The notes under the pieces: generated by a model
What the model was told of the DNA's origin: nothing
The model's input: only the letters and a program-made list of their open reading frames with translations
Database searches by the model: none
Position numbers and translations under genes: made by a program
Part shown: one piece after another, positions 1 through 33,642 of the stretch
Position numbering within the stretch: position 1 is the first letter of the stretch
How the letters are laid out: the number at the start of each line of letters is the position of its first letter
From: Chrysochromulina tobinii
Lineage: Eukaryota
Length of the DNA stretch: 33,642 bases
Assembly: GCA_001275005.1 (NCBI GenBank)
Contig: JWZX01002533.1
Location: 1-33,642 of the forward strand
Direction: 5' to 3'

Positions 1-355
1 CTTGAAAGAGGCTGTGAGGAGAGAGTGTGAGGAGACGATAGGACGAGAGAAAAAGTGTCCCAACTGGATACGGCCCCGGTTTACCGCGGCGGGGCGGGGG
101 TGCACGTGAGGCCCAGCCATGCGCTGTGCCGTCCGCGCTGTGTGTGCTTAGATACGCTACAGCCGTTGTTCTCGTCTACGGTCTAAGATAACCGAACCAT
201 GCGATGCGCAGACCGCAGTGCCCAAAGTGTGGAGTCCGGGCCTTTCCGCGCCGTTTCACCCTTCTTTTTTCAAGCGAGAGGGCGTAGAGAGCGAGAGGGA
301 TTCAAGGCTCGCCACCAGCGCCAGCTTCCTTTCCCTCTCCGCCTCGACACGCGCC

Positions 356-1528
356 TCATATGCATTTCGCTGATCGCGCAGCCGTTGCTGCTTGATCAGG
401 TAGACCTCCCCCTCCGAGGCATCGCTCGAGAGCGATGCCTCGACAGGAGGGGGGGGCGGGGGGATGAGATTCCCCCCCCCTCTCCCACCCCCCTCTCCCC
501 CCCCTCTCTCCCAGTGCCTCGCCGGGAGACTCGAGGCACCGCTCGCTGTAGTGGCGGCCAGGAGATTCCAGGCTGGCGATCGCTGTGGTGGCGATCGCTG
601 TGGCAGCAACAGCAGCGGTGGCAGCTTCTGAGAGCGGGCTGAACGACGCAACGAACACGACTCGTTGTCCCCCCAAGACCCGCTGGCCCGCGTGGGTCAC
701 GGTGCCCCCGAATATGAGCGCCGAGCCCGCCGGCGGGCAGAGGGTCATCGTCGGCTCATTGACGAAGCTTCCTCGGCCTGTGTCCGGATCGCATGCAGCT
801 TTCTTGCTCCAAAACATGGTGCCGCCTCCTTGGAAATCGACGCCTGCCGTGGAGAGGTTGACCAGAACGGTGAGCGACTGCTTGTCCTCATGCGCGCCGA
901 AGCCGCCGCCCTCCGTGTAGATGTTGATCGCTGGCTCGTTCGTCGAGAAGACGAGCTTGGGGTTGTGGATGCAGGTGGTGGCGGAAAGGGTGGCGTGGAG
1001 GGGGAAGAGCGCCTGCGTGAGGAGCGGCATGGCCGCATCCAGAAGCGAGATCGCTCGGAGAAGGAGAGAGTCGCAAGTGGCGACACCGGCCGCGTCGAGT
1101 GCACCGGTTACGGGCATGCGCATCCGCCCATGCCCCATGGACTGTCGGGCCAGCAACAAGCTCAGGGGTACAAGCCGGAGCCCGTCCGTATGCCCGACCG
1201 GGCCCACAGCCTTCAAAGATTCTGCCCGCAGCTTGTGCGAACGCGATAGCATGGCTCCAGACTTGAGCTCCAGGACCTCGGCCGCTGTCGCCAGCGCTGG
1301 GAACACAATCACTGAGTGCCCGTGCGCCGTCGATGCAGCACACGTTTGCGCAGCACTTGCCTGCTCTACATTGAGAAAATGCTCTTGCCAACCATCGCCC
1401 GACGCTGCAACGCGAGGACTCGCACACTCAGGGGTGCGGCTGGCGGCTTCACAACTGCCGCCATCTTCGCAACTGCCGCGAAGCAATTGATCATTATAGT
1501 CGTGACCGAGAGGCCCACGTTCGCGCAA
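356..1528 (-). CDS. 2OG-Fe(II) dependent oxygenase (prolyl 4-hydroxylase-like DSBH domain); both ends uncertain
   Basis: Motifs NIYTEGGGFGAHED (HxD), SLTVLVNLS, FQGGGTMF, GSALIFGG..THAG (distal His) and QRVVFVASF (2OG-binding R-x-x-x-x-x-S). The ORF track start at 1528 is TTG and the first in-frame ATG is at 1252. The C-terminus may switch frame in the G/C homopolymers at about 448-510. Confidence 0.7.
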   Translation of the reverse strand: MRERGPLGHDYNDQLLRGSCEDGGSCEAASRTPECASPRVAASGDGWQEHFLNVEQASAAQTCAASTAHGHSVIVFPALATAAEVLELKSGAMLSRSHKLRAESLKAVGPVGHTDGLRLVPLSLLLARQSMGHGRMRMPVTGALDAAGVATCDSLLLRAISLLDAAMPLLTQALFPLHATLSATTCIHNPKLVFSTNEPAINIYTEGGGFGAHEDKQSLTVLVNLSTAGVDFQGGGTMFWSKKAACDPDTGRGSFVNEPTMTLCPPAGSALIFGGTVTHAGQRVLGGQRVVFVASFSPLSEAATAAVAATAIATTAIASLESPGRHYSERCLESPGEALGERGGRGGWERGGESHPPAPPSCRGIALERCLGGGGLPDQAATAARSAKCI

Positions 1529-1547
1529 ACGTGTTGCAGTGTGCTCG

Positions 1548-1591
1548 AGTTTCTCTCAAGTCAAGTCAAGTCAAATCAAGTTTCTCTCAAG
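1548..1591. repeat. (TCAAG)n microsatellite flanked by a 13-bp direct repeat
   Basis: AGTTTCTCTCAAG at 1548-1560 and 1579-1591 brackets TCAAGTCAAGTCAAATCA. Confidence 0.85.
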
Positions 1592-1965
1592 AATTTGAAT
1601 CGACGGGACGCCGTTTCGACCCTCGCTATTCGCGCCATGATAGATGATTCGCGCACACGAGTCACCCACAACCGACAACGACACTCTCGCCACGCAGATC
1701 AAAGTTCATCTCCTGTCACCAGCCGCACGTTACATCATACACCCGCGCGCCGCAGCGGAAGTGCACCCCATGGAGTGCACCTGGCCATTGGTCGTCGGGA
1801 CTAATGGTCGAGCGTCGATGGAAGGTGTGAGTGGACACCTTCTGCCGCGCCGCCCCAGCTGTGGAAAATCCCCGGCGGTGCAACACTGCAACGCCCCCCC
1901 CTCCGCCCCTCGCGTTGACGCGCCCGCTTTGGCGCGGCGCGCACATGTCGGCGCTCTGGTAGCGA

Positions 1966-2045
1966 ACGACGCGTTTAGGCGGCGACGCCCGACACGACGC
2001 ACTTCGGCGGCGACGCCCGACACGACGCGTTTAGGCGGCGACGCC
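1966..2045. repeat. 28-bp tandem repeat (about 3 copies) spanning the PDX stop codon and 3' UTR
   Basis: ACGACGCGTTTAGGCGGCGACGCCCGAC-like units start at 1966, 1994 and 2022. The last unit contains the stop codon (tta at 2031-2033). Confidence 0.85.
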
Positions 2046-3749
2046 GGGGTCGACGCCGACACGTCCCTTGAGGGTGAGCTTGTCGGTCACGTAGCTGCCG
2101 GGCTCATTCTCAAGCAGGCCGACCATCGCCTTGCCCAGCCCCGTCGAGACACGCGCCACAGTGAGCGGGTTCTGGTAGTGCGTGCACGCGTTGACCATCG
2201 CGCGCGCGCGCTGGGCCGGGTTCTCGCCCTTGAAGATGCCGCTGCCCACGAAGACGCCATCGCAGCCGAGCTCCATGAGCAAGGCCACATCCGCCGGTGT
2301 GGCCAGGCCGCCGGCAGCAAAGGTGACCACTGGTAAGCGGCCCGCGTCCTTTGTCTGCTGCACCAGCTCAAACGGGACGCGCAGCTCCTTGGCGTAGGCA
2401 AAGAGCTCGTCGTCGCGCATCGTGCTCAGCTTGCGGATCTCGGAGAAGACGGCGCGCGCGTGGCGCACGGCCTGGATCACGTTGCCGGTGCCGGCATTGC
2501 CCTTGAGACGAATCATAGCGGCCCCCTCGGAGATCCGGCGAAGTGCCTCGCCCAGGTCCTGCGCGCCGCAGACGAAGGGGATGCCGAAGCTGCGCTTGTC
2601 GATGTGGTGCGCCTCGTCCGCCGCGGTGAGCACCTCGGACTCGTCAATGCAGTCGACGTCGAGCGCCTCGAGAATCTTGGCCTCGTAAAAGTGGCCGATC
2701 CGGCTCTTGGCCATCACGGGGATCGAGCACGAGTTCATCACATCGATGATCATGGCCGGGTCGGACGAGCGCGCGACGCCGCCGTCGGCCTTGATGTCCG
2801 CCGGGATGCGCTCGAGCGCCATCACCGCCACGGCGCCAGCAGCCTCGGCGATGCGCGCCTGGTGGCCGTCGACGACATCCATGATCACGCCACCCTTTTG
2901 GAAGACCGCGAAGGCGCGCTTGGCGGCGGTTGAACCGTAGCCCATGCCGTGCGCGGGCGCCGCGATCCAGGGCGCCGCGACGCTGAAGTCCGGCACCGCC
3001 GCCACCTTGGACACCTCCTTGACCTGGCACACGTCCTTGAGGAACAGCTCGAGCCATGAGTCATCGGACGAGATTTCAGGATGGAAGCACGTCGCCATGA
3101 GCTTGTTCTGGCGGACGGCGACGACGGCGCCGTTGTCGCCGAGCTCGGGCACCTCGTCGTCGGCCGCGACTTGCGCGAGGATCTCAACGCCGTTGCGCAC
3201 CTTGGTCACCGCCGGCGCGCGAATGAAGTACGCCTTGTCGCCGCAGTTGGCCGCGCTGTTGGAGACCTCCATCGGACGGAAAGCCGACTTGGACTGGCGG
3301 CCGAAGGCGTTGCGCTTGACGGAGATGTCGAGGCCGCCGAGGAGCGGCTGCGCGGCACCGTCGTCGAGGTCCTGCGCCAACAGGATCAGGCCCGCGCACA
3401 CGCCCCACGCGGGCTTGCTCTTCACGAACTTCTGCAACGGCTCCAGCAGCTTGGCGTCGACGAGGCCGTACCCGATGGCGGTGCTCTCGCCGCCCGGAAG
3501 AATGATCGCGTCCACCGTTGCGAGCTCCTTGGGCGTGCGCACCTCGACGCCCTCGACGCCCTGGTAGCGCGCAAGCGCCTGCATGTGCTCTGCGAAGCCA
3601 CCCTGAATGGCAAGGACGCCAACCTTGAAGGGCGCGCCGGCGGACGCATGCACGGCGGCGCAGCGGGCGGCGGCGGCGGCCGGGCGCGCGGCCGGGGCGA
3701 TCGTGTACGCCTCGACGGCGACGGTGATGAACAGCAGCCGGCTCAGCAT
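2031..3749 (-). CDS. PDX2-PDX1: Pyridoxal 5'-phosphate synthase, fused glutaminase (Pdx2/PdxT) and synthase (Pdx1/PdxS), with N-terminal signal and transit-like peptide; 572 aa, intronless
   Basis: Pdx2 motifs: [29 protein letters not shown] (catalytic Cys), RNAFGRQ, FIRAP, FHPE (His/Glu). Pdx1 motifs: [64 protein letters not shown] at 3749 ([19 protein letters not shown]); the ORF track start at 3827 is non-ATG. Confidence 0.95.
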
Positions 3750-4003
3750 TGCGTCTTGAGGAAGGGGGACAAAAATCGACGTGTCATCCCGATCGGCGAC
3801 TTTCCAAAGACGCTTCGCGGAATTCAACGCGTCAGATTACGTCAAGTCAAGTCAAGACAGATATGTCATGTGACGCACTCGGAATCGAAGAAGGTGCGGG
3901 GACGCCGGGGAGCCAACCCAGATGCCGCAACGTCGGATAAGTTACGAAACGAAACCTCCCAGGAACGTATTACGAACGCCGAAGACGTGTGTGCACCTCC
4001 ATC
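3750..4003. promoter_or_regulatory. Putative bidirectional promoter (254 bp) between PDX2-PDX1 and the small membrane protein gene; contains (TCAAG)3 at 3842-3856
   Basis: Divergent ATGs at 3749 (-) and 4004 (+); the interval is less GC-rich than the flanking CDSs. Confidence 0.5.
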
Positions 4004-4297
4004 ATGGAGGCCGTCCGCAGCGCCATCGCCTGGCAGGAGCGGGTCAAGCACCGCATCCACAACTTCCGAATGCCGATCAAGAGCAAACGCGTGCTCTTCC
4101 TCGTGCAATGCACCTATTTTGCGGTGCCGCTCGCGATCGGGTATGGGCTGATGAAGGTGACCGTGCCGGACGCGGAGACGATGCGCGGCAAGCTCAAGCT
4201 GCCCACGCCCGAGGAGCAGGCCCAGATCGATGCGCATAAGCGCAAGCTTCAGGCGGAGATGGACGCGGCGCGGCTGGCACGCGAGGCGAGGCTATAG
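4004..4297 (+). CDS. Small single-pass membrane protein of unknown function (97 aa)
   Basis: ATG 4004 to TAG 4297 with strong GC3 codon bias. Basic amphipathic N-terminus, hydrophobic segment VLFLVQCTYFAVPLAIGYGLM, charged coiled-coil-like C-terminus. Confidence 0.75.
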   Translation: MEAVRSAIAWQERVKHRIHNFRMPIKSKRVLFLVQCTYFAVPLAIGYGLMKVTVPDAETMRGKLKLPTPEEQAQIDAHKRKLQAEMDAARLAREARL

Positions 4298-4770
4298 TAG
4301 CATCGCGGCGTCGCTGCGGACGCATCATCGCATAGGGTAGCCTGAAATCGGAGGTGTGTTGCATGTATGTCGGCGAGCACCTCGCGGGTCTAGAGAGTTG
4401 TATTAGAGATCAAAAGAATCGTGTGATAATGCATGTCACCCGGCGTATCATCCGGCGCGCGAATCGGGCCGAATCGCTGCGCGATTTTCGTCTCTGGCAT
4501 TTTAATTTTATGACGTGCGCGATGGATAGGGTAGCGGCTTTGGCGTTTTACAAATCGATAGCGGCTTTGCGGGCCAGGAGCTGGAGCAGACGCGCAGCTG
4601 GTTCGGTGTGTGTCGCCGCCGCCGCCACAACCACATCGATCGCTCCTTGAGATGTTGCGCGAGCGCGTCAACAGGTAATCAACAGGTGTAGACCGTCTGG
4701 TAGTAAGAGCGACGTGGCACGTGCACCGTGCTGCGATCGTAGGAGAATCCCGTGCGCGTTTTCTAGTGAT

Positions 4771-7700
4771 CTATTCGGCCGAGGACGCTGGGACCGGATG
4801 CTCAGCCCCCTGCCGCGTCGCCTTGCGCTTGCGCTTCTCGGCCTGCAGCTTGCTGTTCTGTGCCTCGATGACCTTCGCCGCTTTCTCCTGCTGCAGCTCA
4901 ACACGGCGCTTATTCTCCGAGCGGCTCCGATAATACATCCTGGCCTCCCGCTTGCGCGTCGCGTACTCATCGACCAACTTGCGCGCGTACACCCGTGGGT
5001 CGAGGCTCGGCCATGGGTCGGGCTTGAGGTCGTACCTGCATGCAATGAGGAGGGCCATCAGCATGCAATGAGGGAGGGAGGGTCGAGGCTCGGCCATGGG
5101 TCGGGCTTGAGGTCGTACGGAGGCTCGTCGTTGTATCTGCGGCCAGAGGGATCGGCATAGGGTGCAATTAGGGTGCAATTAGGGTGCAATTAGGGTGCAA
5201 TTAGGGTGCAATCTCAGAGTGTTTGGAGGCCATCAAGGGGCACTTGGAGGCCATCAAGGGGCACTTGGAGTGGCGCCATTCGTTACTTGATGAGCACGGA
5301 TGAGTACTCGGCGATGATGAGAGTCCGGTACAGGTTCGTCAAGATCCACAGCACGATGCACGTGAACGAGGTGAGGTAGATCAGGTCGATGACTGAGGGG
5401 AAGTCCGTCTCCATCGTAGGCCAGATGGTGGATGATTGCGCCATCTCCTTAAATGGAAGGGCGGTGGGCCGGCGCAGGAGGTAGATTGTGGTGCCTAGAG
5501 AGGTGATGACATTATGGAACGGGTACGCAGTCGGGTAGAGCAGATTGCCAGTCAGTGCGAAGGTGACCATCGCGATCAAGAGGAAGATGAGGGCAGGCAC
5601 AAGCTTGACGCATGCGCGGCCCATCGTGATGCGCATGAGGAAGAGCCTCTTGGAGACGATGGAGTAGTAGAGCGCGAGGCGCAGCACGCACCTGATGAGG
5701 GACGCAAACAGCGATCATCAGTGGTCATCAGCGGTCATCAGCGGTCCTTAGTGGTCGTCAGTGGTCATTAGCGGTCATCAGCGGTCATTAGCTGGCAAGT
5801 AGCAGAGCGCGAGGCGCGCAGCACGACACTAGCATCATCAGTGGGCATCAGAGCCATCAGCGGTCATCAGTGTCATCATTGTCATCAGTGTCATCAGCAC
5901 GCACACGAGCAGTGCCGCCCCAAACAATTGCGAGGAGTAGCGCATCGAGAAGAGCGTGCGCGCCATAGTGGGCATGTAGGGCGGTGGCCACGTGGCGTCT
6001 TCTTTGAATAAGACTGATGGAGCGCGTGAGAAGAGACCATCAGCGGTCATCAGCGGCCATCAGTGGTCATTAGCGGTCATCAGCGATCATCAGCGGCCAT
6101 CAGCGGTCATCCGCGGTCATCAGCGGCCATCAGTACCAATCCGTGGCGATCAGTAGCCATCAGAGGTCATCAGCATGCACACCCTGGAGAGCGTCCATCT
6201 CGGCATAATGGTAATCATCAGAGGTCATCAGCATGCACACCCTGGAGAGCGTCCATCTCGGCATAATGGTAATCATCAGAGGTCATCAGCATGCACACCC
6301 TGGAGAGCGTCAATCTCGGCGTTCTCGGTGCGTCGCACGAACCAGCCACTCACTCCGAGCGCGGCCGTGAGAAAGTGCGCGACCATCTCGGGCTTGACGA
6401 TGAACCAGACGGGGGCTCCTCCCACAGTACCGAGCGCCGCATCGACGCCGAAGAGTTTGCCGATCGTGTTCGAGGCCGCGATGCGCAGAAAGTTGATGAT
6501 GACTTGGAGGGCTCGAAGGCCGAGCCAAATGATGAGAAGGTATTCGAGGAAGTCGCCCATGAACGAATTGGACGAGAGCGAGCCTGCGATGAGGAGGAGG
6601 GCAAGTCGCAGCGGTCATTAGCGGCCATTAGCGGCCATTAGCGGCCATTAGCGGCCATTAGCGGCCATTAGCGGCCATTAGCGGCCATTAGCGGTCATTA
6701 GCGGTCATTAGGAGGAGGGCAATTCATTCGTGTGGACCTCCGCGGCAATCAACGACTGGACAGTGCTCCTCTCAGAGGTCATCAGAGGTCATCAAAGGTC
6801 ATCCTCAGAGGACATCCTCAGAGGACATCCTCAGTACCTGCAACGCAGCTAAACTGCACTTTCGCGTAGCCAGTGCGAATGAGCTCCGTCACGATCTGCG
6901 TGTTCGCAACGTGATCCGTCTGCGGGTTGTAAAAGGTCATGTCGATGCCCACCGCAAGCGTCTGGCGATCGAGCCACGAATTCTCGGTGAGCCCACGCAG
7001 CACGGTGCGCAGCTCGAAGAAGGTCAGATTCGGTGGAAGGGTAAGGGCGAAGCCGCCGGTAGCGGCTGCCTCAAAAGCCGGTACCTGAAAAGGGACGCGA
7101 TCAGAGGTCATCAGAGGTCATCAGAGGTCATCAGAGCTCATCAGAGCTCATCAGAGCTCATCAGAGCTCATCGGGACTCATCAGAGCTCATCAGGACTCA
7201 TCAGAGCTCATCAGAGCTCATCAGAGCTCATCAAAAGGCAATCATGGTTCATCGGTGGCCGCCTCCAAAGGAAGGTACCGTCGGCGACGGGAAACCATCA
7301 GAGGTCATTAGAGGCAATCACGGTTCATCTCCAAGGCAGGTACCGTCGGCGATGGAAAACCGAGCTCTTCGGCTGTTTGGTAAACGAAGGCGGGCAAGAG
7401 GCCAGTGTAGGTGGTACCATTCCAGCCAGTAAAGTTGGCAGAGCCCGCGCTGGGGCTGCCTCCACCCGATCTTGTGGCATTACTGGTACTTGTGCCGGCG
7501 CTGCCGGCGCTGTTGGCGCTGTCGGCGCTGGTGGTCAAGCGCTTCACAGACGGCCCCGGGCACGCGGGATAGCACTCGACACGTGGCACGTAGAAGGCTG
7601 CCGCGGCGGCCGTGCGCTCAGGCGGCGCATGGGGTGCCAACGGCCCGAAATTGGTCGTGACGGTGTTCTCGGAGGAGTAGCAGAGGGAGACGTTACCCGG

Positions 7701-10700
7701 GGAATCGTCAACCGCGGAGATCTTGGCGAGCTCACCCAATCCCACAGGGTCGGTCGAGTCGAGATCGGTGCTCGTGTATTCAAACGGCACCGATGATGGC
7801 TTGTACCTGCGAAGGAGGGACGTGGCGCCCTGGTGAGCGCGTGCATGCGAGGAAGGGGTGGGCTGGGGGGGCTTGTACCTGCGGGACGCGCATTGAGGCA
7901 CGGTCACCTCATTACCGCGCATGCTCGGCTATCAGAGGTCATCAGAAGCAATTAGAGGCAATCAGCGTACAGAGACTTGGGGATGGCCGTCAGAGGTCAT
8001 CAGAGGTCATCAGAGGCAATCAGCGTACAGAGACTTGGGGATGGCCGAGGAGCCATTCGACCAAGGCCACCAAATCGAGCCGCTCTCTACAAACATCATC
8101 CCCGGGCATAGTGCTCGGTCTGCGGTCGCCCCTCGGATCTGCATCAGCCGAATGCCGCCAAGCAGCAGGTTCTTGCCACGCACCACAATCGGCGCCGGCT
8201 CGATGAACTGTTGAGCTGTCGCGTTCATGAGCGGAGATACGATCTCGTCAGAGCAGAGTGGTCATCAGCGGTTATCAGCGGTCTCATCAGCAGAGATACG
8301 ATCTCGTCAGAGCAGAGTGGTCATCAGCGGTCATCAGCGGTCATCAGCGGTCTCATCAGCGGTCATTAGCGTACCGGTCTCATTAGAACAGAGAAGGAGC
8401 GCCAGTGGGCCGAGAAGGCAGTTTGGAAAGAGGACGTACGGCAATGAGTTGATGAGGAAGTCTTGGAACATGGACATCGAGTTGACGTGCGCCAGGTCGG
8501 TGAGCGAATCCGAGACGACGTATCTGCATGCAACGAGGAGGGCCATGCCATCAGCATGCAACGAGGAGGGCCATGCCATCAGCATGCAACGAGGAGGGCC
8601 ATGCCATCAGCATGCAACGAGGAGGGCCATGCCATCAGCATGCAATGAGGAGGGCCATGCCATCAGCATGCAATGAGGAGGGCCATGCCATCAGCATGCA
8701 ATGAGGAGGGCCATGCCATCAGCATGCAACGAGGAGGGCCATGCCATCAGCATGCAATGAGGAGGGCCATCAGCATGCAATGAGGAGGGCAATCAGCATG
8801 CAATGAGGAGGGCCATCAGCATGCAATGAGGAGGGCCATCAGCATGCAATGAGGGAAGGCTCTCCGCGAGACGAGACGTACTCGAAGGGCGTATTGAAAG
8901 AGTTATCAGAGGCAATCAGCGGAAGTCATCAGCGGTCATCAGCGTACTCGAAGGGCGTATTGAAAGAGTCATCAGAGGCAATCAGCGGAAGTCATCAGCG
9001 TACTCGAAGGGCGTATTGAAAGAGTCTTCGAGGGCGGAACACATCTCTCGTTGCGTCTCCACATGGGTCTTAATGAAGGCGACTTGATAGATTAAAATGG
9101 CCAGCGCGACGGTCTCAAACACCATCTTAAGCATCTCAAAGCGCGTGAGGAAGGTTGGACTCCAGGCGAAGAGGCGCGTACGAATATCGTCTTCGAAATC
9201 GCCCATGTCCTCGCCCTCCGCCCCGGCCATCCGTCTTGCGCTCGCTTTCTGCCTCGCGCGCGCCTGCAAGCAAAGGAGGGAATCACTCGGAGGCAATCAG
9301 AGGCGATCAGAGGCGATCAGAGGCAATCAGACGCGCGCCTGCATGAAACGAGGGACGCATTCGACCGTCATCAGTCGTCATCAGTGGCGCGTACCTTGAG
9401 CACGGTGTCCACCTCGTGCTCAATATTCAGTGGCCATCAGTGGCCATCATCAGTGGTCATCAGAGGCCATCAGCATGCACACCTTGAGCATCTTGTCTAC
9501 CTCAAGCCCGAGATTCCTAGCGTCCCTTGCATCGTCCTGAGCGTCCTCCTCCGCCGCGGCCACGGCGCCCACAGCCCCCTTTTGGGATGCCGAGCGCTCC
9601 TGATGAAGCGTAATCAAGAACAGCTTAGTGATAGTCCTCTGCGCGGAAAGGTCCAACGCCTCAAAGACCAACGTGCGCCGTAAAAAGTGGACGCCGTTCT
9701 GGTCGGTCACCACGTGCCGCAGAGGACTGATGTGCCAGTACTCACACGCGGTCTCAATGAGCCTCTCGAAGGTGACGTCGTACCTGCATGCAATGAGGAG
9801 GCCATCCGCATTCACACTGCATTCACACGCGGTCTCAATCAGCCTCCCGAAGGTGACGTCGTACGAGATCGGGAGCTCGAGTGACGAGATCGGGAGCTCG
9901 AAGTGACTCGGAGTCATTAGGGGTCATTAGGGGTCATTAGGGGTCATCAGGGTTCATGAGCGGTCATTACGAGATCGGGAGCTCGAGTGACTCGGAGTTG
10001 AAGTGCAGCTGCACCAACTTGTTGGGTTGCTGTGACGATCGCAGCAGGCGGTCGTCGAACAAGTTGCCTGCAAGGCGAGCGTGAGGCGTCATCACTGATC
10101 ATCAATGGCACTCGATCGCAATCAGAAGCACTCACCGGTAATCAGAGCCTCCTCGATCCGGTGCCTCTCGAGGCGTGCGTCGGCGCCCGGTGGCATCGAG
10201 ATGAGATGAGCTCGCGCAAGCTCGCGTAACAGGGCGAGCAGCGCCTTGCCATAGTCGATATGGAGCTGCGAGGCGAGCTTGGCTGCCATGAGCTCTGGTG
10301 GCTGATCCGCATCGCGCATCAGCTCCTCCGTGCGCTGCGTATGCATGCGCCCCATGTACGTGCGCAGCACCTCCTCGAGCTTGGCGGAGATGACCTGATG
10401 AGGGTGGCAATCAGAGGCTCATCAGGGGTCATCAGAGGCGCAGCACCCCCTCGAGCTTGGCGGAGATGACCTGAGGTGAGGTCGGGCGAGGTCGGCGAGG
10501 TCGGCGAGGTCGGTGAGGTCGGCGAGCAGAGGCCCGTGCGCTGATTGCGGGCCAATCAGGGGGCCATCACGGGCCAATCACGGGCTTCTCGTGACAATCT
10601 CGTGGCAATCTCGGGGCACTCCGAGGGGCACTCCGAAGGGAAAGCACTCGCCTGCGGCGGCGAGATCGGCGAGTCGAGGCCCTTGAGCTGATCCGCGAGC

Positions 10701-11140
10701 ACCGGTGCCAGCTGCTCCCGCAGCTCCTCGACGAGCTGCTTGCCGAGCGTCTTGGGCGGCAGCCGGGAGGCCATCACATCCGCCTGGATGATCGCCGCAT
10801 CCGACGGCTTCGTGGACGCCTGGAATGCCTTGGTGAGGGCGCGGAAAGTGCTAATGTCGCCGCCAGCGCCGCTCCCGCCGCCGCGACCAATTCCACCGAC
10901 GGGGCCGCCCGTCGCCGTGCACTCGACCGGCTCCGCGGAGGCGATCGGCGTGCGCGACACTGCATATTCATCCATGACGGTCTGCAGTGCATCCAACCGC
11001 GCCAGGACCGTCTCGAGCTCCTCTGCTAGACGCAGAGCCTCGTTAATGTGGAGGTCGTTGGACCCGAGGGCCTTCTCAAGCTCAAGGGCGCGTTTACGCA
11101 GCGCTACGATGTCTGTGCGGGTGCGGTAGTTGGCATCCAT
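4771..11140 (-). CDS. Polycystin (PKD2/TRPP-like) six-TM channel-family protein, 14 exons, about 1177 aa
   Basis: Hand-built exons: 11140-10652, 10394-10136, 10067-9971, 9783-9483, 9263-9004, 8523-8375, 8215-8029, 7806-7344, 7084-6838, 6583-6299, 6013-5905, 5691-5287, 5136-5119, 5035-4771. Total 3534 nt, open frame, all phases consistent, 12 GT-AG introns and 1 GC-AG intron; the acceptor at 8216 is the least certain. Polycystin TOP-domain motifs KNLLLGGIRLMQIR, GGF and LTENSWLDRQTLAVGIDMTFYNPQTD. Six hydrophobic helices, ending LWILTNLYRTLIIAEYSSV. Confidence 0.85.
5036..5118 (-). other. Intron 13 of the polycystin gene: 39-bp exon duplicate plus 44-bp filler
   Basis: 4997-5035 (exon) and 5080-5118 (intron) are identical 39-mers. 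The donor GT comes from the duplicate; the acceptor ...CCTCATTGCATGCAG comes from the filler. Confidence 0.85.
5158..5212. repeat. 11-bp tandem repeat (TAGGGTGCAAT)x5 containing TTAGGG, inside intron 12 (5137-5286)
   Basis: Five perfect copies read directly. Confidence 0.95.
6160..6320. repeat. 58-bp tandem repeat made of exon-10 3' end, splice donor and filler
   Basis: CCTGGAGAGCGTC(C/A)ATCTCGGC at 6183, 6241 and 6299 (the last is exonic); period 58. Confidence 0.9.
6610..6711. repeat. 10-bp satellite (ATTAGCGGCC/ATTAGCGGTC)n in intron 9 (6584-6837)
   Basis: About 9-10 tandem copies, flanked by GGAGGAGGGCAA on both sides. Confidence 0.9.
7100..7232. repeat. 10-bp satellite (TCAGAGGTCA/TCAGAGCTCA)n in intron 8 (7085-7343)
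   Basis: About 13 tandem copies; same family as the fillers in other introns and at 25350-25425. Confidence 0.9.
8526..8855. repeat. Minisatellite in intron 5 (8524-9003): 8 x 28-bp, 4 x 23-bp and a partial unit
   Basis: GCATGCAA(C/T)GAGGAGGGCCATGCCATCA starts at 8526, 8554 ... 8722. The 23-bp variant starts at 8750, 8773, 8796 and 8819. The same unit forms the 3' ends of introns 3 and 13. Confidence 0.95.
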
Positions 11141-11407
11141 GCCCTGATGCGCTGCGCTCTGATGCGCAGCGCGCTTGTGCAAGCGGAGGCCGTCACGCAC
11201 GAGCACAAAGATGGAAATGACGAAATGGAACCGTTTTGAGAAATCTGCCCGGGCTCACATGTATCGAAGGGAGAAGCTGCGAGTTTTCGCAATGCTTCCC
11301 AAGCGCCGCGCGCCTTCGGGAAAACTTTCGTGGCACGAACGCGTACGCGTCGCGTCTGGAGCCCTTCCATCCAGTCATCTATCAGCACGCGCCCCACGCC
11401 ACCCGGG

Positions 11408-12991
11408 ATGCCAAAGACCGAGCGCGCTCCTCTCCATCGCCTCGCCGCCGCCGCCACGCCGCTGGGACGCGCGCCCACAGCCGGCGCTCGCCCCTCGCTG
11501 CGGCCGCGCACCGACGTGAAGCACGACGAGTTGGAGACCTTTCAGTGGGGCGCGGACGACTCTGACGCGCTCGATACGTCGCCGCCACGCCAACGCCCGC
11601 GCAGCTCGCTCCAGACCCGCGACATCCTTCACGGCACGCCCTTCAACAATTGCGCGCGCTCGTGGAACCCTGAGGAGGACACGCGGCTGCGGAACGCGAT
11701 CGACGATGTGGGCTGCAAGTGGATGGCGGTGGCTCAGCTGGTGGGCGGCGGACGATCTCCCGCGATGTGCCGCAACCGGTTCCAGCGCATGCAGGCCCCC
11801 ATCCACGGCAAACGAGCTGTCAACCTCTGCTCGGCGTGCGGTCAGCCCAAGCGTGGACACACGTGCATCGCCAAACTCGACGCCAAGCTCCAGCGGCATC
11901 CCCCCTTGCCTTTCGTGGCGGCGGCCCCCGGGGGCGCGCCCGATGACGTGGTCGACACCCTCCGGCCGCGCGCTCTCCACGGGGATCAACTGCGGGCCCC
12001 CTTGCGCGATCTGCCCGTCCCTCGCCTACCCTCCTCGTCCCTCTCCGTCCCTCGCCGTCCCTCGCCGTCCCTCTCCGTCCCTCGCCGTCCCTCGCCGTCC
12101 CTCGGCCTCCCGGCGACCCTTGAGGTGCCCGACATGGCGCCCGAAGTTGGGGTGGACGCGTCATACGTGGATGAGTTCGACGCGATGACCGAGTACGATG
12201 ACGAGCCGCACATGGCGCTCGACGAGTGCCCTGCGAGCGGCGGCGCGAGCGGCGGTGGTGGCAGTGGCGGCGGCGGCGGCGGCACGGGCGCCATGTCGGG
12301 CACAGGCACAGCAGGTTGGTCGGCTTTCGAGCGCCATCTCGGGCGCCCCGGCTCCGCCACGGGCGCCATCTCGGGCGGCACGTCACTGTCTACCTCCGAG
12401 TCATCGCAGCTGGGCGGGATGATGCTCGAGCACCATGAGGCAGCCTATTCCTCGGCCTACTGGACGCTCGCGGCGCTCGGCATGGCGCTCGGCTCGCCCG
12501 CGACGACGCCCGAGCCCACCCCACAGCCGCTCGTGCCCTCTTCCTCCTTCGACGTGTCCACGGCGCTCGGCACGGCGCTCGACGGCGTGAAGACGCTCGA
12601 CACGGCGCTCGACGGCGTGAAGACGCTCGGCGGCGCCATCGTGAGCGTCATCGCGGAGCTCGACTTCACGCCCGCGTCGCATTTCGTCAGCGAGCTCCTC
12701 GGGCTCGAGCGCCATACCGAGCTGGAGTGAGTTTCGTCAGCGAGCTCCTCGGGCTCGAGCGCTGTGTCGAGCGCTGTGTCGAGCGCCATACCGAGCTGGA
12801 GTGAGCGAGGGAGCAGGCACGTGCGATGGTGGGTATCTCGTCCGCCATGCCCACGAGAGCGTCGGCGAAGCCGATGGTGGGGCATCGCATGCGTCAGCTC
12901 CACATCTCTCACCTCATGTTCATCTCTCACTCCATCTCGGACCACTAGCCCGCCCTCGCACGCCTCAAACTTCATCGCGGACGTCGTGTAG
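11408..12991 (+). CDS. Myb/SANT-domain protein with a CxxC...HxC Zn-knuckle-like motif; probable exons 11408-12726 and 12949-12991 (about 453 aa)
   Basis: RSWNPEEDTRLRNAIDDVGCKWMAVAQLVGGGRSPAMCRNRFQRM (Myb repeat) followed by CSACGQPKRGHTC. First ATG at 11408. The apparent stop at 12728-12730 lies within a consensus donor GTGAGT (12727); splicing to ...CCACTAG (12948) restores the frame (ELDPPSHASNFIADVV*). Confidence 0.75.
12015..12105. repeat. 10-bp tandem repeat (CCGTCCCTCG)n, about 9 copies, within the Myb ORF
   Basis: Read directly; translates as VPRRPSPSLS repeats. It could alternatively be part of an unrecognised intron. Confidence 0.85.
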
Positions 12992-13891
12992 ACGTGGTGC
13001 ACTCCGCCGCCTTCGGACGCTCGCCGTCAGTCAGTCGAATGACGGCGGTCATCTTGGGCTGTGGAACTGGCTCAGCACCCAAACTCGCGTGACGAGGCGC
13101 CGTCGCGGGCAGACGAGGGCACGTGTTACAACTGTGAGAGGCGCGAGAGAGAGCGCTCAAGAGAGCGCGCCCACCCTTGAGAGACCTTCGGAGAGACCAC
13201 GAGACGCGTCGTACCGGGCTTGGAGTTAGCCAGGCAGATGCGCACCTCACAACGACGCATGCTCGATTCGGATGTGTTTTGGCAGCATGCCTGGGAGCCT
13301 GGGGAGGCGCCACTTACGATGAGGGATGTAATTGCGCCTCTGGCATCATGTGCCTGCTCAATACCTGGTGCGAGCCTCTCTGAGAGTCCCGTGGCGTAAG
13401 TGAACGGGCGACCGCGGCGACGCCGCAGTCAGGCGTGTGCGTGTGCAGCGTGCGCGCGTGAGGTGCGTCTCGCCGGGCAGCCGTCACACGGTGTGGGACG
13501 GTGCTGGCGCCGGCCCAAACACGCCGTCCCCCTTGGTTTCGGAACGAACGCCAAGACGCGAGGAAGCTCGGTGTGTCGGATACGTAAGTTAACAAACTCG
13601 TCTCCGTCCGAAAACCCGTACGCGCTACGCGGCTGGGCTACCAATTGTGGGCCACACGCGAGCCCCCACTTGGCCTTGGCCCATGCATGGGCCCATGCCT
13701 TGGCCCTTGCGCTGGTCGGTTCCGGGGCTCACAGCATGTGGTCGGAAAACTGCGCCTCTGCGCCTTGCTAGCTCAATGAGATTGCACTCCGAGATCACTC
13801 TCGATCGGAAAGCTCACCAGGCGTCCCACCTCAGGCACTGTAGCGTATGTGGTGACGAAAAGAGCGCCGTCACGAGCGTGCGGGCAAAATA

Positions 13892-16800
13892 ATGGGGCAA
13901 GGCTTCACCCATGTCGCTGGTCCGAAGCCCCCGTCGTGGCTCTCCGACTGCGCCGTGCTAGAGCCGACGGAGTGCATCTCTCGGCCTGAGTGTGGCTTCT
14001 GCTTCACTTCTTTTTCGTGCATGCCTGGCAACGCGAGTGGGCCCGCGGTGGGAGCGCTGCCATGCATTCCGAATCCGGCCGACCCGACGATCCAACCGCC
14101 GGATCACACCTACGACCCTGCCTCGGCCCGCTTCGGCTGGCTGCAGGCCAACTGCTCGTGGGCATACGACAATGCAACCTACGATGCCATCCTCGCCAGG
14201 CACGACTTTGGCGGACCTGGTGGGGGCCCAGCTGGATACGGTCCTCTGAAGAGCTTTGACACGATGCGCCCTCCGCGCTCGCCGTCCATCGACTCGGTTC
14301 CCCCCGAGTGGGACGCGCCGTGCACAGCTGGTGGCCAGCGGCGGTGGGATCCGCTCACCAACTGCAACCCGTCCCAAAAACCGGACGATCCGTGGCTCGG
14401 GCCCTGCAAGGACAACACCTACGCGTGGGGAGGCACCCGCTGCCTGTGCCCCGAGGGGCGGGTGGGCCTCACATGCGGCGGCTGTGCCTCCGATGCCGGC
14501 TGCGGCGACGGGTTCCAGTGTGACCTGCCGGCCTTTTCCCCGGTCGAGGAAGTGCACCTCGGCTGCATAGTGCCGTCGCGTTCGAGCATCTCCTTGTCTC
14601 CGGTTGTTGACCCAAAGTACATCTTCGGCTTCACAGGCACAGATAATGCGCAGCCGTCGTTCGACTTGCGCCTCGGGCCAGGCACGTGGCAGGCGACACT
14701 CAAGAAAGCCATCCCGTGGCCCCTCGGCCAGATCGTGACCTTCCTGAGCGTCAAGCCGGCGCCGCCCCAGGAGGGCAAGTATTCGCGGCTGCTCTCCGGC
14801 ATCTCCTTTGTAGCTGCGGTGCACAGCGAGCAGTACGTCACGGCGATTTCGCACACCTGCCCAGACAAGAAGGCGCTGGGGTTCGACTCGCCCTTTGACA
14901 GCGGTGCCACGTGCCTTCGGTGGACTGTGAGCGACAAGGTGAAGAGCGACGACTTCTTCAGCACCTCGCCGAATTTCTGCCCAGCGAAAGGTCCATGCCG
15001 GCTGCCCAGCTCTAGCTCCCCCGGCGGCTGGGCACGCTTCGATCAAGACACGAAGTCGATCGCGACGTACATCAAGCCGCCGCTCTCTGTCGACTGCCAG
15101 CTGCCGCGGACGCACGACTCCACGCACACAGTCTGCTCGCTCCAGACGAATTACAAGATCCTCGGGTCTCCGTTCATCATCAACATGGATTGCGAGGTGG
15201 CGGCGGGCCGATGCAATGCCGCACGCAACTTTTCGTATCCGTCACCACCATCCGCGCCGCCGCCGCCGCCGCCGTCGCCACTGAACCTCCTCGAGCAGTG
15301 TGCACTGCCCGAGCACTCGCGCCGGTGCACCTGGGGGGCTCTGTTAGTGCCCCTCGGGCTGCTGCTCGTGCTCATGGGCTCTGTGGCCTTGTGCCACCTG
15401 CTCAGCCACTGCTACGACAGGCGGGACCACGGTATCGCACGCCGCCGCTCCGCGCGAAAGCCCCGCCCCCTTGGCAGCCGCCGCCACCGACGCGCCGCCG
15501 ATGTCGGTACGTCGTCCGCGTCGGCAGACGCCCCAATGCCAGTAGTCAGCGTCCCGCCGAGGCGGGCAGCGCGTGTGAAGTGGGCGTCGGAGAGTTCCAT
15601 CGCCATAGAGCTGCCCTCCGACGCGAGCTCGGCTGCGCTGGTGTCTAGCTGGGCCAGCCCGGCGGGTGGCAACAGAACTCAGCTGACCACCGAGTTTCGT
15701 CAGCAGACCACCCTCTCCGACGGTGGTGCATCACTCAACGCGGCGGAGGGCGGTGGTGGCGCCGCATCTCCCGCCGCCGTCGCAGAGGCGGGCGGACGAA
15801 TCGGTGCAGACGAAGCGGGCGAGTGTGGGCAGATTGCCCAGCGGTGTACGACTCTGGGCGTCCTGCCCGTTGCGGCCATCGCCACCTGGCTGCCTGTAGA
15901 GCCATCGCCTCCGAAAACCACGGCGACGGCTCCGCCGAGCTCCCTCGCCGCATCCATGCTCATCCCCCCCAACGCCTCCATCCGGCAGCTCCCCGCGAAC
16001 ACGACGTCCTCCTCGCCCGCGGCCCTGACAGCCGCCGCCGCGCAGCCGCCTCCCCCGCCGCCGCCCCTCAGCTGGCATCACGTGAGCTACCGCGCGGGCA
16101 GAAACGGCCCCCGGCTGCTCCAGCCGTGCACTGCCGAGCTCCATGGTCGCGGTGCGACCAGCAGTGGGCTCTGGGCTATGATCGGCCCGAGCGGCGCGGG
16201 GAAGTCGACACTACTCAGCGTGCTGGCCGGCCGTCGAGAAGAGGTCTCCGTCGAGGCGGGCGCCGGCGAGCGTGCCGAGGTACGCCTTTACGGCCAGCGC
16301 ATGGGGAGCGCCGCCCGGCGCGCTCGAATCGGTTTCGTGACGCAGGAGGACGTGCTGCCCCCTACCTCGACGGTGCGTGAGCATCTCGACTTCCACGCGC
16401 GCCTTCGCGCTCCATGGCTCTCGCGCCGCGCGCGCCGGCAGCTGGTCGAGGCCAGCCTAGGAGCGCTCGGCCTCGGACCGCTCGCTGATCGGTGCATCGG
16501 CGACGGCTTCATACGCGGGCTCTCGGGCGGCGAGAGGCGCCGAACGTCCGTAGGCTGCGAGCTCATCGTCGCGACTGCGCGCACGGCGCATGAGTACGAG
16601 CGCCGTGTCGAGCGCATGGCTGATCGGCATGGCACGAGCGCGAGTGCCCACATGTCGAGCGCGCCGCGCGTACCGCTGCTGCTACTCGACGAGCCCTTCT
16701 CAGGCCTCGACTCGCTCAACGCGCGGCTACTTCTCCACGCGCTCGTCAGCATGGTGAACGGCAACGGCGACGACGCGGCCGACGCGGAGGTTGGCAAGGC

Positions 16801-18202
16801 GACGAGCATTGGAAGCGGCCAGGCGGGCGTGGGCGCATGCGTGCTCCTCTCAATCCATCAGCCTACCGAACGCTTTCTGTCCTGCATGCAAGGAGTGGTC
16901 GTGATGGCGCCGGGCGGCCGTCTCGTCTACACCGGTCCGCTCCGACTGGCTGACGGCAACTGCGCGCTCGCAGCCGCCTTCGATGCGTCACGAGGCCATA
17001 CTCCACGGCTGCGCGACATCTCGCCCAATCCGGCCGAGGCGCTCCTCGAGGTGGTGAGCGCCGTCGGCGACGACGGCGGCGCGGTCGAGCGTCGGCTGCA
17101 GCAACTCTACGCCGAGTACGCCGCGTCGAGCGCCGCGTCGAGCGCGCAGTCGTCGTCGACGCGCGCCATGTTGAGCGCCTCGGCCATCACCGATCAGGGC
17201 GCCGACGCGGCGCCGTGCCTCGCGGGCTTTGGCCGGCAGCTGCTCGCCCTCGCGAGCCGCCACTCGCTTGTCGTGCTACGCGACCCCCTCCTCGTGCTCA
17301 CGCACCTTGGCTCGGGGCTATGCGTGGCGTGCGTGTGCGCGTGGGCCTTCTGGCACGTCGATCTCGAGCTCTCGTCCGGCGTGCTCCAGCGCCTCGGGCT
17401 CCTCTTCTTCCTTGGAGCCCATCTGTTGCTCACGGGGCTCGCCTCGATGGGCGCGTGGCGGCAGGATCGGCTCCTCTACGAGCACGAGAGCGGCGTCGGC
17501 TGCTACGGCGCCGCGGCCTTTGTGCTCTCACGCACGCTCGTCGCCGACGCCGTCCCGATGCGCATGCTGCCCACCTTGCTCATCGCGTGCATCGTCTACC
17601 CGTCGGCCGGGCTGGCCGGCCTCGCGTTCGAAGGCAGCAGCGAGGAGGTGCAGCTCGAATTCGGCTATAAGAAGGCGCTCATGTTCGTCGCATCGCTCTG
17701 CCTCGCCAACCTCGTCCTCGCGAGCACGTTTGCATGCATCGGCATCGTCGCGCGCACCTCGGAGGTGGCGGTGCTCCTGGGCGCGCTGTACGCCCTCTTC
17801 ACGCTCGTCTTCAGCGGCTTCTTGCCAACGTCCAGCCAGATGCCCGCGGCGCTCAGCTGGCTGCCGTACCTGTCGGTGCTACGCTACACGTTCGAGCTCG
17901 TCCTCTCGAACGAGCTGCTCGGCCAGACTGTGATGCTCGTCGAGGAGTGGCCCGGCAGCCCCGAAGCGGGCCAGCCCAAGCTCGTTGACGGAGCCACCAT
18001 CGTCAACTCGAAGGACTACCTCGGCTTCAATCCGTGGGGCGAGGGCGAGTGCCCCTGGGGCGGCGTGACCCTCGACGGCGGCGCCAATGGCCTGCGCGCG
18101 GCGTGCTGGTTCGACCTGTATGTGCCCGCGCTCTGGTTCGTGGGCGCGCTCGGCTTGGCCATCGGACTGCTCATGCTCGACGAGCACCGCAGGCGCGGCT
18201 GA
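13892..18202 (+). CDS. ABCG (White/ADP1-like) half transporter with a large Cys-rich N-terminal ectodomain (1436 aa)
   Basis: Walker A GPSGAGKST, Q-loop GFVTQED, signature LSGGERRR, Walker B LLLLDEP and H-loop SIHQP, followed by an ABC2-type membrane domain (NBD-TMD order). The N-terminus has CISRPECGFC...SC (PSI-like) and CLCPEGRVGLTCGGC (EGF-like), then a TM helix WGALLVPLGLLLVLMGSVALC. Confidence 0.9.
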   Translation: MGQGFTHVAGPKPPSWLSDCAVLEPTECISRPECGFCFTSFSCMPGNASGPAVGALPCIPNPADPTIQPPDHTYDPASARFGWLQANCSWAYDNATYDAILARHDFGGPGGGPAGYGPLKSFDTMRPPRSPSIDSVPPEWDAPCTAGGQRRWDPLTNCNPSQKPDDPWLGPCKDNTYAWGGTRCLCPEGRVGLTCGGCASDAGCGDGFQCDLPAFSPVEEVHLGCIVPSRSSISLSPVVDPKYIFGFTGTDNAQPSFDLRLGPGTWQATLKKAIPWPLGQIVTFLSVKPAPPQEGKYSRLLSGISFVAAVHSEQYVTAISHTCPDKKALGFDSPFDSGATCLRWTVSDKVKSDDFFSTSPNFCPAKGPCRLPSSSSPGGWARFDQDTKSIATYIKPPLSVDCQLPRTHDSTHTVCSLQTNYKILGSPFIINMDCEVAAGRCNAARNFSYPSPPSAPPPPPPSPLNLLEQCALPEHSRRCTWGALLVPLGLLLVLMGSVALCHLLSHCYDRRDHGIARRRSARKPRPLGSRRHRRAADVGTSSASADAPMPVVSVPPRRAARVKWASESSIAIELPSDASSAALVSSWASPAGGNRTQLTTEFRQQTTLSDGGASLNAAEGGGGAASPAAVAEAGGRIGADEAGECGQIAQRCTTLGVLPVAAIATWLPVEPSPPKTTATAPPSSLAASMLIPPNASIRQLPANTTSSSPAALTAAAAQPPPPPPPLSWHHVSYRAGRNGPRLLQPCTAELHGRGATSSGLWAMIGPSGAGKSTLLSVLAGRREEVSVEAGAGERAEVRLYGQRMGSAARRARIGFVTQEDVLPPTSTVREHLDFHARLRAPWLSRRARRQLVEASLGALGLGPLADRCIGDGFIRGLSGGERRRTSVGCELIVATARTAHEYERRVERMADRHGTSASAHMSSAPRVPLLLLDEPFSGLDSLNARLLLHALVSMVNGNGDDAADAEVGKATSIGSGQAGVGACVLLSIHQPTERFLSCMQGVVVMAPGGRLVYTGPLRLADGNCALAAAFDASRGHTPRLRDISPNPAEALLEVVSAVGDDGGAVERRLQQLYAEYAASSAASSAQSSSTRAMLSASAITDQGADAAPCLAGFGRQLLALASRHSLVVLRDPLLVLTHLGSGLCVACVCAWAFWHVDLELSSGVLQRLGLLFFLGAHLLLTGLASMGAWRQDRLLYEHESGVGCYGAAAFVLSRTLVADAVPMRMLPTLLIACIVYPSAGLAGLAFEGSSEEVQLEFGYKKALMFVASLCLANLVLASTFACIGIVARTSEVAVLLGALYALFTLVFSGFLPTSSQMPAALSWLPYLSVLRYTFELVLSNELLGQTVMLVEEWPGSPEAGQPKLVDGATIVNSKDYLGFNPWGEGECPWGGVTLDGGANGLRAACWFDLYVPALWFVGALGLAIGLLMLDEHRRRG

Positions 18203-18256
18203 CCATAGAGGGGGGATGGGTTCACCCAAGTAAGGGGTCGTTCCGTCGAGGGATCG

Positions 18257-18293
18257 CGACGAAACTTACTAACTAACTGACCTCGACGAAACT
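18257..18293. repeat. (ACTA)n-type microsatellite flanked by a 10-bp direct repeat
   Basis: CGACGAAACT at 18257-18266 and 18284-18293 brackets TACTAACTAACTGACCT. Confidence 0.7.
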
Positions 18294-18381
18294 GACTTGG
18301 AAACTTTTTGTCATCAAGCTGCGTAAAAGGCTCTAGGGCTGGAGCGCGGACACGTCCTCCTCGGAGTGCGCGCCTCGGTGG

Positions 18382-19874
18382 ATGGTTATGCTCAGGGCTC
18401 TATCGGCATTGGCGGCCGTAGGCTCCATATGCGTCACCGGCTGGCTATTCCGCAGGGTCTTGGAGCTTGAGAAGGCTCTGGCGGCCGTCGAGGCCAAGTT
18501 AGTGGCCACAACGGAGCAGCAGCGCTCGGTGCTGGAGTGGCTGACCCAGCGCGTAGGCAACATTGCGAGCCGCCCGCAGTCGCCGCGGGTGACGTCGCGA
18601 GGCATCGACACGCGCTCAAATCGCGACTCGGACAACGATTCGTCGTGCTCACGCTCTGACGTTGGCGGGTACAAAACTGCCGAGGAGGAGGACGAAGATG
18701 GGGCTGAGGTGCCTATTAAGGCCGCGCATAGCAAGATGAAAGTGTCGACCCCCGCCGCCTCGAACTTCATAGGCACCGTAGCAATGCCGTTGGTAGACGA
18801 GCCCAGCGTTCCCGGTCGGCAGGCGGATAAGGAGTGGGCCGCACAGTCGGTCTACATTGGCGACAAAAGCTCATCGTGGAGCTGCCTGAGCGAGGTGGCG
18901 AGCAGCAGCAGCAGTGCGGATCCCATGAAAGCCCCCGCCGGGAGCTCGGATGCGGCAGCGGCAGCCGAGGCGGCCGAGGCGCGTGCCGCAGTGGCGACGG
19001 CGGTGCTCGAGCGCGCGGACGCCATGTACGAGGATGGCCAGTACAGCGACGCGAGCGATCTCCTCTCGTCGCAGGAGGCGAGCGTCGAGGTACTGTGGCG
19101 GCGATGCCGGCTGCTGAAGAGCTTCGCGGACATCGCTAAGGACAAGGGCGACACCAAGGAGAATGAGCGCTGCCTGCGTGAGGCCCATAAGCTCGTGAGC
19201 GAGGCACTCGAGCGCGACGACACCAACTGGGCCGTGCATAAGTGGTATGCGATCACGACCAGCCTCGTGAGCGCATTTGGTACGCGACCCGCGCGATGCA
19301 TGCTCGTCGGAGGCCCTCCAGCGTGGCGCGTGCGCATTCGCCCTCCCTCGCTCCCTGAGCGCTCCTCTACCATAAGCTTCACTAGGCTCCTCTAGGCTCC
19401 TCTCACCCTCGTGCGCCGCCCGCCTGCGTACGGATGGCACCGTCTCACCCGCTTGCGTTCGCCGTGCGCACAGATGGCACCAAGGCCGCCATCCAGCAGT
19501 CGTTTGTGGTCAAGGAGCACTTCCTGCGCGCGTCCGAGCTCAACCCGCGCGATGCAACCACGCGACACGCCCTCGGCTGCTGGTACTGGGAAGTGGCTTC
19601 GCTCTCGTGGGCCACGCGCAAGGTGGCAGCCGCCGTCTTCGCCTCGCCGCCAACAGGAACTTATGACGAGGCGCTCGCTCATTTCACCCTGGCTGAGAGC
19701 CTCTCGCCTGGATTCTACGTACGCAACCGCCTCATGATTGCCAAGTGCCAGCAACAGCTGCGCGACAAGGGCGCGGCCAAGCGATGGGCCATGCAGGCGC
19801 TCGAGGTGCCCGTCCTCAACGTCGACGACAAAGGCGCTGCCGCCGAGGCGAAGCAGCTCCTCGCGTCCCTCTGA
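18382..19874 (+). CDS. RMDN: Regulator of microtubule dynamics (RMDN/FAM82, PTPIP51-like) TPR protein; exons 18382-19279 and 19474-19874 (432 aa)
   Basis: Motifs VEVLWRRCR, VHKWYAI, KEHFLRASELNPRDAT, LGCWYWEVASLSWATRKVAAAVFASPPTGTYDEAL and LSPGFYVRNRL match the RMDN family pattern. Phase-1 GT-AG intron at 19280-19473. N-terminal TM anchor plus coiled coil. Confidence 0.9.
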
Positions 19875-20507
19875 TCTCAATCCAGATGACACGAGGGAAG
19901 GTGGGGCGAGGAAGAGGCGAAGGTGGTGTGCGCGCCTCGAAGACTCTTGGACGAGCGCTGGCGCTTGGAGAAAGCGCGCGCCAGAGCTCGAGACAGCCTT
20001 CTGCCCTCTGAGTCTGACTCGGACGCGGCCCGCGAAAACGGTTTGGGGTCCGCGGGGTCGCGATGTGTCTGACCAAGTGTCGGCCCGCGCGCGGAACGCG
20101 GCCGTTTGTAGTGCGTACCGGGGGCCGATTCGGATATATTTAACCTTTTCAAAATTATAGCCGGGGACTTGGGGCACGAAGCACTATAGTCACTAAGGGC
20201 GAAGCACGATCCTCGATCGCGCCGGAACTCGAGCCGCGGACGCGATGATCCTCGCGCGCGGGGGGATTACCGTTTCAACTCGCTCTCGCGCTCCGGGTTG
20301 GCCGTCTCGCGCTCGCGCTCTAGCACACCAGCACTGTGCGTCGAAGGTTCGCTCCGATAACTTCCGTCGCCGCGACCAATCAAGCGGCGCCCAGCGCGGG
20401 ACGGTGCATGGTGGGTGCATGAAGCAGCCCTCGACGTGCGACGAGTCCAGCCACGCTATGTGGAAAGAGCTCTTCGGCAGCATGTGAGTAGATTCTGCCT
20501 GGCTGCC

Positions 20508-22064
20508 TCATGCCAGATCGAAGATGAGATCATTGGAGAGGGCGAAAGCAGGCAGCTTGGGCGGAGCTGCGGGCACACCCACACCCACCTTGGGAGGTTC
20601 GGAATTACCGTCAGCAACAGCGCCACCCTTACCGTTAGGCTGGGAGGCTGGGGCGGGCGAAGACGAGCGCGATGGTGACTCCGCGTGGACGTCCGTGTAC
20701 TCGTCCAGCCGGAACGGCGACGACAGGCTCGATTTGTCGGCGATAGACTCGACGGCGCGGCGTGGTGAAGCAGGCGCGGCGTCCAAAGAAGCAGGCGCAG
20801 GCGCGGCCACCTTCCCGGCCGGCTTGTTCAGGCTCCATTGGGCGAGTGCCGCTCCAAGGGCACTCTCGGCGTTGCCTGGGTCCTCCACCGGCTCGGCCGC
20901 TGCGTCCGTGGCGTCGGCAGTTGCGGCAGGATCGTACGCCGGCGGCAGTGACGGCCCGATGACAAGACCTGCGCCTGCCTCCTCTTCCTCTTCCTCGTCC
21001 TCGTCCTCGTCGGCGATCGCTAGCTTACGCATCGGCGGCGCCGCAGTGGAGGGAGCGACTGGCGCCGTCGCGATGTGGGCCGGAAGGGCCGGCGGAGCGG
21101 CCGGTCGCGCCGCCGCCGCCTGGCGCGCCGCCGCTGCCGCGAGCGTCTGCTGTTTCGCCATCTCGGCGTATTTCTTCATTTGGTCCTCGGTCCGCTTTCG
21201 CAGCGCCTCGGTCTCGGCCGCGAGCACCTTCTCGTCCTCCCATGTGGGCAACGGCTTGGGGGGCTTCTTCTCGGGCAACTCCGCGACGGGTGCAGCCTTG
21301 TTGGGCCCATGCACGCTGGACACGGCCGCTTTGGCCGCCGCCATGTTGTCTGTCGACGCTGCGCCGCTGCTCGGTGCGAAGGGCTTCGGTTTCGGCTTCG
21401 CCGTTTCCTTGGCCCGCATCAACCCCTTGGTGAGCGAGACACGGACGGCACCCTCCGCGCGTTTGAGGCCCGTCTCGAACACCTCGACCGCCTCGGTCGT
21501 CTCGCCCAGCTCCGTCAGCGCCTCTCCCAGACGAAGCCACGCCTTGGCAAAGCGCGGGTTGCGCCGCGTCGCCTCTCGCGCAGCGGCGGCAGAGGCCTTG
21601 GCGTCACCGCCGCGGAGCCGCGCGATCGCGAGGTTGGTCCAGTGCGGCGCGTGGTGCGGCTCAAGCTCGGTCGCGCGCTCGTACTTCTCGCACGCCGTCG
21701 GGTAGTCACCCGCCTCGAAGGCCGATGTGCCCGCCGCTCGAGCACTCTCGCACTCAAGCTTGGCCGCATCCTCGAGCGGGGGCACATCCTCCTCGACGAC
21801 GGCCGGACTGTCCATTGTCATCTTTCGCGGTGCCGCATCCTGAATGCCCTTCTCCTTCTCCTTCGCCTCCATCTTGACCTTGAGAGCCTCGAAGAGACTC
21901 TTGAGCTCTGGATCCTCAGCTACCAACTTGTGATATTTGGATTGATCCTCCTTGAGCACTTTCATGGCGCCCATCACCTTTTCGTTCTGCATGATGCCCA
22001 CTACATCCAGATCGTCGAGCAGAGCGTCTCCCACTTTCGGATCGAGAGGACCTGAGGTTGCCAT
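20508..22064 (-). CDS. TPR-domain co-chaperone-like protein with an N-terminal STI1/DP-like segment (518 aa)
   Basis: ATG at 22064. Three TPRs (GTSAFEAGDYPTACEKYERATELEP; WTNLAIARLRGGD; FAKAWLRLGEAL). IMQNEKVMGAMKVLKEDQ..DPEL is DP-like. Low-complexity Ala/Pro tail. Confidence 0.8.
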   Translation of the reverse strand: MATSGPLDPKVGDALLDDLDVVGIMQNEKVMGAMKVLKEDQSKYHKLVAEDPELKSLFEALKVKMEAKEKEKGIQDAAPRKMTMDSPAVVEEDVPPLEDAAKLECESARAAGTSAFEAGDYPTACEKYERATELEPHHAPHWTNLAIARLRGGDAKASAAAAREATRRNPRFAKAWLRLGEALTELGETTEAVEVFETGLKRAEGAVRVSLTKGLMRAKETAKPKPKPFAPSSGAASTDNMAAAKAAVSSVHGPNKAAPVAELPEKKPPKPLPTWEDEKVLAAETEALRKRTEDQMKKYAEMAKQQTLAAAAARQAAAARPAAPPALPAHIATAPVAPSTAAPPMRKLAIADEDEDEEEEEEAGAGLVIGPSLPPAYDPAATADATDAAAEPVEDPGNAESALGAALAQWSLNKPAGKVAAPAPASLDAAPASPRRAVESIADKSSLSSPFRLDEYTDVHAESPSRSSSPAPASQPNGKGGAVADGNSEPPKVGVGVPAAPPKLPAFALSNDLIFDLA

Positions 22065-22191
22065 GATCGCGACGGCCGTTGCAAGAGTTCTGGGGTGCTC
22101 GGGTTTTCTATCTGAACCTCTTTCGAAACCCTTATAAACCCGATTACAATGCGAGCGCAATACAGATGACGCGGTGCCGCGCATGTGGGCC

Positions 22192-23391
22192 CTACAGCAG
22201 CCCCGCGTCGTTGACGTACTTGAAGGCCGCGTACGCAAAGAAGAAGAAGGCCACGTTCGTCAGCCGGTCCTTGTTGCGCGCGGCGAGGGCGAGTACCTCT
22301 TGCGCGTCCGACCCCGACGCCGCGGCGCCCGCTGCTGCGGCGCCTCCTGCCGCGGCACTTCCTGCAGCTGCAGCGTCGCCCGGCGCCGCGCTCGGTGCAG
22401 GTTCCACAGCTCTCTGGGCATTAGGAGGTGCGTTGAGCGGCTGGAAGCCCTGAGCCGCGAGAACCGAGGCCGTCTCCTCGGCCGCGATGGCGGCTGTTCT
22501 GGACAGCGCCCGTGCGCGCGTGCTGGGCCCGATCGCGGCACCATCCTCGAGGGTGGCGTTGTTGGTGTTGAGCGACACGCGGCACGCGTCTGGTAGTGGC
22601 ACCTTGGAGGCCATGAAGAAGAGCTCGTCCACTTTGATGTGCATCTCCTCGAGCCGCAGCTTGTTGACCACCGAAATGTCCATGAAGAGCACCTGCGAGA
22701 TCATGCGTGCGCCGTGCATAAAGGGCGGGAAGAGCTTGTGCAGGAGCTCAACCTTCTCGTGCGCCGTCGAGCTCGGGAAGACAGGTGCGAGGTAATCAGT
22801 GTCGAGGATGCGCGTCTGATACTCGTACACGGCGAGCGCGAGCAGCCCCGAGAAGGCCCACGTGCGCCCATCCTCGGAAGCCTTGCCCATCGTGAGCAAG
22901 TAGCCCACCACCAGCCAGATCACGTAGAAGATCGAGAGCGTGCCAAGCTGGCTCGCAACGTCGCTACCCATCTGCGACTCGGTGGCGCCGAATTTGTTGT
23001 ACGACGTGCGTTTGCTCGCGTCCTTGAGCACCTCGTACGCTGTCGCTGCCTGGCGGAACTTGTCGCCCGCTGACTTGTCGTCCGGATTTTTGTCCGGGTG
23101 ATACTTGAGCGAGATATCCTTGTACGCTCGTCGGATCTCAGCGGCCGTCGCGTCGGTGCGCACTCCGAGAGTGCAGAAGTGGTTCGGATCGCGCCCGACG
23201 AGCTCAAAGGACAGCTTCGTGCCCGCGATCGCCGCAAGCAGCAAAGTGGCCAGCGCGATGCCGCGGATTGAGCCAGGCCGGCTCGGGTTGACCTTCGGGC
23301 TCTTCAAGCACCACTCGACGGCCGGGCCGAGCACGAACATGTATAGGATGAAGTCCACGATCTCGGACGTACCCTCGCCGCCCTCGGACAT
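22192..23391 (-). CDS. Membrane-anchored DnaJ/J-domain protein (399 aa)
   Basis: J-domain NHFCTLGV...EIRRAYKDISLKYHPDKNP...AYEVLKDASKRTSYNKFG with an HPD motif, flanked by hydrophobic TM segments. ATG at 23391. Confidence 0.88.
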   Translation of the reverse strand: MSEGGEGTSEIVDFILYMFVLGPAVEWCLKSPKVNPSRPGSIRGIALATLLLAAIAGTKLSFELVGRDPNHFCTLGVRTDATAAEIRRAYKDISLKYHPDKNPDDKSAGDKFRQAATAYEVLKDASKRTSYNKFGATESQMGSDVASQLGTLSIFYVIWLVVGYLLTMGKASEDGRTWAFSGLLALAVYEYQTRILDTDYLAPVFPSSTAHEKVELLHKLFPPFMHGARMISQVLFMDISVVNKLRLEEMHIKVDELFFMASKVPLPDACRVSLNTNNATLEDGAAIGPSTRARALSRTAAIAAEETASVLAAQGFQPLNAPPNAQRAVEPAPSAAPGDAAAAGSAAAGGAAAAGAAASGSDAQEVLALAARNKDRLTNVAFFFFAYAAFKYVNDAGLL

Positions 23392-23927
23392 GTCGGACTC
23401 GCTGCCTCCCCGATGAGATGGGAGCTGTGCGCGTTCTCTGCTGAGCTCTCTCGTTCTTCCCACAGCCCGGGTTGGCAGCCGAGGGACCGTAAACTTGGTC
23501 GCGTTGTGGTTTGATATGCGGTTCATCAAACTATACAAACGGCAGCCTAGTGGAGAGAAGGTCCTGTGGGCGCTCTTCCTCTACCGTGGATACAAATTTC
23601 GTGGATACACGAGTCATGTGCTTTCGCGTTTCGGGGGTCTCTCAGGCGGTCAGGGCGAGGTCGGAGAGAAAAATAAGAGGGGAAATGTCAGGGAAAATGT
23701 GCTGTGTTTTCACAGTATCTAAAGTATATAAAAGTATATACATTTAGGCGTTTGCATTCAACATCCTACTTTCTCACATGAGACATGGCACACCGGCAAG
23801 CAAAAGCCGGACCAAAGCGGTTGCCTCTCGCCTAGCCGTCCTTTTGTCTATTGTGCCGCTCCGCTCACGCGTCGCGCCTCACGGTCTCGACGTGTGGCAA
23901 GGGCCCGGACTCGCGGACTAAATCCAT

Positions 23928-24518
23928 TCAAGATCGCCGGCTGGGTAGAAGGTGCCAGGGCAACGTACCCATCGATCGCGCCGCCGCACCGGCGATCGTC
24001 TCGCAATGCGCACGGTAGACGAGCCGGTCCCTGTCGGCCTCGCGCGCGCCGACGCGCCCACTCTCACTGAGAGGCCACGCTTTGTAGCAAATGCGTGCCT
24101 CGATGAGTGCGGCCGGAACCGCGCCAAAGTGATTGCTGTCTCTGCTGGCATGCTCATTGTCGCCCTCGACCCAAATGTGTCCACGTGGCACGTGGACCTG
24201 GCTCGCAGACGCATCTCGCGGCCGCACGCAATCGCCGGGCAGCCCTATGACCCGCTTGGTGAGCCACTCCTTTGGGTTGTTCGGTGATCGAAGCACGACA
24301 ACTTCGCCTCGGCTCACCTTCAGCTGCCGCGCACTCCATTTATCGAGGACGGCGAGGTCGTTGAACTGGCGGCCACGCGAGTTGAAGGTTGGTTGCATCG
24401 AACGACCGTCGACAAGCTTGAACGAGAGAACGTAGTGTTCGAGGCAGGCCCAAACGGGTATCCAGGGCGCGACTCGTCCGGCGTGGAGTAACGCTCTATG
24501 CGCCATCTCTTGCCACAT
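23928..24518 (-). CDS. IMP2: Mitochondrial inner membrane peptidase subunit (peptidase S26, IMP2-like), about 196 aa
   Basis: GRSMQPTFN (catalytic Ser), KRVIGLPGD (catalytic Lys) and VPRGHIWVEGDN...DSNHFGAV. ATG at 24518 (alternative 24506). Confidence 0.88.
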   Translation of the reverse strand: MWQEMAHRALLHAGRVAPWIPVWACLEHYVLSFKLVDGRSMQPTFNSRGRQFNDLAVLDKWSARQLKVSRGEVVVLRSPNNPKEWLTKRVIGLPGDCVRPRDASASQVHVPRGHIWVEGDNEHASRDSNHFGAVPAALIEARICYKAWPLSESGRVGAREADRDRLVYRAHCETIAGAAARSMGTLPWHLLPSRRS

Positions 24519-24732
24519 CAGTGCGTGTTTCGGTGGCCGTGCAGATGTGGCGACCAACGAAGCACACCGCGTCGTCGGACCACATTCGAGATTCGCGAAA
24601 AAAATTTGTGCGGATGGCCCAGCTGACCTTTTCAACTGTGAGTTGGTGCCTTCTCGGGTGTGGGTACGCAAGCTCCGGCTCACAGCCGTTTTACACAGAG
24701 CTAACGCGAGCGAGAGATTGTGGGAGCGCACA

Positions 24733-24842
24733 CCGACCTAACAGCCCCTCCTTTCTCATCGTCGATTGTGAATTGGAGGGCTCAAGTTGCTCCGACCTAA
24801 CAGCCCCTCCTTTCTCATTGTCGATTGTGAATTGGAGGGCTC
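24733..24842. repeat. 51-bp direct repeat (1 mismatch) separated by 8 bp
   Basis: 24733-24783 and 24792-24842; spacer AAGTTGCT. Confidence 0.9.
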
Positions 24843-24909
24843 CCCGCTCGGCGCTCACCCTGATGACCCCTCACAACATCTCACCTCCTTCCAACGTCAG
24901 CGCCACGCC

Positions 24910-27423
24910 TCATGCCCCAAGTGGACGGCCGAGCCCAAAAGGGAGCGTCTCAAGCTCGATACGGCGCTCAAAGTACTCTTCAGCGGTGATTGCGGCCCAA
25001 AGGAATGAGTGCGGCGCAAGCGACACATTGATCCGGATCGAGTAGTCCACCAGCACCCTGGCAGCCGACTGAGCGGGCACTGGCCATTTGGACGGGTTGA
25101 GCAGCGAGCCACCCCACTCCAAGGCCAGTCGCGAGCCTGGCAGAGCGCCCGCGTAATAGAGTGGCAGCCGCAGCGTGGCGACCTTCGTGGCCGCCGTGGG
25201 ATTGAAGAGGTTGAGGAACGCAATCGGCTCGCCTGCCGCCCGGGCGCTGGCGTTCACGTGCATCGCGGCTTCAACGCCCCGGCCCGTCGGCCTCGAGATG
25301 TGAATCACGTCACTCGACAAGATCGGCCGGTACCTGATGAGGGAGGCAATCAGAGGTCATCAGAGATCATCAGAGGTCATCAGAGGTCATCAGAGGCCAT
25401 CAGAGGTCATCAGAGGTTATCAGAGGGACAGGATCGACCGGTACCGTTTGTAGTGGGCCGTCCAGAGCTTCCACAGCTGCTTGGCTTGTGGGCTGCCATC
25501 GTCGTACATCTCGGGCCCACGGTAGCACGGAATATTCCCCTGCCCGAGCAGCGACGCGAGGGCCTCCTCGAGCGTCTCGAGATGGTCGTCGAGCGGCGGT
25601 GGCGTGCGGTACATCTCAAACCCCAGCCACCCCTCCGTCGTCGGACTGAAGATCGACGAGTCGTAGAGATACAGGCGCGCCATCTGCAGATACTCGGCCG
25701 TCGAGTCCACATGATTCCAAGCATCCGTGTACCCGGCAGGCTCGCGGTTGGTGCCGCCGCTATTCCAGTAGGGATCCGGAACGGTCAGGAATGTGTTGAA
25801 CTCGCGCTTGAGCTGCCGATAGAAGTCAACGTTAGCGGCGTACTGCACGAGCTGCGAGTTATTTACGTGGCGGAAGCCCGACTTGCTTGTGACCGCGCAC
25901 GTGGCGCCCTCATAGGGGCCATCAGTCTCGAGCATGGCCATGCCGGTCTTGTTGAGGAAGGAGACTATGTTGTCCCGGTACTGCTGATGGTAAGCGGTGC
26001 TGAAATCGGCAATGTCCACGCTGCTACCGGGGCCATCGGGCGAGATACACTTGTCATCGCCCGTGACGCCCCCGTACGACAATTGCATCAGAGTATACCC
26101 GCCCATCTCGATGCCCAGCGATTTTGCGAACGACGTGTCGGAGGCGACGCTTGCGATGTAGGTCGGATCGGTGGAAGCTGGATCGAAGCCTGAACCAAAC
26201 GAGAGGAGCATCGCCTCGAAGCCCACCTCCGCGGCCTGTGCGGCGACCCGACGAATGCCCGCCGAGGTTGCATTCGTTGAGTAGAAGTAGAGAAGGCTTT
26301 CGGTCACCTGGGGAAAAAGTGTGCGCATGACTCGGCGGCGGGTGAGCCATTGGCGCTCGGCCTCAGTCGTGTCGCAAATGGTGAAGAACATCGTCATGAA
26401 CCGGTAGGCACCGCCATTGGCCGCGAGCAGCTGCCACGGCCCGAGAGGGTACTGAAGCTGCAGGAGCAGCGCGGTCACTGCGAGGTTGGCGTGCAGTGAC
26501 TGGTCGTTGACGTCATCCTCATAGTCAGGATCTATCCACCACGTGGGATAGTTCATGCGGCTCCCCTCATACGATCCAACATGAGGGTCGGCAGCCGGCG
26601 GCTGCGCATACTTCCAAACGGTTTTGCGTGGCATGTAGTCGGTCTCGACCAGCAACCTGTCCTTGGCATCCTCTGCGACATGCAACTCCTCCGTGACGAG
26701 CGTCTCCACCAGCACCTCGTGATCACCGCCGTTGCTCACCTCAAGCCACTTGGAAAAGGTAGGCAGGCCGTCGTGCAGCTCGTACACGACGGTCACCCGC
26801 ACGCCGCAATAGCAGCCGCAGTGCCCCGCCGGCGGCATGAATCGCACACGGAGCTGCAGACCTAGCGGGGGCCACGCAGCCATCGAGGAGTGACGCTGCC
26901 CAGGAGTCCAGGCCCATGCCGCCTTGGGCTGCGCCGTCTCGTGAGACTCGTACACAAAATCGTCCTCGCCGACGGTCCAATTCCAACGATCTTCCTCGTA
27001 GATCGCGTAACGCATCTGACCACGGAGCCCGCCGATGGCAATGCCCGCTGAGCCGATGCTGCTGCCGGTCACGTTCGGGTCGGTCTGTCCCTCGAGCGCG
27101 TCCGCCGCGTATGGCAGCAGCCCCCGCCGATGAGCTGCACCCTCATCGGGGCAGCTCAACGTGATACGCGCCTCAGGGCTCACACCTCGTAGGACCTCCA
27201 GGACTCCTCCCGTGTCAAATGACGCCTCCGATCGTAGGGCCACTGTGGCAAAGTTGGGCGTAGTAACAAAGCGTCTTGATATCAGACCGTTGGAAAGAAG
27301 CAGGGAGCCATCCGCATCCTTGGTGAGAGTGGATGATACAAGCGGCTTATCGACGAGAAAATCCTCTGACGGGAGGTGACCGAGAGCTTGGAACGCGAGG
27401 AGCATTGCACAAGGACCTAACAT
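24910..27423 (-). CDS. Secreted glycoside hydrolase-like protein resembling bacterial putative alpha-galactosidases; exons 27423-25445 and 25333-24910 (800 aa)
   Basis: Signal peptide MLGPCAMLLAFQALG. Motifs LSNGLISRRF, PPLG, VYELHDGLP..SKW, AAEVGFEAMLLSFGSGF, MGGY, ETDGPY and YKRYRPILSSDVIH..RP resemble an uncharacterised Bacteroidota/Planctomycetota TIM-barrel family (from memory, not searched). The phase-2 intron 25334-25444 joins two ORF-track ORFs in frame. Confidence 0.7.
25334..25444 (-). other. 111-bp intron: 18-bp exon duplicate plus (CCTCTGATGA)n filler
   Basis: 25316-25333 (exon) versus 25427-25444 (intron), 16/18 identical. The filler ends ...TTGCCTCCCTCATCAG. Confidence 0.85.
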
Positions 27424-27800
27424 AGTTTTGAGGGCCTGTGGTGCAGAAGAGGGACCCTGTGACCAAGCTGGGAGCTGTCATGATGAAGTCATTATGAAAA
27501 CACACAATTCACAGTCAATGTTTATAACTCAAAGTACACGTAAACAGCATACAGGACTATCGAAATGAGACACTAGCTGGCGGAGAGCTGAGAAACAGCC
27601 AAAATAAGAAAGTGCGGTGAGACCCAGAGAATGAACTCGCGGCAGGGAGGGCGCCCGCGTCGACTTGGCGCCGGTGAACCCCCAGTTGGGCGGTGGGTAA
27701 TTTCACGGAAACCTAAGTTTGCATACACCCAGCCGATGAATCTAAAGTAAGAACCCGAGCGACCTCTGACACTCTCGCGCTCCGCCGCGAGCGAGACTAT

Positions 27801-29210
27801 CTACGATATGGATGTGCTGCTGGCGCCGGAGGCGTCGGCGCCGCTCACCGCCGGGGCGTCGGTGCGGTAGATCGGCGCCTCGCCGCCCGAGGCGCGCCGC
27901 TCGTAGAGCTGCGCGCCGCGCGCGGCGACGCTGTCCATCTGCTTCGCACGCCGCTCACGCGCAACTTCGAGGTTTCGTCTCGCCACCTCGTACTCGGGCT
28001 GCAGCTCGAGCGCGTGCTCAAAGTCGGCAAAGGCCTCGGAGTACTTGCACATCTTGAGCAGCAGCGCACCGCGGTTGTTGTACGACTTCGGGTTCGAAGG
28101 GTCAAGCTCCACTGCCTTTGAGTAGTCATGCTCGGCGCCCTCTATCATCGAGGCATCACGCGCCGACAGCTTGCGATAGCAGTTGCCGCGATTGGTGTAC
28201 GACTGCGCATAGCCCGGGTCGAGAAGGATCGCCCTGTTGAAGCTCTCGAGCGCCCTCGGCACATCGCCCAGCTCGTAGTAGCACACGCCTCGGTCGTTGC
28301 ACGTCTCGGCCGACACCTGCCCCAAGTGGATCACGATCTCGAGATCGGGCAGGGCCTCGGACCACGCGCCCTGGCTGAGGTACATGCGCGCGCGGTCCAG
28401 GAGCGCCTGCCAGCAGATCGGGTCGTGCTCGAGCACCTGCGAGTAGATGGCCTCCGAGCGCGCCCCATCCCCAAGCTGCCAGTGGCACCACGCGCACTGT
28501 AGCCGTACGTGGCTCGCCACCTCGGAAGGCACGAAGGCGAGCACTTGTTCAAACTGCTCGAGCGCGGTCGCGTACTCTTGCACCTCGCAGAGCAGCTTGC
28601 CCGTCTCGTAGAGCGCGGCGAGCACTACCGGCTCCTTGCTCGTGGGCCGCTGCCCGTGCCCCGACAGCTGCAGCGCCCGCGAGTACGCGGCCCTGGCCTC
28701 CTCGATGCGCCCCTCGCGCGAGAGCATGTAGCCATCGGAAACGGCCTTCCAAGCGGCGGCGGCGGCCGGTTCGAGGCCACTCGTCTGCCCCGCCTCGACG
28801 GCGCTCACCTGCTCGCGGTACGTGTCCTCTACGCAGCTGTCTGCGCCGCTGCTTATCGCGCTCGCCGGCTTGGATGAGCGGGTCGCCGCGAGGAGAACCT
28901 GCAGCCACTCCAGCTTTTCCTTGACGGTGTCGGCGTATACGATGAAGGGTTTCTTCTCGGCTGTGTCGAAGTAGAAGGCCGTCGGCGCAAGCGTCGTATC
29001 GAGCGACGAGCCGCCCTCTGCCCGACGCAGATGCCGCACGCGCGTGATCGTTACGGTGCCCTTGCCCTTGCCCTTGCTCGCCGCCGCCTGGTCCTCGTAG
29101 TACGAAAGCTTGCAGTTGGCGCGCAGCACGAACCAGCGCCGCTTGAAGTCGGTGTTGAACGCGTGACCCTGCTTGTGCAGCCAGCCGCGATGCTTGTCCA
29201 CTTCCGCCAT
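27801..29210 (-). CDS. PH-domain plus TPR-repeat protein (469 aa)
   Basis: PH domain HRGWLHKQG...FKRRWFVL...LSYYED...KGTV...ADTVKEKLEWLQVL, followed by multiple TPRs (NDRGVCYYELGD, YTNRGNCYRKL, YNNRGALLLKM). ATG at 29210. Confidence 0.88.
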   Translation of the reverse strand: MAEVDKHRGWLHKQGHAFNTDFKRRWFVLRANCKLSYYEDQAAASKGKGKGTVTITRVRHLRRAEGGSSLDTTLAPTAFYFDTAEKKPFIVYADTVKEKLEWLQVLLAATRSSKPASAISSGADSCVEDTYREQVSAVEAGQTSGLEPAAAAAWKAVSDGYMLSREGRIEEARAAYSRALQLSGHGQRPTSKEPVVLAALYETGKLLCEVQEYATALEQFEQVLAFVPSEVASHVRLQCAWCHWQLGDGARSEAIYSQVLEHDPICWQALLDRARMYLSQGAWSEALPDLEIVIHLGQVSAETCNDRGVCYYELGDVPRALESFNRAILLDPGYAQSYTNRGNCYRKLSARDASMIEGAEHDYSKAVELDPSNPKSYNNRGALLLKMCKYSEAFADFEHALELQPEYEVARRNLEVARERRAKQMDSVAARGAQLYERRASGGEAPIYRTDAPAVSGADASGASSTSIS

Positions 29211-29319
29211 GTCGTAGTGTGAAAACTGTGTGAAATTGAAAGGACAATCCCTAGAGCACAAGGAGGAGACAAGGGAAGTCGAGTTGAGTCGCGCGTTTTG
29301 CCGGCGATTTCGCATCGCC

Positions 29320-29589
29320 GTAAGTTCGACAACTTCGTCCGCGGTCAGCAAAGGGTGCGCTTCCCTGCTGTGCGCGGCGCCAGTAACACCAACCTTGCCT
29401 GACGCGCCGTCGCACTCTGGCCTGAGCACTGCACTCTGGCCCACCTGCAACGACGGCTCGCTGCTGCTGATTGCACGCGCCTGGCGCTTTGCTGTGGCAC
29501 CGAAGCCTCCACCGGCCACTTTCTCGCCTGCGCCTCAATCAATGTGCTTCAATCCTGCTGACCAGATCCCGCGCGCGCACGCCCCGTAG
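29320..29589 (+). other. Probable 5' UTR intron of the clathrin light chain gene
   Basis: Consensus donor GTAAGT at 29320, candidate branch site CTGAC at about 29558, and acceptor CCCGTAG at 29589, 9 nt before the ATG. Confidence 0.5.
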
Positions 29590-29598
29590 GTGTCCAAC

Positions 29599-30198
29599 AT
29601 GGACGACGATGATTTCGGCTCTTCGCCCGCGCCCGCGCCCGAGGTCGGTGGTGACGAGTTTGACATGCCTGTGTCTGCGCCCAACGACATGGGCGGCGCG
29701 AACATGGGCGGCATGGACATGGGCGGCTCGAACATGGGCGGCATGGACATGGGCGGCATGGACATGGGCGGCATGGGTGGCATGGGCATGAGCGTGGCCC
29801 CAGCCCCGGCGCCTCCGCCGATGCCGATGCCGCCAATGGGCGGCATGGGCGGCGGCTTCGTCGCGCCGATGGAGATGGGTGCTGTGGCCAAATGGCGCGT
29901 CGAGCGCGACGAGAAGGTCGCGGCCAAGGCGGCCGCCTCGCGCGAGGCGGAGGCTGCCAAGCTTGCAGAGGCCAAGGCGGCGCTCGATAACTTCTACGCC
30001 GAGCGCACGAGCAAAATCGCCAAGCGTGCGGCCGAGAACCGCACTGCGGAGGCGGCGTACGCCGCTGAACGCGACAGCGCCATGATCGCCAACTCGTGGG
30101 AATCGGTCTGCAAGCTCGTCGACCTCAAGGAGAAGGCGGGCGCCATTAAGGACACGTCTCGCATGCGCTCGCTCCTCACGCAGCTCAAGCACGGCTGA
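29599..30198 (+). CDS. CLC: Clathrin light chain (199 aa)
   Basis: Acidic N-terminus, KWRVER..., LDNFYAER, and C-terminal NSWESVCKLVD...KDTSRMRSLLTQLK typical of clathrin light chains. Contains GGMDM low-complexity repeats. Confidence 0.92.
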   Translation: MDDDDFGSSPAPAPEVGGDEFDMPVSAPNDMGGANMGGMDMGGSNMGGMDMGGMDMGGMGGMGMSVAPAPAPPPMPMPPMGGMGGGFVAPMEMGAVAKWRVERDEKVAAKAAASREAEAAKLAEAKAALDNFYAERTSKIAKRAAENRTAEAAYAAERDSAMIANSWESVCKLVDLKEKAGAIKDTSRMRSLLTQLKHG

Positions 30199-30688
30199 GC
30201 GCGAGTGCCCGCAGTGGAGAGCGCCCCCCTCCCGAGCTAGCGACGAGAGGAGAGCGCGCGTGCATCGCGAGGCGGCGGTGACGCAACGCACGAGATCGGG
30301 AGGGAATTTTATGTGGAGGGGTTGGCCGGAGGAGCGTATAGTATGCCTGCCGGCTCGGCAATCTGTTGAACGAGGTCAGAACTGGGGGGGATGTCGGCAC
30401 AAAGCGTGCCAAGAAATTGAAACCCAAACCGGACGGCTCTATTCAAACACCCGGTCGCAGAGAGTGCAGACTGAGTGGCTGCCAGGGAGGTGCAGTGGGC
30501 GGCCGCGGCGAAGCGTCCGACCGCGTGGACGGGACCGGTCCGGAGACGCGGGTTGACGCGGGTTGCCGGGTCGTCCCTCCACGCCCCAGCCGCCCGCGCG
30601 CCCCACGCACCACACACCTGCCGGACGAGTTTCGTATCGCGGACTTGAACGTTTCTCCGTAGGCCGAGGGCCTGCATGGCACGTTGTC

Positions 30689-31624
30689 CTACTCCTCCTG
30701 GGCCTCGTCCTTTTCCTCGGCCGCAGGCTCGTCCTTGTCGTCCTCCTCAGCGTCCTCGTCGTCCTCGCCACCCTCCTCCTCGTCCTCCTCCTCCTCGTCC
30801 TCGTCGCCCTCGTTGTCCTCTTCCTTGCTCACCTTCTGTTTCTTCTTGGCGGGCCCGCTGCTGCCGCCCCCGAGCGCCGCCTTGAGCGCCGCCTTCTTCT
30901 TATCATACTCCGCCTTGAGCGCCGCCGCCTCGGCTTCGTACTTTTGCCTACGCTCATCCGAGATGCCCTTCCACTTCTCAGCGAGGATCTTCATCATGTC
31001 GGTTGCCGAGGCGTCCGGGTTCTCCTGCTTAACCTTTTCGCGCTTGTTGTTGCAGTACAGCAAGTACCCCGACGGCGGCCGCTTGAGCTCATCCTTGGCC
31101 TTCTTGCCTTTGCCTTTGGCCTTCTTCTCGGAACGTGCGCGCTTCTCGCCAGACTTGAGCGCGAGCGACTTTTTGCCGCTCTCGGCTGGTTCCTGCAGGA
31201 AGGCGACCAGCGCCTCCACGTTCTCAGCCTTCGTTCCTGACGTCGGCTGGTCGCACAGCGCGAGCAGCGTCTTGATCATCTTGCCGTCAAGCTTGGACAC
31301 GGAAGCCTTCTTTTTCTCGAGCTCAGCGCCGTCGAGAGTAAAGCCCGAAAACTCGCGCAGATTCTTCTTCACCTCGGTCTGCTTGCCCGGCCGGCCAAAG
31401 CACACCGCGTGGAACTTCTTGAGTTCCTCACTCGAGGCCGGATGCTTGTCAATGAGGATCTTCACATTCTCAATGTCGCCGAGCTTCGTGCCTGCGCCTG
31501 CGGCGATGGTGAATTCCTTCACTTCCTTCTCCTCGATCTTGAAAGTATCGACGGCCTTCACCTCACGCTTCGGGCGCTCGCGGGCGCCCGTCGCGACGGG
31601 CTCTTTCGCTGCCGCGTCGGCCAT
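30689..31624 (-). CDS. DEK-like chromatin protein with an HMG box and acidic tail (311 aa)
   Basis: DEK core RPKREVK...GAGTKLGDIENV...LKKFHAVCFGRPGK...KKNLREFSGF, SAP-like LLALCDQPTSGTKAENVEALVAFL, and HMG box KRPPSGYLLYC...REKVKQENP...MKILAEKWKGIS...KYE. Confidence 0.88.
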   Translation of the reverse strand: MADAAAKEPVATGARERPKREVKAVDTFKIEEKEVKEFTIAAGAGTKLGDIENVKILIDKHPASSEELKKFHAVCFGRPGKQTEVKKNLREFSGFTLDGAELEKKKASVSKLDGKMIKTLLALCDQPTSGTKAENVEALVAFLQEPAESGKKSLALKSGEKRARSEKKAKGKGKKAKDELKRPPSGYLLYCNNKREKVKQENPDASATDMMKILAEKWKGISDERRQKYEAEAAALKAEYDKKKAALKAALGGGSSGPAKKKQKVSKEEDNEGDEDEEEEDEEEGGEDDEDAEEDDKDEPAAEEKDEAQEE

Positions 31625-31768
31625 ATTTGCGTCCGCGGTGGCGCCAAAGTTGACGAAGATGATTCTATCGCTTACTCAAGCTCTCAGGCTCGGATAACGA
31701 ACTAGTTTCTTCCGGCTCGGATCCCCGAACTCTAGCGCGAATCGAGCATTCCCGCGCTTACCGGTACG

Positions 31769-33642
31769 ATGCGGCTTTGGAAGGCGCGGACGCGCTCGCC
31801 TAGCCTGACGCTCTGGTTCTTCGCTGCACTCTTCCTGAAGCATGGCGCAGCGGACCTATGGCCCAACATGACGGCCGTTGCGTGCGATCGCGAGCCGGCT
31901 ATTTCGGGCACGACGCTCGCCCACTGCAACATCACCACGCGCGACCGCTTTGGCCAGCCAGTGGGCGGCGCTGAGGCGGACAACTTCTACATCGAACCGA
32001 CAACAGAGCTGACGCAGCAAGGCGCCATCTACGGCGGACCCATTCACTGGTACGTGGACTTTGCCACGTGTCCCGCGGGCACGCACAATGTCACGGTCTC
32101 GGTCAGGCTGGCGCCGTTCGATGAGGTCAACGTGACAGGCGAGGTGCTGGTGGTGGGTGGCCACACGACCAACTTCACGATCGACTGCGGGCGATTTCTT
32201 GCGGGAGGGGTGGCCGTAGCAGGCGATCCGGTCGCGTGCGCCATCACTACGATTGACGCGTGTTCCAACCCGACCGCGACTCCGTGGCCCCACTCTGCAA
32301 CGGAGTGGCACATCGAGCGCTACGGAAAGGCGCTGCTGGGGCCGCACGGAGACGTGGTGCTGCCCGTCGTGCAGGGCGCGCCGTTCTTCGTGGCGGCGAG
32401 CGGCGGCACCGCGGGCGGCGCCGTCGTCGTGTCCACGCAGCCGCAGACAGAGGCGTACACGACCGTCTTCGGCACTGGGAGGTACTGGGATGAAAGCCTC
32501 AATTACACAGAGGCCGGGACAGCCGGCGTGACCGTGTCGCTCGTGACGGCCAACTTCTCGTCGACGTTGAGCTCGGGCATCCTCATCCGCGCGGCGGCTC
32601 TCTCCGAGCACCAGACGGTGGTCCACTGCTTCCCCAACCCGCTGCCCATTCGGCACCAAGTCACGTGCCTCGTCAGCACCTTCGACCGATTCGGCAACCC
32701 GCAGATTGGCGCCACGCCCGACCAGCTCCAGCTCCTGTATCTGCTCGACCCAGCGGACCCGAACGAGAACACGCCCTGCTGCCGTGTGGCACCGGGTGGC
32801 CCACTCGTGGGGCTGCAGCCGACGGACCGCCTCGACACCTTCTCGGTCAGCTACATGGCCGTCGCGCGCGGGCGGGCGGGCATTCGCGTGTCGCACACGT
32901 TTACGATCGGCCAGCCTAACCAGGTGAAGAGCCACCACGTGGAGGTCGTGCGCACCGACCTGTTCTTCTCACCCGACACGGCAGTCATGCGGCTGCCGCA
33001 GACATTCACAGTGAGCCTCAGCACGTACGGCGCCGCACATTGGTCGACGATGATTCGCTTCGTACCCGGAGGCCAGTCGGCGGTGGACGCGGGTTGCTTG
33101 CAAGCGCCGAACTCGAGGCTCGCGCTCGTGGTCGACACGTTGAATCAGGCAACGTCCAGCCCGGTATTCCGATTCGACCTGCCGGGAGCGTACGGCGTGT
33201 GCTTCTTTGTGAACGCGAGCACCAGCCCCGCCGGTCAGGGCACGAGGCCCTCCGACTACCTCGACGGTGGGGCGCTCGAGGTTTTCTACCCTGTCCAGAC
33301 GATGCAAGGGGGACAGACAGGCCTGGATCTGCTCGTGAACGCGGAGCTCTCGCTCACGCTAGAGACGCCGACCATCGGCCAGAGCACATACGATCTGGGC
33401 GGTGACCTCGTGAAACTGGTGCCCGACGGCGAAAATTGCACGTTCGCGGCCAATGTGAGCGACGGCGGCCTCGTGACACGTTCTCTTGTTGGCGCCAACA
33501 CTATCTTTTCGATCCCAGTGCAGCTCATGGTGCCGGCCGTCTACACGTTGTGCCATGCTTTCAAGCACCAGTTCACCCGTCAGGTGTGCCGAATGACGCC
33601 GAAGGCGCCGCCCCCCGCGGCCCCGCCTCTGCCGCCTGCGGT
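31769..33642 (+). CDS. Partial secreted or cell-surface glycoprotein with filamin/Ig-like repeats (runs off the window; probable donor GT at 33584)
   Basis: Not in the ORF track because it has no stop codon. My translation from ATG 31769 is open to the window end: signal-like LTLWFFAALFLKHGAA, repeated CNITTRDRFGQP / CAITTIDACSNP / CLVSTFDRFGNP motifs, and many N-x-S/T sites. Confidence 0.75.
   Translation, partial: MRLWKARTRSPSLTLWFFAALFLKHGAADLWPNMTAVACDREPAISGTTLAHCNITTRDRFGQPVGGAEADNFYIEPTTELTQQGAIYGGPIHWYVDFATCPAGTHNVTVSVRLAPFDEVNVTGEVLVVGGHTTNFTIDCGRFLAGGVAVAGDPVACAITTIDACSNPTATPWPHSATEWHIERYGKALLGPHGDVVLPVVQGAPFFVAASGGTAGGAVVVSTQPQTEAYTTVFGTGRYWDESLNYTEAGTAGVTVSLVTANFSSTLSSGILIRAAALSEHQTVVHCFPNPLPIRHQVTCLVSTFDRFGNPQIGATPDQLQLLYLLDPADPNENTPCCRVAPGGPLVGLQPTDRLDTFSVSYMAVARGRAGIRVSHTFTIGQPNQVKSHHVEVVRTDLFFSPDTAVMRLPQTFTVSLSTYGAAHWSTMIRFVPGGQSAVDAGCLQAPNSRLALVVDTLNQATSSPVFRFDLPGAYGVCFFVNASTSPAGQGTRPSDYLDGGALEVFYPVQTMQGGQTGLDLLVNAELSLTLETPTIGQSTYDLGGDLVKLVPDGENCTFAANVSDGGLVTRSLVGANTIFSIPVQLMVPAVYTLCHAFKHQFTRQVCRMTPKAPPPAAPPLPPA

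Follow-up and report, generated by a model that had tools for sequence, protein, structure and literature searches.

A widespread Pdx2–Pdx1 fusion gene of the haptophyte Chrysochromulina tobinii carries a predicted plastid-type leader

Both subunits of the vitamin B6 (pyridoxal 5′-phosphate, PLP) synthase are encoded by one uninterrupted gene in Chrysochromulina tobinii. The window, that is, the whole 33,642-nucleotide stretch of contig JWZX01002533.1 analyzed here, contains at positions 2031–3749 on the minus strand a single intron-free frame of 572 amino acids without internal stops, running from an ATG at 3749 to a TAA at 2031–2033. It consists of a leader, a Pdx2 domain, a linker, a Pdx1 domain, and a tail, with both domains recognized by Pfam and NCBIfam. 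GC content at third codon positions is 0.97 in the leader, 0.90 in Pdx2, 0.97 in the linker, 0.90 in Pdx1, and 0.85 in the tail, so codon bias is uniform along the frame, in agreement with an initial annotation made from the sequence alone. An upstream TTG start at 3827 was rejected, as it belongs to the bacterial code and has no RNA cover. A Pfam scan of 15 window proteins found ABC-2, Myb, HMG-box, PH-TPR, and DnaJ domains in neighboring frames, which indicates that the window is eukaryotic DNA, and the closest named relatives of the fusion protein are prymnesiophyte haptophytes. By eye, about three imperfect copies of a unit of about 29 bases overlap the 3′ end of the gene, stop codon included (window about 1965–2046), and short (GTCAA)n runs occur in the intergenic sequence on both sides of it (about 1556–1580 and 3840–3856). 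A divergently oriented 102-amino-acid frame (3989–4297, plus strand) has no Pfam match and is covered by an RNA contig (3986–4365).

Public sequencing runs show that the fused frame is present in RNA libraries. Eighteen runs match half or more of the sampled words, and 14 of these are recorded as RNA; we aligned four of the RNA runs to the window. In 4/4 runs a single metatranscriptome contig crosses the linker (2934–3029) with 0 differing letters and 0 gaps. One contig spans the whole frame, or almost the whole of it, in three runs (1947–3752, 1909–3728, and 1949–3728), and the fourth run covers it with two (1909–3072 and 3060–3737). The longest contig stops 3 bases above the ATG, and upstream positions 3762–3949, the flank that serves as a silent control, have zero depth in all four. 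Contigs of this kind carry no strand information and could derive from DNA; those found here fit one unspliced message with the leader in it. All 14 RNA runs have the same year and library type and may represent one campaign.

An assembly or gene-calling artefact joining two neighboring genes is refuted by the RNA contigs and by the recurrence of the fusion, and we give it virtually no chance. Such joins do exist: 35/120 long PdxT-containing matches also carry a bacterial-type PdxS. However, all 35 have the S-then-T order of the operon, whereas the C. tobinii fusion has the reverse order, and uniform codon bias, bridging RNA contigs, and recurrence in over 100 clusters of genomic, transcriptomic, and metagenomic origin also argue against an artefact. 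The fusion gene is real, expressed, and conserved. As for the bacterial proteins, 34/35 are single-member clusters, and many have a garbled, frameshift-like junction; most likely they are joined operons, with rare true fusions possible among the few that have clean junctions. Proteins of this kind probably account for the bacterial members of the top ESM Atlas cluster (0.95; SOR_SNZ 81%, SNO 74%; mostly Bacteria), which had hinted at bacterial fusions. That candidate was rejected, with no fusion among the best 80 prokaryotic loci.

Domain profiles recover a complete Pdx2 followed by a complete Pdx1 in one polypeptide, as the initial annotation had claimed. The Pdx2/PdxT glutaminase domain (residues 41–240; 3030–3629, minus strand), of the PF01174 family, matches Pfam SNO at residues 45–239 (E 8e-45) and NCBIfam PdxT at 42–237 (TIGR03800, 159.3 bits, cut-off 105.55), and contains a PGGES motif. 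The Pdx1/PdxS synthase domain (residues 273–545; 2115–2933, minus strand) matches SOR_SNZ at 275–479 (E 9e-98; PF01680, 326.5 bits, cut-off 27) and NCBIfam PdxS at 271–545; it scores 447.7 bits against PRK04180 (cut-off 395) and 429.4 bits against TIGR00343, slightly below the cut-off of 438.45. Between them lies a Pro/Ala-rich linker of 32 amino acids with an APW motif (residues 241–272; 2934–3029, minus strand), close to the 30 or so first estimated. Residues 546–572 and the stop codon (2031–2114, minus strand) form a C-terminal tail.

Catalytic and assembly residues are nearly invariant in an alignment of 92 full-length fusions. The Cys118-His223-Glu225 triad, already recognized as intact in the C. 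tobinii sequence, is present in 92/92, as are Gly87 and Glu88. In the Pdx1 half, Asp291, Lys348, and Lys416 are each found in all 92 fusions, as are Arg350, His353, and Glu356, the RHE set of ring formation, and Arg404 and Arg405, which together with Glu401, present in 90, make up the ERR set of the second phosphate site. The Plasmodium counterparts of the first three residues are given as D26/K83/K151 in PMC2266796, which describes the DKK and ERR sets as needed for activity and the RHE set for ring assembly. The position equivalent to Thermotoga R131 is Gln in C. tobinii and varies among fusions (K 51, Q 36, R 4, E 1). Translation of one chain is close to certain, and on the strength of residue conservation the fused enzyme is very probably active.

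Loss of one conserved residue may weigh against the predicted activity through an effect on rate. The initial annotation noted that the usual KGE(A/P)GTG motif reads KGNAGTG in C. tobinii; the variant is indeed present (residues 416–422; 2484–2504, minus strand), with Asn418 in place of the Glu of stand-alone Pdx1, and it is no quirk of one gene. Position 418, two residues behind the swinging lysine, is Asn in 80, Asp in 10, and His in 2 of the 92 fusions, whereas it is Glu in 95/95 stand-alone Pdx1 sequences. The KGE(A/P)GTG consensus is therefore broken in all 92 aligned fusions, while the Lys and all Gly and Thr positions are retained. Fused and stand-alone proteins differ systematically at 14 Pdx1 and 5 Pdx2 positions, among which 418 is the cleanest, making the change a signature of the entire fused clade among the sequences aligned. 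The papers cited here give no catalytic role to the Glu of KGE.

Structure prediction is consistent with docking of the glutaminase onto its own synthase. An AlphaFold2 model has a mean pLDDT of 86.8 and a pTM of 0.87, with an ordered linker (block means of pLDDT 92–95 over residues 241–270) and disorder at both ends (residues 1–34 and 543–572, pLDDT <50 over the latter). The Pdx1 half forms a (beta/alpha)8 barrel that superposes on Arabidopsis PDX1 chains with an rmsd of 1.0–1.2 Å and a TM-score of 0.96–0.97. The 16-residue segment first described as alphaN-like is in place, with a helix modeled at residues 274–282. Docking of Pdx2 in cis is predicted by this model, which may draw on likeness to solved Pdx1–Pdx2 complexes, and none of the 48 matching PDB sequences is a chain covering both domains. 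The conserved interface residues further suggest assembly into a hexamer or dodecamer ring.

A quite improbable alternative is that the product is a polyprotein, cut in the linker after import into ordinary Pdx1 and Pdx2, or that Pdx2 docks in trans on a neighboring subunit. The distance from His223 to Asp291 varies among relatives (median 68, range 53–133), and the linker is poorly conserved outside haptophytes and dinoflagellates. However, the linker is modeled with high confidence within a two-domain model whose pTM is 0.87, subject to the same possible debt to solved complexes. The linker is also unlike a second transit peptide, and the ciliate and dinoflagellate copies are fused although they have no leader.

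Fused genes are found well beyond C. tobinii. Among the best 120 matches from a search of 5.8 billion proteins, 117 have the Pdx2-then-Pdx1 order, with both domains near complete in 103, and the other three are Pdx1 alone. Named fusions come from the haptophytes Prymnesium parvum, Emiliania huxleyi, Scyphosphaera apsteinii, Phaeocystis antarctica, and Isochrysis galbana (partial), and outside haptophytes from Dinoflagellata sp. TGD and the ciliates Ichthyophthirius multifiliis and Tetrahymena utriculariae; most matches are unnamed. The initial annotation had set its claim against the fusion being common and already characterized. Common it is, being the form that the enzyme takes in the retrieved records of haptophytes, a dinoflagellate, and ciliates, and none of the titles and abstract openings covered describes a characterization of it. 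UniRef labels three fusions “pyridoxal 5′-phosphate synthase (glutamine hydrolyzing)”, that is, as whole PLP synthases, so the architecture was already visible in databases. Four fusions (P0102, P0107, P0109, and P0116) have an odd Asn/Ile/Lys-rich composition, some on contigs of 6–24 kb, and a viral origin is suspected; AT-rich P0109 has no relative in IMG/VR.

In the best prokaryotic loci and in the viral candidates, the two genes are separate. Among the best 80 of at least 587 matching prokaryotic stretches, none is fused and pdxT lies behind pdxS in 61; three apparent T-then-S loci in the same 80 are an effect of stop-to-stop frames. In a 50% representative library, the best 150 matches include 11 T-then-S and 6 S-then-T proteins. 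Four apparent viral fusions were rejected because pdxT and pdxS are separate genes there. Two giant-virus bins (IMG/VR GVMAG; L081:5977-7429 and L083:5995-7478) carry separate, adjacent pdxT and pdxS genes with a KGEAGTG motif; their order is that of the fusion, they fall outside the fused clade in both trees, and they adjoin apparent sugar-modifying genes. These putatively viral contigs possibly encode a viral vitamin B6 pathway. Separately, PF01174 is joined to PF01259, a purine-pathway enzyme, in twelve proteins (P0344, P0362, P0529, P0533–P0540, and P0542), an independent second fusion of Pdx2; the named member is the fungal “ade1” of Savitreella phatthalungensis.

Phylogenies of each half, one of the checks proposed at the outset, place the fused sequences in one clade. 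In the Pdx1 tree, 39 fused halves are separated from 50 stand-alone sequences (100/99), a set with few named eukaryotes and one plant; in the Pdx2 tree, 41 fused halves are separated from 43 stand-alone sequences including plants, fungi, and bacteria (100/99). For these trees, 39 of the 92 aligned fusions were chosen so as to span the larger fusion tree. A tree on both halves, rooted on 11 unfused pairs, places ciliate copies early and groups haptophyte and dinoflagellate copies together (98/93), which suggests, on too few named rows for a firm conclusion, a possible transfer of the fusion from an alveolate to haptophytes. Leader-bearing copies form one clade on Pdx1 alone (99/89), with lower values on both halves (67/20). 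Two leaderless proteins with a 70-residue C-terminal tail (P0033 and P0037) branch beside or among the haptophyte copies, and perhaps represent a cytosolic paralogue or a nonphotosynthetic relative.

The more surprising part of the gene is its 40-amino-acid, plastid-type leader, which the initial annotation overlooked. Residues 1–40 extend ahead of the first Pdx2 strand and contain a cleavage-like VEA|YTIAP. We predict a signal peptide in residues 1–14, ending in VEA (3708–3749, minus strand; hydrophobic stretch, best 8-residue mean 3.05), and a transit-peptide-like stretch in residues 15–40 (3630–3707, minus strand), which starts with Tyr, is Ala/Pro-rich, has 2 Arg and no Asp or Glu, and is largely modeled as disordered (residues 1–34). 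Extensions of at least 25 amino acids are present in 31/92 fusions. Every named haptophyte copy of full length has one, whereas those of ciliates and the dinoflagellate begin 5–7 residues ahead of the first Pdx2 motif and lack a leader. The 31 leaders start with about 10 hydrophobic residues without charge, after which A/S/G|Y-T-L-P is frequent, and continue with an Ala/Pro/Ser-rich stretch. Residues 2–11 are 65% hydrophobic and 0.6% acidic; the stretch after the hydrophobic start has 8.8% Lys/Arg and 1.0% Asp/Glu, against 12.8% acidic residues in the mature protein. Three proteins next to the haptophyte group (P0048, P0055, and P0064) lack a transit stretch, so that their signal-like start is followed at once by the first Pdx2 strand.

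This composition is likely that of the bipartite signals of complex red plastids. In diatoms and cryptophytes an aromatic first transit residue is reported to direct proteins to the stroma (PMC4494062 and PMC6105332), a rule whose tested hosts are those two groups and which may not be valid for haptophytes, and predictors based on this rule yield periplastid proteins as well, according to PMC5462543. The predicted +1 residue is Tyr in C. tobinii; among the 23 leaders with a site found, it is Tyr in 15, Leu in 4, Phe in 3, and Trp in 1. A home-made rule (signal, aromatic or Leu, and basic residues), which was devised after inspection of the leaders and is not a trained predictor, passes 23/31 leaders, 7/61 leaderless fusions, and 10/434 Met-started window frames. 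The seven leaderless passes arise because the first Pdx2 strand mimics a signal.

Considering these patterns, a location in the plastid stroma is likely, and we regard it as unlikely that an active fused synthase is instead led to the periplastid compartment, the ER lumen, the mitochondrion, or two compartments. In favor of a nonstromal location, 8/31 leaders, those of Emiliania and Scyphosphaera among them, fail the aromatic/Leu rule; in PMC4494062, some diatom proteins with a signal have a mitochondrial prediction as well; and the three proteins named above have a signal-like start but no transit stretch. Conversely, Tyr at the predicted +1 position here and in most leaders with a site favors the stroma. 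The mitochondrion in particular fits poorly, with the first 11 leader residues hydrophobic and nearly uncharged (1.9% Lys/Arg). Such a start is unlike a mitochondrial presequence.

It is also improbable that translation begins at a later Met and yields a cytosolic enzyme as in plants, with the leader unused or confined to a minor isoform. A public model of the C. tobinii fusion (P0127) does start at Met56, and a Met lies just before Pdx2 in 25/31 leader-bearing relatives, where it could give a cytosolic form; moreover, the de novo enzymes described in PMC6071262 are cytoplasmic. However, C. tobinii is among the 6 copies that lack such a Met. Its next Met comes only after the first Pdx2 strand and Gln49, which is invariant (92/92), so that the Met56 model omits both along with the leader (window 3584–3749, minus strand) and its product would be crippled. 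The leader also keeps its frame, a GC3 of 0.97, and its composition across relatives that are 65–82% identical, and an RNA contig extends 3 bases above the first ATG.

Together, our results are best read as an old protist fusion that was retargeted to the haptophyte plastid, and we consider it fairly probable that the gene encodes an active single-chain PLP synthase imported into that organelle. By conservation and analogy with the known enzyme, Pdx2 (C118-H223-E225) would free ammonia from glutamine, Pdx1 would bind pentose phosphate on K348, and K416 would carry the intermediate to a second site (R404/R405) where triose phosphate would complete PLP. The 32-residue linker is predicted to allow each Pdx2 to bind alphaN of the Pdx1 in the same chain, and a hexamer or dodecamer ring would still form, in which each Pdx1 holds a Pdx2 permanently, at 1:1. 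The signal peptide would be cut at VEA|Y, the Tyr-first transit peptide would lead to the stroma, and the leader would then be removed. The stroma is a supplier of pentose and triose phosphates.

The order of events can be read from the leaderless ciliate and dinoflagellate copies, which suggest that the fusion came first and the plastid leader later, in or near haptophytes. For a fused gene, one leader would suffice to carry both subunits through four membranes. If the fusion is older than the leader, however, single-leader import would be a later benefit and not the cause of the fusion. A bolder version, which we hold only tentatively, is that haptophytes synthesize B6 de novo in the plastid with a fusion that arose once in alveolate-like protists, came to haptophytes by lateral or endosymbiotic transfer, and gained a leader. 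It would be the first Pdx1/Pdx2 of an organelle and the first natural fusion of the two, with a permanently saturated 12-chain ring and a reshaped swinging-lysine loop.

If correct, this reading would provide natural exceptions to two settled features of Pdx1/Pdx2, namely that the subunits are separate and associate transiently, and that the enzyme is cytoplasmic. The tethered glutaminase would offer a wild-type, always-saturated complex for the study of ammonia transfer and glutaminase activation, where a stable Pdx1–Pdx2 complex is described in PMC11237949 as so far needing an inactivating Pdx2 mutation. A 2018 review (PMC6071262) treats the supply of PLP to plastids as unsolved, and haptophytes, which are major marine primary producers, may produce PLP within the plastid itself. 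As a rare shared character, the fusion also links haptophytes and alveolates, and a one-gene B6 pathway may serve biofortification.

Neither a natural Pdx2–Pdx1 fusion nor a plastid PLP synthase is described in the titles and abstract openings covered, a set that mostly excludes subscription journals. The words “fused” and “fusion” are absent from the 2018 review (PMC6071262), and a 2026 coccolithophore genome paper (PMC13518057) lists the host pdxS-pdxT pathway, with no mention of a Pdx fusion or a plastid site in its section 22 or in the passages on it in text and supplement. The main text of an ochrophyte and haptophyte plastid proteome study (PMC5462543) contains no “pyridox”; its supplements list plastid-targeted families that may include the fusion. 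An earlier passing mention, for example in ciliates, is quite possible, though the less likely case.

Compared with known systems, the fusion combines familiar parts in an unfamiliar arrangement. It has the same domains, tested catalytic and ring residues, and alphaN as the PLP synthases Pdx1/Pdx2 (PdxS/PdxT, SNZ/SNO) of Bacillus subtilis (2NV2), Staphylococcus aureus (8U7J), Arabidopsis (PDX1.3, 5LNU/5K2Z), and Plasmodium (4ADS), and its Pdx1 half is 60–68% identical to these solved chains (rmsd 0.9–1.5 Å). However, the canonical synthase of the DXP-independent pathway consists of two polypeptides, whereas the C. tobinii protein is one chain and has KGN, varying to KGD or KGH among its relatives, for KGE. 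Wild-type S. aureus Pdx2 is described as binding transiently and mostly below 1:1 (PMC11237949, which also states that Pdx1 needs the dodecamer), a step that a tether fixing 1:1 would remove. Among other fusions, His7 (HisH-HisF, PDB 1JVN) likewise places a class I glutaminase ahead of the (beta/alpha)8-barrel synthase to which it supplies ammonia; it matches the Pdx2 half weakly (E 8e-4) and is the next-best look-alike by features (0.79), but belongs to the histidine pathway and works without a ring. A panB-panC fusion reported from prymnesiophyte haptophytes in PMC13518057 similarly places a B-vitamin pathway in one gene in the same algal group, but for vitamin B5. Finally, described de novo enzymes are cytoplasmic, as given in PMC6071262 and for tobacco PDX2-GFP in PMC12052705, in contrast to the plastid-type leader found here. 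The fusion is thus widespread and its chemistry would be the known one, while its predicted plastid site would be an exception to the rule of the pathway.

Follow-up and report, generated by a model that had tools for sequence, protein, structure and literature searches.

The window, by which we mean the whole stretch of DNA analysed, covers 33,642 nt of Chrysochromulina tobinii contig JWZX01002533.1. At 4771..11140 on the minus strand it holds a gene of 14 exons for a protein of 1177 aa, a putative polycystin/PKD2-like channel protein to judge from its domains (Pfam Polycystin_dom, E 2e-10; Ion_trans, E 0.007, below its cut-off). The gene model agrees with the spliced protein P0147 across 658 aa, and all 13 introns are supported by RNA, introns 1-4 and 6-13 by joints and intron 5 by an RNA loose end with exon-6 letters; runs X18-X21, which hold next to none of the words, were left out of the RNA/DNA comparison. 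Intron 1 (10395..10651, minus strand) is of the GC-AG type, and GC donors are common in Emiliania according to the accessible part of PMC4028052. A neighbouring gene has one named homologue, from Pleurochrysis; like the GC donor, it points to a haptophyte as the probable host. Unspliced RNA contigs across this intron (10368-10680) occur at lower depth in all three runs, either because the GC-AG intron is retained or because the library contained DNA. Elsewhere in the window, a single minus-strand frame of 572 aa at 2031-3749 combines SNO and SOR/SNZ domains and is predicted to encode a fused PDX2-PDX1 vitamin B6 synthase. Around 15240-15279, two other assemblies (L001:1-524 and L007:1-524) diverge from the window at a poly-proline repeat into different coding sequence, as the result of either a paralogue or a misjoin in one assembly.

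Intron 3 (9784..9970; 187 nt, GT-AG, phase 2) lies on the minus strand, as do all of its parts, between exon 3 (9971..10067) and exon 4 (9483..9783). The last 28 nt of exon 3 (9998-9971) are the template of two exon-end copies inside the intron, and the exon ends in CTC, with no AG. Read along the minus strand, the intron runs from filler A through the two exon-3-end copies and an exon-4-start copy to filler B, and filler makes up 95 of its 187 nt. Filler A (9915..9970, 56 nt) carries the working donor (GTA) and 10-nt repeats with the branch-point-like motif CTRAY, and is the putative second insertion. The first exon-3-end copy (9886..9914, 29 nt) has one extra T, which is apparently missing in two allele translations (P0114 and P0123); the second (9865..9885) is an exact 21-nt tandem unit, present once in the window and twice in L002, L004 and L006. 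The exon-4-start copy (9823..9864, 42 nt) has two mismatches to exon 4, at copy positions 18 and 25, and its first GT (9864-9863) is the presumed original donor. Filler B (9784..9822, 39 nt), the putative first insertion, is an acceptor module common to introns 5 and 13 of the gene. An earlier note, made from the letters of this DNA, had described a spliced-type junction within the intron, set between a donor-side and an acceptor-side filler. Both observations hold: in 9885-9823, an exact match to the final 21 nt of exon 3 leads straight into a copy of the opening 42 nt of exon 4, and filler A (9970-9915) and filler B (9822-9784) lie on either side. The other exon-3-end copy (9914-9886), upstream of the junction copy, goes beyond that account. 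In the control against sham junctions that the note had called for, intron 3 reached a junction-anchored score of 21, while the maximum among 150 pseudo-junctions from the same CDS was 5.

The intron and its buried junction copy are real. RNA contigs in all three RNA runs omit exactly the 187 nt, with the exon's letters and 0 differences, which disposes of the objection that the internal copy might be the real exon path. Misassembly, the other objection raised, fails as well: a DNA run spans 9302-9942 and 9917-11200 with 0 differences and no intron-skipping joint, though this run possibly derives from the window's own culture, and its two contigs overlap within the 10-nt repeat, so that the unit count is less sure there. 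The same layout is found in three wild alleles at 91-96% identity (L002, L004 and L006) and in three same-strain records. It is extremely unlikely that the copy serves as an alternative in-frame exon or results from misassembly. In all four DNA alleles the stretch between a cryptic AG, located in the first exon-end copy, and the acceptor has a length divisible by three and no stops, and contigs do lose rare isoforms; against this, RNA contains the outer junction only, amino-acid changes pile up in the copy while the exon has none, and the T that sets the frame is the one apparently missing in two translations. As for an artefact, the longest exact word shared between intron 3 and either genomic flank is 24 nt, and independent assemblies agree.

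Copies and layers in the other introns

Buried copies are not confined to intron 3. In ten of the 13 introns, a flanking-exon copy scores above all 150 controls, and introns 3, 5 and 8 also exceed all 150 by the junction-anchored score. Introns 1 and 4 fall short of significance by that strict score (p 0.07 and 0.08), and we interpret the internal site of intron 1 as a buried acceptor and that of intron 4 as a buried donor. No exon copy was found in introns 2, 9 and 12.

The simplest arrangement is that of intron 13 (5036..5118, minus strand), a one-layer intron that opens with an exact copy of the first 39 nt of exon 14, followed by the same acceptor module as in introns 3 and 5; its RNA joint, found in three of four runs, has 39 ambiguous letters. 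Intron 8 (7085..7343, minus strand) has an outer donor layer over a degenerate junction copy (7296-7257) with a buried donor at 7278. Among 17 unspliced exon-8 translations, 12 carry both layers and five end in the buried layer only; these one-layer alleles could be deletions from the two-layer state, which counts against reading them as a record of two insertions. On the donor side of intron 5 (8524..9003, minus strand), two layers cover a degenerate junction copy at 8903-8867, which has G where the mRNA has A, and the acceptor module of this intron is amplified. The copies in introns 5 and 8 had both been reported in the earlier note, and both score above all 150 controls, the one in intron 5 narrowly (4.5 vs 3.5). 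The intron-5 acceptor module (window 8522-8839) comprises about 12 tandem copies, compared with about three in L006, where the intron measures 210 nt rather than 480.

Further arrangements occur in the remaining introns, all on the minus strand. Intron 11 (5692..5904) shares its first 10 nt with the start of exon 12 and contains a degenerate exon-12 copy at 5834-5798. Intron 4 (9264..9482) contains an older exon-end copy (about 9430-9395) along with a buried donor and a buried acceptor, and in L006 it has an extra acceptor layer. In intron 1, a 33-nt copy of the start of exon 2 lies behind the buried acceptor, and there is a degenerate copy of the end of exon 1 that is missing in L004. Intron 7 (7807..8028) has a duplicated donor with a 19-nt exon copy and a duplicated acceptor with a 9-nt exon copy, which flank an inner intron-like stretch, and intron 10 (6014..6298) has a 58-nt tandem duplication spanning the donor, with 22-nt exon-end copies. 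A 12-nt word of exon 2 (10266..10277, minus strand) is duplicated in L006 only, around a 66-nt filler that starts with GT. The resulting 78-nt GT-AG insertion (L006:468-545) consists of the 66 nt, made of 11-12-nt repeats, and the 12-nt duplication that gives the AG; it is in frame and free of stops. From its sequence we consider it a candidate newborn intron, whose acceptor would come from the duplicate.

The starts of the introns also resemble the exons that follow them. Over the first 15 nt, introns 8, 11 and 13 match the next exon at 12, 10 and 15 nt, and across the gene intron starts are more like their own next exon than other exons (permutation p 0.003). Six of the 13 downstream exons start with GT, compared with 4.2% in the background, and four start with GTAC (background 0.45%); an excess of GT at exon starts is also expected from a preference for proto-splice sites.

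Drift of the buried copy and the intron-less sister haplotype

The open frame that runs through the copy, as read by gene callers, yielded translations of many alleles. Among 18 intron-bearing translations, drawn from the 15 of 52 and 5 of 5 cluster members listed and by nature missing alleles that contain stops, the copy varies at 6 of 14 residues and exon 4 at none of its first 14, which are invariant in 18/18 (Fisher p 0.016; P0116 and P0118, which do not extend to the site, were excluded). The four DNA alleles agree with this: the exon-4-start copy has four variable sites in 42 nt, the exon start has none, and in L004 and L006 the old donor GT in the copy has become GA. The buried copy is therefore dead sequence that is drifting. 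Layers differ among alleles too, as intron 3 of L002 and L006 has an extra 76-nt donor layer. Just one change in the copy is common to all four DNA alleles, and it makes CTGAT (window 9842-9838, minus strand), while filler B has CGGAT (window 9808-9804, minus strand) where its sister modules have CTGAT; on these letters, the exon-4 copy possibly now supplies the branch point of intron 3.

The intron is missing from a close relative. In the sister cluster P0106, exon 3 runs directly into exon 4 in 9/9 listed members. Seven of these nine frames begin in the tail of intron 2 and all nine terminate in the head of intron 4, which marks them as genomic sequence without intron 3; here and for the outgroups, the states are those of protein translations. 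The sister-cluster sequence P0126 occurs on 62 contigs of up to 10 kb. Within exon 4, P0122, P0129 and P0132 are mosaics of the intron-bearing and intron-less haplotypes, which suggests recombination or chimeric assembly between the two types. Retained codons allow the buried copy to be dated. Residue 7 of the copy is R in 18/18 allele translations, as in its own exon, and K in both the sister P0106 and the outgroup P0107; the derived R therefore makes the copy younger than the split from the sister. In intron 4, which the sister shares, the exon copy holds the sister's E-H residues where the present exon has G-L, as expected of an older event.

More distant relatives make the history of the site less simple. 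P0107 (54% identity, on one 551-nt contig) lacks intron 4, and its intron-like N-terminus ends at the intron-3 site, which counts against a gain in the present lineage. The far outgroup P0228, which may be either genomic or spliced, reads through the site, and so does P0229, with an apparent intron about 11 nt upstream; the repetitive P0227 (29% identity, a low-complexity match) was omitted from the outgroup alignment. With the tree assumed from identity, a gain combined with a loss is as parsimonious as two gains. When 285 candidates were searched for longer homologues of exon 4, none emerged, a result of little weight.

An old intron at this site would have had its donor and acceptor duplicated, after which the inner intron between the exon copies was precisely lost, by cDNA recombination or by deletion at a 3-nt GTA repeat, with the sister losing the whole intron independently. 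The same-site intron-like stretch of P0107 speaks for such a history, and the nested precursor on which it depends, with donor and acceptor both duplicated, is seen in introns 4 and 7. We nevertheless regard it as unlikely. It requires three events and an additional, independent loss in the sister; it would not lead one to expect outer donors to start as a copy of the next exon, as those of introns 8, 11 and 13 do; and P0228 and P0229 read through the site. In addition, parallel gains at the same site account for 47.8% of new introns in Daphnia according to the accessible part of PMC4202315. We also compared the N-terminus of P0107 with filler B and saw no likeness beyond the acceptor-derived C-R, an argument that is weak at this distance. 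The earlier note had held that the intron records its own origin whichever way it arose. This stands only if the intron was gained here, and the same-site intron of a distant relative leaves a small but real chance that it was not.

Proposed origin of intron 3

We think it likely that intron 3 was built by two DNA-level duplicating insertions and that the internal junction is the original insertion site, now buried. Successive duplicative insertions had been one of two origins put forward in the earlier note, and it is supported by a sister haplotype without the intron, by intron 13 with its single layer, and by intron 8, whose alleles have one layer or two. First, an uninterrupted site would have taken a short filler ending in the branch/acceptor module, with duplication of 42 nt of the downstream exon; the initial GT of the upstream duplicate would then have acted as donor, and the 81-nt insert would have been spliced out with the protein unchanged. 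A second insertion would have duplicated about 30 nt of the end of exon 3, plus GTA, around the donor-side filler. The outermost donor is the one in use, as the RNA shows, and the old exon end and old donor would thereby have been left inside the intron, the old site being buried because use of the outermost donor preserves the protein. Later tandem duplications, seen as differences between alleles, would have added the 21-nt units and, in some alleles, the 76-nt donor layer. What this sequence of events connects are states observed in the gene: use of the outer splice sites, a drifting copy, polymorphism of the layers, a sister that lacks the intron at the protein level, and a one-layer intron.

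The order of the two insertions, filler B and then filler A, follows from the end of exon 3, which is CTC and offers no AG. The note had proposed to order the events by the divergence of the left and right copies. This does not work, because both copies are in every intron-bearing allele seen and thus predate the sampled alleles (4 of 42 sites variable in the exon-4 copy). Two observations count against two insertions: no one-layer allele of intron 3 was found among the 18 intron-bearing translations listed or the three wild DNA alleles, and the likeness of the outer donor of intron 3 to exon 4 is limited to 3 nt, no more than the donor consensus could produce by itself.

All intron-bearing alleles seen have both fillers and both copies, and adjacent layers overlap by 2-3 nt where they meet, as would also result from a single complex repair event in which several template switches furnished an intron-less site with fillers A and B and the junction copy in one step. 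Such an event is highly unlikely, since alleles gain or lose layers singly in introns 3, 4, 5 and 8, and one-layer introns exist.

The second origin offered in the note, a cDNA fragment used as repair template, can be widened to any piece of cDNA, mRNA or intron-less allele patched into an existing intron during repair. The junction is exact, as such a patch requires, and this is equally predicted if the copy retains the old donor, for the letters of the old donor in intron 3 are the same as those of the spliced junction. Intron-less haplotypes do co-occur with intron-bearing ones, and the mosaics P0122, P0129 and P0132 suggest that recombination, or chimeric assembly, can bring the two together. 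We consider a patch very unlikely and unneeded, with no positive evidence in its favour. The copy has the V and R of its own haplotype, not the T and K of the intron-less one. In intron 5 it has a donor-type G where the present mRNA has A, a difference that a later synonymous change in the exon could explain under either model, and GT is retained in the copies at places where the mRNA reads AT (intron 5) or GC (intron 4). Moreover, GT follows every exon-end copy in introns 3, 4, 5, 7, 8 and 10, no copy extends across two junctions, and no poly(A) was seen. There is a caution in this for other genomes, as a spliced-looking junction within genomic DNA is by itself not evidence of reverse transcription.

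Returning to the two duplicating insertions, their likely cause would be the repair of a staggered break, or a template switch that copied filler from other introns. An origin in a DNA break and end joining is suggested by the scar that it would have left. Cut-and-paste transposases make fixed short duplications, and the variable duplication lengths here (10-42 nt) argue against one. Such lengths suit fill-in at staggered breaks or a template switch; fill-in is described in the accessible part of PMC8355091 as making small tandem duplications. The filler may itself have come from target-primed reverse transcription. That process also yields variable duplications.

Relation to known routes of intron gain and source of the filler

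Where new spliceosomal introns come from is a long-standing question, and most gained introns bear no trace of their source. In this one gene, intron-less, one-layer, two-layer and further-layer states can be read from living alleles, which makes a mechanism of intron birth testable in wild populations and in culture. We compared the pattern with published systems as they are described in the accessible parts of the papers cited. It is most like the staggered-break neointrons of Daphnia pulex, in particular the 'staggered-then-staggered' class (PMC4202315). As there, the intron is missing in close relatives (P0106, 9/9 listed, at the protein level), yet P0107 has an intron-like stretch at the same site; an exon segment is duplicated (42 nt in intron 3, where it is now internal, 39 nt in intron 13 and 12 nt in L006); and secondary rounds with internal repeats appear as the allelic layers of introns 3, 4, 5 and 8. 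However, the exon repeats of Daphnia measure 4-12 bp and those here 10-42 nt, and Daphnia inserts average 78% AT, whereas our fillers, at about 50% GC and with branch-point-like repeats, are not AT-rich inserts without a source. Later rounds here also cross splice sites and bury a whole spliced-type junction, which the accessible text of PMC4202315 does not describe for Daphnia.

The gene also resembles introners in which the target-site duplication provides one of the splice sites, such as those of Symbiodinium and Polarella classes 4/5 and 6/8/10 (10.1101/2020.10.14.339549), as well as an introner family of Chrysochromulina sp. with a 4-bp duplication (10.1101/2022.06.06.494994). In both cases the insert brings one splice site, the duplicated exon gives the other, and the mRNA is unchanged. 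One carried and one duplicate-derived site are confirmed by RNA for intron 13 and are probable for intron 3, and both orientations occur here, with the donor from the duplicate in intron 13 and the candidate acceptor from the duplicate in L006. Introners have fixed duplications of 3-8 nt, often terminal inverted repeats, and many near-identical copies; here the duplications measure 10, 12, 33, 39 and 42 nt at different sites, and no terminal inverted repeats of intron 3 are among the 25 longest of 68 inverted pairs, a feature that many introners lack as well. A third likeness is to tandem genomic duplication of an AGGT-bearing exon segment, in which the duplicate gives a splice site and the coding sequence stays intact (PMC3443670; PMC3265369 also bears on this route). 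In that model both sites come from the duplicate and the intron is all exon copy, whereas exon 3 ends in CTC, more than half of intron 3 is filler, and only the donor would come from the duplicate, with the acceptor and branch region from foreign filler. Intron 3 is accordingly filed as a variant, and not a member, of these three classes: its filler is not AT-rich, its duplications are not of fixed length, and its two splice sites do not both come from a duplicated AG|GT. We found no description of layered or buried junction copies in haptophyte introns in the literature outside subscription journals and the supplements of the introner papers, which may list the filler family; the accessible parts of PMC2395259 and PMC12130899 contain nothing specific on this pattern.

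In the fillers, units of 10-11 nt are arrayed one after another, with many occurrences of the branch-point-like CTRAY, of which there are 116 in 2836 nt of intron and seven in 3534 nt of CDS. The fillers have modules in common with other introns, and some filler words have a very high DNA depth and are therefore common in the genome. In two scans, viral contigs gave 0 stretches with filler motifs. The exact acceptor 20-mer is confined to this gene in 8/8 stretches; that the module is strictly private to the gene is a proposal weakened by another DNA contig (run X2) with a 21-nt version of the acceptor-plus-exon word.

Introns 3, 5 and 13 combine the same acceptor module with near-identical exon starts. 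Those following introns 3 and 13 are alike at 10 of 12 nt, and the CDS contains no other second match that reaches 9 of 11 nt. Across the gene, similarity of acceptors is correlated with similarity of exon starts (Mantel r 0.40, p 0.004), a post hoc result driven by these three introns, and the donor-side counterpart is absent (r -0.10, p 0.83). A doubtful idea is that intron ends spread in cis: a copy of one intron's acceptor module would be placed at a similar exon site of that gene, with about 10 nt of exon-start homology as guide and possibly the gene's own pre-mRNA as template, to give a new, precise intron with a long duplication. If true, this would be an ongoing, homology-guided making of introns without a transposase, polymorphic in lake populations.

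A window-wide scan for one-layer introns recovered both of those in this gene, a further one at 25444-25334 on the minus strand, and ten further rows. The additional case is a predicted 111-nt intron of another gene, and its sequence starts with an 18-nt near-copy of the start of the next exon. Outside introns, direct duplications of about 40-50 nt lie at 12684-12806 and 24734-24841, one of them across the stop codon of a plus-strand gene; by their sequence, these possibly arose from the same mutational process.

What the first reader, a model, noticed from the sequence alone, without database searches (positions are those of the whole stretch)
25316..25444. Same architecture in an unrelated gene 14 kb away
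The only intron of the glycosidase-like gene begins with an 18-bp copy (2 mismatches) of the next exon's start, GTACCGG(T/C)CGATC(C/T)TGTC. It continues with about 8 CCTCTGATGA units and ends TTGCCTCCCTCATCAG. That ending nearly matches the filler in polycystin intron 1 (TTGCCACCCTCATCAG, from 10395). A shared filler at non-homologous loci points to a dispersed source template rather than local slippage alone. If the gene is of bacterial origin, the intron must be a gain.
Basis: partly seen in the sequence, partly recalled or inferred. Interest (0 to 1): 0.75.

Follow-up and report, generated by a model that had tools for sequence, protein, structure and literature searches.

The report
New introns copied from intron ends
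This 111-base intron in a haptophyte alga gene is spliced out, begins with a copy of the next exon's start and ends in a tail shared with many unrelated genes, which likely means the alga makes new introns by copying the ends of existing ones into fresh sites, a process that published intron-transposon screens would miss.

Summary
Confirmed and widened. The intron is 25334-25444 (minus strand, 111 nt). An RNA contig skips exactly 111 nt; DNA runs keep it. It is an 18-nt copy of the next exon's start, eight 10-nt units and a shared 20-nt acceptor tail. Among 105 distinct metagenome loci ending in that tail, 52 carry such a copy (controls 2/105, 2/1041); copies run 10-55 nt; 94 of 109 next exons start GT/GC. 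A second tail family without tandem units shows the same layout (14/29). One 73-nt intron is shared by two unrelated genes whose junctions match for only 14 nt, likely a caught transfer. Relatives at 63-96% protein identity read through the site, one probably on a 21-kb genomic contig, so the intron is likely a gain; bacterial origin does not date it. Best reading: homology-guided template switching copies existing intron ends, and selection keeps the spliceable ones. No enzyme was found; retroelement or HUH mobilisation remains open. The scan noted this family before on another piece of this genome (e1-2577349). Published introner screens exclude such introns by design.

The parts
25445..27423 (-). 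Exon 1 coding part of a glycosidase-like gene (distant relatives named alpha-galactosidase); ends without AG before the donor
   Evidence: no Pfam family for the protein itself
25427..25444 (-). 18-nt copy of the next exon's start; supplies the GT donor; reads Ser where the exon reads Pro, and Ser is what the intron-less sister form has
25354..25426 (-). Tandem 10-nt units carrying a branch-point-like CTGAT motif (branch-point role recalled, not tested)
25334..25353 (-). Shared 20-nt tail: branch-point-like motif, pyrimidine tract, acceptor AG
25316..25333 (-). Start of exon 2, the copy kept in the mRNA
   Evidence: contig 21 of X13, 0 other letters
24910..25333 (-). Exon 2 coding part to the stop codon
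10395..10470 (-). Module of 33-nt exon-start copy plus same-family tail at the 3' end of polycystin intron 1 (whole intron 10395-10651, RNA-supported)
9784..9970 (-). Polycystin intron 3 (RNA-supported): 42-nt exon-start copy, 21-nt copy of the previous exon's end, second tail family ending TTGCATGCAG
7807..7878 (-). 3' module of predicted polycystin intron 7: 9-nt exon-start copy plus a member of the non-tandem tail family (7831-7848)
   Evidence: boundaries predicted
5692..5904 (-). Predicted polycystin intron 11: 10-nt exon-start copy at the donor and a tail of the target's family
   Evidence: boundaries predicted
5036..5118 (-). Predicted polycystin intron 13 (83 nt): perfect 39-nt exon-start copy at the donor plus second-family tail
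   Evidence: boundaries predicted from a stop-free 1177-aa model

Best explanation
This is a spliced intron made of a short copy of the next exon's start plus an acceptor tail shared with many unrelated genes, likely gained recently when DNA synthesis at the site switched template to the 3' end of an existing intron and then switched back. Inferred steps: (1) a nascent antisense strand ending at a GT/GC-like site pairs by short homology with the exon start behind another intron's acceptor; (2) it copies that intron's AG, pyrimidine tract and branch region backwards for about 30-150 nt, with slippage giving locus-specific 10-11-nt units; (3) it re-anneals 10-55 nt downstream of where it left, often through a CT/CTG microhomology, so the exon start is copied twice; (4) the first copy serves as donor, the captured tail as acceptor, and splicing restores the reading frame exactly; (5) selection keeps events whose copy starts like a donor and whose total length reaches about 65 nt. 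Each new intron leaves a donor-like exon start behind a tail, which would seed further rounds without a dedicated transposon. Shown: anatomy, splicing of the target, the layout across loci. Inferred: gain, order of events, template switching. Unknown: the enzyme, and whether the template is DNA or unspliced RNA.
For: Splicing: 111-nt skip in an RNA contig. Layout: 52 of 105 distinct loci have an upstream copy anchored at exon base +1, against 2 of 105 (exon offset 40) and 2 of 1041 (swapped loci) (the target's own locus L072 is among the 52). Copies 10-55 nt, median 24, 22 of 50 perfect. Next exon starts GT/GC in 94 of 109 and GT-purine in 65 of 73 GT starts against 303 of 557 in window coding sequence. 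Removing copy-start to AG joins concordant frames in 28 of 32 loci (about 45% expected from the marginal frame counts). Only 21 of 38 copies have AG before them, and the target has none, so the acceptor must come from the tail. Copy end overlaps the unit motif by 2 nt or more in 10 of 50 loci against 1.2-1.4 simulated, 0 of 5000 runs reaching 10. Copy and tail lengths trade off (rho -0.50, n 41; 2 introns under 65 nt against 6.8 expected). A tail family without tandem units, met unasked in the flanks, repeats the layout: 14 of 29 (one of these copies filler, not exon), controls 0 of 29 and 7 of 794; chimeric tails occur. L052 and L111 share a 73-nt intron (71 identical) in unrelated genes; its first 20 nt copy L111's own exon, and the junctions share only 2+12 nt; L111's intron splits a C2 domain; L052 recurs in a second assembly; this pair ranks first of 4005 both for intron similarity and for exon-start identity. 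Gain: P0131, P0133 (96%), P0003, P0004 (79-80%), P0007 and E. huxleyi P0159 (63%) read through the site; P0004 and P0007 break or carry an insert elsewhere, so look genomic; P0131 and the neighbour gene's sister form P0211 both list a longest contig of 21,367 nt.
Against: No polymerase or nuclease is identified. One sharp end, one ragged end and a variable duplication is also the footprint of target-primed reverse transcription (PMC9977147 passages) and of Replitron-1 (PMC10288648 section 9). The transfer case is a single pair, with linkage unknown. Support for priming by exon homology is otherwise weak: nearest neighbours share 2.61 against 2.29 exon bases without that pair (P 0.015), and the correlation over all 4005 pairs is slightly negative (-0.09). 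53 of 105 loci show no copy at score 10. DNA-templated switching does not explain why tails sit almost only in gene sense (87 of 97; in the window 89 of 92 minus-strand unit motifs lie in 14 introns, 3 on plus). Copies of the previous exon's end occur in 5 of 13 polycystin introns (score 12 or more), so local duplication also acts. P0002 has the intron yet equals intron-less P0133 over 661 residues, so loss in the sister form is as possible as late gain. The DNA of the read-through relatives was not seen.
Confidence: 0.55

Rival explanations
1. A retroelement reverse transcriptase (LINE or Penelope-like) copies intron-containing RNA at a nicked target; the second nick 10-55 nt away makes the duplication, and 5' truncation makes the ragged end.
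For: Exact 3' end at AG, variable 5' extent with microhomology, variable duplication. Any intron could be template, which fits several tail families. An RNA template fits strand bias. Variable duplications flank non-LTR insertions (PMC9977147, passages).
Against: No poly-A or fixed tail at the sharp end. The L111 to L052 case shares 12 nt of downstream exon, which an excised lariat lacks, so it needs unspliced RNA or DNA. No reverse transcriptase domain in 73 of 123 listed frames upstream of no-copy loci (a weak test).
Confidence: 0.2
2. A short non-autonomous element moved by a HUH (Replitron- or Helitron-like) transposase: one precise end at a dinucleotide target, one fuzzy end, variable duplication, iteron-like 10-11-nt repeats.
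For: Replitron-1 insertions are orientation-specific, with a precise end, a fuzzy end and variable duplications, and a Replitron protein was recovered from Chrysochromulina tobinii (PMC10288648 section 9 and passages). The tail's last 10 nt are an inverted unit; tandem copies of the tail occur.
Against: No constant second end or terminal direct repeat; tail as short as 28 nt; a family without repeats behaves alike; the intron folds no better than shuffles (z 0.23); copies not starting GT/GC occur behind existing acceptors (L034, L110), so the dinucleotide looks selected, not targeted.
Confidence: 0.12
3. Old introns renewed in place, or tandem duplication of an AG|GT exon segment later overwritten by filler; no new intron position.
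For: 12 of 50 copies lie behind older filler; polycystin intron 1 has a module behind an older acceptor; copy and tail lengths trade off; exon-end copies are common.
Against: The target has no AG before the donor, nor do 17 of 38 loci. Relatives read through the target site. 38 of 50 copies follow non-filler sequence. A whole intron moved between unrelated genes.
Confidence: 0.1
4. The shared tail is only a strong splice consensus, expanded by local slippage.
For: The tail has the parts of an ordinary 3' splice signal; units are uniform within a locus and differ between loci.
Against: An exact 20-mer at 109 distinct loci; other introns of the same window end differently; it does not explain copies anchored at exon base +1.
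Confidence: 0.03

Closest known systems
Introners that co-opt the 5' splice site from the target duplication and carry the 3' site (Symbiodinium; Polarella glacialis classes 4/5 and 6/8/10; bioRxiv 10.1101/2020.10.14.339549, parts 1-2 of 4 read; PMC9860276, passages and supplement searches)
   Same: Donor from the duplicated target, acceptor carried in, frame restored exactly, next exon starts like a donor.
   Different: Those have fixed 3-8-nt duplications and, in Symbiodinium, inverted repeats and whole-length similarity. Here the duplication is 10-55 nt, only the 3' end is shared, and several tail families mix.
Emiliania huxleyi introner fam24 (PMC12130899, supplement file 8 row: 5 copies, unknown class, '10bp terminal direct repeats', co-opt 5' carry 3')
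   Same: Haptophyte, same splice-site logic, longer direct repeat, mechanism unknown.
   Different: A five-copy family alike end to end; its sequence was not seen, so kinship is untested. The same paper lists 0 families for C. tobinii (file 7 row); the Chrysochromulina sp. example of PMC9860276 has a 4-nt duplication and the opposite logic.
Intron gain during break repair, and intron transposition or transfer (review PMC3443670, passages)
   Same: Direct repeats with filler DNA; a transposed intron brings ready splice signals.
   Different: The review counts 5 break-repair and 14 transposition cases; here the filler is itself an intron end, the repeats are long and the layout recurs at half of the sampled loci.
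Replitron-1 of Chlamydomonas reinhardtii (PMC10288648, section 9 read)
   Same: One precise end, one fuzzy end, variable duplication that includes the target dinucleotide.
   Different: Elements of 0.9-3.6 kb with terminal direct repeats and a Rep gene; not described as making introns in what was read.
Intron gain by tandem duplication of an AGGT-containing exon segment (PMC3443670, passages)
   Same: A copy of the next exon's start opens the intron.
   Different: The acceptor here is foreign, and AG before the donor is absent at the target and at 17 of 38 loci.

Membership tests
Spliceosomal intron | GT..AG interval removed from RNA, present in DNA, frame restored | tested here: met
Introner as screened by PMC9860276 | Similarity among introns reaching both splice boundaries | tested here: not met
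   Only the 3' end is shared; first 30 nt agree in 1 pair only (L052/L111); criterion
Introner as screened by PMC9860276 | Multi-copy, in unrelated genes, at intron positions in gene sense | tested here: met
Introner as screened by PMC9860276 | Empty site in relatives | tested here: inconclusive
   Met for the target from protein read-through and contig lengths only; DNA not seen; other loci not tested
TIR DNA transposon / MITE | Fixed-length short target duplication | tested here: not met
   10-55 nt
TIR DNA transposon / MITE | Terminal inverted repeats at both constant ends | tested here: not met
   Last 10 nt are an inverted unit, but the 5' boundary is not constant
Non-LTR retroposon (SINE-like) | Variable duplication, precise 3' end, truncated 5' end with microhomology | tested here: met
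Non-LTR retroposon (SINE-like) | Poly-A or simple-repeat 3' tail and an autonomous partner sharing the end | tested here: inconclusive
   No such tail at the AG end; partner search limited to 73 frames; no genome held
Replitron | Short direct terminal repeats at both ends | tested here: not met
Replitron | Rep HUH transposase in an autonomous copy | not testable with these tools
   No genome held for this window
Tandem-duplication intron (AGGT model) | AG before the donor and intron end copied from the previous exon | tested here: not met
   Target exon 1 ends without AG; intron end is foreign
C/D-box snoRNA | Rfam match at gathering score | tested here: not met
   3 matches at 17.6-20.6 bits, gathering scores 40-60

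The most novel reading that the evidence does not exclude
A transposase-free chain reaction of intron birth: host repair or replication copies the 3' end of any existing intron into a site with a few matching exon bases, duplicating 10-55 nt that become the donor; every product is a new template, so hundreds to thousands of introns arise, still segregating among sister lineages, and haptophyte lineages differ only in which tail they happen to spread.
Probability: 0.4. Interest if true: 0.87.

Novelty: new variant of a known kind. Interest (0 to 1): 0.72.

Why it matters
How new introns arise is a long-standing open question, and recent surveys credit most bursts to transposons. Those surveys require likeness at both intron ends and drop low-complexity families, so a class that shares only its 3' end is invisible to them. 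This alga offers many dated events (perfect to diverged copies), a likely parent-daughter pair and a likely empty allele in a 96%-identical sister form, which makes intron transposition by template switching directly testable by population sequencing or mutation-accumulation lines.

Tried and rejected
Depth over the tail is thousands of times single-copy depth, but the tool warns this is no copy number; only the 149 and 150 contigs that leave the match just after AG in runs X1 and X6 are used. The target's joint was listed for one RNA run only; run X16 shows one piece ending at 25438 with 186 nt unlisted, which is not counted. Viral contigs: 0 hits for the main tail; 1 hit for the non-tandem family at the very end of a phage-like contig, taken as a likely chimeric end. 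snoRNA: below gathering. Hairpin: fold no better than shuffles. Hammerhead ribozyme (motif recalled): the CTGATGA core is there, no GAAA in the intron. Mismatches between copy and exon are not enriched at third codon positions (13, 6, 11), so a second-allele origin is not supported. Captured foreign flanks: 6 of 105 loci share a 14-mer with another locus's exon start; 4 of the 6 were displayed and only L052 held up as an intron transfer. Linkage of L052 and L111 could not be tested. Species: two protein searches and two cluster look-ups gave haptophyte relatives (E. huxleyi 63%, a cluster at 50% holding Prymnesium parvum) but no named match. No tree was built, so bacterial origin is untested. 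Two papers wanted for comparison (E. huxleyi genome; Huff et al. 2016) were not held; 10-11-nt intron repeats in E. huxleyi are recalled only. Ten paper searches listed no description of this layout; supplements were searched by term only, one was cut when stored and two files of PMC12130899 were not searched. My first two polycystin models had a wrong boundary each; one search is the stop-free one, with only introns 1-4 RNA-supported.

Full report
Observation. On the minus strand the only GT..AG intervals that restore the frame near the finding are 25444-25334 (111 nt) and 25438-25334 (105 nt). RNA contig 21 of run X13 joins 25438 to 25326 with no other letters, a 111-nt skip, while DNA runs X1 and X6 carry sequence into both intron ends. 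The intron is an 18-nt copy of the exon start with 2 mismatches, eight 10-nt units and a 13-nt end. The last 16 nt recur at 10395 and 5692 with 1 mismatch each, against 0.27 matches expected. The host is a haptophyte: the protein has an E. huxleyi orthologue at 63% and the neighbour gene a relative at 50% whose cluster holds Prymnesium parvum; the species was not determined.

How widespread. No genome was available, so two proxies were used. In DNA run X1, 47, 74 and 28 contigs match the tail and leave it at 25330, 25332 and 25333, just after the AG. Of 209 matches, 121 were last in their cluster with 80 nt behind them, 109 were distinct and 105 had 150 nt before them. The next two bases are GT in 78 and GC in 16 of 109. 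An upstream copy anchored at the first exon base (score 10 or more) was found in 52 of 105, the target's own locus L072 included, against 2 of 105 for exon sequence 40 nt further on and 2 of 1041 for swapped loci; 53 had none. For the 50 loci analysed further (L072 and one locus whose first copy scored lower left out), copies are 10-55 nt, median 24, and 22 are perfect. A codon model trained on window genes put the sequence after the AG on the sense strand in 87 of 97 loci, and the frames before the copy and after the AG agreed in 28 of 32. Even counting loci without a detected copy, exon starts look like donors: GT-purine in 65 of 73 against 303 of 557 in window coding sequence.

Anatomy that bears on mechanism. 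AG precedes the first copy in 21 of 38 loci with non-filler upstream (background 47 of 590), so in 17, and at the target, the acceptor cannot come from the duplication. The copy's end overlaps the unit motif by 2 nt or more in 10 of 50 loci, against 1.2-1.4 in simulations. Tails are 28-171 nt; units are mostly 10-12 nt apart, uniform within a locus and different between loci. Copy and tail lengths trade off and few introns fall under 65 nt, which fits a minimum intron length. 12 of 50 copies lie behind older filler, as in polycystin intron 1, where RNA of 3 runs removes the old part and the module together. In a stop-free 13-intron, 1177-aa model of that gene (Polycystin domain; introns 1-4 RNA-supported), 4 introns hold exon-start copies at score 10 or more and 5 hold copies of the previous exon's end, so local duplication acts at both ends.

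More than one tail. The window holds a second tail ending TTGCATGCAG. A third, without tandem units, turned up unasked in the flanks: 29 acceptors, 25 followed by GT/GC, 14 with an upstream copy (one is a copy of filler), controls 0 of 29 and 7 of 794, spans of 63-86 nt. Chimeras of unit-type and third-type tails occur, and the window has a member at 7831-7848. The process therefore captures intron 3' ends in general, not one element.

A likely transfer caught. L052 and L111 carry the same 73-nt intron, 71 bases identical, in unrelated genes. Its first 20 nt copy L111's own next exon, where the intron splits a C2 domain; L052 shares only 2 nt before and 12 nt after the intron. L052 recurs identically in a second assembly. 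Of 4005 pairs this one ranks first for intron likeness and for exon-start identity. The simplest reading is that the intron was born in L111's gene and copied whole into a site resembling L111's junction; the shared exon bases imply a template that still had its exon. This is one pair; the wider signal is weak (nearest neighbours 2.61 against 2.29 shared bases without it; overall correlation -0.09).

Gain or loss. Relatives at 79-80% (P0003, P0004), P0007 and E. huxleyi P0159 read through the site; P0004 and P0007 break or carry a 44-residue insert at other places, which suggests genomic sequence with other introns. In a sister form at 96%, P0131 and P0133 read through, and P0131 shares its longest contig length, 21,367 nt, with the neighbour gene's sister form P0211, so it is likely genomic and intron-less. 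P0002 equals P0133 over 661 residues but runs into the intron: either presence/absence within the sister form, with gain or precise loss, or a recombinant or chimeric contig. The intron copy reads Ser like the intron-less form, while the window exon reads Pro. Many homologues at 33-36% appear bacterial (those that carry a source name are bacterial alpha-galactosidases), but a haptophyte-wide gene makes that irrelevant to the intron's age.

Mechanism. I favour homology-guided template switching by host synthesis (0.55): it accounts for several tail families, chimeras, ragged 5' junctions with microhomology, variable duplications and the L111 to L052 case. It does not explain the near-absence of tails outside gene sense, which hints at a transcription-coupled step. 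Target-primed reverse transcription (0.2) and a Replitron-like HUH element (0.12) leave similar footprints and are not excluded; 73 of 123 listed frames upstream of no-copy loci held no such enzyme domain. That the intron is an inserted tail with a duplicated donor is much firmer than the choice among these three.

Known work. Introners with the same splice logic have fixed 3-8-nt duplications. The large screens need likeness at both ends and drop low-complexity families; C. tobinii is listed with 0 families and E. huxleyi fam24 with 10-bp terminal direct repeats. Neither tail string searched was found in the supplements held. Ten searches listed no account of this layout. The scan's note e1-2577349 reported the family on another piece of this genome and read it as a mobile element; new here are RNA support, the extra tail families, the transfer pair and the read-through sister form. 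Verdict: real, a new variant of known intron-gain routes, interest 0.72.

Noticed in passing
P0004, P0139, P0149 (protein cluster of a relative at 80%): Near-identical alleles (517 of 521 residues) break at two other sites of the same gene or at neither; the run-on residues (VRVRV, PLPLP, QPQPQ) look like translated hexamer, telomere-like repeats. Suggests intron presence/absence with a different filler in a marine relative; DNA not seen.
   Followed up: partly
window 10395-10651: Polycystin intron 1 has an inner AG|GT where the module begins, a candidate for two-step (recursive) splicing; RNA shows only the net skip.
   Followed up: partly
window 5119-5136: Predicted 18-nt micro-exon between polycystin introns 12 and 13.
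   Followed up: no
window 5158-5212: Five copies of an 11-nt unit containing CCCTAA, a telomere-like hexamer (label recalled), in predicted polycystin intron 12.
   Followed up: no
window 19280-19473: RNA-supported 194-nt plus-strand intron without any of the three tails, an ordinary control intron.
   Followed up: partly
window 24738-24843: A direct repeat of about 50 nt downstream of the glycosidase-like gene, with no filler of the studied kind between the copies.
   Followed up: no
window 14070-15150: Clustered alternative bases and a 3-nt gap in run contigs within the ABC transporter gene, suggesting two alleles or paralogues.
   Followed up: no
window 2031-3836: One frame holds both SNO and SOR/SNZ domains, a fused vitamin B6 synthase gene.
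   Followed up: no
L138 4495-4554: A phage-like contig ends in 60 nt of the algal non-tandem tail, likely a chimeric contig end.
   Followed up: partly
L069 and L070: Neighbouring introns of one contig share a rarer 11-nt unit, so nearby introns may also serve as templates.
   Followed up: no
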